From positions 73,775-137,774 of the forward strand of contig JAPKHT010000001.1 of the NCBI GenBank assembly GCA_026646655.1: a stretch of DNA of 64,000 nucleotides, in the 5' to 3' direction. Numbering within the stretch: position 1 is the first letter of the stretch; each line of letters opens with the position of its first letter. The translations under genes and the position numbers were made by a program. Below are positions 1 to 64,000 of the stretch, piece by piece. The notes under the pieces are model-generated. The model did no database searches. It was not told where the DNA came from and worked only from the letters and a program-made list of their open reading frames with translations. The stretch is from Verrucomicrobiia bacterium. GTDB lineage: Bacteria > Verrucomicrobiota > Verrucomicrobiia > JADLBR01.

Positions 1-1
1 C

Positions 2-253
2 GAGTGGCCCTCCCGCACGACGACCGCGGAGGAATTGTATGATTACGGCTCGCCGGCCAGCGCCACCCGCGAGGGCGCCCTCTTCATCGAACAGCGGAAT
101 GTTGCCGCAGACCCCGCCTATGCCGGAGAGTTGGGCCGGATGCGGTCGAAACTGGATGAGATCTTTGCCACGCGCATCCGCCCGCAGCCCTCAGATGACG
201 CGGCCATTCCCGAACCCAAGCCCAAGAAAAACAAGAAGAAAAAGAACCGATGA
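2..253 (+). CDS. 3' end of a sulfatase-like gene (partial, start upstream of window)
   Basis: Open frame from window edge; C-terminal pattern EELYDYG...E..N.A.DP.......L...L typical of S1 sulfatase C-termini; lysine-rich tail; ends TGA at 251-253. Confidence 0.45.
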   Translation, partial: EWPSRTTTAEELYDYGSPASATREGALFIEQRNVAADPAYAGELGRMRSKLDEIFATRIRPQPSDDAAIPEPKPKKNKKKKNR

Positions 254-383
254 CCTGGTGCGCCGCAGGCTCGAAAATTCCAGATGTAGCCATGGCCGTG
301 AGGCCGTGGACCGCCGCCGCGCGGCCCCTCCGTTACCGGAGGGGCTACATTTTCAACTACGGTGGTGCCCCGCCCGGCGGGGC

Positions 384-1637
384 ATGGAATCTAAAAAGAA
401 AACCGAAGAGAATAGGGTGAGGCACACGAACCCATTCTTCGGTCGCCGATGGTCCCTCCGGGTTCTCGGCGCCTCGCTCCTCTTCTCCTCGGCCCTGTTG
501 CGCGCCGCCGGTCCATCGTTGGAGAAAAGCATCCTCTTCAGCGAGCGGACGGACGGTTTCACGCTCTATCGGATCCCCGGCATCGTCGTCACGGCGAAGG
601 GCACGGTGCTGGCGTACTGCGAGGCGCGGAAGTTCAGCGATGCCGACCGCGGCGAGATCGAGATCCACCTCCGCCGCAGCACGGACGGCGCCCGCACGTT
701 TTCACCCGCCAGACAAGTCGCCCACCTCGGCCCGCGCCTACCTCGCAATCCGCATGTGCCGGAGAGCAAGGAGAACAAAGACTTGGGCGGGCCGGAGGAA
801 CAGACGGTCAACAACCCCGTCGCAATCGCCGCGCGGGACGGCATCGTGCACCTCATCTATTGCGTCGAATACATGCGCGCCTTCAACGTCCGCAGCGAGG
901 ATGACGGGAAGACGTGGAGCGCCCCCGTCGAGATCACGGCGGCATTCGACGGATTCCGAGGGGATCTCGACTGGCAGGCCATCGCCACAGGGCCCGGCCA
1001 TGCCGTGGAACTGCAGAGCGGCCGCCTCTGCGTGCCCTTCTGGATGGCGACCTACGTGAAGGGGGCCCCGCTGCGAAAGGCCGTCGGCACCATCTTCAGT
1101 GACGACGGGGGCCAGACTTGGCAACGGGGCGACATCGCGGTGCCGGATGCCAGCGAACCGAACATCGCCCCGCTCCCCGATGGCGGCGTGATCCTCACCG
1201 CGCGCAACACCCATGAGCAAAGACGCCGCCTCGTCACCCGCAGCCCGGATGGCGCCACGGATTGGTCGAAGCCGGCGTTTGCGCAGGAACTGCTCGAACC
1301 GGGCTGCATGGCCGGCATCACCGCCCATCCCGGAACCGCCGCCGTCCCCGCACCGCTCCTGCTTTTCTCGAGCCCGCACACCACCGACCGCGAGCACGCC
1401 GCCCGACGCGACGTCACCATCCATCTCAGCCGCAACGATGGCAAAACCTGGCCCTTCGCCAGAACCCTCCAGCCCGGCCCGGGCGCCTACAGCGACCTCG
1501 CGGTCCTGCCCGACGGTACCGTGCTCTGCTTCTACGAGAGCGGCACCGAGAAGCCCGTAGTCCAGCGCAAGCGCGACTGGGCCTACGCGCATCTAACCCT
1601 CGCGCGTTTCAACCTCGAATGGCTCGAACAACCATGA
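384..1637 (+). CDS. BNR/Asp-box repeat exo-alpha-sialidase-like glycoside hydrolase (GH33-like), secreted
   Basis: ATG at 384 (MESKKK...) followed by hydrophobic signal region; YRIP motif (FTLYRIPGIV); five Asp-boxes S-x-D-x-G-x-T-W (STDGARTF, SEDDGKTW, SDDGGQTW, SPDGATDW, SRNDGKTW); stop overlaps next ATG (ATGA at 1634-1637). Longer ORF from 39 is probably not translated. Confidence 0.75.
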   Translation: MESKKKTEENRVRHTNPFFGRRWSLRVLGASLLFSSALLRAAGPSLEKSILFSERTDGFTLYRIPGIVVTAKGTVLAYCEARKFSDADRGEIEIHLRRSTDGARTFSPARQVAHLGPRLPRNPHVPESKENKDLGGPEEQTVNNPVAIAARDGIVHLIYCVEYMRAFNVRSEDDGKTWSAPVEITAAFDGFRGDLDWQAIATGPGHAVELQSGRLCVPFWMATYVKGAPLRKAVGTIFSDDGGQTWQRGDIAVPDASEPNIAPLPDGGVILTARNTHEQRRRLVTRSPDGATDWSKPAFAQELLEPGCMAGITAHPGTAAVPAPLLLFSSPHTTDREHAARRDVTIHLSRNDGKTWPFARTLQPGPGAYSDLAVLPDGTVLCFYESGTEKPVVQRKRDWAYAHLTLARFNLEWLEQP

Positions 1638-4600
1638 AACACACCCTCACCCTCCACATCGCCCTGCTGCTCGCGCCGCTGGCCGCACTCCACGCCGTAG
1701 AGCTTTCGCCCCCACTGGATGCCGCATCGTGGAAACCTCGCCAAGGCCTCGTCCCGGCGGACCGGTTGCCTGCGTCATTCGAGGCCCGTGATGAGGAAGG
1801 TCTCCGCTTCTCGCTTTCCGGCACGTTGGCGAAGGGGAAACAGATGCGCTGGGAACGGCCCTGGACGGCAGGCGAGCACGCACCCGGCCAGTGGTTGGTC
1901 GTCGAATATCGCGCGCGGTGGGTGAACTCGGTCGTGCTTGCCCTCCTGTCCAAAGACGCTGTCGGGAAACCGATCGCCACGACCCTGGTCTCGGCTCAGG
2001 ATCTGGTGAGCGACGGTCTATGGCATCGCTTGGTCGTGCAGCGGCCTTATCCATCGCAACCCACCGCGTTGCGCGTCCTTCTGGACAGCAATGACTCGCA
2101 CTCGTGGTTCGAGATGCGGCGGCTGGATTGGGTGGCATCGCCCGAGCTCGCCGGTCCGGCGCTCGCGGAGGATCAGCAACCGTCGCGGCACCCGGACCTC
2201 CAGCCGCTGCCTTTGACGTTCAACGACCGATACGACCTGCTGCTGCAGCGCCCCTATATGCGCGTGGAAAACGACACCGTGGTGTTGGACGGGGGAGCGT
2301 GGTTCACGCAAGATGACGTGACTCTTGAAGGCATTCCTTTTCGCGTCGAGTCGAAGCCCGGAGCCGACAACCTCGTCACGCCGCCGCCGGAGCCGAAGGA
2401 AAACAACGATCTGGCCGATCATTTCGGCATACAGGCACCCCGCCGGGTCGTGGCACCCGTCAGCCGCGACAGCCGGATCACGGTGCCGGTTCATCGCAAA
2501 GTCAGCGAAGTGTTCCTGATGCTGGCGGCGGAACTGCCGAGCCGGGAACTGCATTACTTCGGCGGCCGCAGTCCCAGCACGTTGGATACGGTGGAGGACT
2601 TCGCCGTGGAACTGGTCTATGAGAGCGGCGTCCGCGATCTGGCGTTTCCGTATTCGATCCAGGATCGCCGCCATCTGGTCCGGCGGGCGCTGGGTGTCTA
2701 TGCCGTGCCGGCTTCCGGCGAACCGCTCGCAGAAGTGGTGATCCATAACCGCAAGCTCGGCGCTCGAGTCCATCTCGCGGCGACGACAGTCAATACCGGA
2801 AGCCGACGATTGTTCCCTGCACTGTTCGAGGAACCGAAGCGATTGCCAGTGGCTCCGCAAGGACTCGACCCAGCCCTCAAGCCCTTCGTGCGTCGAGATC
2901 GAGACCACCTCACCTTAGGAAATGCCCATTACGAACTGACACTGGACGCCGAGAAACTCATGTCACCCGTCGCGCTAGCGCACCGGCGATTGAACAACGG
3001 CGTGGCACGTGTGGCGCCAGTGCCGCTTCTGGAGGTAGAAGTCGCAGGCAGGGCCATTCCCTCACAGCAATGGAAACTCGAGTTGATCCGGGAACTGCCC
3101 CTCGGGTTTGAGGTGAACTACCTCGGCACCGACCCATCCCTGCCGCTCCGTTGCACGGTGACGGCGCGAACGGATGACTCACCGGAAGCAAGGTTTACCC
3201 TGTCCATGTCCAACGCAGGTGCGCAGCCGGTCGATGCGGAGATCCGTTTTCCCGTGCTCCGCGGCTTGCAACTCGGCGAGGCGGCGGACTTGCAGTGCTT
3301 CTTTCCCCAGTATCGCAACGCGCTGAGCGGTGAACGTGCGACCTATTACGCATACGCGGGCGTTGCCTTCCCGATGCAGTTTTTCGACGCGTTCGACGAA
3401 CGCACCGGTGGCGGGGTCTGGCTGCGCACGGAGGATCTGGCGGATCGTCAACGGAACTATTTCCTGTCGAAGCAGGACGATGGCGCCAGCCTCTACGTCG
3501 AATATCCGGTGCTGACAACCAGGCTTTCATCCGGTGCGATCACCCCATTTCCCGTCACGACCCTGGGTTTTCACGCCGGAAACTGGCGGGCTGCCGTGGA
3601 CCGCTACCGCGACTGGCTCGCGACCTGGTATAGACCGTTCAAAGCGCAGGACAAACCCTGGTTGCGCGAGAGCTTCTGGCTGCTCGCCGAGATCACCGAT
3701 GGAGTGCCGGAGCCGTATTCCAAACTCCCGCCGTGGTATGACACCGAAAAGAAGAAGGTCCTGTTCCGCGACATCCTCACCGAGTGGGAACGCAAGGCGG
3801 GCCACAAACCGGACATCCTTCATCTCTGGGACTGGACGCACTACCCCACGACCATTCAGCGCTGGGGCGAATATGGCGGACGCGACTACGACAATGTGGG
3901 CGGACAACCCGCGTTCAAGGAGGCCATAGCCGATGTGCAGAATAATCTAGGCATCGCGATGTCCCTTTACGTCAACGCCACCCTTTGCACAAAAGACACA
4001 CCCACCGGCCAGCGTCTCGCGGACAAGGCCCTGCAACTGCCGGACGGCAAACCCTTCATCCGCTATCGCGACACCTACTGCATGTGTCACGCCACGCCGG
4101 AATGGATTGAGCATCAGATTCAAACCTACCAGCGGCTCGTGCGGGAGACCGGCGCGAAGATGCTCTACGTCGATCAGCAAGCCACGGTGCAGGACATTGT
4201 GAACAAGACCTTCTGCGTGTGTTTCCACCCTGGCCATGGGCATCCGGTGCCGAACCGGGTCAACGAGACCGACCACCGCTTCATCCGCGCCCTGCGCGAG
4301 GCCGTGCCCGGCGACGTCGCGCTCTATGGCGAGTTTCCCTACACCGACACGACGACGCAATACTACGACAGCGCCATCCATTATTACTTCCACAAGGGCG
4401 CAGGCAGACGGTTCAGCCCGACCTTCGACACGGAGACCAGCGACCTGACCGACGAGGTGGCGCTGAACCTCTATCGCTTTCTTTTCCCGAAGCTGATGCA
4501 CCTCGATCTGCCTCTGGGGATCACCTATAACTCATGGCATTCGCTGAAGTTCACCTTCTTCAACGGCGAGTCGATTTACGACTCGTTCTGGAACATTGAC

Positions 4601-4948
4601 GAATCACGTGGTCACGCCTTCATCGCACGCGCCTACGAACTGAAGAAGCGCTTCAAGGACTGCTTCACCAGCGAAGCGCCTGAGATGCTCGTCCCTACCG
4701 AGCGCACCTCCGTTTGCGCCAACCGCTTCCCCGGCCAAGGCCGCACAGTCTGGACGCTCTACAACGCCCGCCCGACGACCGTGCGCGGCGCTATCCTGAC
4801 GGTGCCTCATCAAGACGGTGCCATCTACCGCGACGAGTGGAACGGCAAGGAGCTGACACCCAAGATCCAGAACGGCAAAGCCATCCTGTCTCTCGAACTC
4901 GGCCCGCAATCCATCGGCTGCATCACCCAGACCCGGCAAACACCATGA
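1634..4948 (+). CDS. large secreted hypothetical protein (~1104 aa), putative glycoside hydrolase of unrecognised family
   Basis: Conserved signal peptide MKHTLTLHIALLLAPLAALHA; long open frame; ATGA overlap with upstream and downstream genes; Cys/His-rich stretch CMCHATPEW...CVCFHPGHGHP; no family recognised by eye. Confidence 0.7.
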   Translation: MKHTLTLHIALLLAPLAALHAVELSPPLDAASWKPRQGLVPADRLPASFEARDEEGLRFSLSGTLAKGKQMRWERPWTAGEHAPGQWLVVEYRARWVNSVVLALLSKDAVGKPIATTLVSAQDLVSDGLWHRLVVQRPYPSQPTALRVLLDSNDSHSWFEMRRLDWVASPELAGPALAEDQQPSRHPDLQPLPLTFNDRYDLLLQRPYMRVENDTVVLDGGAWFTQDDVTLEGIPFRVESKPGADNLVTPPPEPKENNDLADHFGIQAPRRVVAPVSRDSRITVPVHRKVSEVFLMLAAELPSRELHYFGGRSPSTLDTVEDFAVELVYESGVRDLAFPYSIQDRRHLVRRALGVYAVPASGEPLAEVVIHNRKLGARVHLAATTVNTGSRRLFPALFEEPKRLPVAPQGLDPALKPFVRRDRDHLTLGNAHYELTLDAEKLMSPVALAHRRLNNGVARVAPVPLLEVEVAGRAIPSQQWKLELIRELPLGFEVNYLGTDPSLPLRCTVTARTDDSPEARFTLSMSNAGAQPVDAEIRFPVLRGLQLGEAADLQCFFPQYRNALSGERATYYAYAGVAFPMQFFDAFDERTGGGVWLRTEDLADRQRNYFLSKQDDGASLYVEYPVLTTRLSSGAITPFPVTTLGFHAGNWRAAVDRYRDWLATWYRPFKAQDKPWLRESFWLLAEITDGVPEPYSKLPPWYDTEKKKVLFRDILTEWERKAGHKPDILHLWDWTHYPTTIQRWGEYGGRDYDNVGGQPAFKEAIADVQNNLGIAMSLYVNATLCTKDTPTGQRLADKALQLPDGKPFIRYRDTYCMCHATPEWIEHQIQTYQRLVRETGAKMLYVDQQATVQDIVNKTFCVCFHPGHGHPVPNRVNETDHRFIRALREAVPGDVALYGEFPYTDTTTQYYDSAIHYYFHKGAGRRFSPTFDTETSDLTDEVALNLYRFLFPKLMHLDLPLGITYNSWHSLKFTFFNGESIYDSFWNIDESRGHAFIARAYELKKRFKDCFTSEAPEMLVPTERTSVCANRFPGQGRTVWTLYNARPTTVRGAILTVPHQDGAIYRDEWNGKELTPKIQNGKAILSLELGPQSIGCITQTRQTP

Positions 4949-5940
4949 AACACACCCTCATCGTCCTCCTCGCCCTGCTGCTCGCACCGCTGGCAGCACA
5001 CTCTCAGCAAGCCGCTCGGGACACCGTCCGCGACCGCCTCTGGATCTTCACCGTCCATGCCGGAGGGAACAATCGGGAAAACCTGGTTGGCCCTTCGCTG
5101 GAGCATAAGCATTACATTGATGATTACGCTCCAGGCGGGTCGCGCATGACGCCAACCGAGGGTGCTTTTTGGCTGGGGGTTCCGAATCTGCTTTTGATCC
5201 GGACCGGGGACAACCCACCACTGCCCAGCGCCCAACCGGAACGGGCGAAGTCCGCTTTCGAGCAATACGCGATCTCATTCCAGCCGCTGGACCGGGTCGT
5301 GTGGTCCGTCGTTGGTGCCGGGGGCGAGGGAGGAATGAGTGAACTTCCGCCCGTCCTGGACCTCGCCAGAAAATTCCCGAATATCGGCGGCGTCTTCCTC
5401 GATGACTTTGTCCGCCCCGACAAGCGGGTGAACGGACGCATGGTCGGACGCCCCTCGCTCCAGAGAGAGGAACTGAGCCGCGCGCGCGAACAGATGAACG
5501 CCGTTGGACGACCGATGGAAATTTGGGTGACGCTTTACACCCACGAAGTAAATCCCGCGCGAACAGTGAAGTCGCCGTCCTTCAAGGACTGCAATCCGCC
5601 TTTGGCTTCATTCCTCGACCAGTTTGACGTGCTTACCCTTTGGACCTGGAACTCGGAGGAGATCCCCGAATGGGAGGCCAATCTCAGCGCGTTGGAGAAG
5701 ATGGCGCCAAAGAATGCCCGCGTTGCGATGGGCCTTTACCTCTGGGATTTCCACAACAAGAAACCCGTCCCTGAAGACCTGATGCAGCACCAGTGCGACC
5801 TCGGACTGAGATGGCTCAAGAAGGGGCGCATCACCGACATGATCTTCCTCGCCAACACCATGCTGGACGTAGAAATGCCCAGCGCCGAGTTCTCGCGCCA
5901 GTGGATCAAAAGGCACGGTGACGAGAAGTTGAACCGATAA
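4945..5940 (+). CDS. secreted hypothetical protein, paralog A of a tandem pair (unknown TIM-barrel-like family)
   Basis: Signal peptide MKHTLIVLLALLLAPLAAHSQQ; ~45% identical to the next gene (TVRD.LW.F...GGSRMTP.EGA.WLG.PNLL...G...LDDFV...LWTW); ATGA overlap with upstream gene. Confidence 0.7.
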   Translation: MKHTLIVLLALLLAPLAAHSQQAARDTVRDRLWIFTVHAGGNNRENLVGPSLEHKHYIDDYAPGGSRMTPTEGAFWLGVPNLLLIRTGDNPPLPSAQPERAKSAFEQYAISFQPLDRVVWSVVGAGGEGGMSELPPVLDLARKFPNIGGVFLDDFVRPDKRVNGRMVGRPSLQREELSRAREQMNAVGRPMEIWVTLYTHEVNPARTVKSPSFKDCNPPLASFLDQFDVLTLWTWNSEEIPEWEANLSALEKMAPKNARVAMGLYLWDFHNKKPVPEDLMQHQCDLGLRWLKKGRITDMIFLANTMLDVEMPSAEFSRQWIKRHGDEKLNR

Positions 5941-5948
5941 GGAACTCC

Positions 5949-6947
5949 ATGAAGCCCGCAGTCATCCTTCTCCTTGCCCTGCTGCTCGCGCCGCTGGCCG
6001 CGCATGCTCAACAAAACGCGCCCAAAACTGTCCGCGACAACCTCTGGCTCTTCGCCTGCCCGCCGGGGGGCGATGCCGACTATCTGGAAAACGCCGGCAT
6101 CCGCGGCGGTTCCCGCATGACACCGGTGGAGGGTGCCCATTGGCTGGGGATACCGAATCTCCTTTTTGTGACCCAGGACCACAACCGGCCCAAGGCCACG
6201 TGGACTGAGATCAAATGGAAAGCCAGGACGACCATGGAGCAGTGGGCGATTTCCTTCGAGTCGCTCAAGAAGGTCAGTTGGTCCGCCGTCGGCTCAAGCG
6301 GCAGCGGCGGGCTCAAGACCGTGCCCGACATCGTCTCGACCGCGAAATCGTATCCCAACCTCACGGGCGTTTATCTCGATGACTTCGTCAAGGATCGGAA
6401 AAAGCTGAGCGACGGAACCTTCGCCGGTCGGCCGGCGATGTCCGAGGTGGAATTGGAGGACATGCGCGCGCAGCTCGCCAAGGTCGGCCGACCGATGGAA
6501 GTCTGGACGACCATCTACGCCTACGACCTGGATCCGCAGCACCCCGAATATACCCATTGCGAACCGCCTCTGGTCGACTCGCTGAAGCACTTCGACGTCA
6601 TTGTGCTCTGGACCTGGAAGAGCGACGATCTCCGCGACCTGGAGAAGAACCTCGCGCGCATCGAGGCCGTGAAGCCCAGGGAGGCCAGGGTGGCACTGGG
6701 CATCTACCTCTGGGACTACACTGGCATCGACGAGAAGAAGAAAAACGACCCGACCTACCGCTTCGGCAAGCCCGTCCCGCTCGACCTGATGGAGCTCCAA
6801 TGCTCGCTCGGCCTGAAGTGGCTCAAAGAAGGCCGGGTCCGCGACCTCGTCGTCCTCGGCAACACCCACCTCGACATCGGCGCCCCGTCCGCCCCGTGGA
6901 TGCGCCAGTGGATCAAGAAACACGCGGAAGAACAAATGAACTGGTAG
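5949..6947 (+). CDS. secreted hypothetical protein, paralog B of the tandem pair
   Basis: Signal peptide MKPAVILLLALLLAPLAAHAQQ; alignable over full length with 4945..5940. Confidence 0.7.
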   Translation: MKPAVILLLALLLAPLAAHAQQNAPKTVRDNLWLFACPPGGDADYLENAGIRGGSRMTPVEGAHWLGIPNLLFVTQDHNRPKATWTEIKWKARTTMEQWAISFESLKKVSWSAVGSSGSGGLKTVPDIVSTAKSYPNLTGVYLDDFVKDRKKLSDGTFAGRPAMSEVELEDMRAQLAKVGRPMEVWTTIYAYDLDPQHPEYTHCEPPLVDSLKHFDVIVLWTWKSDDLRDLEKNLARIEAVKPREARVALGIYLWDYTGIDEKKKNDPTYRFGKPVPLDLMELQCSLGLKWLKEGRVRDLVVLGNTHLDIGAPSAPWMRQWIKKHAEEQMNW

Positions 6948-6956
6948 ACGAAAGCA

Positions 6957-8780
6957 ATGACCGTGAGCCGCCCCCTTCCACTCCTCGCCGCCCTGCTGCT
7001 CGCGCCGCTGGCCGCGCTGCCAGCCGCCGACCCGGACGTGGCCCCGCTATCGAAGACCAAGCAATGGAGTCTTGCCGGTCCGCTTGGCCGGACGCCACCG
7101 CGCGAGAATGAGTCCTGGCCACTGTCGGACCAGAAAAACCGGGACGGCTGGGTGAAGTTCGAACCGATGTGGGACGAGTTCGACGGCCCGGCGCTCGATA
7201 CCAACAAGTGGACCGTGGGCATGTCCTGGTGGCGTGGCCGGCAGCCGGCATGGTTCAAGCCGTCTAATGTCGCCGTGCGCGCCGGGCAATTGCACCTGAC
7301 CATGCGCAAGGAACCGGTGCCGCCGGGCATGGAAAAGCACGGTTACAAGGACTACACCTCCGCCGCCCTGCATACCCGCGCGCGTTCGAGTTACGGCTAT
7401 TACGAGATCAAAGCGCGGCCGATGAACTCCGCCGGCTCCAGTGCGTTCTGGTTCCAAAACGAGGATCCCACCACGCATCCGGATTGGGCGACGGAGATTG
7501 ATGTGTTCGAGCTGTGCGGCAAGTCGGAAACATTCGAGCGGAGATACAACATGAACCTGCACGTCTTCCGCACGCCGCACGAGAAGCGGCATTGGAGCGT
7601 CGGTGGTGAATGGGTCGCGCCGTGGCGCTTCGCAGACGATTTCCATGTCTTTGGCTTCGAGTGGGGTCGCGAGGAGTTGCGGTGGTTTGTGGATGGCGTC
7701 CTGGTCCGGACGGTGGCGAACACGCACTGGCACCAGCCGCTCCACTTGATTTTCGACAGCGAAACCATGCCGGATTGGTTCGGCATGCCGAACGATGCGG
7801 ACCTGCCTTCAACCTCCAGCATCGAATACATCCGTGCCTGGACGCATTCCACGGCCAATGTTCCAACGCGCTCGGCGTCGCCGAAAATCGCCGGCCCCTA
7901 CGTCCGCGTTTACATTCCCGGTGAGGATGTCTTTCCTGGACCGGATTCCCCGAACTTCAAGGCCGGGCAGTCCTACTCCGACTGGGTGCCAAACGATCAT
8001 GCGATTCTCAAGGGGCCAGAGGGCCGCTGGCACGCGTTTGGCATCACGCATCCGAAGCCGCCCGACTACCAACCGCCGCATTATGGCAAGGGTGTGCATG
8101 AAGCGGAATGGTTGCTGTTCCACGCTGTTGCGCCTGTGGGCACGTTGAAGCAACACCTGAAGACAGGCGCTTGGCGCGACCAGGCGAAAGTGCTCGCCCC
8201 CAGCGCGCGGCCTGGCGAAATCAAGGAGTGCCACGCGCCGTTTATCGTGCGCCGCGACGGTCCTTATCACATGATTTACGGTCCCAGCCCGCTGCGACTG
8301 GCGACTTCCGCCAACCTGCATGACTGGCAGCCGGTCGGCCCTTTGTTCGCACAGCAGGGTGGCGCGCGCGATCCCAACGTGCTGTTCCATGACGGTCACT
8401 ACATCCTCTGCTACGTCACGGGCAACGCGATTCTGGCGCGGCACTCGACCGACTTGCGAAATTGGAGCGCGGACGCAGTCGAGGTCTTTCGCATGCGGCG
8501 CGGAGGCGATCCCGAATCACCCTGCATCGTGGAGCACGGCGGCCATTTCTACCTGTTCTGGTGCCTGTGGGACGCCGCCGATGAGGTCAACGGCGCCTAC
8601 GACAATCGAACGTTCGTGTTTCGTTCCAGAAATCCGCTGGATTTCAAGACCGCGCCGTGCGTCGCCGAACTCAAAGCCCACGCGCCGGAGGTCTTTCGCG
8701 ATGAGGACGGCGACTGGTTCATCTCCAGCGTTGAATGGCCTCACCGCGGTGTCAGCATCGCGCCCCTAGCGTGGGAGTAA
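6957..8780 (+). CDS. GH16 family glycoside hydrolase fused to a C-terminal 5-bladed beta-propeller-like domain (GH43/GH117/GH32-like)
   Basis: Signal peptide MTVSRPLPLLAALLLAPLAALPA; GH16 catalytic motif E-I-D-V-F-E (ATEIDVFE) in a jelly-roll context (WVKFEPMWDEFDG...YYEIKARP); the C-terminal 300 aa carries propeller-like repeats (HAPFIVRRDGPYHMIYG, DPNVLFHDGHYILCYV, SPCIVEHGGHFYLFW). Confidence 0.8.
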   Translation: MTVSRPLPLLAALLLAPLAALPAADPDVAPLSKTKQWSLAGPLGRTPPRENESWPLSDQKNRDGWVKFEPMWDEFDGPALDTNKWTVGMSWWRGRQPAWFKPSNVAVRAGQLHLTMRKEPVPPGMEKHGYKDYTSAALHTRARSSYGYYEIKARPMNSAGSSAFWFQNEDPTTHPDWATEIDVFELCGKSETFERRYNMNLHVFRTPHEKRHWSVGGEWVAPWRFADDFHVFGFEWGREELRWFVDGVLVRTVANTHWHQPLHLIFDSETMPDWFGMPNDADLPSTSSIEYIRAWTHSTANVPTRSASPKIAGPYVRVYIPGEDVFPGPDSPNFKAGQSYSDWVPNDHAILKGPEGRWHAFGITHPKPPDYQPPHYGKGVHEAEWLLFHAVAPVGTLKQHLKTGAWRDQAKVLAPSARPGEIKECHAPFIVRRDGPYHMIYGPSPLRLATSANLHDWQPVGPLFAQQGGARDPNVLFHDGHYILCYVTGNAILARHSTDLRNWSADAVEVFRMRRGGDPESPCIVEHGGHFYLFWCLWDAADEVNGAYDNRTFVFRSRNPLDFKTAPCVAELKAHAPEVFRDEDGDWFISSVEWPHRGVSIAPLAWE

Positions 8781-8827
8781 CTCGTCATGAACAGAGCAAT
8801 CCATCACGCCTCTCTTCGATTGAATCC

Positions 8828-11404
8828 ATGAAACCCACCCTCACATTTCTCACCGCTCTGCCTCTGGCTGTCACGCTCGCTGCCGCCGCCGATTCCGACG
8901 TGCCGTTCGCGCAGATCGCGCGGCCTCAGCCGCGCGCCAGCGGCGCACCGAAAGCTTCAGACGTTTGTTTTTCGACGCGCTGGCCGCGACCGATGAATCC
9001 CTCGGACAAGTGGGATTCGTTCGAGGCCGCCCGCCACTTCCATGCGACGCGGCTGGACTGGCTCTACTTGTCAGGGAAACCGGACCGCGACAAGTCCTTC
9101 GTCGCGAAGTTCAAGGCCGCGGGGTATGTGGTCGGGGGCACGCTAAACTGCCAGCCGACGGACTCGCCGACTGCCGCGAAACGCGCGTTCACCATTGCGC
9201 GCACGGTGGACATGAAGGGCGAGCCGCTGAAGGATCCGTGGACAAGGAAATACGGCGGGCGGTTCTGTTGCCCGAACAACCCCGGCTACGCGGAGCTTCT
9301 TCTCGACCACGCCCGTTACGCGCTCGACGCCGGCGTAGACTATTTCCAGATGGACGGCGTCCAGCTCAACGACGTCATGGTGCGCTACGGCGGCTGTTTC
9401 TGCGCGCACTGCGTGAAGGGCTTTCGTGAGTATGTCGCCGTGCACTCGACGCGCGGCCAGCACACCGAGTGGGGCATCAGCGACCCGACCTCGTTCGACT
9501 ACGCGCGTTTCCTGCTCGATCGGGGCACGGCGCCAGACGCCGCCATCAGCGCGTGGAAGGGGCCGAGGGAACTGCGCGATCTGTTCCGCGCGTTCCAGAT
9601 CGAGTCGGGACTCGGCTTCCTTCGCGAGATGCACCGGGCGATTGACCGCATCGCCGGGCGCAAGCTCGCCTACTCGTGCAACGCGTCGAATGAGTTCCTG
9701 ACGGACTATTGCAAAGTCCACGACTTCGCGTTCAACGAAACCTATCCCGCAAAGGAGGGCGACCCCGCGTTCCTCTACGAGCAGCGCCTGAAACCGGCGC
9801 AGAAGCTGGGCAAGACGTTCCTGATGACATTCGTGTCGGACGACGTGCCGCACAACCGCCGCTTCATCGCGTCGGCCTACGCGCTCGGCGCCAATGTCGT
9901 CGTGCCGTGGGACGTCTTCACGGGACTGGACTCGCCGCGCTTCTTCGGAACGCCGGAGCAATTCAGCGATCTGTTCGGGTTCGTGCGGGCCAACGCCGCG
10001 CTGCTCGACGGCTACGAGGACGCGGGCGTGTTTGGTGGGGGAATCCGCGATCCGCGGTTTGCGGAGAACGAACCGCCGCTCCAGGTCTATGCCGCGTCGG
10101 AGGTGCTTGCCGCCGTCCGCGCAAGGCCGGGCCAAGCCGACGCGCCGGTGGTCATCCATCTCGTGGGCGCGAAGAACAACCAGACCGGCCCGATGCGCGT
10201 GACCTTCGATCCGCGGCGATTCTTCGGCGGACGCCCGTTGAAGTTGCGCTTCCTCGCGCCTACGCCCTACGACGCCGCCGCGCACGAGAAAGCCGAATTG
10301 TCGCGCGACTTCGCGCCGCTCACCACAGCCACGGAACTGCCCGGCGGGCGCGTCTGCGTCGCCGAATTGCCCGGAGTTGACCCGTGGGGCATTCTTGTCA
10401 TCGAACCCGCCGGCGACAAGGCGACGACTCCGTGGCAGCCCGCCGTCTGGTGCGATGAACGGAGCCGCTTTGGCGAGACCCTGCAAGTGCGGCTCGGTTG
10501 CCCGACGTCCGATACGCAGATCCGCTACACGCTCGACGGCTCCGAGCCTTCAAAGACCGCCCCACTCTACCATAAACCGTTTCAGTTCAATGGCTCGACG
10601 ACGCTCAAGGCGATAGCCTTTGGCGCGGACGGCGCGGCCAGCCCGGTGCTTTCCGCCCGATTCGAGCGTGCCGAGGCCCGTCCCCGGCTTGCGCCCGATG
10701 CCGATGCTCTCAAGGCGAATCTCAAACTGTGGCTAAGCGCCGCCACCCTCGCCACGACGCTCAAGGACGGCGCCCCCGTCTCGAAGTGGCCCGCCGTCGT
10801 GGGACCGGCCGCCACCGTTCCGGCGCTCAAACTTCTCACCGGCGCAACCCCCGCTGCCCCGACGTTTGGGGCCACGCTCATCAACGGCCGACCGGGCGTC
10901 CGGTTCGATGGCGTGGACGACCAGTTGGAGGTCGCCGGTTTCGCGAACGCCTGTCTCGCGGGTAAGCCATTTACGGTGTTCCTCGTCACGCAGTCCGACG
11001 ACACACAGTTCGGCGTCTGCGGCAACGCCGCCAACGGCTCCGGCGGCATCCCGCGCCTGTATCTGACGCGCGGCGCGTTTAACTACGACCGAATTGCCGA
11101 CTCCGTTGCCGTGGGGGCAAGCCCCGGCGTTGCGGCCGTCACCGTTTACCGGCACGACGGCGTCAGAACCGCCTCCGCGCGCAGTGGCGGACGCGACACA
11201 GGAAAGCGCGACGACCTGCCCGTGGTCAAACAATTCGGCGGCGGCAACCTCGCCATTCCCCTCTGGAGCGGCCTTACCAACCACGCCGGCAACCTCGGCG
11301 AGATCATCGCCTACGACCGCCAGTTCACCGCCGCCGAAGTCGAGGCCATCGAGGAAGACCTCGCTCAACGCTACGGCATCGCCGCCCATCCGCGCTGGCG
11401 ATGA
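8828..11404 (+). CDS. secreted multidomain protein (858 aa): N-terminal glycosidase-like region, chitobiase/beta-hexosaminidase C-terminal-like domain, LamG-like domain
   Basis: Signal peptide MKPTLTFLTALPLAVTLAAA; CHB_HEX_C-like segment (QVRLGCPTSDTQIRYTLDGSEPSKTAPLYHKPFQFNGSTTLKAIAF); C-terminal concanavalin/LamG-like segment; ends TGA inside ATGA at 11401-11404. Confidence 0.7.
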   Translation: MKPTLTFLTALPLAVTLAAAADSDVPFAQIARPQPRASGAPKASDVCFSTRWPRPMNPSDKWDSFEAARHFHATRLDWLYLSGKPDRDKSFVAKFKAAGYVVGGTLNCQPTDSPTAAKRAFTIARTVDMKGEPLKDPWTRKYGGRFCCPNNPGYAELLLDHARYALDAGVDYFQMDGVQLNDVMVRYGGCFCAHCVKGFREYVAVHSTRGQHTEWGISDPTSFDYARFLLDRGTAPDAAISAWKGPRELRDLFRAFQIESGLGFLREMHRAIDRIAGRKLAYSCNASNEFLTDYCKVHDFAFNETYPAKEGDPAFLYEQRLKPAQKLGKTFLMTFVSDDVPHNRRFIASAYALGANVVVPWDVFTGLDSPRFFGTPEQFSDLFGFVRANAALLDGYEDAGVFGGGIRDPRFAENEPPLQVYAASEVLAAVRARPGQADAPVVIHLVGAKNNQTGPMRVTFDPRRFFGGRPLKLRFLAPTPYDAAAHEKAELSRDFAPLTTATELPGGRVCVAELPGVDPWGILVIEPAGDKATTPWQPAVWCDERSRFGETLQVRLGCPTSDTQIRYTLDGSEPSKTAPLYHKPFQFNGSTTLKAIAFGADGAASPVLSARFERAEARPRLAPDADALKANLKLWLSAATLATTLKDGAPVSKWPAVVGPAATVPALKLLTGATPAAPTFGATLINGRPGVRFDGVDDQLEVAGFANACLAGKPFTVFLVTQSDDTQFGVCGNAANGSGGIPRLYLTRGAFNYDRIADSVAVGASPGVAAVTVYRHDGVRTASARSGGRDTGKRDDLPVVKQFGGGNLAIPLWSGLTNHAGNLGEIIAYDRQFTAAEVEAIEEDLAQRYGIAAHPRWR

Positions 11405-11451
11405 CAGATGGCAGGGTTCCCCTCGGCCGCCCAACAGATGACAACACTAAC

Positions 11452-12798
11452 ATGAAACCCGCCCTCGCTCTCCTCACCACCCTGCTGCTGGCCGCGCCGC
11501 TGGCCGGGCCGCATGCCGCCGATGCGCCGAAGCCCAACATCATCTACATCCTCGCGGACGATTTTGGCCTGCCCGACATCGGCTGCTATGGTTCGGTTTA
11601 CAAGACACCGCATCTCGATGCGCTGGCCGCGGGCGGCACGCGCTTCGAGTATTGTTTCGCGGCGCCGCTGTGCGCTCCGACGCGGGCGATGGGCATGTTC
11701 GGCCGCTACGGTTTTCGCACGGGCGTGACCGACAACGGCCTGGGCGCCGCCGCCACGCCGCAGGGCGAGGTGTGCATCGCCAAGGTGCTCAAGCGGGCCG
11801 GGTATGCCACGGCCGTGGCCGGGAAGTGGTCGGACTTGGAATACCTCGTCACGCCGGAGGACGCCGCGAAGTGGGGTTACGACAAGTTCATGATCTGGGG
11901 CGAGAAGTGGGAAGAAGACGGCGGACAGACCGGACGGGCACGGTATTGGGGACCGGACTACAACCACAACGGCAAGATCCTAAGCGGCGACAAAGAGACA
12001 TTCGGCCCCGACCTGCTGCACGATTTCGTCGTGGATTTCATCCGCCTCCACCAGGGGGGGCCATTCTTCATTTATTATCCCACGCCGCTGATCCATTACA
12101 AACTGCAGCGCACGCCCGACAGTGTCGGGAAGAAACCCGACCTTCACGCCGACAACATCGCCTATCTGGACAAGCTCGTTGGCAAGCTCGTCGCCGAACT
12201 CGACAGCTTGGGGCTTCGCGACAAGACGCTCATCGTGTTCGTCGGCGACAACGGCTCCACCAAAGGGGCGCATACCGTCCATGGCCGCCCGATTCACGGT
12301 AAAAAGGGAGAACTCAACGAAGGCGGCTGCCGCGTGCCCCTGATCGTCAATTGGCCCGGAACGACACCCGCCGGAAAAGTCTCCGGGGACCTGGTGAGCA
12401 TCACCGATTTCTTCCCAACCTTCACCGAGTTGGCGGGGGCCACCCTGCCTTCCGGCGTGACGATCGACGGTCACAGCTTCGCCCCGCAAGCACTGGGCCG
12501 TACCGGTCGGCCGCGCGAATGGGTCTATGTGCAGTTGCGGGGCGACTGCTACGTGCGTGACGCCCGATGGAAGCTCACCAACGCGGGAGGCTTCTTCGAC
12601 ATGAGGGACGCCCCCTGGCAGGAGATTCCTGTTTCCGCCGACACGTCCGACCCCGAAGCCAAGGCCGCCCGCGCCAGGCTGCAGACGGCACTCGACGGCA
12701 TGTTGGGGCAGGATCCCAACAAGGAACCCACGGTCAAACCAGGCACCCAGCCGGCGAGCGAGGAACCGGCCAAGAAAAGGAAAGAGAAAGCGCAATGA
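11452..12798 (+). CDS. S1-family sulfatase (arylsulfatase-like)
   Basis: Signal peptide MKPALALLTTLLLAAPLAGPHA; IIYILADDFG; formylglycine motif C-A-P-T-R (PLCAPTRA); GDNGS, EGGCRVPLIVNWPG; the ORF-track start at 11401 precedes the conserved signal-peptide ATG. Confidence 0.85.
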   Translation: MKPALALLTTLLLAAPLAGPHAADAPKPNIIYILADDFGLPDIGCYGSVYKTPHLDALAAGGTRFEYCFAAPLCAPTRAMGMFGRYGFRTGVTDNGLGAAATPQGEVCIAKVLKRAGYATAVAGKWSDLEYLVTPEDAAKWGYDKFMIWGEKWEEDGGQTGRARYWGPDYNHNGKILSGDKETFGPDLLHDFVVDFIRLHQGGPFFIYYPTPLIHYKLQRTPDSVGKKPDLHADNIAYLDKLVGKLVAELDSLGLRDKTLIVFVGDNGSTKGAHTVHGRPIHGKKGELNEGGCRVPLIVNWPGTTPAGKVSGDLVSITDFFPTFTELAGATLPSGVTIDGHSFAPQALGRTGRPREWVYVQLRGDCYVRDARWKLTNAGGFFDMRDAPWQEIPVSADTSDPEAKAARARLQTALDGMLGQDPNKEPTVKPGTQPASEEPAKKRKEKAQ

Positions 12799-14141
12799 AG
12801 CCCACCCTCACCCTCCTCGCCGCGCTGCTGCTCGCGCCGCTGGCCGCGTCGCACGCTGCGGATGCGGCAACGTCCGGGGATGAATGGCTCCGCCTGACTG
12901 CGGAGAGCCGGACGCTGCTCCAGCGCGACCCGAGTCTCCTGACGCTCGAACCGGTGCGGTTGCCATGCGGGCGGCATCTGCTCGGTGCCAACGATCATCT
13001 GGGGTGGCCGGTGGCTACGCTCTCGGGCCAGGCCATCGTGGTGGTGTTCCATCGCAAGCCCCAGCATTGGAGTGGCAAGGACGAGCCGGACGCCCACACG
13101 TCCACCGCCGTGGTCAGTCGGTCGACCGATGGTGGAGAATCGTGGTCGGAGCCGGTCGACCTGCGGCAGTTCGTGCTGACGCCTACCAAAGGTTGCCGGC
13201 TCGGCTTTGGCAACACCATCGGCACGGATGCGGGCGGTGCGGTGGTGGTGGTCACTGGCTACGGCGTGTTTCGCTCCGAGGATGAGGGCGCGAGCTGGCA
13301 GCACCTGCCGGGGGCCTTCGGCGAGGACCAGCTCAAGGGTCCAAAGACGAACAACGGTCCGAGGTTGGCGCTTCATCCGGAATACGGTCTGGTTGCACCG
13401 GGTCACAAAACGAGCGAGGGAATCGTCCCTAGGCGACGCAACCCTGACGGCACACCCTATATCGCTCCCGAGCTCTGGGTGCGATGGTCGAAGGATGGCG
13501 GGCGGACGTGGCAGGAGACGAAACAGGATTTGCCGGCATTTGCCACGGCCATCGAGCCCAGCGCGCTGTCGCATGACGGCGCCCTGTTCATCGTCGCGCG
13601 CTGCCACGGACCGGAGAGCTACGAGCCAGCGACCAAGACGTGGCGCTACGTGCAACTCTGGTCCGCCACCGGCTGGCTGCCGTTCCAGGCGGCGTTGACG
13701 GACATCCGCGCCTCCGATGTGCGCGATCGCAGTCGTGGCAATTACCACGGCCCGTGGACGCAGGACACGGTGGATTTGAGCTTCAACCCCGTGAGCCGCC
13801 GCATCGAGTGCGTCGCCACCGACCGCAATGGCGACGCTGGGGCGGGCGCGAACAACCTGCGGGACTGCCAGACTCTCAATCTCTGGAGCATCGACCCCGC
13901 AGCCTTTCGGCGTGGGGAAATCCAGTGGCGTTTCGAAGGCACGCTGATGAAAAGGAGCGGCCTGATGGCCAAGGGCGAGATCGACGGCATGCACCCGGGC
14001 GCCGCCGTGATCGACACGACCGCCGGGGTCCAGCACATCTTCATCTACGCGGGAGCGCCCGCAGGACCAGCCGGGATATTCCGTCTCACCCGGACGCTCG
14101 ATACCGACCGGCTCCGAACACCCCTGCACCAATCCCAATGA
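12795..14141 (+). CDS. BNR/Asp-box repeat protein (sialidase-like beta-propeller), secreted
   Basis: Signal peptide MKPTLTLLAALLLAPLAASHA; Asp-boxes SRSTDGGESWS, SEDEGASWQ, SKDGGRTWQ; ATGA overlaps at both ends (12795-12798, 14138-14141). Confidence 0.75.
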   Translation: MKPTLTLLAALLLAPLAASHAADAATSGDEWLRLTAESRTLLQRDPSLLTLEPVRLPCGRHLLGANDHLGWPVATLSGQAIVVVFHRKPQHWSGKDEPDAHTSTAVVSRSTDGGESWSEPVDLRQFVLTPTKGCRLGFGNTIGTDAGGAVVVVTGYGVFRSEDEGASWQHLPGAFGEDQLKGPKTNNGPRLALHPEYGLVAPGHKTSEGIVPRRRNPDGTPYIAPELWVRWSKDGGRTWQETKQDLPAFATAIEPSALSHDGALFIVARCHGPESYEPATKTWRYVQLWSATGWLPFQAALTDIRASDVRDRSRGNYHGPWTQDTVDLSFNPVSRRIECVATDRNGDAGAGANNLRDCQTLNLWSIDPAAFRRGEIQWRFEGTLMKRSGLMAKGEIDGMHPGAAVIDTTAGVQHIFIYAGAPAGPAGIFRLTRTLDTDRLRTPLHQSQ

Positions 14142-16201
14142 AACACACCCTCACCCTCCTCACCGCCCTGCTGCTCGCGCCGCTGGCCGCGCTGCGCTCC
14201 GCCGTTCCCTCGGCCGATGAGCACTCGGTCGCAAAGCGGTGGATGCAGGACAATCTGCTCGGGGAGGGCGGGGGTGAGCCATTCAGTTTCGCCGTGGGTG
14301 GAAGGCCGTCTGGCGGATTGTTCGATGGATGGAAGTTGAGCCGGGGGGAGCGCGAGTTGGGTGAGCGGCGCCGCGAACACACGCTCACGTGGGTGGATGA
14401 TGTGACGGGGTTGCACGTGCGCTGCGCCGCGGTGGCGTATGCCGACTTCCCTGTCGTGGAGTGGACCCTGTGGCTCAAGAACACCGGCCACGAAAACACG
14501 CCGGTCCTTGAAGCCATCCAAGGGCTCGACGCGGACTTCGATCGCGAGGAGGGGGGCGAGTTTGTGCTGCACGGCGTGCGTGGTGATTCCTGCCTGCCGG
14601 AGAGCTTTCGCCCGTATGCGCTCACGCTGGGGCCGGGCACGGTGAAGCGGTGTTCGCCGCCGGTCGCGGGTGAGAAGGTGTCGGGCAAATCGTCGGATGG
14701 GCCGGATGGCTGGCCTTACTTCAATCTGCAAAGGCCCGGCGGCGGCGTGATTCTTGCGGTCGGTTGGCCCGGGCAGTGGGAGGCGACGTTTGCGCGCGAT
14801 CAGGAACATGGCCTGCGCGTGAAAGCGGGCCAGCAGCTCACGCATCTCGCGCTTCGGCCGGGCGAGGAGATCCGCACGCCCTCGATCACGTTGCTGTTCT
14901 GGAAGGGCGAGGACGTGGTGCGCGCGCAAAACCTCTGGCGCTCGTGGTACGTGGCACACGTGCTGCCGCGGGTCGGCGACGAGCCACAGCCGCCCATCAC
15001 GCAGATCCAGGTAAATGGCTCGTTGGCGTCATGGCCTGGGGTACAGGCGTATCTCGACGCCGGCATCAAGCCGGACATCTGCTGGCGCGACGCGGGGGGC
15101 GCCAACACCTGGTATCCCAGCGCGGGCGGCCCATTCACCGATCCGAAAAAAATCTGGCTGAATACCGGCACGTGGCAAATCGATCCCGCGAAATACCCGC
15201 AGGGCTTCAGGCCATTCAGCGACAGGGTGCGCGCGCACGGCATGCAGTTCTTGCTGTGGTTCGAGCCCGAGCGCGTGGGCGATCCGAATTCCTGGCTGGG
15301 CAAAAACCATCCCGAGTGGCTCCTGCCCGGCAACAGCGTCGGCTCCGTGCTCAACCTGGGCGATCCCGCCGCGCTGAAATGGCTCATCGGGCACATCGAC
15401 GGCATGGTGAAATTGCAGGGACTCGACTGGTATCGAGAGGACCTGAACGGCGGGAACTACGGCACCGCATGGCGGAATCACGACGCACCCGACCGCCAGG
15501 GCATCACCGAGAACCTCCACGTGCAGGGCCACCTCGCGTTCTGGGACGAGCTGCGCCGCCGCAACCCGCATATGCGCATCGATTCTTGCGCCTCCGGCGG
15601 GCGGCGCAACGATCTCGAAACGATGCGCCGCGCGGTGCCGCTATTGCGCAGCGACTGGTCGGTGACGGCCTTCGCGAAGGAGCCATTGCAGCTCGAGGGA
15701 AATCAGGCGCAAACCTACGGACTCTCTTCATGGCTGCCGTGGCAGGGCGCGGGCGTGCCATTCTTCACGGATCGCTACGCCGTGCGCAGCTACTGCGTCA
15801 CCGGCTTTGGAATGATCTCGGCGGGGGACTGGACCAAGGACGAGGGGAAGCGCGACGGGACGATTCGCGGCTACACCGAGATCCGGCGCATCGGCCCGCT
15901 GCTGCTCGGCGACTACTACCCGCTCACGCCCTACAGCCTAGACACGACCTCGTGGATCGCGTGGCAGTTCCACCGCGCCGATTTGAACGAGGGCGTCGTG
16001 CAGGCCTTCCGCCGTCCGGAGGCAGCGAACGAAACCCTCACCGTTCGGCTGCGCGGCCTCGACCCGAAGCAGCGCTACGAGATCGAGGATCTCGACGGCG
16101 GCAAAGAAGTCCGCGCCGGAGAGGAGCTCATGCATGGCCTCGCCATCACGCTGCGCGAGAAGCCCGCCGCCGCCGTGCTTATCCTGAAAGCGATCCCGTG
16201 A
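14138..16201 (+). CDS. GH36-like alpha-galactosidase family glycoside hydrolase
   Basis: Signal peptide MKHTLTLLTALLLAPLAALRS; GH36 signatures LLWFEPERVGDPNSWLGKNHPEWLL (cf. GLWxEPEMV...HPDWVL), DWYREDLNG (KWDxN-like), IDSCASGGRRND (CxSGGGR motif), RSDW (W-x-SD). Confidence 0.72.
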   Translation: MKHTLTLLTALLLAPLAALRSAVPSADEHSVAKRWMQDNLLGEGGGEPFSFAVGGRPSGGLFDGWKLSRGERELGERRREHTLTWVDDVTGLHVRCAAVAYADFPVVEWTLWLKNTGHENTPVLEAIQGLDADFDREEGGEFVLHGVRGDSCLPESFRPYALTLGPGTVKRCSPPVAGEKVSGKSSDGPDGWPYFNLQRPGGGVILAVGWPGQWEATFARDQEHGLRVKAGQQLTHLALRPGEEIRTPSITLLFWKGEDVVRAQNLWRSWYVAHVLPRVGDEPQPPITQIQVNGSLASWPGVQAYLDAGIKPDICWRDAGGANTWYPSAGGPFTDPKKIWLNTGTWQIDPAKYPQGFRPFSDRVRAHGMQFLLWFEPERVGDPNSWLGKNHPEWLLPGNSVGSVLNLGDPAALKWLIGHIDGMVKLQGLDWYREDLNGGNYGTAWRNHDAPDRQGITENLHVQGHLAFWDELRRRNPHMRIDSCASGGRRNDLETMRRAVPLLRSDWSVTAFAKEPLQLEGNQAQTYGLSSWLPWQGAGVPFFTDRYAVRSYCVTGFGMISAGDWTKDEGKRDGTIRGYTEIRRIGPLLLGDYYPLTPYSLDTTSWIAWQFHRADLNEGVVQAFRRPEAANETLTVRLRGLDPKQRYEIEDLDGGKEVRAGEELMHGLAITLREKPAAAVLILKAIP

Positions 16202-16400
16202 AGGGATTGCAGAGAGACACTCCGGTGTCCGCAAAGTCCTCGACGTTTCGGGTCACCAGGGTCAATCCGTGGACGATTTCCATCAGGCTAACCACACTGA
16301 CGAAGCACGCCGCGGCCGAGACGCCCGACTGCCACTTCGCCACACTGGGGTGGCAGCGTTTCCTCTTCCGCGATTCGGAAGGCACGTTGGTTTCCAGCAA
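16179..16400 (-). pseudogene. VapC (PIN-domain toxin) C-terminal fragment
   Basis: C-terminal ~36 aa of the minus-strand ORF read EIVHGLTLVTRNVEDFADTGVSLCNPF, the characteristic VapC C-terminus (TLVTRN..DF......NPF); the upstream part has no PIN features and no cognate VapB; lies between convergent genes. Confidence 0.4.
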
Positions 16401-16414
16401 GTAGGCAGGGCTCG

Positions 16415-18079
16415 TTACGGCGCGATGCCTTCTGGAACGAGTGCGGTGGATTCGTAGAGGATCACGCCGCCTCGGCGCACGATCTCGCGTTGAACGGATT
16501 TCACATCCACGTCGCGAACGGTGGCGCCGGCAGCCTGTGCTTTGGAGGCTGCGATGCCACAGGCTTCACCGAGGGCCATGAAGACCGGCTCCATCCGAAT
16601 CGTTTGATAACCGACGTGGCTGGCGCTGCACGCTACCGGCACCAGCAGGCCGTCCACACACTTCGGCACGAGGATGCGATACGGGAGCTGCAAGGGCTGG
16701 TGCTCGATGAAGATGTAACCTTCGCGGACGCCGGGATGCGCGGGGTCGTATTTGTGGACTCCGTGGGAATCGAATCCGAACTCGGCGACGGCGATGCCGT
16801 CGGGCTTGCGCCGCGGCAGGCCGGTGGCCCTATCGAGTGCCGCGTCCCGCTGGGTGAAGTTATACTCGCCCCAGATGCGCCGACCCTGGCGGACGTAGAT
16901 GTGATGCGGGCGGTGGCGGTTGTCGGCGAACTCGTCTTTCGGGAAGCCATATTGCCGCGCCTCCTCCCGGATGGCCTGTGGCACCTCGGGGTCATTTTGC
17001 AGCAGCCACAGGTAGCCTTCGCTGTGAGCCCAGTAGCGCTGGAAGATGCGCTCGCGTTCGGCGGCGTCGGCCTCCGGCCATTTCCAGTTTTCCTCCGCGA
17101 GATCGAACGACTCGCTGGGCACGCCGGTGTCTCCTGCCGGATGCGCGTTGTTGAGTTCATACTTCCCGTTCGGCATGGGAAAAAAGTGCATGAGCTGCCT
17201 CAGATCCGTGGCCCTGCCGGAGCGCATGTCGTCGAGCATGGCGCGGTAGTCGTCGCGGTTGAATGCCGCGGGCTTCTCCACGGGCACGGCATTGGCGAGG
17301 TCTTTGGTGACGTGGATCCGGAAGCAGAAGGCCTGGATGCCATCGTCCGCCTCGCCGGTGGAGCCGGGCAGTGGATTGACGTCCTTGAAACGAAGATAAA
17401 TCTTGCCCGCGTGAGCCTCGCCAAACGTCTCGCGGCTCTCTCTGCCGACGCGATACGGCACGCCCGCCAGCGCCGCGAGATCGCCCTCGTAAGTGGCGTC
17501 TACGAAGGTCCTCGCCCGGAACTCCACGCGCGTTCCCGGCTGGGCCAAATCTTCGGCGCTGATGCTGACGAGATTCACCGTGGGGCCGAAGTCCTGTGGC
17601 TGGGCGCCATCCCTCCGCTGGCCCCGGTCCGCCTCGCGCTCGACGCCATCCGCCCCCACGACCCGCGCGGACACCGCGCGATGCCATTCGATGAGCCGGA
17701 TCTTCTTTTCCCCCGCCAGCATGTCGCGAAACACCCTCTCGGCGACCTTCGGCTCGAACATGTGCCCGCCCTGGCAGGCCTTCACCTGCGCGGAGTTCTC
17801 GCCGTAGGTCTTCACATAGTGCTCGCGCACCCGCTTGACAAACTCGGCGAACAGCCCGCCGACGGCCGCCCTTTTCTGGATGTCGGTATTCGTCAACCCG
17901 CCCGCCACGATGCCGCCCACATGGTTCTTTTCTTCCAGAAGAATCACGCTCGCCCCCGAGCGCGCCGCCGCGACGGCGGCGGCGATACCGCCGGGGGTAG
18001 CGCCCACGACGACGACATCCGCCTGCTCGGCAGCGAACGCGGTGGAGATGGTGAGAACGAAAGTAAGGAGTGATTTCAT
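16415..18079 (-). CDS. FAD-dependent oxidoreductase (FAD_oxidored family), secreted
   Basis: Signal peptide then Rossmann dinucleotide motif DVVVVGATPGGIAAAVAAARSGASVILLEEKNHVGG; a second copy of this family lies at the window end. Confidence 0.8.
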   Translation of the reverse strand: MKSLLTFVLTISTAFAAEQADVVVVGATPGGIAAAVAAARSGASVILLEEKNHVGGIVAGGLTNTDIQKRAAVGGLFAEFVKRVREHYVKTYGENSAQVKACQGGHMFEPKVAERVFRDMLAGEKKIRLIEWHRAVSARVVGADGVEREADRGQRRDGAQPQDFGPTVNLVSISAEDLAQPGTRVEFRARTFVDATYEGDLAALAGVPYRVGRESRETFGEAHAGKIYLRFKDVNPLPGSTGEADDGIQAFCFRIHVTKDLANAVPVEKPAAFNRDDYRAMLDDMRSGRATDLRQLMHFFPMPNGKYELNNAHPAGDTGVPSESFDLAEENWKWPEADAAERERIFQRYWAHSEGYLWLLQNDPEVPQAIREEARQYGFPKDEFADNRHRPHHIYVRQGRRIWGEYNFTQRDAALDRATGLPRRKPDGIAVAEFGFDSHGVHKYDPAHPGVREGYIFIEHQPLQLPYRILVPKCVDGLLVPVACSASHVGYQTIRMEPVFMALGEACGIAASKAQAAGATVRDVDVKSVQREIVRRGGVILYESTALVPEGIAP

Positions 18080-18094
18080 AAGGTTCCGGTTTTG

Positions 18095-19510
18095 CTAGTT
18101 GGAATTCGGATTCGGCGCGGGCATGGCGGCGCCGGCCTGGGTGCGCCAGCGCTGGAGTTGCTGGAGCAATGATGCGGCTTTGTCCGGCATCCGAGGCGAG
18201 AGATCGATCTTCTCGGCGGGGTCATCCTTGAGGTTGTAGAGCTCGAGCCGGCCGTCCTCGAAGTATTCGAGCAGCTTCCAGTCGCCGGCGCGCACGGCGC
18301 CCACGGGTGTGGTGGTGGCGTAGTAGTGTGGGTAGTGAAAATAGAGGGCCTCGCGGTGGAGCTTGGTGTTGGGTTGTTGCAGCAAGGGTTTGAGGTCGAT
18401 GCCGTCCGCGGCTTCTGTCGATTTTGCGTTGGATAGCGTGGCGTTGAGGGTGTGAAAGAGATCCATCAATACCACGGGTTCACGGCATTCAGCCGCAGGG
18501 GGAGTGACGCCGGGCCAGCGAACGATCAACGGGACGCGGATGCCGCCTTCGTAGAGCGCCCCCTTGCCGGAGCGCAGCGGCGCGTTGCACGTCACGGGCA
18601 CCGCCTGGCCTTTGTCGGTGCCGATGTAGCCGCCGTTGTCGCTGGTGAAGATCACGAGGGTGTTCTCCTCCAGTCCCCGCCTTTTCAAATGATCGAGCAC
18701 CCGCCCCACGCTGTCGTCGAGGCTCTTCACCATCGCGGCATAGACGGCGTTCTGGTGCTGCTGGCCGGGGCGGAGTTTCGCCTCGAAATGCCGGATGTCC
18801 TCGGCCTTCGCCTCGATGGGCGTGTGCGGCGCGTAGTGGGCGAGGTAGAGGAAAAAGGGTTGATCGCCGGCGCGGTCGATCACCCGGAGCGCTTCGTCGG
18901 TGAGCCGGTCGGTGAGGTATTCGCCCGGTTTGCCGAACTCCAGATGCGGCACGTAGCGGAATTCTGGCCCGAAGCGCCCGCTGCCGCTGTACGGCCAGAA
19001 GAACGTCTGCGGCGCGCCCCACTGCGTGCCGCCGACGTTCACGTCGAAACCGTGGGTTTCGGGATAATGGGCCGCGTCGCCGAGGTGCCACTTGCCGACA
19101 AGAGCCGTGAGGTAGCCCGCGTCGCGCAAACGTTGGGCGAGGGTCGTCTCGGTGTGCGGCAGGTCATGAAGCGAGTCCGCCTGGATCAGCTTGCGTTTCT
19201 TCGGGCCGCTGCGCGATCCCTCCGACCAGATCGTCATGTGCAGCCGCGCGGGGTGCTTGCCGGTGAGCAGCGCCGCGCGGCTCGGCGTGCAGACGGACAT
19301 CGCGTAGGCATCGGTGAAGCGCACCGCTTGTCTGGCGAAGAGATCCAGGTGCGGCGTCTCGTGCAAATCCGCGCCGTAGCAGCCGAGATCGCTCCAGCCC
19401 AGATCGTCGGCGAGGATGAGGACGATGTTGGGTTTGCCCGGTTCGGCGGCGTGCAACGCGGCCAGCGGCGCGATCAGGAGGGCGGTGAGGAGTGTGAGGG
19501 TGGTTTTCAT
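18095..19510 (-). CDS. S1-family sulfatase
   Basis: Signal peptide MKTTLTLLTALLIAPLAALHA; NIVLILADDLGWSDLGCYG; formylglycine motif C-T-P-S-R; start codon overlaps the stop of the upstream minus-strand gene (tcat at 19507-19510). Confidence 0.85.
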   Translation of the reverse strand: MKTTLTLLTALLIAPLAALHAAEPGKPNIVLILADDLGWSDLGCYGADLHETPHLDLFARQAVRFTDAYAMSVCTPSRAALLTGKHPARLHMTIWSEGSRSGPKKRKLIQADSLHDLPHTETTLAQRLRDAGYLTALVGKWHLGDAAHYPETHGFDVNVGGTQWGAPQTFFWPYSGSGRFGPEFRYVPHLEFGKPGEYLTDRLTDEALRVIDRAGDQPFFLYLAHYAPHTPIEAKAEDIRHFEAKLRPGQQHQNAVYAAMVKSLDDSVGRVLDHLKRRGLEENTLVIFTSDNGGYIGTDKGQAVPVTCNAPLRSGKGALYEGGIRVPLIVRWPGVTPPAAECREPVVLMDLFHTLNATLSNAKSTEAADGIDLKPLLQQPNTKLHREALYFHYPHYYATTTPVGAVRAGDWKLLEYFEDGRLELYNLKDDPAEKIDLSPRMPDKAASLLQQLQRWRTQAGAAMPAPNPNSN

Positions 19511-21978
19511 GGCTTGGCCTTTTCAATTCGCAGGACCTGGTAATGGGTGAAAGGCGGGATGCGCAGGGTGACGCAGCCGTTGCTGGCGAGGACGTGGCCG
19601 GCGTCGAGGGGCTGCCGCCGGACGTTACCGCCCGCGGTTTCATCGTAGCGGATGCTCTCGACGCGGAGCTTGTCCGTATCCTTCAGATAGGGCACCCGCA
19701 GCGTGACGGTGAAGCCGGAGCTGGTGACGGGGGTGATTTGATCTGTGGCCAGATCGTGGTGGTAATTGACGAGGTCGATGGTGAGTTCACCGGGGTTCGT
19801 TTGGCTCCGGTTGGCGTAGATGCCGACATGCTCGGGTGCGTTGGCCGCCGTGAGCACGGGGTGATGCTCACTGGCCCCCTGGAGGTTACTGCGAAGCGGC
19901 TCGGACTTGCCGGGATCCACATGATAGTCGAGGCCGGGCTTGGTTTTGATGAGGGTGACCTGGCCAGGGAATCGCTCGGCGAGCGGGGTGATGATGTCTT
20001 TGTCGCAAGGCAGGAGCAGTGCCTTTGGTCCGGTGAAGGCGCCGGTCTCGCCGGTGACGAGGAGCCTCCCGCCCTGCTTCAGATAGCCCTCGAGCACGGC
20101 CAGGTGGTCGGCGGTGATCACGAGGACCGAGGGGAGGATGACCAGCTTGAAGCGTGTCAGATCCTTGAGCGCGACATTGTCGAACGGGACGACATCCCAC
20201 TGCGGGAAGTCGCGCGCGGAGGCGAGGTATTGCGCCCAGCCGAGGAACTCGGAGGCGTGGCGCTTCGTCACCGCCTGGTTCCACGCCCACGGGGGCTGCG
20301 CGGCGATCTGGCTCCAGGAGCTGGACGCCAGGCCGATATCGGCGAGGTATTCGCGCCCCGAGATGACGGGAGCGACCCCATTCAGGAAGGCGTGAAGATT
20401 CCCGGCGGAACAAATCGAGCCGGGCGAGTAACCGCCATCGAAGGTGAGCGAGAAGGCGGGGATGCCGCGATTCGCGACGAGGTCGAAGTAGATCACCTTG
20501 TGCAGGGTCTCGTAGTGGCGGCGCGTGAAACCCGCGCCATCCCAGCCGCTGTATTGCGGCTCGACATAGGGATCCACGATGGCATGGCCCGTCACCCCGA
20601 TCTTGGCCGCCATGCGCGGGCCGATCCCCAGCCGTGCCTGCGGGTAGTAACCGAGCGGCTTCACAAACGCGGTGAAGGTCTTGAACGCGGGCCATTCGAA
20701 ATTCGCCATGTCCACGCAGTCGCGCTGGAGGAAGAGGGCGCTGAGCATGGGGATGACGTTCGCGACCATGGGCACATCCCGCCCGAGCTCGCGCGCCGCC
20801 TGTTTGTTCAGGCGATAAATCTCCTTCATGCTGGCCAGACGTTCCTCGATGCAGGCGATCTGGAAGGCCCGCCACACCTTGTCGGAGAGCCAGCGGGCAT
20901 CGGCGGCGCTGCGCCACAGCGGCTGATCGCCCGAGCCTTTGTACTCCGGACGCCAGGGCGGATTCAGCAGATAGCCCAGCACGTCGAAGGCGCCGACTTC
21001 GGACTTCTCGAATCCCAACGCCCGGCAGTCCGCGTCCGTGAAATGCCGCTTCACAAACTCGTGAAACGAGGCGACGTGGATGTCCGCCCTGAGGTTCATC
21101 GCGGTGGGCGAGCGCAGATCCCAGTCGTCGTAATGGATCATGTCGGGCGCCAGCACCTCCATGGCGCGGCGTCCCTTGGCGGCCTGATAGCGCGCGAACT
21201 GGGCGTCGTAGAGCATGGGGACTTCTGACTGCACCAACCACTGACCGTCCGAGCGCTGCGCGGTGATGCTCTTGAGATCGAGCGCTTCCGCCAGGTCGTC
21301 GGCGATGGGCGCATACTTCTCGAAACCCTCGCCGCTCTCGCTCCCCTCGCCACCCTCCCCGATGAGCGTTGACGAGGAGCGCGTGCGCCAGAACTCCGCT
21401 TCATTCGTGATGACGCTGCCGCCCAGCGGATGGGTGAAGGGTGGGAGGCCGATGTCCTTCGCCGTCGGGAGCGGTTGGCCGAGGCTCGTCTTCAGGTCGG
21501 GCGATTGAAGGAAATGCCAGTCGCTGATCCAGACGGTGCGACCCCCGGGCTTGATGAGGTTTTCGACGTAACGGCGCCGTTGCGGATTGCTCAGGTCTTC
21601 CAGCAGACTCGATGTGAATAGCACGCGTCCATCGGCGGAGACCCGGGCGAGCACCTTTCTCGCGGTGCAGCCTTCGATGTAGATGACGCGTTTCGTTTCA
21701 GGATGACGCGCAAAGGCCTGCTCATGCGCGCGCATCCATGGCATGTCACGCGCGAGGTCCGCCTCCCATACGCCGCTGTAACCGACCGCGCCGAGGCTGG
21801 CCGCCGTGGTGCGCAGCGTTCCAAGATGCGGCGAGACAAAATTCCCGTGGCCGTCGAACGACATCGAGAACATCCGGTGCCACCACGCCTCCCCGTCCCG
21901 CAGGCAGTGCGGCTGCGGGCCCGGAGCGGCCGCGTGGACGGAGGCGGCAAATGCCAGCAAGAGAACAACGAGCCTCAT
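19507..21978 (-). CDS. large secreted hypothetical protein (823 aa) with GH42-like trimerisation/GHL domain
   Basis: Signal peptide MRLVVLLLAFAASVHA; segment FKLVILPSVLVITADHLAVLEGYLKQGGRLLVTGETG resembles the beta-galactosidase trimerisation / glycoside-hydrolase-like fold; 4-nt overlap with the downstream sulfatase. Confidence 0.7.
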   Translation of the reverse strand: MRLVVLLLAFAASVHAAAPGPQPHCLRDGEAWWHRMFSMSFDGHGNFVSPHLGTLRTTAASLGAVGYSGVWEADLARDMPWMRAHEQAFARHPETKRVIYIEGCTARKVLARVSADGRVLFTSSLLEDLSNPQRRRYVENLIKPGGRTVWISDWHFLQSPDLKTSLGQPLPTAKDIGLPPFTHPLGGSVITNEAEFWRTRSSSTLIGEGGEGSESGEGFEKYAPIADDLAEALDLKSITAQRSDGQWLVQSEVPMLYDAQFARYQAAKGRRAMEVLAPDMIHYDDWDLRSPTAMNLRADIHVASFHEFVKRHFTDADCRALGFEKSEVGAFDVLGYLLNPPWRPEYKGSGDQPLWRSAADARWLSDKVWRAFQIACIEERLASMKEIYRLNKQAARELGRDVPMVANVIPMLSALFLQRDCVDMANFEWPAFKTFTAFVKPLGYYPQARLGIGPRMAAKIGVTGHAIVDPYVEPQYSGWDGAGFTRRHYETLHKVIYFDLVANRGIPAFSLTFDGGYSPGSICSAGNLHAFLNGVAPVISGREYLADIGLASSSWSQIAAQPPWAWNQAVTKRHASEFLGWAQYLASARDFPQWDVVPFDNVALKDLTRFKLVILPSVLVITADHLAVLEGYLKQGGRLLVTGETGAFTGPKALLLPCDKDIITPLAERFPGQVTLIKTKPGLDYHVDPGKSEPLRSNLQGASEHHPVLTAANAPEHVGIYANRSQTNPGELTIDLVNYHHDLATDQITPVTSSGFTVTLRVPYLKDTDKLRVESIRYDETAGGNVRRQPLDAGHVLASNGCVTLRIPPFTHYQVLRIEKAKP

Positions 21979-22010
21979 GGTATGGTGCCAATGACTTTCA
22001 CGGGGTTCGG

Positions 22011-22056
22011 TTCTAGCAGCCTGTCGGACCTTACCAAGTCCGACAGGCTGCTAGAA
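22011..22056. promoter_or_regulatory. perfect 19-bp inverted repeat TTCTAGCAGCCTGTCGGAC-N8-GTCCGACAGGCTGCTAGAA, candidate operator
   Basis: Read directly: arms 22011-22029 and 22038-22056 are exact reverse complements; 35-80 nt upstream of the minus-strand gene start at 21978. Confidence 0.6.
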
Positions 22057-22189
22057 TGCAAAACCGCCTGATTTCTAGATAGTTACACTGGAGGGGCGGT
22101 GGGTGGGACACCACTCTTGAGCCACAGTCTGGAACCGGGATGCTCTTCCGTAACTTTTTTGCTATTAGATAGAAGGCGGTTTTGCCAGA

Positions 22190-22220
22190 GGAATCTGTCG
22201 GACAAAGTCCGACAGATTCC
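22190..22220. promoter_or_regulatory. perfect 14-bp inverted repeat GGAATCTGTCGGAC-aaa-GTCCGACAGATTCC sharing the CTGTCGGAC core with 22011-22056
   Basis: Exact reverse-complement arms 22190-22203 / 22207-22220. Confidence 0.55.
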
Positions 22221-22223
22221 TAG

Positions 22224-22340
22224 GGTGCCTTCCATCCGCTTGGCCCGTGCCTCGTCCGCTTGGTCCTCGCCGCCCTACTGCTGCCGCCGTTGCACGCCGC
22301 GGATGCGCCGAAGCCCACAGGCCCATCACGCCGGCGGTAG
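22224..22340 (+). pseudogene. remnant of a sulfatase 5' end (signal-peptide cassette + AADAPKP), no start codon, truncated by TAG
   Basis: Frame translates ...LVLAALLLPPLHAADAPKPTGPSRRR*; the DNA gcggatgcgccgaagccca is near-identical to gccgatgcgccgaagccca at the 5' end of sulfatase 11452..12798; bounded by stops. Confidence 0.4.
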
Positions 22341-22859
22341 GTTCTCCAGGTCGTCCAGATCCTTGTGGCGGGCCGCGCGCTCCTTCAATCTGCGGAGCCA
22401 TCGGAGTGAGACAAAACGGAGGTCTCCCATGGGCACGCTGTCGGCGAATAGATCCTGGGGTGACACGTCGGGAAATCCCGGGATAGAATCGTAGATATCC
22501 ACGAATCCGGCGTCGGTGGTCAGCATCATCAGGTGATTCGCCATCAGGTAGGCCGCGGAAACCGGCACCTGGCGCTCGATGCCGGTGGACGGATCGATCT
22601 CATCGCTGATCCAGCGGGCGTTCACGGATTCCAGCGCCTTCAGGAGCCGCGCCTCCGACTCTGGCGTGCGGAGGAATACGATATCCGCGTCCTCCGTCGT
22701 CCTCACGTATCCGTGGAAGTTGACCGCATGGCCACCGATCACCACGAACGGCACCCCGGCCCGCGCCAGCACATCGAGGATCCCGCCCGGTTCCATAATC
22801 ACCGCGGCGACCAGCGGATGCGGCGCTTCCTCAGATTGCGTTCCCAGTACCGCCGCCAT
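22326..22859 (-). CDS. hypothetical protein with minimal nucleotidyltransferase-fold motif (possible toxin/antitoxin-type NTase)
   Basis: Coding-like codon usage; motif VVIGGHAVNFHGYVRTTEDADIVF fits the pol-beta NTase signature G[GS]-x9-13-D-x-D; an internal Met (MEPGG, 22796) would start 2 nt after the stop of the small upstream ORF. Confidence 0.45.
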   Translation of the reverse strand: MAAVLGTQSEEAPHPLVAAVIMEPGGILDVLARAGVPFVVIGGHAVNFHGYVRTTEDADIVFLRTPESEARLLKALESVNARWISDEIDPSTGIERQVPVSAAYLMANHLMMLTTDAGFVDIYDSIPGFPDVSPQDLFADSVPMGDLRFVSLRWLRRLKERAARHKDLDDLENLPPA

Positions 22860-22981
22860 CCTTCGGGCGAAGCCTTCAGAAGGTCAAACGCCTGCCGCTG
22901 GAGTCGCGCGAAGCGCTCCATCCGCTCTTCCGGCGAGGCGCGCCACGCGTTCTTTGCCGGAATGGTTCGGGTGTCATCCAC
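22799..22981 (-). CDS. small hypothetical protein (60 aa), possible partner/antitoxin of the NTase-fold gene
   Basis: Short ORF immediately upstream and overlapping or abutting 22326..22859 on the same strand; basic C-terminus; no recognisable family. Confidence 0.3.
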   Translation of the reverse strand: MDDTRTIPAKNAWRASPEERMERFARLQRQAFDLLKASPEGWRRYWERNLRKRRIRWSPR

Positions 22982-23060
22982 GGGACAGAAAGATATGCGA
23001 TCCGCGCTTCCGTCTCAACCGTGTTTCTGTCTCCCCATCCTGCTCGTGGGCTGGTTGCGC

Positions 23061-23106
23061 CTGTCGCAATATTTGCGACATGACACCCGGCGCCGACAGG
23101 CTGCTA
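23061..23106. promoter_or_regulatory. palindrome CTGTCGCAATATTTGCGACATG plus half-site CGACAGGCTGCTA, 20-65 nt upstream of the 23127 ATG and next to a TATAAA
   Basis: tgtcgcaa/ttgcgaca inverted repeat; CGACAGGCTGCTA repeats the arm of the 22011-22056 palindrome; gctgcTATAAAgggg lies 10 nt before the start codon. Confidence 0.45.
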
Positions 23107-23126
23107 TAAAGGGGCATAGACCTAGG

Positions 23127-24965
23127 ATGAAGACCACCCGCCTGATCCTCATCGCCGCATTGTTGGCGCCTCTGGCCGAACCGGGGGCCGCCGAAACCGG
23201 TTTCCGATCCAAGCACCTCGCCGTGGGGCTCGCGCGCGCGGCGCCGGCGTTCAACCGCTTCGCCGTGGACTCGCTGGGCCAGGGCGAGGTCGAGCAGAAT
23301 CCCGTGCTTGCGGAGACCCATGCGTTCGAGGGCCTCGCCTTGGAGGGACAGACCTATCGGTTGAACGGCATGCCGGTATGGACCGTGGCGTGGGAGGAGA
23401 GGGTGCTATCGCTGCGCTCCGAATGTGCTGGAGGCGCCGTTGCCCCGCCATTCACGGTCACGTTCGATCAGAAGGCGAATCACGCGACACTGCTTGGGTT
23501 GATGGAACCCGGTGAGCGGCAGATGGGGGTGCCGTGCCTGCTGCACCTGCCGGACATGGGGACCCTGCGCATCACCTGCGACGCGCCCGGGGTGAAACTC
23601 GACTACGACGCGCGGCGAAGCGTCAAGCCCGCGTTCGTGAGCGTCGCATTCCCTGCGGCGACGGCGAAGAGGCCCCGGGTGGAGTATCGGCTGGAGGTCG
23701 TGTCCATCCACCCGCGACTGCCCGGGATCGAGGGCAACTCCCTGTATGATGGCTTCCGGCGGGACTGGCTGAATATTTTCCAGGTCAACCCCCGGGTGCA
23801 GATGCTGGCGAACAACGCGTCCAGCGACCCGTGCGCCTTTACGCTATTCGAGTATTCGGATCTCGCGCGGCACACGCCGCCTCTGGCCGAGGGCCTGACC
23901 GCCAACGATTTGATCCGCATGACGCTGGACCGCTATATCTCCGGCGCGCTGGGCTACGGCCAGATCGGCTATGCCTGCAAGCCGACCGACGCCGACCTCA
24001 TCTCCTGGCCGACGCCCTGGACCACGCTCGATACCCTGCCTTCATTCCTGATCTCGGCCTGCAATTACGTGGAGGGCTCGGGCGACACGGACTGGGCGCG
24101 CGCCAATCACGGGAAGCTGGCCGCATGGGGGAGGGAGATGTTTGCCGCGGACAGGGATGGCAACGGCCTCGTGGAATACCCGGGCACCGGCAACTTCGGG
24201 GAGCGCCCGACGCGCGAGCGGCGTCCCTCCAATTGGTGGGACACGATCAACTTCGGCCACGAGGACGCCTTTGGCAACGCGCTGGTCTATCGGGCCGGGA
24301 CGATGTTCGCCGAACTCGCCCGGCGGTTGGGGCGCGAGGAGGATGGGCGGTTCTTCGCCGAAAAGGCCGATAGGCTGCGCGCCGCCTACGCGCCGGCCCT
24401 GCGGAATCCCGCGACCGGCGTGATCGCGGGATGGAAGAGCGCGGACGGGCAATTGCACGACTACTGGTTCACTTTCGTGCAGGGCATGGCGGTGACCTTC
24501 GGCCTGCTGGATGAGGAGATGGCCAACGACGTCATGGATCGCCTGCTGGCGAAGATGCGGGAGGTGGGCTATTCGCGGTTTGAGCTTGGACTGCCGGGCA
24601 ATCTCGTTCCGGTGAAAAAGGGCGACTATGTGGATCACGAGGGACCCCCCGAGCGCCACGGGGTCCCGCAGCGCGACGACGGCTCGGACGGCTTCCAGTT
24701 CTACGAGAATGGCGGGGCGACCGGCTGCTGGAGCTACTACACGGTCAAGGCATTGTACCAGCTCGGCCGCGCCGAGGACGCGCGGCGCATCTTCCACCCG
24801 ATGTTGCGGGCGTATGCCCGGGGCGAGTTTCAGGGCTTCGGCGAGAACGGCATGTCGCGCGACTGGCGCGATTGGGCAGGCGGCTGCCACGGGTACGAGG
24901 GGCTGCTGGTGGACAACTACCACGCGCTGTTGGGGGTATTAGATGACGTGGGGGCGAACCCGTGA
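23127..24965 (+). CDS. secreted hypothetical protein, probable (alpha/alpha)6 six-hairpin glycosidase-like
   Basis: Signal peptide MKTTRLILIAALLAPLAEPGAA; helical repeat content with conserved aromatic/acidic residues (WWDTINFGHEDAFGNALVYRAG...YWFTFVQGMAV...YENGGATGCWSYYTVKALYQLG) typical of six-hairpin glycosidases. Confidence 0.65.
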   Translation: MKTTRLILIAALLAPLAEPGAAETGFRSKHLAVGLARAAPAFNRFAVDSLGQGEVEQNPVLAETHAFEGLALEGQTYRLNGMPVWTVAWEERVLSLRSECAGGAVAPPFTVTFDQKANHATLLGLMEPGERQMGVPCLLHLPDMGTLRITCDAPGVKLDYDARRSVKPAFVSVAFPAATAKRPRVEYRLEVVSIHPRLPGIEGNSLYDGFRRDWLNIFQVNPRVQMLANNASSDPCAFTLFEYSDLARHTPPLAEGLTANDLIRMTLDRYISGALGYGQIGYACKPTDADLISWPTPWTTLDTLPSFLISACNYVEGSGDTDWARANHGKLAAWGREMFAADRDGNGLVEYPGTGNFGERPTRERRPSNWWDTINFGHEDAFGNALVYRAGTMFAELARRLGREEDGRFFAEKADRLRAAYAPALRNPATGVIAGWKSADGQLHDYWFTFVQGMAVTFGLLDEEMANDVMDRLLAKMREVGYSRFELGLPGNLVPVKKGDYVDHEGPPERHGVPQRDDGSDGFQFYENGGATGCWSYYTVKALYQLGRAEDARRIFHPMLRAYARGEFQGFGENGMSRDWRDWAGGCHGYEGLLVDNYHALLGVLDDVGANP

Positions 24966-24973
24966 GGCGCGCG

Positions 24974-26110
24974 ATGAGGCTGGCGGTCTTCCTGCTCTTG
25001 GTGCCGCTGGCGGGGCTCTGCGCCGTTCGGTGCACGGTGGCTGCGCCCGGGGCAAAGCCCATGCTCCTTGCCGCGTACTACTGCTGGTACCACTCCGGCG
25101 ACCATCCGACAAAGGCGTGGCTGCACTGGACGTACCCGTCCTCGGCGACCAACGCCGTGGCGCTGAGGGCGCAGCGGCCCGGCGAACCGCCGATGGCCAG
25201 CGTGTTTCGGCCGCTCGCGGGATTCTATGACAGCGCGGATCCGGCCGTGGCCGAATGGCACGTGAAACTCGCGCGCGCTGCAGGGATCGACGCGTTCCTG
25301 GTCGATTGGTGGGACGCGCACAACGGGCTCGACAAGATGGTGGACGAGGGGATTGTCGCCGCGTGCGAGAGGCAGGGGTTCAAGTTCGCGTTGCTCGACG
25401 AGCGCGCCCAATTCCACAACGACGAGGGGCAATACCGCGCGATGCTCGCCCGCGCGTTGCGCCGATACAAGGACAGCCCGGTCTACCTGCGGCTCGATGG
25501 CCGGCCGGCCGTGTACCTGTATCAGGTGGCCAATGATCCGGGCCTGCGCCCAGAGACCTTCACCGAGCTGAAGAAACACGTCGAGGCCGAGGTCGGGCCG
25601 GTGTACTGGATCGTGGACAAGATCGCGCACGACCCCAAGGCGGCGCGGGCGGGTGATGCCGACCGCGTCAAGTGCATCCCCAAGGAATGGCTCGCCACGC
25701 CTGGCATCGACAGCTTTGCGTTCTACAGCACCTTTTCGAATTTCAAGGCCCACCGGTACGACGAGTTGATCGGAAAGTATCGCTACCTCGCGCAACTCGC
25801 GCACGGCGCGGGGAAGAAGATGCTGTTGCCGGCGCATCCCGGTCACGACAACTCGCACTTCAATCCGGCGCCCTATGTCATGCCGCGGCGCGACGGCCAG
25901 ACCCTGCGCGACTACCTCCGCGCGGCCACGGACGCCGGCGCGGATTTCATCATGGTGACCAGTTGGAATGAGTGGCCAGAATCCACCGTGGTTGAGCCCT
26001 CCTCCTCGTGGCCCGATCCCTATCGGTACCTGAGGATCCTGGCCGAGTGGAAGGGGGTCGCCTTTGGTGCCGGACCTTTGCCGCCGCTTCCCGGGCGGAC
26101 CGGAAACTGA
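24974..26110 (+). CDS. GH99/GH71-like (beta/alpha)8 glycoside hydrolase
   Basis: N-terminus LLAAYYCWYHSGDHPTKAWLHWTYP matches the GH99-type YYxWYG...W.HW motif; VTSWNEWPESTVVEP matches (I/V)TSFNEWhE; a GTG at 24962 is an alternative start that overlaps the upstream stop. Confidence 0.65.
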   Translation: MRLAVFLLLVPLAGLCAVRCTVAAPGAKPMLLAAYYCWYHSGDHPTKAWLHWTYPSSATNAVALRAQRPGEPPMASVFRPLAGFYDSADPAVAEWHVKLARAAGIDAFLVDWWDAHNGLDKMVDEGIVAACERQGFKFALLDERAQFHNDEGQYRAMLARALRRYKDSPVYLRLDGRPAVYLYQVANDPGLRPETFTELKKHVEAEVGPVYWIVDKIAHDPKAARAGDADRVKCIPKEWLATPGIDSFAFYSTFSNFKAHRYDELIGKYRYLAQLAHGAGKKMLLPAHPGHDNSHFNPAPYVMPRRDGQTLRDYLRAATDAGADFIMVTSWNEWPESTVVEPSSSWPDPYRYLRILAEWKGVAFGAGPLPPLPGRTGN

Positions 26111-26137
26111 AGTCAAGAATCGATATCCGTCGGTCAA
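26111..26137 (+). promoter_or_regulatory. direct-repeat motif AGTCAAGAATCGATATCCGTCGGTCAA (GGTCAA-N15-GGTCAA family), copy 1
   Basis: Begins 1 nt after the TGA of the upstream gene, ~110 nt upstream of the GH29 start; the same architecture occurs at 44955 and 60075. Confidence 0.45.
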
Positions 26138-26247
26138 AGGGAGACATTTCTTTCCTGGCTGCGACCAGGCATCCTGTCCCCGCCGATGTATTGCGCGGAT
26201 CGAGATTTCCGCGGTGACACAGCAGAGGAGTGAAAGGAAACGGCGCC

Positions 26248-28062
26248 ATGAGAGTGACCCTGCATCATATCGCGGCGATTTGCCTTGCCGTGAGGCCCCT
26301 CGTTTCTGACGGGGCGGACAAACCCGAACCGGTGATGGACGGCACCTCGGCCGACATGTGGGGCAAGGGTGGCGTTGCGAAGGGCGATGCCCGCGGGGCG
26401 TGGCTGAAGGACTCGCGTTTCGCGATGTTCGTTCACTGGGGCCTGTATTCGGAGCTGGGGGGAAAATGGGACGACAAGACGTACTACGGGATCGCCGAGT
26501 GGATCATGAAGCGCGCGAAGATCCCCGTGGCCGAGTACGAGAAGGTGGCGGGGCGCTTCAACCCGACTGGCTTCGAAGCGCGCGAGTGGGTAAAACTCGC
26601 GAAGGACACCGGCATGCGCCACATCATGATCACCTCGAAACATCACGATGGGTTCGCGATGTTCAAGTCGGCGGTCAGCCCATTCAACATAGTCGACGCG
26701 ACGCCCTTCAGGCGGGATCCGATGAAGGAGCTGGCCGACGCGTGCCGCGAGGCGGGTCTTCGGCTGGGGTTTTACTACTCTCAGACGCAGGACTGGCACG
26801 AGCGCGATGCCGTGGGCAACGACTGGGACTTCAAGCCGGCCGAGGCGAATTTCCAAGGTTACCTGAAGGGCAAGGCCATCCCGCAGATCGAGGAACTGCT
26901 GCGCAACTACGGGCCGATCGCCGGGGTGTGGTTCGACACGCCGGGGCCGATCACGCCCGAGGAATCGAAGACGCTCGTCGATCTGGTGCACCGCCTGCAG
27001 CCGCAATGTCTCGTCAATAGCCGCATCGGCAATGACCTCGGCGATTACGACACGCTCGGGGATCAGGAGATCCCGCGGCTGCCGCGCGCCGGCCTGTGGG
27101 AGACCCCCGACACGCACAATGACACGTGGGCCTATGCCTGGTACGACAAGAATTGGAAGAGCCCGCGCGAGATCGCGGAGCGGCTCGTCCGCGTGGCGAG
27201 CCGGGGCGGCACCTACATGCTCAACGTCGGGCCCGATGGAATCGGGCGCATCCCGGGGCAGTCCGCGCGCATCCTGCGCGAGGTCGGCAGATGGGTGCTC
27301 GCGCACGAGGACGCGATCCATGGCGCCGGGCCGACGCCATTCGGCCCACTCGCCTGGGGCGAGTGCACCACCCGGGGGAACACCCTCTTCCTCCATGTCT
27401 TTCAATGGCCCGCGGACGGGCGCCTCGTCGTCCCCGGCCTGAGGACGAAGGTGAAGTCCGCCCGGCTGGATGGGGCGGGAGAACTGGCGGTCGAGTCGGG
27501 GACGGAAGCGCTGACGCTCGCGCTGCCGGCCAGTCGCCCGGATGTCCTCATCCCTGTGGTGGCCGTCGAGCTGGACGGTCCGGCGGAGGCTGGCCGCGAA
27601 CAGTTCGTGATCAACGGCTGCCGCCAGACCCTGGAGACGGGCGTCGCGAAACTTCAGGGCTGCGAGCTGAAGGCGGTGCGCTGGATGGAGAAGTTCGGCG
27701 ATTGGAAGCACGCGGAATGCGTCGTCGGCTGGCGGGGTGCCGAGAGTTCGACGGAATGGGAGTTCCGCACGGTCGCCCCCGGTTCCTTCTACCTCGACGT
27801 GGAATACACATGCCCGGCCGAGGAGGATTACTCCGAGTGGCGCGTGAGGTGCGGCGACGCCGAACTCACCTTCCCCCTGATCGATACCGGAGAGCGCCCC
27901 AAGCGCGCGGCGTTCGGTGGCGCGCTGCCGCGTTTCCGGACCTATCGCGTGGGCGTGATCGATTTCCCGAAGGCCGGTGCGCAGCGGCTGGCCCTGGGCC
28001 CGACCGGCATGGGGGGAAGGGCAGTCCGGATCGCCGCGGTGACGCTCGCGCCGGTGGAGTGA
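26248..28062 (+). CDS. GH29 alpha-L-fucosidase with C-terminal beta-sandwich and extra ~170-aa domain
   Basis: FAMFVHWGLYSELGG, KHHDGFAMF, WFDTPGP match the GH29 core; a GTG at 26230 is an alternative start. Confidence 0.85.
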   Translation: MRVTLHHIAAICLAVRPLVSDGADKPEPVMDGTSADMWGKGGVAKGDARGAWLKDSRFAMFVHWGLYSELGGKWDDKTYYGIAEWIMKRAKIPVAEYEKVAGRFNPTGFEAREWVKLAKDTGMRHIMITSKHHDGFAMFKSAVSPFNIVDATPFRRDPMKELADACREAGLRLGFYYSQTQDWHERDAVGNDWDFKPAEANFQGYLKGKAIPQIEELLRNYGPIAGVWFDTPGPITPEESKTLVDLVHRLQPQCLVNSRIGNDLGDYDTLGDQEIPRLPRAGLWETPDTHNDTWAYAWYDKNWKSPREIAERLVRVASRGGTYMLNVGPDGIGRIPGQSARILREVGRWVLAHEDAIHGAGPTPFGPLAWGECTTRGNTLFLHVFQWPADGRLVVPGLRTKVKSARLDGAGELAVESGTEALTLALPASRPDVLIPVVAVELDGPAEAGREQFVINGCRQTLETGVAKLQGCELKAVRWMEKFGDWKHAECVVGWRGAESSTEWEFRTVAPGSFYLDVEYTCPAEEDYSEWRVRCGDAELTFPLIDTGERPKRAAFGGALPRFRTYRVGVIDFPKAGAQRLALGPTGMGGRAVRIAAVTLAPVE

Positions 28063-28072
28063 GGGGGGCGAT

Positions 28073-28336
28073 GACTCGAAAATTCCGTCGGCTCGCACAT
28101 AGCGGCCCGGGGACGGTCCGCATTCCACAGGCCTTCGGCCGAAATCAGGCGGTATCCTGGGCCATGGCGGCGCCCGGTTTCGCGCGCGGCGCTATGGAGT
28201 GCGGTGCGTCCACGCACCGCTTTGGGCCGAAGCGGGTGAGGATGTTTCATCCCCCGGCGGTCCGGCGGCTGCCGGATGACGTCTAGCTCGAAAATCGCCG
28301 CATCGCATCCCGTAGCCGAACGCGTGAGCGTTTGGG
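28073..28336 (+). repeat. ~265-nt structured intergenic element, full copy A (5' module + 3' module ending in a GNRA hairpin)
   Basis: Aligns over its whole length with 58415-58681 (GACTCGAAAATT ... AGCGGCCCGGGGACGGTCCG ... GGAGTGCGGTGCGTCC-CGCACCGCTTTG ... CCGGCGGTCCGG ... TCGAAAAT ... AACGCGTGAGCGTTTGG); internal hairpins GCGGTGCGT/ACGCACCGC and CCGAACGC-GTGA-GCGTTTGG; the frame-matched peptides of the two copies diverge and hit a stop, so it is non-coding. Confidence 0.7.
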
Positions 28337-28384
28337 AGATGGAACAAGATGGCAGGAATCGGGGTCGCCGTATATCCTCCCCGC

Positions 28385-29755
28385 ATGAAGCGTGCGCTCT
28401 GTGCCGTTGCCCTGATGTCCGTGGCGCTAGCCCCGCCGCATGCCGCCGATTCCGGGGCGAAGAGACCGAACATCCTGTTCATCGTGGCCGACGACCTCGG
28501 CTGGGGCGACGTGGGATGGCACGGCGGCTTTGGCAAGACCCCGCACATGGATAGGCTCGTGCGGGAGGGCATCGAGCTGGACCAGCATTACGTGCAACCG
28601 GTGTGCACGCCCACGCGGGCGGCGCTCATGAGCGGCCGCTATCCGGGGCGCTTCGGGCCGCAGGCCCTCGCACCGAGCAATCTGAGGGCGATGCCGCTGG
28701 GCACGGTGACGATGGCCTCGGCCCTCAAGTCGATGGGCTACCGCACGCACCAGAGCGGCAAGTGGCATCTGGGCGCCAGGCCGGAGTGGATTCCGAATGC
28801 CTACGGTTTCGACACGAGCTACGGCACGCTCACGGGGGCGGCCGACCCGTGGACCCACAAGTACCGGAAGGGGCACGCCTATGAGGACACGTGGCACCGC
28901 GACGGGAAGCGCCTCGACGAGGAGGGCAACGCCACCGAGCTGATCGCGGCCGAGGCGGTTCGCCGCATCGTGCAGAAGGGTGCGCCGTGGTTCATCTATG
29001 TCGCGTTCCATGCGGTGCACACGCCCGTGGATGCGCCGGATGAATACAAGCGGCCCTACGATGGCGCGACCTTCCACGCCGATCCCGGGAAGCAGGATTC
29101 CCGCCTGCGCATGGCCGCGATGGTCTCGCAGCTCGACGCGAAGATAGGCCAGTTCGTTGAGGCTCTGGAGAAGACCGGCCAGCGAGAGAAGACGCTGATC
29201 GCCTTCACCAGCGACAACGGCGGCATCGAGTCCGTCAAGAACGCCTACGTGGGCGCGGTCCCGGATTCGCCATTCAACAGCGAGAACGATCCCCTGCGCG
29301 GCCAGAAGAACACGCTCTACGAGGGCGGTATCCGGGTGTGCGCCTTCGCCAACTGGCCGGGCACGCTCGCGCCGAGCAAGTCCACGGCCCCGATGCACGT
29401 CGTCGATTGGCTGCCAACCCTCGCCTGCCTCGTGGGCTATGAGCCGGGCGCCGACCTAAAGTGGGACGGCGTCAACCAGTGGCCCGCGCTCGTGGGTCCC
29501 GCCCCGCCCGCCGGTTCCCGGACGATCTACATCGCCAGCAGACGTGGCCACGCCCTGCGCCACGGGGATTGGAAACTGATCCAGCCCTCGCGCGGCGCGC
29601 CAGAACTGTTCGATCTGGCGGCTGATCCGTACGAGAAGGATGACCTCGCGCGATCCCAGCCGCAGAAGATGGCGGAGCTCCAGGGACTGTTGGACGCCCA
29701 GCGGGCCAAGGACGAACCGAACTTGCCACCCGACCTGGACGGGCTGCCCGAATAG
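28385..29755 (+). CDS. S1-family sulfatase
   Basis: Signal peptide MKRALCAVALMSVALAPPHA; NILFIVADDLGWGDVGWHGG; formylglycine motif C-T-P-T-R; GKWHLG; SDNGG. Confidence 0.85.
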   Translation: MKRALCAVALMSVALAPPHAADSGAKRPNILFIVADDLGWGDVGWHGGFGKTPHMDRLVREGIELDQHYVQPVCTPTRAALMSGRYPGRFGPQALAPSNLRAMPLGTVTMASALKSMGYRTHQSGKWHLGARPEWIPNAYGFDTSYGTLTGAADPWTHKYRKGHAYEDTWHRDGKRLDEEGNATELIAAEAVRRIVQKGAPWFIYVAFHAVHTPVDAPDEYKRPYDGATFHADPGKQDSRLRMAAMVSQLDAKIGQFVEALEKTGQREKTLIAFTSDNGGIESVKNAYVGAVPDSPFNSENDPLRGQKNTLYEGGIRVCAFANWPGTLAPSKSTAPMHVVDWLPTLACLVGYEPGADLKWDGVNQWPALVGPAPPAGSRTIYIASRRGHALRHGDWKLIQPSRGAPELFDLAADPYEKDDLARSQPQKMAELQGLLDAQRAKDEPNLPPDLDGLPE

Positions 29756-30589
29756 TTATCCCGCTCCCCAGGCGCGCCGCCGGACCTCCCGCGGGCAGGC
29801 GCCCTGGGCGCGCCGCACCAGGCGAGAGAAATGGAAGGGGTTCCTGAAACCGCAGCGCGCGGCGATCTCGGCGACCGTGAGGCCCGTCTCGCCCAGCAGG
29901 GCGACGCCCCGCTCCACGCGCAGGCGCCAGAGGTGCCGCGCGGGCGTGAGCTTCATCTCGTCGCGAAACTTGTAGATCAGCGCATTGCGTGACACCCCGG
30001 CCGCGCGATGGGCGCCGGCGAGGCAATCCGATTCGCCGAAGTGCTCCTCCATGTGCCGTAGCGCGGCGTGCACCGGCGCCATGTGGCGGGAGACTGCGCC
30101 GCCCGCGCGGGACATGTTCACGTACTCGCGAAACAGGCACAGGGCCACATCGAGGACGACGTGGCGCGCCGATTCGTTCACGGGCAGGGCCAGCTTGAAT
30201 GCCGCCGCGTGGAGGTGGCGGAACGTGTCGGAACAGGCCGCCAGCGGTGGCGCGCCCGACAGCCGCCGCCGGAGGTCGGCGGGAACGCGAGCCGGCGAAA
30301 GCGCGCACCACGTGTGGTGTGTCTCGGCGGCCGGGGAGAACTGGAAGCGCTCGCGCCCGCCGGGCCGCAGCAGCGCCGCCCAGCCGATCCGGAGCTCGCG
30401 CGGCTCGGTGCCCACGGACAGCCGACAGTTCCCCGAGTGCAGGATGACCAGCTGGAAATCGCGCTGTATGCGCGGGCCGCAAAAACCGCCGGGACCGTAG
30501 CGTATCTCGCCCAGCACCACCCCCGGCGCGCGGAGCCTCCGGTTGTCCCACAGGACGTGCGCCCCATCGTAGAACATGTCGCCATCCAA
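29756..30589 (-). CDS. AraC-family transcriptional regulator
   Basis: N-terminal cupin-like sensing region; C-terminal AraC HTH (LTVAEIAARCGFRNPFHFSRLVRRAQGACPREVRRR); divergent from the beta-helix lipoprotein gene at 30781. Confidence 0.8.
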   Translation of the reverse strand: MDGDMFYDGAHVLWDNRRLRAPGVVLGEIRYGPGGFCGPRIQRDFQLVILHSGNCRLSVGTEPRELRIGWAALLRPGGRERFQFSPAAETHHTWCALSPARVPADLRRRLSGAPPLAACSDTFRHLHAAAFKLALPVNESARHVVLDVALCLFREYVNMSRAGGAVSRHMAPVHAALRHMEEHFGESDCLAGAHRAAGVSRNALIYKFRDEMKLTPARHLWRLRVERGVALLGETGLTVAEIAARCGFRNPFHFSRLVRRAQGACPREVRRRAWGAG

Positions 30590-30780
30590 GCGCCCGCGCG
30601 GGCGCGGTCAACTTCGGTTTGTGATGGCGGATATGTTTTTGTGAGACGGGCCATGGCCTCCCGCCCGGGATGCGATCAGTATTGCTTTCGCATGGCCCCC
30701 GACCGCCCTAGAAGTTGACGCATGTGGAAATCGGGCGTCTGGCGCCGGAATAGGGAAGTGCTGGCAGGGAGTATCGCGTC

Positions 30781-32700
30781 ATGAAACGGAAGTGGCCCAA
30801 TCTCATCAGCCTCATCGCGGTCGTTGCGCTCGCGGGTTGCGCGCGCGAAGCGGAAATGCACGTGGCGATTGATGGCGACGACGCCAACCCCGGCACGGCG
30901 AGGGCGCCGCTCCGCACGATCGGCCGCGCCGCGGAACGCGCGCGACCGGGGGACACCATCACGGTGCACGCGGGCGTTTACCGGGAGCGGGTCAATCCGC
31001 CGCGCGGCGGCACCTCCGACCGGGCGCGCATCGTCTACCGGGCGGCGCCGGGCGAAAAGGTCGAGATCCGGGGGTCCGAGGAGATCAAAGATTGGGCCAG
31101 GGTCAAAGGCGATGTCTGGAGCGTGACGATTCCCAACACGTTCTTTGGCAACTTCAATCCCTATGCCGACCTCATCCGCGGGGACTGGTTCAATCCGAAG
31201 GGCCGCGGGCATCACACCGGCGCCGTCTATCTCAACGGCGAGTGGCTGATCGAGGCGGCGACACTGGAGGATGTGCTGGCGGGCAAGCGGGGCGTGGCGA
31301 CATCGGGCCCCTTCGCTGTCCCCGAGGCCCCGCTGTGGTTCGGGCGGGTCGACGCCACGAACACGACGATCTGGGCGCAGTTCCCCGGAGCAGACCCCAA
31401 CCAACAGCTCGTGGAGATCAACGTGCGCCAGACGGTTTTCTATCCGGACAAGCCCGGCCGGAACTACATCACCGTCCGCGGCTTCACGATGCGGCACGCC
31501 GCGACCCCGTGGGCGCCGCCGACGGCCGAGCAGCCTGGCCTGATTGGCACGCACTGGAGCAAGGGATGGGTCATCGAAGACAACGTGGTCAGCCATTCGA
31601 TCTGTTCCGGCATCGCGCTGGGGAAACATGGCGACGAGTTCGACAACACCTCGGCCAATAGCGCCGAGGGCTACGTGAAGACCATCGAGCGCGCGCACGC
31701 GCATCCGATCGCGTGGACCAAAGACAACATCGGGGGCCATATCGTTCGCAACAACACGGTGTCCCATTGCGAGCAGGCCGGGATCGTCGGCAGCCTGGGG
31801 TGCTCCTTTAGCACCGTCACCGGCAACGTGATCCACGACATCCACGTCCGCCGCCTCTTCACCGGAGCGGAGATGGCCGGCATCAAGTTCCACGCCGCCA
31901 TCGACACCGAGATCAGCCGGAACCACATCTATCGCACGACGCGCGGCCTGTGGCTCGATTGGATGGCCCAGGGCACCCGCGTGACGCGGAACCTATTCCA
32001 CGACAACATCAGCGAGGACCTGTTCGTCGAGGTGAACCACGGGCCGTTCCTCGTGGATAACAATATATTCCTGTCCCCGACCACGCTGTTGGACATGTCC
32101 CAGGGAGGCGCCTACGCGCACAACCTGATCGCGGGAAAGATCGTGAGCGCGGAGGAGCCGGGTCGGGAGACGCCGTTTCACCCGGAGCATTCCACCCGCG
32201 TGGCGGGGCTGGCGAACATCAAGGGTGGCGACAACCGATTCTACAATAACATCTTTGTGGGCGACGGGAGCCCGGCGACTCCCCCCGCGCCGCCAAAGCA
32301 GGGCGAGCGCCACCGTCGCGTCGCGGGTTACGGGCTCTTCGTGTACGACGGGCGGGAGTTTCCGCTGATGACCGGGGGCAACGTCTATTATCGTGGCGCC
32401 CGGCCCTACGCCAAGGAGGATGCGCCCACCGCGGTCGGGGAATTCGATCCCCGGGTCCGCCTTGAGGGGCTGTCCCTCCAACTCACCCTAGATCCCGCCA
32501 TTCAGAAGGCCAAGGCGCAGACCGTCACCACCGAGCTGCTGGGCGCGGCGAAGATACCCGGCGCGGCCTACAAGAATCCCGATGGGTCTCCCGTCAGGAT
32601 CGATGGCGATTACTTCGGTAAGAATAGGGACGTCTCGCACCCCACGCCTGGACCCATCGAGCGCCCGGGCCTGGGTGAGGTCCAACTCAAGGTCTGGTGA
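30781..32700 (+). CDS. right-handed parallel beta-helix lipoprotein, putative polysaccharide lyase/hydrolase
   Basis: Lipoprotein signal MKRKWPNLISLIAVVALAGC; PbH1-type repeats (NNTVSHCEQAGIVGSL, GNVIHDIHV, RNHIYRTTRGLWLDW). Confidence 0.75.
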   Translation: MKRKWPNLISLIAVVALAGCAREAEMHVAIDGDDANPGTARAPLRTIGRAAERARPGDTITVHAGVYRERVNPPRGGTSDRARIVYRAAPGEKVEIRGSEEIKDWARVKGDVWSVTIPNTFFGNFNPYADLIRGDWFNPKGRGHHTGAVYLNGEWLIEAATLEDVLAGKRGVATSGPFAVPEAPLWFGRVDATNTTIWAQFPGADPNQQLVEINVRQTVFYPDKPGRNYITVRGFTMRHAATPWAPPTAEQPGLIGTHWSKGWVIEDNVVSHSICSGIALGKHGDEFDNTSANSAEGYVKTIERAHAHPIAWTKDNIGGHIVRNNTVSHCEQAGIVGSLGCSFSTVTGNVIHDIHVRRLFTGAEMAGIKFHAAIDTEISRNHIYRTTRGLWLDWMAQGTRVTRNLFHDNISEDLFVEVNHGPFLVDNNIFLSPTTLLDMSQGGAYAHNLIAGKIVSAEEPGRETPFHPEHSTRVAGLANIKGGDNRFYNNIFVGDGSPATPPAPPKQGERHRRVAGYGLFVYDGREFPLMTGGNVYYRGARPYAKEDAPTAVGEFDPRVRLEGLSLQLTLDPAIQKAKAQTVTTELLGAAKIPGAAYKNPDGSPVRIDGDYFGKNRDVSHPTPGPIERPGLGEVQLKVW

Positions 32701-32744
32701 GGCCGATAGCCGGCCGGAGGGGACTCCCGGAGACGGTGGCATGG

Positions 32745-32780
32745 GCCAAGCGCTCGCGCGTTCGGCTACGCGTTGCTGGC
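32745..32780 (-). repeat. degenerate inverted-orientation copy of the 3' hairpin module (CGTAGCCGAACGCGCGAGCGCTTGG)
   Basis: Plus strand reads ccaagcgctcgcgcgttcggctacgcgttgc, whose reverse complement is gcaacgcgtagccgaacgcgcgagcgcttgg. Confidence 0.3.
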
Positions 32781-32857
32781 AGGCGCTTCACCCTACGGCG
32801 CGGAGAGGCTTGGCGTTCTGGTGTCTCGGCCGTAACATGGTTCACGAGGATTCTGCC

Positions 32858-34291
32858 ATGAAGCGATTTTCTATGAGGGGCATTCGCGGGGTCGGGGCGG
32901 TGGTCGCCTTGCTGTGGGCCGGGGTGTCTGCGGTGCAGGGCGCGGATCGGCCCAATGTGCTCTATATATTCACCGACCAGCAGCACGCCGGGATGATGAG
33001 TTGCGCGGGCAACCCGTGGCTGCGGACGCCCGCGATGGACAGCCTGGCCCGCGCCGGGGCGCGCTTTGACCGGGCGTACAGCGTGAATCCGGTGTGCGTG
33101 CCCGCGCGCACGGCCATGCTCACGGGGCACACGCCCAGCCGTTTTGGAATGCAATCCAACGCCGAGATCCGGACCACGGAGATCCCCGAGGCAGTCCGGC
33201 GCCAGACGATGGGATGGCTCTTTCGCGACGCGGGCTACGAGACCGCCTACGGCGGAAAGACGCACGTGCCGGGCAAGATCGAGGACTACGGCTTTGACGT
33301 CATCACGGCGGACCAGCGCGAGGAATTGGCCGCGGCATGCGCGACCTTTCTCACGAGGCCCCACGACCGGCCATTTCTCCTGGTGGCATCGTTCATCAAT
33401 CCGCACGACATCTGCTACATGGCGATCAACGATTTCGAGCGCGCCCGGTCGGGCAAGGGGCGGGGGAAACAGGCGAAAGGCGACGCCCAGGAGTGCCTCG
33501 CCAAGGCGCTCGCGCGTCCCGAGGGTGTCTCGGAGGAAGATTTCTGGTCCAAGCACTGTCCGCCGGCGCCGGCCAATCTGGAACCGCAGGAGGGCGCCCC
33601 CGATGCGATTGGTGCGGCCGCCTTCGCCGGCTTCAGGGGCCACGCGTTTCAGAACTGGTCTGCCGAGCAATGGCGCCTCCATCGCTGGGCCTACTGCAGG
33701 CTCACGGAGCGCGTGGACCGGGAGATCGGGAGCGTGCTGGCGGCGCTGCGAGACGCCGGGCTCGAGGAGAAGACGCTCGTCGTTCTCTCGAGCGACCACG
33801 GGGACATGGATGGCTCCCACCGACTCGAGCACAAGTCCGTATTCTACGAGGAGGCCGCGCGCGTCCCCTTCATCGTCAGCCTCAAGGGCGTAACGAAGGC
33901 CGGCGCGGTGGACCGCGAGCACGTGGTCTCCGCGGGACTCGATCTGATCCCGACGCTCTGTGACTACGCCGGCATCCCCGCCCCGGCCGGACTCAAGGGC
34001 CGCAGCCTGCGGGCCCTTGCCGAGGGGCGTTCCGCGGACTGGGGCCGGGGATACATTGCCTCCGAGACGCACTATGGACGGATGGTGTGCTCCGGGCGGT
34101 ACAAGTATTGCATCTATGCCTCGGGTGATCGGCGCGAGCAGCTCGTGGATCTAGAGAAGGATCCGGGCGAGATGCGCAACGTGGCCGGCGCCCCGGAGTA
34201 CGCGGAGGTCTTGGCAGGACACCGGCGCCTCATGGGCGAGTGGGTGGCGGCGAACGGCGACACCATCGCCGCCGCCTACATCATCCGGTGA
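32858..34291 (+). CDS. S1-family sulfatase
   Basis: Signal peptide MKRFSMRGIRGVGAVVALLWAGVSAVQGA; NVLYIFTDQQ; formylglycine motif C-V-P-A-R; SSDHGD. Confidence 0.85.
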   Translation: MKRFSMRGIRGVGAVVALLWAGVSAVQGADRPNVLYIFTDQQHAGMMSCAGNPWLRTPAMDSLARAGARFDRAYSVNPVCVPARTAMLTGHTPSRFGMQSNAEIRTTEIPEAVRRQTMGWLFRDAGYETAYGGKTHVPGKIEDYGFDVITADQREELAAACATFLTRPHDRPFLLVASFINPHDICYMAINDFERARSGKGRGKQAKGDAQECLAKALARPEGVSEEDFWSKHCPPAPANLEPQEGAPDAIGAAAFAGFRGHAFQNWSAEQWRLHRWAYCRLTERVDREIGSVLAALRDAGLEEKTLVVLSSDHGDMDGSHRLEHKSVFYEEAARVPFIVSLKGVTKAGAVDREHVVSAGLDLIPTLCDYAGIPAPAGLKGRSLRALAEGRSADWGRGYIASETHYGRMVCSGRYKYCIYASGDRREQLVDLEKDPGEMRNVAGAPEYAEVLAGHRRLMGEWVAANGDTIAAAYIIR

Positions 34292-34319
34292 CCGTCGCCC
34301 ATTGACCCCCTGACCGCCC

Positions 34320-36050
34320 TTGGAGGACACCATGAGCATCCCGCGAAGAATCCCCGGTGCCCGGGCCGCACCGCGGCATGGGGTGGCACCTCTCGCGCTA
34401 TGCGCGCTGCTTGGGTGCTCGGGCGCGGCGCAGGCCCTCCATGTCTCGGAGTTCGGCGCGGCTCCCGACGATGGCAAGGACGACATGGCCGCCATCAGCC
34501 AGGCGATCCAGGCCGCGATTCAGCGGGGGGAACGCGAGGTGCTCTTCGATCCGGGGACCTACAACATGGCGACGGCGTGCGCCATCCCGGGAAAGAGCGC
34601 CGGCCACTACATCGGAATCTTTGGCGCGACCAACCTCGCCCTGATCGGCAGAGTGAATGGCGCCGGCGAGCCGGCCACCCGGCTCGAGCGAAACCACCCC
34701 CTCCACAACGACGCCCGACCATTTCACCACCTCGTTATCGAGCGATCGAGTCACATCACGATCAAGAATCTTGTGCTGGCCAACGATCCGCCGTTCGGTT
34801 CGACGGGCCGGGTCATATCCGTTGACAGGAATAGCGACGTGGTGGTGGTCGAGGTCCTGGAGGGGCTGCCCGCCTATGACGGGATGCGGTGCGCCTCGGC
34901 GCACGCCTGGGATCTTGCGACAGGAAAGCTGAAGCGCTTCGGCCCGACGCCGACCGAGGCAACGTTGACCATCGGCCTGAATATCACCCAGTTCTGGGAG
35001 GCGGTGCCCGGGACGGGGGCGCGGCGGTTGCGCATGGCGGGAAAGGGATTCGCCGCGAAAGTCGCCGCCGGCGACGGCATCTCGTGGCACCACGCGGCCC
35101 ACGAGTGCGACAACCAGACCGCGGTCATGTACTCACGGGATGTCACGTTCGAGAATGTCCGATTCCCCAACGTGACGAACATGGGGATGCTTGCGGGCTA
35201 TAACCGCAACCTGATCTTCCGCAGGGTCGCCTTTAGGCCCGAGAAGGGCAACCTCGCTGTCGGGGGCCGCGACGGCATGCACCTCAGCATGAATTCCGGC
35301 AGATTGCTGGTGGAAGACTGCTACTTCAAGGGGCTTCGGATGGACCCGTTGGTCATCCGCAAGACCTTTGGCCTGGTCAAAGATATCCGCGCGGACGGGG
35401 GCATCATCGCAAAGCCCGCCTACGAAATCCCGGCCGGTGACAAGATCCGGTTTTGGGTGGGGGAGGAGCCGCAGGACAGGACCGTGGCCAGCTGCAAGAG
35501 CCAGGGCGGGGGCGCCTACCTCTACACCTTCGAGCAGTCCAGTCCGCCCGGCGCCATCGTCGGCACGCCCCTTTGCTACCAGACCCACGCCCTCGAGGAG
35601 GGGATCATTCGCCGCTGTGTTTTCGAGGACAGCTTCGGCAGCCCCATCGTCAACTTCGAGGAGAACATAACCGTCGAGGGGTGCGTGTTCTCAAACAACT
35701 CGTACCAGATCAAGTATGGCCCGAACCAGACGACCGGCGCCTTCGTCCGGAACAATGTTTTCCGCAACAATGTCTGCGAGGATGTCCCGTGGGTCGATAT
35801 CGCGCACCGGGGCCAGCCATCCGCGATCGTGATCCACTCGCTGAACCGATATTTCAAGGCCCCGATGTTCAATGCCGGCATCCTGATCCGCGGCAATGTC
35901 TTCAAGAATCCGGGCGGCGATCCCGGGTGCGTGGCCATCGATGTGCGCAACGCCCGGGACGTCGAGATCCGCGACAACCAGTTCATCGGCTTCGAGAGGC
36001 GAGTCTGGATCGACGCGGCCACGACGCGCGACGTCCGGCTTGGGGAGTGA
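34320..36050 (+). CDS. pectate-lyase-fold (right-handed beta-helix) protein, GH28/pectate_lyase_3-like
   Basis: VSEFGAAPDDGKDDMAAISQAIQAA matches the pectate-lyase-superfamily N-terminal motif (DFGA.GDG..DDT.A.Q.A); repeated beta-helix rungs. Confidence 0.72.
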   Translation: MEDTMSIPRRIPGARAAPRHGVAPLALCALLGCSGAAQALHVSEFGAAPDDGKDDMAAISQAIQAAIQRGEREVLFDPGTYNMATACAIPGKSAGHYIGIFGATNLALIGRVNGAGEPATRLERNHPLHNDARPFHHLVIERSSHITIKNLVLANDPPFGSTGRVISVDRNSDVVVVEVLEGLPAYDGMRCASAHAWDLATGKLKRFGPTPTEATLTIGLNITQFWEAVPGTGARRLRMAGKGFAAKVAAGDGISWHHAAHECDNQTAVMYSRDVTFENVRFPNVTNMGMLAGYNRNLIFRRVAFRPEKGNLAVGGRDGMHLSMNSGRLLVEDCYFKGLRMDPLVIRKTFGLVKDIRADGGIIAKPAYEIPAGDKIRFWVGEEPQDRTVASCKSQGGGAYLYTFEQSSPPGAIVGTPLCYQTHALEEGIIRRCVFEDSFGSPIVNFEENITVEGCVFSNNSYQIKYGPNQTTGAFVRNNVFRNNVCEDVPWVDIAHRGQPSAIVIHSLNRYFKAPMFNAGILIRGNVFKNPGGDPGCVAIDVRNARDVEIRDNQFIGFERRVWIDAATTRDVRLGE

Positions 36051-36062
36051 TTGCCCGCGACG

Positions 36063-37547
36063 CTATGGAGCCGGGACTGGCAAGGCGGCCCTCCAGCCGG
36101 CCCGAAGGCGCCGGGCTACGTCTGTTGCGAGGGCGCGGTTCGGCTCCTCGGCGGCGACATTGACGCTCTCCGCGGGATCGGACTGATGGTCGTAAAGTTC
36201 AGTGCCGATGTTCCCGCCGTCGGGGTTGGTCCATTCGGTGTAGCGCCAGCGGTCGGTGCGGATGGAGCGACCCATGATGGCCGGCTTGCCCGGGCGCAGG
36301 TATTGGCTGAACGCGGCGGATTTCCATGGCCGGCCGGGGTTCTCGAATAGCGGCACGAGGCTCGTGCCCTCGAGATGCCCCGGGATCGGCAGCCCGCAGA
36401 GTTCCGCGAGCGTGGGATAGAGGTCCACCAGTTCAACGAGGGCGCGGGTACGGCCAGCGGGGGCCGGACGCGTGGGCGCGCTGACGATCAGGGGGACGCG
36501 GGTCCCGAATTCGAAGTTTGTCATCTTGGTCCACACGCCGTTCTCGCCGAGGTGGTAGCCGTGGTCGCCCCAGAGAGCGACGATGGTGTCGTTGGCAAGA
36601 CCGAGGCGGCCGAGCTCATCCAACACGCGCCCGATCTGCGCATCCACGAAACTGGTGCAGGCGCGGTAGCCGAGGATGAGGTTCAGCGCCATCTCGCGGG
36701 TGATGTCGCCCTCGGGCGGCACGGTGCCGTAGGAGCGCAGCTCGTACCCATCGTGAAACGCCGGCTCGGGCGCGCCCTTCGGTCGCCGCGTATCCGCCGG
36801 GAGGCGGACCGATTCCTCCGGGTAAAGATCCCAGTACTTCTTCGGGCACGTGAAGGGCAGGTGTGGCTTGACGAAACCGACGGCGAGGAAGAAGGGTTTC
36901 CCCTCGGCCTTGAGGCGCCCCAGGGTCTCGATGGCTTTCGTTGCGGTGAACCCGTCGGGATAAGCGTCGTCTGGCTGGTCCGCCGCCTCGAAGGGCGGTC
37001 CGCGCAATAGCTTGGGCCGTTGGCCCTCGGGCAAGCGCTTGAGCCGGGCGATGTATTCCTCCGACTCCTTTGTGAACCAGTGGCGGGCGCCCTCACCACG
37101 ATGCCAGGCCGGCTCGCTCCACGACCGCGGATCGTCCCCGGGCTCCCTCTCGCTATGGTGGAAGACCTTTCCGAGCGAGAGGCTGATGTAACCGTGGTCC
37201 TTGAAGTGCTGCGGCAGCGTCACCACGTCGGGCATGGCCGGTCGCAGGAAGTGGCGGTTGTCGAGAATGCCCGTCGTGTCTGGGCGGCATCCGCTCAGGA
37301 TGCTGTTGCGCGAGGGGTTGCACACCGCCACCTGACAGTAGGCGCGCTCGAATAGGATCCCTCGCGCGGACAACCTGTCGATGTGCGGGGATCGGATATG
37401 ACCGGCCCCGTAACAACCGAGTTCCGGGCGCAGGTCGTCCACGGCAACGAACAGGACGTTTGGTTTCCCGCCCGCCCCCATGGCGGCGCACAGCGACCCC
37501 AGGGCACAGGCAAATTGAACGAGATGTCGCATGAGAGGCCTCCCCAT
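36063..37547 (-). CDS. S1-family sulfatase (iduronate-2-sulfatase-like)
   Basis: NVLFVAVDDLRPELGCYG; formylglycine motif C-N-P-S-R; C-terminal ELYDHQSDPAE...NVA; the start may instead be the internal Met at 37532. Confidence 0.85.
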   Translation of the reverse strand: MGRPLMRHLVQFACALGSLCAAMGAGGKPNVLFVAVDDLRPELGCYGAGHIRSPHIDRLSARGILFERAYCQVAVCNPSRNSILSGCRPDTTGILDNRHFLRPAMPDVVTLPQHFKDHGYISLSLGKVFHHSEREPGDDPRSWSEPAWHRGEGARHWFTKESEEYIARLKRLPEGQRPKLLRGPPFEAADQPDDAYPDGFTATKAIETLGRLKAEGKPFFLAVGFVKPHLPFTCPKKYWDLYPEESVRLPADTRRPKGAPEPAFHDGYELRSYGTVPPEGDITREMALNLILGYRACTSFVDAQIGRVLDELGRLGLANDTIVALWGDHGYHLGENGVWTKMTNFEFGTRVPLIVSAPTRPAPAGRTRALVELVDLYPTLAELCGLPIPGHLEGTSLVPLFENPGRPWKSAAFSQYLRPGKPAIMGRSIRTDRWRYTEWTNPDGGNIGTELYDHQSDPAESVNVAAEEPNRALATDVARRLRAGWRAALPVPAP

Positions 37548-37692
37548 CTCCTACCGCATTCCGCCCGCACGCCCAACCGATTTCTTGTCGGGGCGGCGCG
37601 CGGCGCCGTCCTTGTGGGAGGGGCGCGATGGCGAAAAATGGGACTGCCAATCCTTTCTGGGGGAGGTATATCGGTGGCGCGGATCCGCCTCA

Positions 37693-39497
37693 TGAAACGC
37701 AACCTCCACGTCCTGGCCCATGTCGCGTGGCCACTCATCGCCGCCCTTTCTGCCTCGGCCGCGCCCAACGTCCTGCTCATCATCACCGACGATCAGGGCT
37801 ACGGAGATTTCTCCATCCACGGGAACCCTCATGTCCAGACGCCGCACATCGACGCGCTGGGTCGTTCCGGGGTGCGCTTCGAGCGTTTCTACGTGAACTC
37901 CTTCTGCGCGCCGACGCGCGCGGCCCTGCTCACGGGGCGCTGGCCGCTGCGCACGGGCTGCCATGGCGTCACGCACAACCGGGAGGCCATGCGGCCATCG
38001 GAGGTCACGATCGCGGAGGCGCTCAAGGGCGCGGGGTACCGCACGGCGTGCATCGGGAAGTGGCACAATGGCGAGCAGTATCCGTTCACCCCGCAGGGGC
38101 AGGGCTTCGACGAGTCGTTCGGCTTCAACAACGGTCACTGGAACAACTATTTCGACGCCACGCTGCTGCGCGGCGCGACGCCGGAAAAGACCAAGGGCTA
38201 CATCACCGATGTGCTCACCGACGAGGCGATCCGATTCATCGAGGGGAACAGGGGAGGGCCATTCTTCTGTTACCTTGCCTACAACGCGCCGCACTCGCCG
38301 TACCAGGTGCCGGACCGATATTTTGAGAAATTTAAGGCGAGGGGCCTGGAGGACAACGTGGCCGCGTTCTATGGGATGTGCGAGAACATCGACGACAACG
38401 TGGGACGTCTGCTGGCGAGCCTGGAATCGCGAGGCCACGCCGACGACACCATCGTGCTTTTCCTGACCGACAACGGCGGCACGGCGGGGGTGAAGATCTA
38501 CAACGCGGGCATGCGCGGCGGCAAGACCAGCGTGCACGAGGGTGGCAGCCGCGTTCCCCTCTTCATCCGCTGGCCCGCCGCGAAATGGCGGCCACACGTC
38601 GTGGCGCCCATCGCCTCCCACATCGATATCTATCCGACGTTGCTCGACCTCTGCGGCGTTTCGGCGCCACCCGGCCCCAGGGTGGACGGCGTCAGCCTGC
38701 GCCCCCTGCTGGAGAAGGAGGGCGCGGCCGGGTGGCCGGAGCGCGTCCTGTTCACGCACAACCCCATCGACGAGACGAACAAGTTTCCCGGGGCGGTGCG
38801 CACCGCGCGGCACCGTCTCGTGCGCGAGATCAAGGGTCCCGCCGGCGGTTCGAAGGCAAAGGCGAACGACGCGAGCGCAAGGCCCTGGCAGCTCTATGAC
38901 ATGGTGGAGGACCCCGGCCAGGAGAAGGACATCGCGGGCGAGCATCCCGAGGTCGTGGAACAGCTGGGCCGACTCTACGACGCGTGGTTTGCGGACATCT
39001 CGCGCGATGGCCTGCGGCGGTTCCCGTTACCCGTCGGGCACACCGAGCATAATCCCGTGGAACTGCACGCCCCGCAGGCATTCCACGACCCGCCGCTGCG
39101 CTTCGCCAACGGCCCCGGCTTCGCGAATGATTGGCTCACGGGCTGGACCGATGCCGGAGCCAAGGTCTGGTTCGATATCGATGTCGCCGCCTCGGGCGAG
39201 TATGAGGTGGAGCTGGCCATCGCCTGCCCACCCGCCGACGCGGGCTCCAAGATTCGTGTCACGATCGCCGGCCAGACGCTCGAGGCCACCGTCCCCGCGG
39301 CACCGGCGCCTGAGATTCCGCTGCCGCACCGCGATGCCGAGGGCAAGACACGCTACCGCGACCGCGAATGGGTGACGCTGAAACTCGGCGCGGTCAAGCT
39401 GCCGCAAGGCCCGGCCACGCTGACCGTGCAACCGCTCTCCATGCCCGGTGGGCAGGTGATGGACCTGAAGCACGTGCGGCTGAGCTTTAACCCATGA
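37693..39497 (+). CDS. S1-family sulfatase with ~150-aa C-terminal extension
   Basis: Signal peptide MKRNLHVLAHVAWPLIAALSASA; NVLLIITDDQGYGD; formylglycine motif C-A-P-T-R; TDNGG; LYDMVEDPGQEKDIA. Confidence 0.85.
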
Positions 39498-40837
39498 AGC
39501 GAGACTTCAGCCTGTTCGGCGCACTGTGGCTCATCGCGGTCGCCGGCCTGTGCGCCGGTGCGCCGGGGCCCGGGGCCGCCGGCGGATCCGGGCCATCGGT
39601 GGCGGCCTATGACTCCATCCAGGCCGCGCTCGATGCCAACCCGGGGCGGATGATCTTTGTGCCGGCCGGGGACTACCCGATCGCCGAGAAGATCCGCGTG
39701 CGCGGCGAGCGGTCTGGACTATTCGGCCCGGGGCGCATCATCCAGCAGAACGCGGACCAGCCGATCATCGAGATCGAGAATGCCGATGCCGCCGAGATCC
39801 GCGACCTCACGCTGACGCGGGCCGAGGGGAAGATGGAGACGGGCAACGAGGGCATCCTCGCCATCCAGTGCCGTGATATCGTGGTCGATGGCGTGCGCGT
39901 GATCGACAACCGGACGCGCTCGGCCGCGATCGCATTGCGCGAGTGCCGGGGGGCGCGCGTCAGCCGGTGCGTCGTGAGGAACTACATGCGCGTGAGCGTG
40001 GACGACCGGACCTCCAGTAAGGAATGGGGCTATGCGTTCAATTGCACCGATGGCACCGGGATCGGCCTGGATCGCTGCACCGGATCGCTCGTCGAGGGCA
40101 ACCGCATCATCGAGGAGAACTTCATCCCCACGCCGGAGATCAAGGCCAGGTACCGGCTCGGCGATTGGGTGAAGAAGAACCCGGAAAAGGGGACATTCCT
40201 CAGCCAGCGTGCCTGGGACGCCGCATATTCGGACAACTGGCAGCAGGGCTCGGCCATCATCGTCAACGCGCCGGACGCCAGCGATCTCACCCGCATCCTC
40301 GGGAACCACGTTGAGAACGCCGCCCAGGGCATGGACATCCACGCCGACCACGTCATCGTGGCGAACAACGTCATCGCGAATTCATTCATGGGCATGAAGG
40401 CGATGCACGGCTCGCGCAACGTGCTCATCATCGGCAACCAGTTTTCGAAGAACTGCCTGTGGGCCATCGGCCTGATGCCGGGTGCAGCGGCGCACCCCGG
40501 GGAAAAGGGCAAGCCGGAGACCGCGAACGCCGACGGCGGCTCGATCATCGCGAATAATATCATCTCCGACTTTGGCCATGGCGACGCGCACTGGATCTGG
40601 GGGATCGAGCGCTCGCCCTTCAAGTTCGACGAGGGCCAGCAATCCGACGATCCGCCGCTGGCCGATGTGATCGTGCAGGGCAACCTGGTCCACTGCGTTG
40701 GCGAACCGCGGTACAAGTACGCGGTCATGCTCTCGGCCGGGCCGAACGCGCCGCGCGGCATGCACTTCTCCGACAACCTGTTCGCCCCTGGCTCGGCGGG
40801 GGTTTCCAACCGGGAATTGCCGCAGCGCATCCCGTAG
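39494..40837 (+). CDS. right-handed beta-helix repeat protein, secreted
   Basis: Signal peptide; PbH1-like rungs (NNVIANSFMGMKAMHGSRNVLIIGNQF; ANNIISDF); ATGA overlap with the upstream sulfatase; its stop codon lies inside a copy of the 3' hairpin module. Confidence 0.75.
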   Translation: MKRDFSLFGALWLIAVAGLCAGAPGPGAAGGSGPSVAAYDSIQAALDANPGRMIFVPAGDYPIAEKIRVRGERSGLFGPGRIIQQNADQPIIEIENADAAEIRDLTLTRAEGKMETGNEGILAIQCRDIVVDGVRVIDNRTRSAAIALRECRGARVSRCVVRNYMRVSVDDRTSSKEWGYAFNCTDGTGIGLDRCTGSLVEGNRIIEENFIPTPEIKARYRLGDWVKKNPEKGTFLSQRAWDAAYSDNWQQGSAIIVNAPDASDLTRILGNHVENAAQGMDIHADHVIVANNVIANSFMGMKAMHGSRNVLIIGNQFSKNCLWAIGLMPGAAAHPGEKGKPETANADGGSIIANNIISDFGHGDAHWIWGIERSPFKFDEGQQSDDPPLADVIVQGNLVHCVGEPRYKYAVMLSAGPNAPRGMHFSDNLFAPGSAGVSNRELPQRIP

Positions 40838-40857
40838 CCGAACGCGTGAGCGTTTGG
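40827..40857 (+). repeat. 3' hairpin module copy (GCATCCCGTAGCCGAACGCGTGAGCGTTTGG)
   Basis: Identical to 28306-28336; overlaps the last codons and stop of 39494..40837 (…RIP*); ~95 nt upstream of the esterase gene at 40955. Confidence 0.6.
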
Positions 40858-40954
40858 CCGCCAATCGCCCGAGGCGATCGGTCGCATCTTCGGCGCCGGT
40901 GGGCCCCCGTGTTGGGTTGCGCCGGCCGATGCATCTTGATATGAACGGCATCCT

Positions 40955-42502
40955 ATGAAACGAGGCCTATTGTTCGCGGCCCTGCTGATCCCCGTGCTGG
41001 CAGCCGATGCCGCCGAGCTGAAACCCGCGGCCATATTCTCGGACCACATGGTGCTCCAGCGGGACAAGGTCGTCCCCGTGTGGGGGTGGGCCGACCCTGG
41101 CGAGGAGGTCACCATCGAGTTCGCCGGCCAGAAGAAGGTCGCCAAGGCCGACGCCCTTGGCCGATGGTCGGCGAGGCTCGATCCGATGCCCGCCAGCGCT
41201 GAAGGGCGGAAACTGATGATCCGAGGTTCGATCGGCGATCGCCAAACGGCCATCGAAGATGTCCTCGTGGGCGAGGTGTGGTTGGGCTCGGGGCAGTCGA
41301 ACATGGCGATGAGCGTGGGCCGGGCCCGAGATTTCGAATTGGAGAAGGCCGCGGCGGATCTGCCGCTGATCCGGATGTTCAAGGAAGAGTCCGCGGCGGC
41401 GAGGGCGCCGCAAGCCGACGGCAAGGGGCAGTGGGCGGTGTGCTCGCCAGACACGGTGGGCGGTTTCTCGGCAACGCTCTATTTCATGGGGCGGGAACTG
41501 CATCGCGCGCTGAAAGTGCCCGTGGGCCTGATCAATTCTTCGGTGGGTGGGACGCCGATCGAGCAGTGGGTGGCGGAAGAGGCGCAGGACGGGGTTGCGG
41601 AACTCAAGGCGGCGGGGCAGGCGCAGGCCAAGGCCGAGTCGGAGTTCGACGTCGCGAAGGCCAAGCAGGGTTACGAGAAGGCGGTGGTGCGCTGGAAAGA
41701 GCAGGCGGCGGCGGCGAAGGCGGCGGGCAAAGCGATCCCGCGGCGTCCCAGGGATCCGGTGGCCCAGCGCGAGCGCAAGGGGGGGCGCGGCGGGCTGTTC
41801 AACGGGAAGATCGCGCCACTGATCCCCTGCGCGATCCGCGGAGCGGTCTGGTATCAGGGCGAGGCGAATTCCCACCCGGGCAAGGGGCTATTGTATCGAT
41901 ATCAATTGCCGCTCCTGGTCACCGACTGGCGCGCCCGCTGGGGCGAGGAGTTTCCCTTCGCCTGGGTGCAGTTGCCCAATTTCGGGCGCGAGGGCGAGGA
42001 CTGGATGCTGGTGCGCGAGGCGATGCTCAAGACCCTGCGCCTGCCGAAGACCGGCATGGCCATCACCATTGACATCGGCGAGACCAAGGATATCCACCCA
42101 AAGAACAAACAGGATGTCGGGAAACGGCTCGCGCTGTGGGCGCTGGGGACGGTCTACGGGCAGAAGGTCCCTGCCACCAGCGGGCCGCTGCCCGCGGGCC
42201 ACGATCTGCGCGGTTCGGAGATCGCCGTCTCCTTCGCGCACTGCGATGGCGGCCTTCAGGCAAAGGGCGGGGAATTGAAAGGCTTCGACATAGCCGGCGA
42301 GGACCGTCGATGGAAGCCCGCGCGGGCCAAGATCGAGGGCGACAAAGTGATCGTGTCCTGCGCCGAGGTGCCCAGACCCGTCGCCGTCCGCTACGCGTGG
42401 GCCACCGACCCGGAATGCAATCTGTATAACGGCGCAGGCCTCCCCGCGTCGCCATTCCGGACCGACGATTGGCCCGCGGCCGAGGCGCCGGAGGCGAGGT
42501 AG
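40955..42502 (+). CDS. sialate O-acetylesterase-like (SASA/DUF303) carbohydrate esterase
   Basis: Signal peptide MKRGLLFAALLIPVLAADA; VWLGSGQSNMAMSV matches the SASA GQSNM motif. Confidence 0.8.
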   Translation: MKRGLLFAALLIPVLAADAAELKPAAIFSDHMVLQRDKVVPVWGWADPGEEVTIEFAGQKKVAKADALGRWSARLDPMPASAEGRKLMIRGSIGDRQTAIEDVLVGEVWLGSGQSNMAMSVGRARDFELEKAAADLPLIRMFKEESAAARAPQADGKGQWAVCSPDTVGGFSATLYFMGRELHRALKVPVGLINSSVGGTPIEQWVAEEAQDGVAELKAAGQAQAKAESEFDVAKAKQGYEKAVVRWKEQAAAAKAAGKAIPRRPRDPVAQRERKGGRGGLFNGKIAPLIPCAIRGAVWYQGEANSHPGKGLLYRYQLPLLVTDWRARWGEEFPFAWVQLPNFGREGEDWMLVREAMLKTLRLPKTGMAITIDIGETKDIHPKNKQDVGKRLALWALGTVYGQKVPATSGPLPAGHDLRGSEIAVSFAHCDGGLQAKGGELKGFDIAGEDRRWKPARAKIEGDKVIVSCAEVPRPVAVRYAWATDPECNLYNGAGLPASPFRTDDWPAAEAPEAR

Positions 42503-42544
42503 CGCCCGGGACCGGCCCGCCGCGCGACAGAGTAGGTATCAGGC

Positions 42545-43627
42545 ATGAGGCCGCTTTCATCCATGGCGCTGCTCATCGGTTGCGCGCTTGCGGCGGTCGC
42601 GGCGCGCGCGGAGACGCCGCCTCCGGCGGCAGATGCCTCGGGGGGCCTGCAGCGCCCGCCCGACTCGATCCCGTCCGATGCGCCAGAGATATCGCCGCTC
42701 TCACCGGACGAGATTGGGGCGTGGCGCGAGCGCTGGCTGGCGTTTCTTTTTGGCGGCGAGTTGCCCCTGGAACGGCCGCCCCTGATTGTCCGAGAGGTGG
42801 GCCGCGACGAGCGCGGCGGCATCGAGCGAACCCACATTCGCTACGAGGTTGAACCGGGTGTGGAGACGGAGGCCTACATCCTGCGCCGCAGCGATGGCGC
42901 CGAAAGGCGCCCGGGCGTGGTCGTGTTTCACTCCACCTCCGCCGAGACCATCGGGCAGTCCGGTTCCCTCGATCCCGCCGAGGACCGTCACATCGGCGCG
43001 CACCTGGCCCTGCGCGGCTACGTCGTCATCGCGCCGAAATGCTACCTCTGGGGCGCCGCCGGTCAGGCCCCGCCCCCGAACCCGGGGCGCGCGTTCTGGG
43101 AGGGCGAGGTCGAGAAGATGCAAGGGCGCCACCCGCGGTGGAAGGGGATGGCCCGGATGGTCTGGGATGGCATCCGGGCTGTCGATGCCCTCGTCGCGCG
43201 GAATGACGTCGATGCGGCGCGCATCGGCTGCATCGGGCACTCGCTCGGCGCGAAGGAGTCGCTCTATCTGGCCGCCTTCGACCGGCGCGTGAAGGCGGCC
43301 GTGTCGAGCGATGGTGGCATCGGGCTCCGCCTTTCGAACTGGGAGGCGCCATGGTATCTCGGCGCCGAGATCCGCTCGCCGGAATTCTCTCTCGAGAACC
43401 ACCAGATCCTCGCGATGATCGCGCCGCGCGCATTCCTCCTGGTGGCCGGCAGGGATGACAACGAGCGCTCGTGGCCCTTCATCGCGGGCGCGCTGCCGTT
43501 ATGGAGATCGCTGGGCGCGGCCGATGCCGTTGGCTGGTTTCGGCATGGCGCCGGGCACAATTGGCCGCCGGAGGCGCAGGAGGCAGGGTATGCGTTTCTC
43601 GATCGTTTCCTGATGCGCCGACAATGA
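42545..43627 (+). CDS. alpha/beta-hydrolase (dienelactone-hydrolase/acetyl-esterase-like) putative carbohydrate esterase
   Basis: Signal peptide; nucleophile elbow GCIGHSLGAKESL (G-x-S-x-G); VVFHSTSA... Confidence 0.7.
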   Translation: MRPLSSMALLIGCALAAVAARAETPPPAADASGGLQRPPDSIPSDAPEISPLSPDEIGAWRERWLAFLFGGELPLERPPLIVREVGRDERGGIERTHIRYEVEPGVETEAYILRRSDGAERRPGVVVFHSTSAETIGQSGSLDPAEDRHIGAHLALRGYVVIAPKCYLWGAAGQAPPPNPGRAFWEGEVEKMQGRHPRWKGMARMVWDGIRAVDALVARNDVDAARIGCIGHSLGAKESLYLAAFDRRVKAAVSSDGGIGLRLSNWEAPWYLGAEIRSPEFSLENHQILAMIAPRAFLLVAGRDDNERSWPFIAGALPLWRSLGAADAVGWFRHGAGHNWPPEAQEAGYAFLDRFLMRRQ

Positions 43628-43668
43628 GGCTCCGACGTCCGGGGCATGCCGAGCCACCAGAACGGTCC

Positions 43669-43698
43669 CCATGCGCTTCATCATGAAGGGGCGCATGG
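43669..43698. terminator. nested palindrome CCATGCGC-ttcatcatgaaggg-GCGCATGG between convergent genes
   Basis: 8-bp perfect stem with an inner palindrome CTTCATcATGAAG; located in the ~100-nt gap between the + gene ending 43627 and the - gene ending 43729. Confidence 0.3.
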
Positions 43699-43728
43699 CC
43701 GATCACGGCAGAGGCGTCGATCCGGACA

Positions 43729-44931
43729 CTAATGCCGGGCGCGCTTCGGGAATGCCTGCTCGTCCAGGACGCGCCCGTCGTCGAGGGCCTTGAGCGCGAC
43801 GCTCATGCGTTCCGCGCCGCGATCGAACGTCAGCAGCAGGTAGCTGGCCCCCTTGTCGAGAAAGGCGGCATCGGGATCGATGCCGAAGGTGCCGTTGCCG
43901 CGCACCGAACTGTTGTAATAGGAGAAGCCGTCCACCACGGTGCGCTCCGCGTGGTAGCATTCGCCGGAGATGGCGATGGAGCCTTTCTCGATCAACCGCT
44001 TCCAGGCGCCCTCCGCGTGGCGGCGCACCTTGAGACTGGTCTCGCCGTAGAGGGTGATCACGAAACCGGCCGCCGTGGCGCCCATCGTTTCTTGGTACCA
44101 CTTCAGTTGCTCGGAATCCTTGTCGAAGGGATGGCAGGACTGGTTCGGTGTGCCGAAATCGCCCGTGTGGCTCATGTCCACGGAGATGATGCGCAGATCG
44201 AAGTCCGGGATGTCGAAGGCCCAGAGCCACTCCTTTCCCGGGAGCGCGAAGAACTTCCGATAGCCCGTGGCGGAGATGTCGTAGGCGGGGACGCCGGGTC
44301 CCGGGCTCTTGGGCCGGATCTTGCGGTCGAGGTTACCCAGGGAGGGCATGAACGGCGTCGAGCGGAACAGCTCGGCCTGCGTGCCGATCAGTTTGCTATG
44401 AGAGCCCGTGCTCTCCGGGTCCCCCTCCGCGCCAAACTCGTATTGCATGGCCGTGTCCCCCGCCGAGATCAACAGGTGGGCGTCCTCTTTCCGGATCGCG
44501 GTGAAATCCAGCGTGGCGTCGGCCCGGATGTTGGCGACCACCACGATGCGCAGCCGCTTTGTGGGGTAGCCCTTGAAAGTGGCGATGTCCGACACCTGCG
44601 CGCCGGTCCTCACCCGGTAGTGATACAGGGCGTCCTTCGTTTCTAGGGGAATCTCCACGTGATGGAGTTGGCGACTGCCGGGGACCTTGACAGTCTGGCC
44701 AAGGCTGGCAGACGTGCCGAATTCGACGACGGAATCCCCCGGGTCCGTCGTTTCCCAGCTGACGACGATCTTCGATGGGTCCGGGGACTGGTGGGTCAAC
44801 CAGACGCGCTCCACGCGGGCGGCTGCCTTCCCTTCGGCGTCCGCGGAAATGGCAGAATCGGCTCTGCCCGCAAAGGCGACGAGCGCGGCCAGTGAGACGA
44901 GGGGGATGCGATCGATGGATCTCATACTCAT
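43729..44931 (-). CDS. purple-acid-phosphatase-like metallophosphoesterase, secreted
   Basis: Signal peptide; PAP N-terminal fibronectin-like domain (VWLTHQSPDPSKIVVSWETTDPGDSVVEFG...YHYRV); metallophosphoesterase motifs (LRIVVVANIRAD, ISAGDTAMQYE, GNLDR). Confidence 0.75.
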   Translation of the reverse strand: MSMRSIDRIPLVSLAALVAFAGRADSAISADAEGKAAARVERVWLTHQSPDPSKIVVSWETTDPGDSVVEFGTSASLGQTVKVPGSRQLHHVEIPLETKDALYHYRVRTGAQVSDIATFKGYPTKRLRIVVVANIRADATLDFTAIRKEDAHLLISAGDTAMQYEFGAEGDPESTGSHSKLIGTQAELFRSTPFMPSLGNLDRKIRPKSPGPGVPAYDISATGYRKFFALPGKEWLWAFDIPDFDLRIISVDMSHTGDFGTPNQSCHPFDKDSEQLKWYQETMGATAAGFVITLYGETSLKVRRHAEGAWKRLIEKGSIAISGECYHAERTVVDGFSYYNSSVRGNGTFGIDPDAAFLDKGASYLLLTFDRGAERMSVALKALDDGRVLDEQAFPKRARH

Positions 44932-44954
44932 CTTTACGTGCGGGGATCGCCCCG

Positions 44955-44980
44955 GTCAAGAATCGACATCCGACGGTCAA
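44955..44980 (+). promoter_or_regulatory. direct-repeat motif GGTCAAGAATCGACATCCGACGGTCAA, copy 2
   Basis: In the divergent intergenic region, ~130 nt upstream of the 45109 start. Confidence 0.45.
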
Positions 44981-45108
44981 CTATTGATATTTCCCGAACG
45001 GGGGTGGGATGGACACCATGGGACATCGGATCGTGCCCGGCCGAGGCCTTTTCGAGGAGCGATGTGGTGAACGACTATTTTTTTATCGGGGCGGGGAGGT
45101 GGTGCGCG

Positions 45109-48100
45109 ATGGGCGAAATCCCGCGGCCTCTATCGGTCGCGATTTTGCTGTTTGCGTTGGCCGCGACGCGCGATGCGCGGGGCGCGGCGGCCCTGCCGAT
45201 ATCGGCGATGCCGCACGTCGGCGACTACACGCACATGTGGTGGGCGGAGGGATTTCCGGGGCACACGCCGGAGGCGCCGTGGCGCCGGGTCATCCAGACG
45301 GGGCGCTACGCGGTGGCGCTGGACACGGAGACGATGCGTGTCCCGCACCTGGGCCCGGTTCCGCCGGGCACGGGCTATTCGGAGTGCGCGGGCGCAGACA
45401 ACCGCGCGTGGGGCGGTCTCCCGGCCGCCGATCTCGCGCTCGCCATCGCGGTTGAGGGAAAGACCTACCGGTGCGCGCGCGGCGGCAAGTGGTCCGCTTT
45501 CGGTGGACCGCGACTGGTCGAGTCGGGCCGATTCCTGCAGCGCGCGGACGTCACCGGGCTGGTGTTTGCCGCCGAGGACGGATCCCCTCTGAACGTCGAG
45601 GCGCGATTCGAGACGGTGGCATGGCCCGATCGCCTGGCGCTGATCCTCGCGGCGCGCCCGGGGCTGATGCCGATCCCCGCGGGCGAGGCGTGTTTCGGGC
45701 GCGTCGGGGGTGGGTTCGGGCTGGATGGGACGAACCACCTCGAGATCCCGCATGCCCCGGAACTGGATCCGGCGCGATTCACGCTGGAATTGTGGGCCTT
45801 TGTCCCCACCGATTGCCAGGCTTCGGAGAAGACCTTCCCGTGGTTGGTCTGCAAGAATCGTCACGAGCAGGCTGAGGGCAATTACGGCATCGTGATCTTG
45901 GGCGGCGCGCCACAGGCGAGGATGAACATCGGCGGCGGCCGTGAGAATGCGTTCACCGTGGACGGCCGGCCCGGGCAACTGAAGATCGAGGCATGGAACC
46001 ATCTGGCGATGAGCTACGATGGAGAGACGCTGCGGTTATACGTCAACGGGGCGCCGTCCGGTGAGCGCAGGATCGGGCGCAGTCGCGTGCCCGGCCGCGA
46101 CGGGCTGGCCTTTGGACGAAGGCAGGACAACTGCGGCGACGGCTACCACTTTCGCGGGGCGATCGACGAGGTCCGATTCTATGACCGCGCGCTCGGCGCC
46201 GACGAGGTGCGCGCGCGTTACCAGAGGCCCGAGGCGGCGTCCCCGTCGATGAGGCCGATCCGCGAGTGGTCCTTCCGCTCGGATGGCCGGGCGGCTCCGT
46301 CGAAACCGCGCGAGGCGTGGCGCGATGCCTCCATGGAGATATGCCTGAACGCCGGCAAGGGGGACGCGCGCGGGCGCTGGGATCTGCCACCAGGGCAGCC
46401 GTGGGAATCGGGAGATTGGAGGGAGGTGTTCGTGGCGCTGGATTGGGACGATCCGGGCGCGACGACCAGCGGTTGGGCGAGGAAGTTGATCCATGGGTTG
46501 CGCGGGATGTTTCCGGCCGGTTCGGGGGACGCGACGCCGCGGCCCTTGCGCGTCGAGGCCAGCGAGATCCCCGGCGGTGCGCCGCAGCCGGTGGATTTCG
46601 ACGTGGCGCGCGGCTGGCATCGGGTGAACCTCGATGGCATCGAGCCCACCGTGCCGCCTGGCGATGGGCGCGACAGGCGGAATGACGCCATCGAGAGAGT
46701 GGGGCTGGTGCTATCGAACCCCGCCGACCACGGGCAGGTCGCCAGGCTGATGTTCGAGAAGACCTCGGGTGGCATCCGCCAGCGCATCGGTGCGGCGATC
46801 ACCGGCGTGTCCGCCGTCCTGCGCGATCGCGATGGTTGCCCCACGGGCATCCCGGTGCAACTGAGTAAGAATTGGCACGGGCGACCCGAGGGCGGGGTGT
46901 ATTCGGGCCAATGGTTCCACGGGATCTCGCAGGTGCGCGTGCCGCCGCGGGCCAAGTTGGAACTGGAGCTGACGATCGCGTACGGGCACTGGGGTGGCGT
47001 GGCCGCCGCATCGCACGCTCAGCTCTGTCTCATCGGCTGGGGCAGCAACCAGCTCTGGGACCAGAGCGCGCTGGGATCCTGGGGCGAGAGCATCTGCTAC
47101 GAGCCCGATCAGGCGCAGGGCCAGTGCGCCATCCTCGACGTGCGGCCCGTGATGGTCCGCTCGAGGGCCAACGACGCCCCCTGGTCCTGGACGCACAACG
47201 TGGGCGGCGGTGACTTCTTCAGGTTTTTCGATCCCTCCGGCAAGCGCGTATTCCCCGCCCGCATGCGCACCGCGTACGAGCGCCATGGGCCGTGCTTGAC
47301 CGAGGTCACCTACGCGGGGCAGACCGGCGATGCCATCGGGCACGCCGCCACCGTCAGCCTCGCCCGGACCGACGACGTCGTGCGCGGCACGTACCGCTTG
47401 CGCCTGGATGTGAGAGAGGCAATCGAGTTTTCGCGTTTCGTACTATTCCAGATCGGCGCCGACACCTACAGCTATACGGGGGAGCGCAAGATGGCGCTGG
47501 GCAATGTCGGGGGCCTGATCCGCGAGTGGCAGACCCGATGGGGCGAGGACGAGTACCGCACGGAACCCATGGAGTGCGCCGGGCGGATGCCCTGGGTGTC
47601 GCTGCACGAGGCGGTGCGGCGCGGCGACGAGGGCTCGAGCGGAGCCTGGGCCAACCGCGGCTTCGTCATCCGATCCTGGGATGCCCGCCTCGGTGGCAAG
47701 GGTGCGGCGCCGTATGTCGCCGAGCGCGGCGTCAGGGCCCGCGGCCACGATACCTCGACCATCGACATCCTTCCACCGCCGGGCCTCACCCGACTGGAGC
47801 CCGGGGACTTTGTCGAGGCGACGATCGAGCACATCATCGTGCCCCAGTTCGCCGCGGACTATTACGGCCCCAGCGAGGCGCTGCGCGCCGCGCTGAAGGA
47901 GGGGGAGAACACGTGGCGCATGATCCATCGCGAGGCCGCGGGCAACGACCGGCGCGTCAGGGTCAAGGTCGGCGCGCTCGAGGCGCTATATCCCGCGGTG
48001 CGTTTGCGCGCGGAGCGCGACCGGGCGGAATTGACGCTCGACGGCGGCCTTGGTTATGTGCCGATCACGTTCACAGGTCTCGGGGCGCCGCGCGGATACA

Positions 48101-48258
48101 CGCTCCTCCAAAACGGGCAACCCGTGGATCAGTCCGTCCACGGCAACGACTTCTGGCAGGCCGACTACGATCCCGCCTCGCGGACCTGGCAGATGACGGT
48201 CAACGTGCTGGTCGGCGAAGGCGGGGCGGGCGCGCTCCGGCTTGAGCGGACCCCGTGA
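45109..48258 (+). CDS. large secreted hypothetical protein (1049 aa) with LamG/concanavalin-like domain
   Basis: Signal peptide MGEIPRPLSVAILLFALAATRDARGA; LamG-like block (LDGTNHLEIPHAPELDPARFTLELWAFV...LAMSYDGETLRLYVNG...FRGAIDEVRFYDRAL). Confidence 0.7.
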   Translation: MGEIPRPLSVAILLFALAATRDARGAAALPISAMPHVGDYTHMWWAEGFPGHTPEAPWRRVIQTGRYAVALDTETMRVPHLGPVPPGTGYSECAGADNRAWGGLPAADLALAIAVEGKTYRCARGGKWSAFGGPRLVESGRFLQRADVTGLVFAAEDGSPLNVEARFETVAWPDRLALILAARPGLMPIPAGEACFGRVGGGFGLDGTNHLEIPHAPELDPARFTLELWAFVPTDCQASEKTFPWLVCKNRHEQAEGNYGIVILGGAPQARMNIGGGRENAFTVDGRPGQLKIEAWNHLAMSYDGETLRLYVNGAPSGERRIGRSRVPGRDGLAFGRRQDNCGDGYHFRGAIDEVRFYDRALGADEVRARYQRPEAASPSMRPIREWSFRSDGRAAPSKPREAWRDASMEICLNAGKGDARGRWDLPPGQPWESGDWREVFVALDWDDPGATTSGWARKLIHGLRGMFPAGSGDATPRPLRVEASEIPGGAPQPVDFDVARGWHRVNLDGIEPTVPPGDGRDRRNDAIERVGLVLSNPADHGQVARLMFEKTSGGIRQRIGAAITGVSAVLRDRDGCPTGIPVQLSKNWHGRPEGGVYSGQWFHGISQVRVPPRAKLELELTIAYGHWGGVAAASHAQLCLIGWGSNQLWDQSALGSWGESICYEPDQAQGQCAILDVRPVMVRSRANDAPWSWTHNVGGGDFFRFFDPSGKRVFPARMRTAYERHGPCLTEVTYAGQTGDAIGHAATVSLARTDDVVRGTYRLRLDVREAIEFSRFVLFQIGADTYSYTGERKMALGNVGGLIREWQTRWGEDEYRTEPMECAGRMPWVSLHEAVRRGDEGSSGAWANRGFVIRSWDARLGGKGAAPYVAERGVRARGHDTSTIDILPPPGLTRLEPGDFVEATIEHIIVPQFAADYYGPSEALRAALKEGENTWRMIHREAAGNDRRVRVKVGALEALYPAVRLRAERDRAELTLDGGLGYVPITFTGLGAPRGYTLLQNGQPVDQSVHGNDFWQADYDPASRTWQMTVNVLVGEGGAGALRLERTP

Positions 48259-48299
48259 GGGTCCCGCGATTGGACATCGGCCCGCCGATCCAGTAGGAT

Positions 48300-49133
48300 A
48301 TGCTCATGGTCGGACTCGAGTGTTTGGCCGCCATCGAAAGCTTTCCCCAGTGGGTCCTCTATCTTTGCGGGTCGCTCGCCGTCTTGGTCCTGGGCAGTTT
48401 CATCATCCTTGCGGTGAAGACTTGGGAGCAGATCCGGCCTAGCCAGGAGGAGATCAGGGAGCGAGAGTCGAGGCGCGCGCTGAAGTTGAAGGGATCTCTG
48501 GTGGTACACCCCCCGCATCGGCCGGTGGTGGAGAATTCGTTGGTCCCTGCATTCAGGCAGGCGGGGCTGGGTCTCTGCATGCCACTCATGGAGACGCACC
48601 CGTTCATTTATCCGAGCGGGGAAGAGAGCGAGAAGATCGATCTCACGAAACTCATCATGCGTCTGCTTCATGATGGGCGGCTCGTCGTTCACGAGACCCA
48701 CGATGGAAGACTGATAATCAGCCACCGCGATCTGGAGAACATGGTTCTGGGCGTGGTGCTCGATCCCATTGCCGGATCCGAGGGGGCCTGGCGAGCGTGC
48801 GTCGAACAGTTTGGCCCGGGTTCCTTGGACGAGTACGCCGAGATGACCGCCGTGGGTGACAAGTACGCCAACGAATGGGTTTTCTCCTTTGCTCCGATAT
48901 TCGCGGTGATGGTGGCGGCGGGCCACCATGGGGTATGGGCTGGACCCGTGCCATGGGGCGCGATCGCGCTGACCCTCTGCGCCATCGGGGGGCTCGGCGC
49001 GCTGATCTCTGCGCGCGCCAGAGGCCTGTCGAGCATCGCCAAGTCCGACGGCGTCCTGGGTGCCCGGTTTGAGGCCGGCGTCGCCGCACCGTCGCGTGAG
49101 TCGCGGGCGCTGCAACCCCGCGTGGACGCATGA
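48300..49133 (+). CDS. hypothetical membrane protein (3 predicted TM segments), lower-GC gene
   Basis: TM-like stretches WVLYLCGSLAVLVLGSFIILAV, WVFSFAPIFAVMVAAGHHGVW, WGAIALTLCAIGGLGALISA; the first ~500 nt are visibly more AT-rich than the surroundings; stop overlaps the ATG of the CE4 gene (ATGA). Confidence 0.55.
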   Translation: MLMVGLECLAAIESFPQWVLYLCGSLAVLVLGSFIILAVKTWEQIRPSQEEIRERESRRALKLKGSLVVHPPHRPVVENSLVPAFRQAGLGLCMPLMETHPFIYPSGEESEKIDLTKLIMRLLHDGRLVVHETHDGRLIISHRDLENMVLGVVLDPIAGSEGAWRACVEQFGPGSLDEYAEMTAVGDKYANEWVFSFAPIFAVMVAAGHHGVWAGPVPWGAIALTLCAIGGLGALISARARGLSSIAKSDGVLGARFEAGVAAPSRESRALQPRVDA

Positions 49134-50497
49134 GCCTCCGGGTTGGAATACCGGTTGTTGTTGCGCTGACCGCTGGCCCGTGCGTGTCCGGCGGCGTCGA
49201 TCTGGGGGGCGTGACGGTATCGCTCGAGGCCTATCATGGCCCCGCGAGCGTCACGGCAGAGATCGAGGCGCCATTCCGGCTGCGCCTGGCGGTGCATCCC
49301 GCGGAGGAGAAGGGGGCGTTGGCGATCCGCGTGGCCTTGCCGAAGACCGGTCCCCGGGCGTGGCCCGCAGAGGATGTCGAGGTGCGTGACTCGCGGGGCG
49401 AGGCGATGATGGTGCGGCGCGCCGGCATCGAATGGTCCACGCTTGTGATCCCCGTGCCCGCCACCGCGGCGGCGTACGTGGTCCAGGCCGTGGGCCCGGC
49501 GCCGAAGCGAGCCCCGGGGCCGCCCGACAGCGCGCGGGTCATCATGGATGACGCCACCGGCCTGCGCCTTGGCATCGCGAGATGGTACGACGGCCGGAAG
49601 GCCGCGCTGAGCATCCGTTTCGATGACTCGCATCCCACGCATCTGACCGCGGCCGCGCCCATCTTGCGCGAGTATGGTTTCCGCGGCACGTTCATGGTCA
49701 ATCCCGGGGCCGCAGAGCCGGGGAGCAGGAGGCGCTCCAATTTTGCCGAGCGCGCGTCGGAGTGGGCGGCCTTGGCCCAACAGGGTGATCACGAGCTGGC
49801 CAACCACACGGCCCACCATCGAGGCGCCAAGGGCGACGAAGAGATGGAGGCGGAAATCGGCGATGCGGCGCGCGCCATCTGGGCGATGACGCCCGGGAAG
49901 AGCAAGCTCATGGCGCTCAATCTGGGCGGCGGCACCTTCTGGGAGACAACCCGCACCCTGCGCTACTATCTCGACAAGTACCACCAGTTCGATGCCTCCG
50001 GTAATTCCACGGGCATGGATGACAGCTATGGGGATCGCGTCGGCAATTTCCGCCGGATGCTGGAGCAGCATGTGGAGCGCGGCCTTTGGTTGCGCGTCCA
50101 CTACCACTACATTGGCGAAGGGCTCAGCAGCAGCGAGGCAAACTTCCGCGCCGCCCTGGACGTTGCCAAGGCACACCGGTCGGCCCTGTGGGTCGCCGGC
50201 ATGGCAGATATCCACAAATACCAGACCGGGCGCGATTCTGCGCGATTGACTCTCCTCGGATCTAGCGCCACTCGCCTCGAATTTCGCATCGCCCCCCAAA
50301 CCGACCACGAACTCTACGATCATCCGCTGACCCTGGAGATGACGCGCGCGGGAGCGCTGGATGCGACCCGGGTGGCGGTTAAAGACGCGGGCGGACAGGC
50401 CGTCCCGGTTCGCGCCGGCGATGGCGCGGGCGACGCCGTCCTGCGGTTCGACGTGGCCCCGCGCGAGGCGGCTTACTCCATCGAGATCAAACCCTGA
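49130..50497 (+). CDS. CE4 polysaccharide deacetylase (NodB-homology domain)
   Basis: RWYDGRKAALSIRFDDSHPTHL (TFDDG-type motif), GFRGTFMVN, ANHTAHH (HxxH motif). Confidence 0.75.
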   Translation: MSLRVGIPVVVALTAGPCVSGGVDLGGVTVSLEAYHGPASVTAEIEAPFRLRLAVHPAEEKGALAIRVALPKTGPRAWPAEDVEVRDSRGEAMMVRRAGIEWSTLVIPVPATAAAYVVQAVGPAPKRAPGPPDSARVIMDDATGLRLGIARWYDGRKAALSIRFDDSHPTHLTAAAPILREYGFRGTFMVNPGAAEPGSRRRSNFAERASEWAALAQQGDHELANHTAHHRGAKGDEEMEAEIGDAARAIWAMTPGKSKLMALNLGGGTFWETTRTLRYYLDKYHQFDASGNSTGMDDSYGDRVGNFRRMLEQHVERGLWLRVHYHYIGEGLSSSEANFRAALDVAKAHRSALWVAGMADIHKYQTGRDSARLTLLGSSATRLEFRIAPQTDHELYDHPLTLEMTRAGALDATRVAVKDAGGQAVPVRAGDGAGDAVLRFDVAPREAAYSIEIKP

Positions 50498-50535
50498 CCC
50501 GAAAATTGCCCATCGCCTCCCGTAGCCGAGCGCGT
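50489..50535 (+). repeat. 3' hairpin module copy (CCGAAAATTGCCCATCGCCTCCCGTAGCCGAGCGCGTGAGCGTTTGG)
   Basis: Begins at the stop of the CE4 gene; the a->g change in the stem is compensated by a G-U wobble. Confidence 0.6.
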
Positions 50536-50670
50536 GAGCGTTTGGCCAAAGCCTCTCGGCTTCGGATACATTCACGGCCCCGGCGGCGCCCCCGACGCGG
50601 AGGGGATTTCGCGCATGCGCGCGAAATTTGCAGGCTAGACCCTGGATCCGAAGGCATCCATGTTCTTGCA

Positions 50671-53106
50671 ATGGGCCGGGAGCCGGACTTTGGGCCCGCG
50701 GGGTGCAGCGCGCGGGCGGATGTGGCCATCACACGCCGCCACTCCGCGGGTGTCGCGGCGGCGACGGTGGCGCTGTGGCTGGTGCCCAACATGGCGCCCT
50801 GCGCGGCCGCATCGCAGCCGATGACGGACGTCTGCGCCGGAATGTACCGCGCCGCCGTGGAAAGGGCCATGGCGGAGACCGCCGCGCCGAAGAAGGCCCG
50901 CGCGAGCGACGAGATCAGCGGGGCACTCGCGGCTTGGATGGTGGCCGAGCGGACGAAGGAAGAGAAGTTTCGGGCTTTCGCGCTGGGGCGGTATGACGCG
51001 TTCCTCGGGTTGACGATCGATCACGATTTTCACGTCAGCCGACCCTTTGGCCTGCTGACGCTGAGGCTGCAGCGGGCGGGCGCGCTGGTGGGCGAGCGGC
51101 GGGCACGGGCGGTCGCGCAGGCCGGCGAGCGGATCGCGTGGTTCCTGGACAAGCGGCAGTTCGACGAGAAGCTCTTCGATTGCAACATCGCGCTGGCCGA
51201 TACCCTCGCGGTGTCCTGCCTTGCCCGGGCCTTTCCCGACGACCCATCGGTGCGCGCCGCGGAGATACGCGGGGCCGTGGCCGCGCTCGGGAAGCGCATC
51301 CTCGCGAATGGCGACCTCAATGAGAACGCCAGCAATTACGCCAGCCTGGGGATCTGCTTTTTCCTCGAACTGGCGAAACTGGAGGGCTGGCTGGACGAGG
51401 TCGGCAAGTCGCCGCATTTCCGGAACATGTTCGCGCGGATGCGCGACCTGATCTCGCCCGTCGGCTCGATCCCTGAATACGGGGATGGCTACTTCGAGCA
51501 TCGGCAGATCCGGCTGGATTTCGTGCTCTTGCTGGAGATGGCGGCGCGGCTCTACAACGATGCGTCGTTCCAAGAGGCGGTGCGGCGGCTCCCGGGCACC
51601 GCCCCGCAGGGGTTGGACGAGGATCAATTGCACCGCGGCTACATGCTCCTGGATCTCGATCCCTTTGCGCCCATGGCACGCTCCGAGCCGATGCTCTCCG
51701 GGGTACAGCACCGCCGCGTGCCGGGATCGCCCGCCACGGTCGTGCCGGACAAGCTGATCCTAAGGACGGGGTCGAGGCCCGGCGACGCGATGATCATGAT
51801 GGATCTCTACGCCCTGGGCAGCCACGCCCACGAATACAAGCGCCCGTCCATCGCGTACTATGAGGTGGCCGGCGTCCCTCTGTTCCACAACATCGGTCGC
51901 CGCGGCACCCGCTCGGGCCAGTGCGGCAATAGCTTCTGGATCCTTGATCGGCCCGAAGCCTTTCCCGGATATCCCAGGACCAACGCCTGGAACACCATGG
52001 CCGTGCCAGCCGATTATTGCTTCCCAGGCCAGGATCCAGGCTCGCGCAAGATTGGACCCTCCTTGCTCTTTCGGAATTTTCGCACGCCCGAGATCCAATT
52101 TCTTCGGCTCGACAACCTCCGGCTCGAGGGGCCAAAGGGCATCCTGCTGCTGGATGGCTTCGAGTCGCCCAAGAGCTGGCACTCGAACGTGTCCGGGCAC
52201 CCGAGGGTGAAACTGGCGTCCAGCCAGGACCACACGCAGGGGAAATGCTCGCAGGAGGTGAACTGGAATATCTTTGGCGAGCAGTACTGCACGCGCCTGC
52301 TGGAACAGGAGAAATTGCGCGACACGACCTTCCGGTTGGCTGATTACGATACTATCAAACTAGATTATAAATTTGACGGGCAGCCACCACATTGCAACCT
52401 CCGCTCCCTCTTCGAGCGGTGGATCGACCTCGGCGATCGGCCGCTGCATTGCGAGGTGGTCCGCGCGGAGGCCAAACAGGACGGGGCGGACGCGTGGGGC
52501 CGGGTTTCCTTCTCGGATTATATCAGGCCGGGCAACGCGCTGGAGCGGCAGATCGTCCTGACCCGCGAAGGGGCGTTGGTGGTGGTGGACACCTTCCGGG
52601 CCGGGCCGGGCGTCGCGGGCTGGGCGGGGGGGCAGCTCTGGCAGTTGTACTCGGTGAAAGAGCGCGGTGATGACTGGTTTGCCTCCGGGTCGGATGGCGC
52701 CTACGCACAACCCGATGGCTCGACCTCGGAGCGACGGATGCTGGTCAAGTTCATGAAGGCCCCGGGGCTGGCCATCGGCGCGGAGCGCGTCCGGCCCACG
52801 ACGATGCACGCGCCCAGGGCCGACGGCTCGAAAAACGAGGAGTTTTTCACGGCGCAATGCAGGGCAGCGCTGGTGCCCGGGCGGCGCATGGTCGCGGCCA
52901 TGGCCGTGCTGCCCTTGGCGGCCGACGACGATGCGGCGCGACAAGCGGCCCGCGTCACGTTCGAGGATCGGGCCGGCGGGGGCGTGACGGTGACCATCGC
53001 GTCGCCCGACGGAAAGGGGCAGGTCATCGTGGGCGCCGGTGGCCATGTGGTCGACATCCGCCGCCCCGAGCCGCCGCCGCACGCGCCAGCCGAGCAAGGC
53101 AGATGA
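50671..53106 (+). CDS. heparinase II/III-like polysaccharide lyase (alpha-toroid + beta-sandwich); start uncertain
   Basis: LYALGSHAHEYKRPSIAYYEVAGVPLF resembles the heparinase_II_III GHGHAD block; helical N-terminal half; alternative GTG start at 50724 gives a Tat-like leader ITRRHSAGVAAATVALWLV; the ORF-track start at 50506 lies inside the repeat element. Confidence 0.55.
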   Translation: MGREPDFGPAGCSARADVAITRRHSAGVAAATVALWLVPNMAPCAAASQPMTDVCAGMYRAAVERAMAETAAPKKARASDEISGALAAWMVAERTKEEKFRAFALGRYDAFLGLTIDHDFHVSRPFGLLTLRLQRAGALVGERRARAVAQAGERIAWFLDKRQFDEKLFDCNIALADTLAVSCLARAFPDDPSVRAAEIRGAVAALGKRILANGDLNENASNYASLGICFFLELAKLEGWLDEVGKSPHFRNMFARMRDLISPVGSIPEYGDGYFEHRQIRLDFVLLLEMAARLYNDASFQEAVRRLPGTAPQGLDEDQLHRGYMLLDLDPFAPMARSEPMLSGVQHRRVPGSPATVVPDKLILRTGSRPGDAMIMMDLYALGSHAHEYKRPSIAYYEVAGVPLFHNIGRRGTRSGQCGNSFWILDRPEAFPGYPRTNAWNTMAVPADYCFPGQDPGSRKIGPSLLFRNFRTPEIQFLRLDNLRLEGPKGILLLDGFESPKSWHSNVSGHPRVKLASSQDHTQGKCSQEVNWNIFGEQYCTRLLEQEKLRDTTFRLADYDTIKLDYKFDGQPPHCNLRSLFERWIDLGDRPLHCEVVRAEAKQDGADAWGRVSFSDYIRPGNALERQIVLTREGALVVVDTFRAGPGVAGWAGGQLWQLYSVKERGDDWFASGSDGAYAQPDGSTSERRMLVKFMKAPGLAIGAERVRPTTMHAPRADGSKNEEFFTAQCRAALVPGRRMVAAMAVLPLAADDDAARQAARVTFEDRAGGGVTVTIASPDGKGQVIVGAGGHVVDIRRPEPPPHAPAEQGR

Positions 53107-54845
53107 ATCCCTGGGTCCACCACCTCACGGTGACGCCCCTGCTGGTGGTCCCGCTGGTCGCAGGAGCGTTCAGTTTTGAGGATCCCGCCGGGCCGCAGTT
53201 CACCGAAGCGGAGAGGCGGCTCCAGCGCGCAAGGGGGACCGGGGTCGTTCCGATGGTGCGAAGGGCCTTTGAGGCGGGCGCCGATTCGGTGGTGATTCCG
53301 CCGGGGGATTACCGCTTCGGCAAAGAGAGCTGGGGCAACGCCGGGCCGATCTATCCTCTGGAGTTTCGCGGCATGAGGCGGGATGCGGCGCATCCTTTCC
53401 GCATCATCGCCGAAGGCGTGACATTCTGGTTTGATCTGCCCGCGGACCAGACGCCGCGGGCGCATTTCGCGCTCGGGTTCGCCGATAGCAGCCACGTCGC
53501 GCTGGAGGGCGCGACCCTCGACCGTGACCCGCGCGGCAACATGGAGGGGCGCATCACGCAGATCGATGATGTCGGCAACCGCATCGAGATCGAGGCCGCC
53601 GAAGGAACGCTCGTGCCGACCAGTTTCAACGGCGATCTGAATCAGCGCCTTGTGCCGTTCAATGCCGACGGCACCTTTTGCACCGCCCTGTATGGGCTGC
53701 AGCGGCGACCGGGCCAACTGAGGTATCGCGATGTCGCCCAGGGCACTGGGCCGGGGCGATACTGGGTGAACCTCGACGAGAAATCCGAGCTGCTGAAGAC
53801 GAATCGGGATCCGGGCTGGCGCCGGGCCTACGGCGAGGCGGGCACGCTGCAGGTCGGGGATGGGCTCTCCCTGGTCTACACGACAACCCAGGCGATCGGC
53901 GTCATCGATTGCACCGGCATGAGGTTCATCGGGATCAAGATCTACATTAGCAAGGGCATGGCGCGCGAGTTCGGCGGAGGGGGTGGTCACCTATGGAAGG
54001 GCTGCTATTTCGGACCACGCCCCGTCACCTGCCAGTGGCAGGGCGCTGACGGTTTTCTCTCGGGCTGCATGGAGAGGGGTTCCACTTATGATGGCATCAC
54101 GATGCTGCATACCACCGATGATGTCTTCAACATAAACGGCTTCTGGGGTTACATCGAGGAGGTGGCGGGGAAGACCATTACCCTGCATAGGGATCACCAA
54201 ATGCCCGCCCGCCCGGGCGATTGGCTAAACTTCTTCGATGGGCAGACCGGCCAACCGGTTGGCGTGGCCTCTGTCGACGGCATCGACGGCCAGGTCCTCA
54301 CCCTGGACCGTGACGCCGTGCCCTTTGCCGGTTCGATCGCCGAAAACCCGGGGCGCCAGTGCGACGGCTGGGTGATCCGTGACAGCGTCTTCACGGATTG
54401 CTACCAGCGACTGCTCGTCCAAGGGGGCAACGGCGGAGTCCTGCGCGATTGCAGATTTGTCCGCGTCGGATCCTGCGTCCGGCTCCACAGCACCTTTTTC
54501 TCCAAAAACGAGGGTGGCATCTGCCGCAACATCTCAATCCTCAACAACACCTTCGAGGATGTGGCGATCCACACTGATGGCGCGACCCTCACTGTGGGTT
54601 TTCAGCCCTTGAACCGCAAAGCCACCGCGCCCCTCCTGACAAATCTCGTCGTACGCGACAACACCTTCATCCATCCCGCGAAGCACGCCGTCGAATTCGA
54701 TCTCGTCGCCGGTGGCGAGATCTCGGGCAATACCTTCCACCGGGGCGGTCCCGAGCCCATCCGGCTCGCTAATTGTACCAACGTCATCGTGCGCGAAAAC
54801 CGGGCCATCCCTGGCCCCCCTGCGTCCGGGCCCGATTCCCCGTAA
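53102..54845 (+). CDS. right-handed beta-helix repeat protein, secreted
   Basis: ATGA overlap with the upstream lyase-like gene; signal peptide MNPWVHHLTVTPLLVVPLVAGA; PbH1-like rungs (NNTFEDVAIHTDGATL, RDNTFIHPAKHAVEF, GNTFHRGG). Confidence 0.75.
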
Positions 54846-55034
54846 AGCGTCGCTGCAGGAGAGGGTCCATGCGTCGCCCTCGACGAGGCGTGCGGGCAAC
54901 CGAAGCTGGGGCCCGGGGGTGAGAGGCCTTCTCGCTCGACCCCTGGCAGGCCCGGGGACTAGGGTATTCCCATGGCACGAGTTGTCTCTTCGGCATCCAC
55001 GGTCGTCATGGACGCTTTGTTCTTGAGGTGGCCG

Positions 55035-55985
55035 ATGCCGGGCCGGTGGCGGACGTCCGCCGCGCTGTTCGTGGCGTGCCTGTTGGGTTGGCCCGGGCTC
55101 GCGCTATGGGGGGCCAATCCGAAGGCCAAGCAGGGCAACAGCGACGACATGTGGGTCACCTCGCCCGTGCCGGAACTGCCGGTGGGAGTCACGCACCATA
55201 CCTTCCGGAGCGATGCGATGGGGCGCGACGTGGGTTACTGCGTCTACCTGCCCCCAAGTTATGAGCGGGAGCCCCTCCGTCGCTACCCCGTCATCTATCA
55301 CCTGCACGGGGCCGGGGGAAACGAGACGCGGGCCGTGTATTCGGCCACCGTCCTGAACGGGGGCATCATCGCGGGCAAGTGGCCCGAGATGATCATGGTC
55401 TTCCCGAATGGCGGGCGCGCCACGATGTATCAGGACTCTGGCGACGGACGGTTCATGGCCGAGACGATGGTCATCCGGGAACTCATCCCCCACATCGACA
55501 AGACCTATCGGACCATCGCCGATCGCAAGGCGCGCTGCATCGAGGGTTTCAGCATGGGTGGGCGCGGCTCGACCCATCTCGCCATGCGATACCCCGAGAT
55601 GTTTGGATCGCTCTTTAACCAGAGCGGGAATGTCTATCACGTCTCCGACACCTCGAAGGGGCCAAACGCCTACCTCGGTGACGATCCCGCTCGATTGCGG
55701 GACAACGACCCGTACCTGAACCTCAAAAAGAATCTGGGCTCTATCAAGGCGAACCTCCGCATCCAGGTCGCCTGCGGCACCGCCGATCCCGAACATCTCA
55801 CAACCGTGCGGGAGTATCACGCCGCGCTGACAGCCCATGGCGTGGAACACGCCTATTTCGAGGTCGAGGGGCTCGATCACAACCAGAAGAAGATGATCGA
55901 TGGCCGCAGGGACACGTGGTTCGATTTTCACATCGAGTCGCTGAATCGGAACCAGATCTCTCTCCACTATCAGGGGAAGCGATGA
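55035..55985 (+). CDS. esterase (putative esterase/CE1-like, enterochelin-esterase fold)
   Basis: Signal peptide MPGRWRTSAALFVACLLGWPGLALWGA; VIYHLHGAGGNE; nucleophile GFSMGGRGS; alternative upstream starts at 54972 and 55008. Confidence 0.7.
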   Translation: MPGRWRTSAALFVACLLGWPGLALWGANPKAKQGNSDDMWVTSPVPELPVGVTHHTFRSDAMGRDVGYCVYLPPSYEREPLRRYPVIYHLHGAGGNETRAVYSATVLNGGIIAGKWPEMIMVFPNGGRATMYQDSGDGRFMAETMVIRELIPHIDKTYRTIADRKARCIEGFSMGGRGSTHLAMRYPEMFGSLFNQSGNVYHVSDTSKGPNAYLGDDPARLRDNDPYLNLKKNLGSIKANLRIQVACGTADPEHLTTVREYHAALTAHGVEHAYFEVEGLDHNQKKMIDGRRDTWFDFHIESLNRNQISLHYQGKR

Positions 55986-57526
55986 TGCGCTATCTGACCT
56001 CGGTCGTTCTGGGTTTAGCGTGCGGGGCCCTTTCGGCCGCGGCCCCCGCGCCGAGGCCGAACATCTTGGTCGCGATCTCAGACGACCAGTCGTGGGCCCA
56101 CGCCTCGGCCTATGGGTGCAAGGCGGTGCGGACACCGGCCTTCGACCGCGTGGCCAGGGACGGGGTGTTATTCAAGAATGCCTTTGGGGCCTCGCCGGGG
56201 TGCAGCCCGTGCCGCGCCGCGCTGCTCACGGGGCGCCACACGTGGATGATCGAGGAGGCCGGAACCCACGCCAGTTCGTTCCCGGCGAAGTATGTGACGT
56301 ATCCCGACCTGTTGGAGAAGGATGGCTACTTCGTCGGCTACACCGGCAAGGGATGGGGGCCGGGCGACTGGAAGATCAGCGGGCGCGGGCGGAACCCGGC
56401 GGGCACGGAGTTCAGCGGGATGAAGAACAAGCCGCCGCATAAGGGGATCAACCAGAACGACTATGCCGGAAATTTTTCCGAGTTTCTGCAGGCGCGGCCG
56501 GCGGGCAAGCCTTTCTGTTTCTGGTATGGAGCCACGGAGCCGCATCGCGGTTATGAGAAGGGTTCCGGCGCCAAGGCCGGCAAGGCCCTCGCGGACGTAT
56601 CGGTGCCGCCATTCCTGCCGGACGCGTCCGAGATCCGATCCGACATCCTGGATTATCTCGTCGAGATCGAGTGGTTTGACGCGCACTTGGGCCGAATGCT
56701 GGAGGCGCTGGAGAAGTCGGGGGAACTGCAGAACACTCTGGTGATCGTCACCTCGGATAACGGCATGCCCTTTCCCCGGGCCAAGGCGAACTGCTACGAG
56801 TACGGCATCCATATGCCCCTGGCCATCTGCTGGGGCGCCCGGGTGCCCGGCGGCCGCGTGGTGGAAGATCTCGTCGGCTTCGTGGATCTGACCGCCACGA
56901 TCCTTGGGGCGGCGGGCGTCAACCATCCCTCGCGCGAGTTCCCCCTCGTTGGCCGGAGCCTCTTGGCGCTTCTCACGTCGGGGAGACAGGGCGCCATCGA
57001 ACCGGGACGGGATGCCGTCTTTGCCGCGCGCGAGCGCCACTCCTCATCACGGTATAATAACTGGACCTATCCCCAGCGGGCCATCCGCACGCCGCGGTTC
57101 CTATACGTGCGCAACTTCCGGCCGGATCGCTGGCCGGCGGGCGATCCCGTCGTGCTGTCCGAAGACAAGAAGGGCGGGGGATCCCCCGGAACGCCGCATT
57201 CCGGGTACAAGGATATCGATGGATCGCCGAGCCTTGAGTTCCTCATCGCGGGGGCCGATGACCCGCGGGTCCGGCCATTCCTCGACCTCGCTGTGGCCAA
57301 GCGGCCCGCCGAGGAACTCTTCGACATCCGCGAAGATCCCGGTTGCCTCAAGAACCTCGCGGATGACCCGGGCTTCGCCGCGACCCGCGCCGAGCTGGCG
57401 GGACGCCTTGAGCGCGGACTGCGCGAGACCGGCGATCCGCGGATCTTGGACGGCGGCGAGATCTGGGAGAGCTATCCGCGCTACAGCCCCATCCGGGAGT
57501 TTCCCGAACCCAAGGAATCCCCATGA
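55982..57526 (+). CDS. S1-family sulfatase
   Basis: Signal peptide MMRYLTSVVLGLACGALSAAA; NILVAISDDQSW; formylglycine motif C-S-P-C-R; TSDNGMPFPRAK; ATGA overlaps at both ends. Confidence 0.85.
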   Translation: MMRYLTSVVLGLACGALSAAAPAPRPNILVAISDDQSWAHASAYGCKAVRTPAFDRVARDGVLFKNAFGASPGCSPCRAALLTGRHTWMIEEAGTHASSFPAKYVTYPDLLEKDGYFVGYTGKGWGPGDWKISGRGRNPAGTEFSGMKNKPPHKGINQNDYAGNFSEFLQARPAGKPFCFWYGATEPHRGYEKGSGAKAGKALADVSVPPFLPDASEIRSDILDYLVEIEWFDAHLGRMLEALEKSGELQNTLVIVTSDNGMPFPRAKANCYEYGIHMPLAICWGARVPGGRVVEDLVGFVDLTATILGAAGVNHPSREFPLVGRSLLALLTSGRQGAIEPGRDAVFAARERHSSSRYNNWTYPQRAIRTPRFLYVRNFRPDRWPAGDPVVLSEDKKGGGSPGTPHSGYKDIDGSPSLEFLIAGADDPRVRPFLDLAVAKRPAEELFDIREDPGCLKNLADDPGFAATRAELAGRLERGLRETGDPRILDGGEIWESYPRYSPIREFPEPKESP

Positions 57527-58416
57527 GAGCCATCCTCGTCACGATCGCCGTCGCATGGCTGATGCCCGCGCCCGCATCGCTCGCCGCCAGGAAGGCGGAC
57601 GACGACGCCCCGCCCGGCAAGGTCTATGTCTACAAGCACTCCGCCGGCAAACCGCGCCAGATGGAGATCTATTTCCCGGAGGGCCATGACCCCGCGAAGG
57701 CGAATGTCCCCGGCGTGATCCTGTTCCACGGCGGCGGATGGACGGGCGGAGGCCTCACCCAATTCCGGGCCGCGTGCCACTACTTCGCCGGACGCGGGCT
57801 GGTGGCCGCGACGGCGGAATACCAGATGCTGTCCAAGGCGGATGCCGCCAAGTTGCCCGCGGGCGAAACCAAGAAGCGCGTCTGCATCACCGACGCCAAG
57901 AGCGCGATCCGCTGGTTCAAGCAGCACGCGGGCGAATTGGGCATCGATCCGGCGCGCATCATCACCGGAGGCGGTTCCGCGGGCGGCCACGTCTCCGCGC
58001 TCGCCACGTTGAATCCGGGACTCAACGATCCCGAAGACCCAAAAGACATAGACAGTTCGGTCGTCGCCTACCTGTGGTTCAATCCCGCCTTCACGTCGGC
58101 GGACCGCGACGATCCGGAGGTCGATGTCCTCCGCCACCTCAAGGCCGACATGGCCCCGGCCATCGCCTTTTTTGGCACGGAGGACACCTGGAAGCAGGGC
58201 TGGGACGCGGCCCACGAAAAATTGAAATCCCTCGGCAACAGCACCACGGAGCTGTGGTTGGCCGAAGGGCAGGGGCATAGCTTTTTCAATAGAGACCCGT
58301 GGCGCGCGCTGACCCTCATCGCAGCCGACCGTTTCCTGGTGCGACGGGGGTGGCTCTCTGGCGATCCGACGCTCGCGCCGCCCGCCGGCGGGGAGAAGTT
58401 GGTCAAGGCGCGCTGA
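57523..58416 (+). CDS. alpha/beta-hydrolase fold-3 esterase (CE10-like)
   Basis: Signal peptide; oxyanion-hole HGGGW; nucleophile GGSAGGH; 4-nt overlap with the upstream sulfatase. Confidence 0.8.
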   Translation: MRAILVTIAVAWLMPAPASLAARKADDDAPPGKVYVYKHSAGKPRQMEIYFPEGHDPAKANVPGVILFHGGGWTGGGLTQFRAACHYFAGRGLVAATAEYQMLSKADAAKLPAGETKKRVCITDAKSAIRWFKQHAGELGIDPARIITGGGSAGGHVSALATLNPGLNDPEDPKDIDSSVVAYLWFNPAFTSADRDDPEVDVLRHLKADMAPAIAFFGTEDTWKQGWDAAHEKLKSLGNSTTELWLAEGQGHSFFNRDPWRALTLIAADRFLVRRGWLSGDPTLAPPAGGEKLVKAR

Positions 58417-58681
58417 CTCGAAAATTTCGATTGCCCGCAAAGAGCGGCCCGGGGACGGTCCGTACTCCACAGGCCTTCGGCCGAAATGCGGCGACATCCT
58501 GAGACAGCGTCAACGCGTCCTGACAGCGACCCATTTCGCGCGCAGCGCTTTGGAGTGCGGTGCGTCCTCGCACCGCTTTGCGCTGAAGCGGCTGAGAGAT
58601 TTTTTCCTCCGGCGGTCCGGCAACCGCCGGACCAGACGGGCTGCGTCGAAAATTCCGGTGGTCTAACGCGTGAGCCTTTGG
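58415..58681 (+). repeat. ~265-nt structured intergenic element, full copy B
   Basis: Starts on the TGA of the esterase gene (TGACTCGAAAATTT) and is collinear with copy A over 5' module, hairpins and 3' module; the stem loop differs (CCA vs CTC) while the stem is kept; ends ~90 nt before the GH43 start at 58775. Confidence 0.7.
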
Positions 58682-58774
58682 CTGCCAAGGCGTCACGGCG
58701 TCGGCTGCGTTTTCATCGGGCGGTTCTCCTCTGGCCCGCTTGCCAGGGAACGGGAGTTCCGATTGAATGCTGGG

Positions 58775-59710
58775 ATGATGATCCGGCTGGTGGCGGTTGC
58801 GGTGGGGCTTGCGTTCGCCCCGATGGCGGTTTCCGGCGCCGCCGCGACCTTTGAGAACCCGCTCATTTCGGGAAACCTCGCGGACCCCGCCGTGATCCGC
58901 CACGGGGGCATGTATTACCTGTATGCGACCGGCGAGGTGGACGGGGATAAAGGGACGCGCGTGTATACGTCCAAAGATCTCGTGCGATGGGAGCAGGGTC
59001 CCGTCGTGTTTCGGCCGGGTCGGCCGCACGTGTGGGCCCCTGACGTGTGGCGCGATCCGGGTTCCGGGAAGTTCTACCTGTATTACACGGTCAACCAGAC
59101 CGTGGGCGTTGCGCAGGCCGATGGGCCGACCGGGCCGTTCGTTGAGGTGAAGAAGTTTTTCGACAAGGCGATCGACGCGCACCTCTTCCGCGATGAGGAT
59201 GGAAAACTCTACCTCTATTACGTGCAGTTCCCGGGCTTTCGCATCAAGGTGCAGCCCATGGCGGGACCCACCGAACCCGCGGGCGATTCAAAGGTGGTGC
59301 TGCAACCCGAGGCCGAATGGGAAAAGCGAGCGGGCCATGTCACCGAGGGCCCGTGGATGATCAAGCGGCAGGGGCGCTATTACCTGCTCTACAGCGGATC
59401 AGGCGCCGATACGCCGGAATATGCGGTCGGGTATGCGACCGCGGAGAATCCGATGGGGCCATTCCATCGGGCGAAGCACAACCCCATCATACGGCGTTCG
59501 GAGGGGCTCTTTGGCCCCGGTCACGGGTGCGCCATCCAGGATGACGCCGGCCAGTGGTGGCATATCTATCACCAGAAGCGGACCGACCGGATCGAGTGGG
59601 ATCGCTTCATCGCGATGGATCCGCTCTGGTTCGATCCGGATGGCAACCTGCATGGTCGGGCCACCCGCGGGGTGCCGCAACCGGCGCCCGACATTTCCGG
59701 GGAGCGTTGA
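58775..59710 (+). CDS. GH43 family glycoside hydrolase, catalytic beta-propeller only
   Basis: Signal peptide MMIRLVAVAVGLAFAPMAVSGAAA; NLADPAVIRHGGMYYLYAT; WAPDVWRD; IDAHLFRDEDGKLYLYY. Confidence 0.8.
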   Translation: MMIRLVAVAVGLAFAPMAVSGAAATFENPLISGNLADPAVIRHGGMYYLYATGEVDGDKGTRVYTSKDLVRWEQGPVVFRPGRPHVWAPDVWRDPGSGKFYLYYTVNQTVGVAQADGPTGPFVEVKKFFDKAIDAHLFRDEDGKLYLYYVQFPGFRIKVQPMAGPTEPAGDSKVVLQPEAEWEKRAGHVTEGPWMIKRQGRYYLLYSGSGADTPEYAVGYATAENPMGPFHRAKHNPIIRRSEGLFGPGHGCAIQDDAGQWWHIYHQKRTDRIEWDRFIAMDPLWFDPDGNLHGRATRGVPQPAPDISGER

Positions 59711-59714
59711 CGAA

Positions 59715-60060
59715 GGGGCATCACATCCTGTGCGCGATGGCGTGGGATCCCAGGTGCTACGCCGTCATTTATGTGCCGCGCGATTACACGGATAAGAAAG
59801 ACTGGGTACCCGCGCGTTCGCCGATGGCAACGCGTTGTCCGTGGTTCTGAACAACCTCTCGGATCAAGGCAAGGATGTCTCGCTGGACATGCCCCGGGCG
59901 AAGGCCATGACGATCCGGCGGTTTGGTCGGAATGCGGACCAGACGCCATATCGCCGCGAGGGGCCACTGGCGTCAGCCCGCGCGCTATCTTTGGAGGGTC
60001 GGGAGACCGCCGTGATCAGGGCCGACTACGGCAAGGCGTTGGCCGTGCCGGTGGAGTCCG
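59715..60060 (+). pseudogene. possible decayed C-terminal beta-sandwich domain of a glycoside hydrolase (frameshifted remnant)
   Basis: Two adjacent frames translate ...AWDPRCYAVIYVPRDYTDKKDW then ...RAFADGNALSVVLNNLSDQGKDVSLDMP...VIRAD, resembling the ...avvlNnsd.a.tv.l.. C-terminal strands of GH beta-sandwich domains; no start codon. Confidence 0.25.
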
Positions 60061-60074
60061 GGTCGGATGCCGGG

Positions 60075-60100
60075 GTCAAGAATCGCCATCCGGAGGTCAA
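60075..60100 (+). promoter_or_regulatory. direct-repeat motif GGTCAAGAATCGCCATCCGGAGGTCAA, copy 3
   Basis: ~35 nt upstream of the GH29 start at 60134. Confidence 0.45.
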
Positions 60101-60133
60101 TTTTCGCCATTCTTCTTTGTGGGGGCGAGGGTC

Positions 60134-61462
60134 ATGCTCGTTCCGTCCGGCCCCGGGCACGAGCCACAGGGGGGGAATGCGCGGCTCGCCGGAGGTATGG
60201 GCGGCGACGGAGGTGAGTTGAAAACGCGAAAGTCGATTTGGGGTGCGGTGGGAAGGCGGACGCGGGCCGTCATGGGCCTTGGGTCATTATCGGGGGCGTT
60301 CGCCATGACCGTGACTGGCGCCGACGCGGTCAGCCCCCCGGGTCTGGCGTCGGAACTGGAGCGCGTTGAAAGGACCATCGGCGCCGGGCCCTATCGGCCC
60401 GAGTGGATTTCCCTCAAGGCGCACAAGGATCCCGAGTGGTTTCGTGATGCCAAGTTCGGCATTTACACCCATTGGGGACCGGTGAGCGTCGGGGCGGAGG
60501 ACGGCCCCGGCGGCGTGCAGTGGTACGGGAAGAACATGTACGAGCCCAAGAGCCCCACCTTCGAATATCACAGGCGGAAATACGGGGATCAGAAAGAGGT
60601 GGGCTACAAGGACATGATCCCGAAGTTCACGGCGGAGAAGTTTGATGCCGCGGACTGGGCGGAGCTATTTGCCAAATCCGGGGCCAAGTTTGCCGGGCCG
60701 GTGGCCGTTCACCACGACAACTTTGCCATGTGGGACTCGCGGGTCACGCGCTGGAACAGCGTTGCCATGGGGCCCCGGCGCGACATCACGGGCGAACTGG
60801 AGAAGGCCATCCGCGCGCGCGGCCTGAGGTTCATCACGACCTTTCATCATGGCTTCGCCTGGCAATACTTCGAGCCGGCGTTCAAGTTTGACGGGGCGGA
60901 TCCTCGGAATGCCGATCTCTACACGGAGCCGCACGAACCCAAGGCGCCGCCCAGCCGGAGCTTCTTGGACACGTGGCTGGCGATGGTGACCGAGGTGCTG
61001 TATCGCTATCAGCCCGACCTCATCTGGTTCGATTTCGAGCTGGAGGCCGTGATCACGCCCGAATACCAGCGCCGGATGTTCGCCGCCACATACAACTGGG
61101 CGGAGGCCCAGCGCCGGGAGATCGGGGTGGCCCACAAGCACCGCAATATCCATGAGCACACCGGCATCCTCGACTTTGAGCGCGGCCGCGAGGACCGGTT
61201 GGTGCCCTACCCGTGGCTGACGGACACATCCGTAGGCCCGTGGTTTCACCAGGAGTCTGAGAAATTCAAGACGGTGGACCAACTGGTCGACGTGCTCGTG
61301 GACATCGTGGCGAAGAATGGCTGCATGCTGCTGAACGTGGGACCGCTGGCCGACGGCACCATCCCGGAGGAGGGCCGGCGACTGCTCCTGGGCATGGGCG
61401 ACTGGTTGCGGGTCAACGGAGAAGCGATTTTTGGCACGCGGCCATGGAAGGTCTATGGGTAG
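60134..61462 (+). CDS. GH29 alpha-L-fucosidase catalytic region, terminated by an in-frame TAG at 61460-61462
   Basis: AKFGIYTHWGPVSV, AVHHDNFAMWDS, LIWFDFE match the GH29 core; possible Tat-like leader (GRRTRAVMGLGSLSGAFA) if the start is further downstream; the frame stays open after the TAG. Confidence 0.7.
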   Translation: MLVPSGPGHEPQGGNARLAGGMGGDGGELKTRKSIWGAVGRRTRAVMGLGSLSGAFAMTVTGADAVSPPGLASELERVERTIGAGPYRPEWISLKAHKDPEWFRDAKFGIYTHWGPVSVGAEDGPGGVQWYGKNMYEPKSPTFEYHRRKYGDQKEVGYKDMIPKFTAEKFDAADWAELFAKSGAKFAGPVAVHHDNFAMWDSRVTRWNSVAMGPRRDITGELEKAIRARGLRFITTFHHGFAWQYFEPAFKFDGADPRNADLYTEPHEPKAPPSRSFLDTWLAMVTEVLYRYQPDLIWFDFELEAVITPEYQRRMFAATYNWAEAQRREIGVAHKHRNIHEHTGILDFERGREDRLVPYPWLTDTSVGPWFHQESEKFKTVDQLVDVLVDIVAKNGCMLLNVGPLADGTIPEEGRRLLLGMGDWLRVNGEAIFGTRPWKVYG

Positions 61463-62209
61463 GGTCCCACGCGGCAGGCGAAGGGCGGCGGGTTCAGCGA
61501 GCGCGCCGACCGGGATTTCACTCCGGAGGATATCCGCTTCACGGCGAAGGGTGACGCGCTCTATGCGATCGCGCTCGGCTGGCCCGCGGATGGCAAGGTC
61601 TTGGTGCGATCGCTGGCATCGGTCGCGGGCAAGGTCGCGCGGGTGCGGTTGCTGGGGCACGCCGGCGATCTGGAGTGGTCGCAGGGTGAGGAGGGGTTGC
61701 TGGTGAGGATGCCGGCGCAGCGCCCGGCGGAACATGCGCTGGCGCTTGAGGTGCGAGGTGAGGGCCTCGAGCCGGCGCCATTGCCCGAACAGGACCCGGC
61801 GATCCGGCCGGACCCCGATGGCAGCATCCGGCTCGAACCTGGCGCGGCGGAATTGCACGGCTCCAAACTCCGGATCGAGCGCCGTCATGACCACGATTAC
61901 ATAGCCGCGTGGGACAGGGCGGAGGAGTGGGCCTCGTGGGCACTGGTCGTCCCCGCCAAGGCGACCTATGAGGTGAGCGTCGTATGCAGCACGCCCATCA
62001 GGGATACGGACTTCATTGTGGAGATCGGCGGCCAGCGACTCCGCGGCGTCGCAAAGAAGACCGCCGGTTGGTATGAGTACCGGACCGTTACCGTGGGCCG
62101 CATCGAGCTGGCGCCGGGCGCCGGGATCCGGTTGGCCATACGCGCCGCGGATCCCTCGGCATGGAAGGCCATCAACGTCCGCGGGATCCGGTTGGATGAT
62201 GTCAACTGA
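61463..62209 (+). pseudogene. in-frame continuation of the GH29 gene (C-terminal beta-sandwich + ~170-aa extra domain) after the amber stop
   Basis: Same frame as 60134..61462; translation ...KVYG*GPTRQ...FTPEDIRFTAKGDALYAIALGWPADGKVLVRSLAS... aligns with the C-terminal domains of the intact GH29 at 26248..28062 (…LFLHVFQWPADGRLVVPGL…). Confidence 0.6.
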
Positions 62210-62259
62210 CTCAAGAATTGACACATCGCATCCCGTGGCCGAACGCGCGAGCGCTTCGG
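62208..62259 (+). repeat. 3' hairpin module copy (GACTCAAGAATTGACACATCGCATCCCGTGGCCGAACGCGCGAGCGCTTCGG)
   Basis: Begins on the TGA at 62207-62209; hairpin GGCCGAACGC-GCGA-GCG(C)TTCGGCC with GNRA loop and extended stem; ~125 nt upstream of the 62384 start. Confidence 0.6.
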
Positions 62260-62383
62260 CCGCCAGATGCCTTACGGCTTCGGCCATATTCTCAAAGAGC
62301 GGTGGCGCCCGGCGCGCCGTGATTCCCGAGGCCGGGCGCCCTCGCGTTGGAGGGGCGGTCGGTTTCGCGACCGGGTGCGCGCC

Positions 62384-63355
62384 ATGAGAGCGGTCATCGG
62401 CGCGATCTGCGCGTTGTGCCTATCCGCCGCGGCGGGCGCGGAACCGGGGGCCAAGGTCTCATTGCCGGCGATCGCATCCCCGATCCTGTTTCGGGGCGAT
62501 GCCGCGACGGCCTATCGCGATCCGGCGGCGATCTACCACGAAGGGTGGTTTCGCCTGTTCTTCACCCTGGTAAAGATCGAACCGGACGGGCGGCCATTTT
62601 CCTACTTGGCCTGGAGCAAGAGCCGGGATCTCGTGGCGTGGGGCGCGCCCCAGGTGTTCACCCCGCGCGATCAGCGGCTCAACTATGGCAGCCCGGGCAA
62701 CATCGTGCGGCATGGAGGCGAGTGGGTCCTGTGCCTGCAGACGTACCCGAGGCCCAGCGGCGAGAAATACGGGAACCGGGATTCGCGGATCTGGACGATG
62801 CGCAGCCGGGATCTGGAGACGTGGGGAGAGCCGGAGCTGCTGCGCGTCAAGGGGGCCGATGTCCCCCGCGAGGGCATGGGGCGCATGATCGACCCCTACC
62901 TGATCGAGGACAAGGACGAGCCTGGAAAGTGGTGGTGCTTCTACAAACAGGACGGGGTGAGCATGTCGTGGTCGCGCGATCTCAGGAACTGGACCTTCCA
63001 CGGGCGGACCGCGGCGGGTGAGAATGCGTGCGTCGTCGTCGATGGCGGCGAGTACGTGCTGTTCCATTCGCCGCCGAACGGCATCGGGGTCAAGCGCTCG
63101 CGGGACCTGAGGGCGTGGCGAGATGAGGGGCTGCTGACGCTCGGGCAGTCGCATTGGCCGTGGGCGCAGGGGAGGCTGACGGGCGGTTTTGTTCTGGATC
63201 TGCGCCAGGAGCCCGCCGTCGGCAAGGCGCTGATGTTCTTTCACGGCTCGGACTTTCCCGAGGAAGACCCGCGCGGTGGATTCGACAGTTTCGCCAGCAT
63301 CGGCATCGCCTGGAGCGACGATCTGAAGGCATGGGCCTGGCCGAAGGAAGAATAG
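62384..63355 (+). CDS. GH43/GH32-superfamily beta-propeller glycoside hydrolase
   Basis: Signal peptide MRAVIGAICALCLSAAAGA; YRDPAAIYHEGWFRLFFT, RDLVAWGAPQVFTP, propeller-like repeats. Confidence 0.7.
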   Translation: MRAVIGAICALCLSAAAGAEPGAKVSLPAIASPILFRGDAATAYRDPAAIYHEGWFRLFFTLVKIEPDGRPFSYLAWSKSRDLVAWGAPQVFTPRDQRLNYGSPGNIVRHGGEWVLCLQTYPRPSGEKYGNRDSRIWTMRSRDLETWGEPELLRVKGADVPREGMGRMIDPYLIEDKDEPGKWWCFYKQDGVSMSWSRDLRNWTFHGRTAAGENACVVVDGGEYVLFHSPPNGIGVKRSRDLRAWRDEGLLTLGQSHWPWAQGRLTGGFVLDLRQEPAVGKALMFFHGSDFPEEDPRGGFDSFASIGIAWSDDLKAWAWPKEE

Positions 63356-63512
63356 CGGGCGCGGGGCACGGTAAACGGCAGGACGCGGCCGACTGCCGTG
63401 GGCGATCGTGCGCCAAACGCTGACGCGTTCGGCTGCTGAAATCTGGAGCCAGGCATGAATGGATGGAGAGACCCGGAGGCTATTGCCCCGATCACGATTT
63501 GGGGATAACCTC

Positions 63513-64000
63513 CGAATCCTGAATGGATCGCCATCTGCGCCCGTGTGTCTTGGCCGTGCCGCTTCTCGTGGTGTCGTCCCTATTTTCGAGGGGGGCGGCG
63601 CCGCGCGCAGAAACCGCTGACGTCTGCGTGTATGGCGCCACGCCCGGGGGCATCCTGGCGGCCGTCTCGGTGCGGCGCGAGGGGCGGAGCGTGGTGGTCG
63701 TGGAACCGAGCCGGTGGGTGGGTGGCATGCTTGGGGCGGGCTTGAAACCGATGCAGGATTGCCCCAATTACGCCGCCACGGGGGGACTGGCCCGCGAACT
63801 GCTCCGGACGCTGGGTAGCCCCGAATGGGACGGCGATCGCCTGAAGAAGGGAGCCCTTGGCAGGATGAGCCCCGACGAGGTGCGCCGAGATTTCGAGCGA
63901 CTGCTGGAGACCCATGGTATCCCGGTGATTTTTGAGCACCGCATCGCGGCATGCGATAAGCGCGGCCCGGCAATCGGGGCGGCCGTGTTCGATCGGGCAC
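63513..64000 (+). CDS. FAD-dependent oxidoreductase (FAD_oxidored family), 5' part, continues beyond window
   Basis: MDRHLRPCVLAVPLLVVSS signal then ADVCVYGATPGGILAAVSVRREGRSVVVVEPSRWVGGM dinucleotide-binding motif, paralogous to 16415..18079; frame open to the window end. Confidence 0.7.

Follow-up and report, generated by a model that had tools for sequence, protein, structure and literature searches.

The locus described here raises the question of how a glycosidase gene that is interrupted by a single in-frame amber codon should be interpreted when its reading frame continues intact beyond that codon. A preliminary description of the window, i.e., the whole stretch of 64,000 nucleotides that was analyzed, had offered three answers: a recent nonsense mutation generating a nascent pseudogene or a truncated enzyme, a sequencing or assembly error, and a programmed readthrough site. 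Genes encoding carbohydrate-active enzymes and sulfatases are densely clustered in the window, and the G+C content of the genome is 65.6%. At least four sulfatase genes and two GH29 genes are present, together with genes for GH43, GH16, GH99/WbsX-like, GH120-like, and rhamnosidase-like proteins, for several beta-helix proteins, and for SASA, carbohydrate, and other esterases.

Reading of the interrupted GH29 frame confirmed that it terminates (...RPWKVYG*) at the amber codon of Table 1, in the context CCA TGG AAG GTC TAT GGG TAG GGT CCC ACG. Translation from position 60134 gave 442 residues, the stop, and then 248 additional residues encoded by sense codons up to a TGA codon, as expected for the open frame that had been reported past the stop. 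Assignment to family GH29 was substantiated by a Pfam match to Alpha_L_fucos (PF01120; 329 bits versus a cutoff of 25.2) that covers positions 11 to 345 of the 345-position profile and lies wholly upstream of the stop. The Fucosidase_C domain (PF16757; 48.9 bits versus a cutoff of 25.6; residues 18 to 92 of the 3′ segment) begins 18 codons past the stop and is encoded after TAG, hence outside the terminated product. Together with a third beta domain in the same frame, this match agrees with the claim that the downstream architecture, a beta-sandwich followed by an extra domain, is preserved. Some of the homologues have a CBM_6 match (PF03422). The downstream frame was 99.8 to 100% identical to the intact genes of sister strains, indicating that it is not a chance open frame. 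As had been claimed, no frameshift or other lesion is visible in it. The protein encoded at 26248-28062, which had been proposed as an intact paralog, aligns over all three regions, but the identity is only 26%. The interrupted gene is a three-domain secreted GH29 exo-glycosidase of the alpha-L-fucosidase/alpha-L-galactosidase family.

Table 1. Coordinates in the window of the parts of the interrupted GH29 gene and of two other gene pairs that share a reading frame across a TAG codon
Feature	Coordinates	Strand	Description
GH29 5′ part	60218..61459	+	Probable signal peptide and complete (beta/alpha)8 catalytic domain (PF01120); start uncertain
Premature amber stop TAG	61460..61462	+	From GAG (Glu) by a G-to-T transversion at 61460
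Stranded GH29 3′ part	61463..62209	+	Linker, Fucosidase_C beta-sandwich, third all-beta (CBM-like) domain, original TGA 62207-62209
201-aa ORF, GTG start	61604..62209	+	Gene-caller ORF of the orphaned 3′ part
Synonymous C-to-T (GGC to GGT)	61687	+	Haplotype marker, perfectly linked to the TAG allele
Same-frame pair	5949-6947 / 6957-8780	+	TAG 6945-6947; no Pfam hit / GH16+GH43
Same-frame pair	18095-19510 / 16415-18079	-	TAG 18095-18097; sulfatase / FAD-dependent oxidoreductase

The codon present before the interruption was sought by a homologue search with the fused product as the query, which returned thousands of homologues. The best of these, P0001, is an intact protein of 645 residues that displays 95% identity with the query. 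When the window protein was aligned with 15 homologues sharing as little as 54% identity, the stop position corresponded in every one of the 15 to a glutamate residue of the motif G-E-G-P-T. Conservation of this residue was at least 90% across an alignment of 36 sequences, and 7LJJ, the closest solved structure, has it as well. At the nucleotide level, the genes for P0001 on three Logan contigs (L001 to L003) carry GAG in an ungapped alignment at 95.7% identity, and the same codon was found in two GTDB representative metagenome-assembled genomes, L004, which is the best match among the GTDB species representatives (93% nucleotide identity), and L005 (77%). Other strains of the same species also carry the intact gene. 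Six such sequences (L089 to L091 and L093 to L095), which originate from the NCBI metagenome-assembled genome GCA_020847615.1 (MCC6352685.1) and from runs SRR32799347, SRR32799348, SRR13860396, SRR28201750, and SRR31850043, have GAG in an intact gene of 634 codons at 99.6 to 99.9% identity. Their products differ from that of the window by one to three residues in addition to the glutamate at the stop position. The presence of GAG both in outgroups and in conspecific strains indicates that TAG is the derived state, which on this comparison is accounted for by a single G-to-T transversion. Thus, the comparison with orthologues that the preliminary description had called for revealed glutamate in every relative and termination at this codon in none; the ancestral codon is GAG and not CAG or TGG, the examples that had been anticipated.

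These comparisons support a recent nonsense mutation, provided that the T at position 61460 is genuine. The alternative is that the organism truly has GAG and that TAG arose through an error of sequencing or assembly, as might be feared since the window probably derives from a metagenome-assembled genome and the site has a G-rich context (GGGTAGGG versus GGGGAGGG). However, the TAG allele was recovered in the Logan assemblies of six runs, SRR22272413, SRR22272410, SRR31850039, SRR31850040, SRR26196971, and SRR34420820, which were assembled separately and belong to four SRA accession series, the independence of the sampling sites being deduced from the accession series only. The contigs of these runs (L084 to L088 and L092) were 99.7 to 100% identical to the window over 1.8 to 5.4 kb and all had T at 61460, making seven sequences with the window itself. 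In addition, 61460T is perfectly linked to 61687T and 62467G, located 227 and 1007 nt away, a combination present in 7 of 7 TAG-bearing sequences and in none of the 6 intact sequences. Position 61687 is a C in the six intact sequences and in the outgroups, which have the other state at both 61460 and 61687. Such linkage is not expected from a site-specific error, and other runs assemble a G at 61460 in an unchanged sequence context. The phasing of the TAG allele with distant polymorphisms, its recurrence in four accession series, and the assembly of G in an identical context by other runs lead us to conclude that, as judged from these contigs, the TAG allele genuinely exists, is derived, and arose only once. 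An artefact is accordingly a most improbable explanation, and the suggestion of an error is effectively refuted.

The intact sequence from SRR31850043 comes from the same accession series as the TAG-bearing runs SRR31850039 and SRR31850040, which suggests, from the accession numbers, that both alleles may segregate in one study system. A scan of JGI metagenomes with a 43-nt pattern for either allele gave no match, and no papers were retrieved by searching the literature for the accessions of the runs and assemblies. Among the same-species contigs L084 to L095, the pattern of single-nucleotide polymorphisms over window positions 58554-64000 is mosaic. Contig L088 carries TAG together with outgroup-like states at 60724, 60847, 60865, 60959, and 61246, and the intact contig L095 has 59497T, 60160C, and 63585T in common with the TAG haplotype. 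This mosaicism points to recombination among strains that co-occur or, alternatively, to chimeric contigs in the metagenome assemblies.

A genuine amber codon could still be decoded, whether by an amber-suppressor tRNA, by pyrrolysine insertion, or in response to a programmed readthrough signal, in which case the full-length enzyme would still be made. In programmed readthrough and amber recoding, too, the coding frame continues intact past an in-frame TAG, and the perfectly preserved downstream frame fits this interpretation, although it equally fits a very young lesion. Several results argue against readthrough. The stop is missing from every orthologue and sister strain, so that there is no conserved recoding site, and the ancestral invariant glutamate is not the residue inserted by a known suppressor or by the pyrrolysine system. 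TAG behaves as an ordinary terminator in the window, where nine other coding-like frames end with this codon; one of the nine is the gene next to the GH29 gene, at 62384-63355, which encodes the annotated 323-aa protein MCC6352684.1. ARAGORN, used in the search for a suppressor tRNA with anticodon CUA, detected no tRNA gene at all within the 64-kb window, a result that is uninformative on the rest of the genome. No stimulatory RNA structure was found at 61440-61580, since this region folds no better than its shuffled versions (minimum free energy of -57.7 kcal/mol versus a shuffle mean of -58.7; z = 0.25). Readthrough thus appears highly unlikely, and the corresponding option of the preliminary description received no support from any of these analyses.

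Genome-wide recoding of TAG was also considered. All six frames of the window were scanned for stops with 120 or more open codons of coding-like GC3 on either side. This possibility was rejected because the other clearest candidates, TAG 6945 and TAG 18097, separate unrelated neighboring genes. In both of these same-frame pairs (Table 1), a single TAG and 9 to 15 nt lie between the genes, giving the appearance of split genes, and the proteins are unrelated.

The stranded part of the gene shows no damage. Downstream of the stop, TAG-bearing and intact strains are separated by no indel, no amino acid change, and one synonymous change, the C-to-T substitution at 61687, which is the only fixed difference inside the 3′ part. 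The TAG-bearing sequences are identical to one another in this region. Comparison with L001, over 1938 nt without indels, gave a dN/dS of 0.29 for the part before the stop and of 0.18 for the part after it, indicating that purifying selection acted on the 3′ part during essentially all of the divergence that can be measured. No secondary lesion or relaxed constraint was seen downstream of the stop, in a lineage that is too young for discrimination by these signs. Since one synonymous change separates the TAG lineage from intact strains in this region, the nonsense mutation is, on this measure, very young and too recent for visible decay.

The expected consequence of the mutation depends on the position of the stop in the fold. 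In P0001, the 95%-identical orthologue, the glutamate corresponding to the stop is Glu397. An AlphaFold model of this protein (mean pLDDT of 88 and pTM of 0.81) places Glu397 at the end of a strand (residues 390 to 397) that follows the last helix of the barrel (residues 366 to 385). Beyond this residue, the model contains a low-confidence linker (residues 403 to 409) and an all-beta region that extends from residue 421 to residue 643, at the end of the protein. The preliminary description had placed the stop in an interdomain loop; it does fall at a domain boundary, but the lost glutamate terminates a strand and is not strictly located in a loop. Translation ending at this boundary would release the catalytic barrel without the two C-terminal beta domains. 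The best 120 of the thousands of homologues were all at least 486 residues long, and none consisted of the catalytic domain only. Nearly all of these 120 proteins contained PF16757, and the few without a match were still full length. The lack of catalytic-only proteins in this set suggests that the beta-sandwich is obligatory in the subfamily, as it appears from the homologues. The barrel-only fragment would then be inactive or strongly impaired, making the gene a nascent pseudogene, and full-length protein would be produced at most in trace amounts, by ordinary near-cognate misreading. Loss of function, or production of a crippled catalytic-only fragment, is therefore the most likely outcome predicted from the sequence and the structural model. 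Tolerance of the loss could be explained by the many other glycosidases encoded in the locus.

It might be argued, instead, that the allele encodes a functional catalytic-only GH29 enzyme, possibly accompanied by a separately translated C-terminal fragment. On this view, the allele would be a variant that has lost domains and not a pseudogene. One or two beta-sandwich domains are usual at the C terminus of GH29 enzymes, AlfC being the exception with none (reviewed in PMC10154630). AlfC, from Lactobacillus casei, establishes that a GH29 barrel can in principle work without a beta-sandwich (PMC10154630). The stop of the window gene occurs directly after a complete Pfam catalytic domain, at the predicted domain boundary, and both the WFD motif of the nucleophile region and the sugar-binding aspartate of PWLTDTSVG are encoded upstream of it. 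The allele also persists in runs of four accession series, indicating that it is at least tolerated and could be favored. AlfC is not among the PDB matches at E ≤ 1e-10. Against this interpretation, the C-terminal region is retained by all of the best 120 homologues. Furthermore, the lost glutamate and the GPT...GGFSE motif that follows it are invariant or nearly so. The only in-frame restart codons, TTG 61601 and GTG 61604, are located 47 codons past the stop, so that a protein reinitiated there would have neither the linker nor the first strands of the beta-sandwich. The 201-aa ORF starting at this GTG, which lacks these elements, is on record as an exact product (P0133) in 5 Logan contigs and at NCBI, and it is probably not a functional unit. 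A literature search for truncation experiments on the C-terminal domains of GH29 enzymes yielded nothing decisive. We consider a functional catalytic-only enzyme to be improbable. Less probable still is the proposal that TAG is a selected domain-loss variant, which would liberate the catalytic barrel either by itself or alongside a carbohydrate-binding fragment that is initiated separately. Were it correct, the substrate range or the localization of the enzyme would be changed, and the persistence of the allele beside the intact allele across several sampled communities would be explained.

Together, these comparisons make it very probable that the TAG codon is a real, heritable, and very recent GAG-to-TAG nonsense mutation carried by one clonal lineage of an uncultured Verrucomicrobiae species, and that the GH29 gene is a nascent pseudogene in that lineage. 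This is an ordinary strain-specific nonsense polymorphism, well documented across public assemblies. As in other nonsense polymorphisms segregating in bacterial species, a single derived stop is present in a gene under purifying selection, the conspecific strains are intact, and secondary lesions have not yet accumulated; nothing is unusual here except that the polymorphism can be traced through several public metagenome runs. It provides a clean case of a polymorphism with probable loss of function that distinguishes strains at a locus for polysaccharide degradation, and the TAG allele could be used as a strain marker. In the annotation of the TAG strain, a single disrupted GH29 gene should take the place of the two ORFs at 60305-61462 and 61604-62209, and the repertoire of carbohydrate-active enzymes should be counted with this gene disrupted. 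The TAG at 61460 has no bearing on genetic-code variation and is of little importance outside annotation.

The closest solved structures are those of the Bacteroides plebeius enzyme BpGH29 (7LJJ, 7LK7, and 7LNP) and of 7SNK, a relative of BpGH29 designated 'alpha-L-fucosidase', with E values of about 1e-98. The match to 7LJJ (E = 2e-98) covers residues 39 to 488 of the intact orthologue. The invariant aspartate of the motif IWFDFE aligns with that of 'liwfDw' in 7LJJ, and the next residue in 7LJJ, Trp265, corresponds to Met225 of the Thermotoga enzyme, in which Asp224 is the nucleophile. BpGH29 is an exo-alpha-L-galactosidase that shares with the window gene the catalytic barrel and beta-sandwich, the glutamate lost through the mutation, the WFD motif, and the aspartate of WxTDTSVG. 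In contrast, the third domain of the window gene is not aligned to the structure, the window copy is cut by the stop, and the host belongs to a different phylum. Asp327 of BpGH29 fixes O6 of L-galactose (PMC9774334) and aligns with the invariant aspartate of PWLTDTSVG encoded at 61223-61225 in the window gene. Trp335 of BpGH29 is also conserved in the window gene and its homologues. The substrate may therefore be alpha-L-galactosides, e.g., from red-algal-type galactans, although the match is too remote for assigning specificity for L-fucosides versus L-galactosides. Alignment of the O6-binding aspartate implies that the label 'fucosidase' should read GH29 alpha-L-fucosidase or alpha-L-galactosidase.

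The start of the gene is less well defined than its interruption. The ATG at 60134, proposed in the preliminary description, is unlikely to be used, since the G-run that ends at 60169 is one residue shorter in the sister-strain contigs L089 to L091, so that the frame is shifted. Candidate start codons are TTG 60218, ATG 60272, and ATG 60305. TTG 60218 is plausible because the initial methionine of a relative, P0126, is located at this position. Gene callers select ATG 60272 or ATG 60305. An exact-sequence look-up found N-terminal pieces of 385 residues (from 60305) and 442 residues (from 60134) on record as called genes, and the exact product from ATG 60272 was not on record in the same look-up. 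The homopolymer at 60163-60169 contains seven G residues in the window, in the TAG strains, and in the intact contigs L093 to L095 and six in the intact contigs L089 to L091. It is located upstream of the likely GH29 start and alters which upstream ATG is in frame; gene callers therefore give differing product lengths (442 versus 385 residues).

No promoter or terminator signals were found between positions 59600 and 62500. The gap of about 500 nt between the GH43 gene and the GH29 gene contains an ORF of 128 codons on the plus strand (59835-60221), whose sole Pfam match is to PF18206, 'Porphyranase beta-sandwich domain 1' (30.3 bits versus a cutoff of 27; residues 3 to 71). The TGA codon of this ORF shares nucleotides with TTG 60218, the candidate start of the GH29 gene (TTGA, 60218-60221), and the tail of the ORF is frame-shifted in sister strains through the indel in the G-run. 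The ORF is probably a relic of a lost glycosidase gene.

On the other side of the GH29 gene, relatives at 93 to 95% identity contain extra sequence between this gene and the GH43-like gene, at a location corresponding to window positions 62210-62352. The extra sequence is about 1.4 kb long in L004 (11939-13322), and in L001 to L003 it encodes a GH98-like protein of 612 residues (PF08306/PF08307; 11956-13794 in L001). Loss of the GH98-like gene was considered as a sign of decay of the locus in the TAG strain and was rejected as such, because strains with the intact allele also lack that gene.
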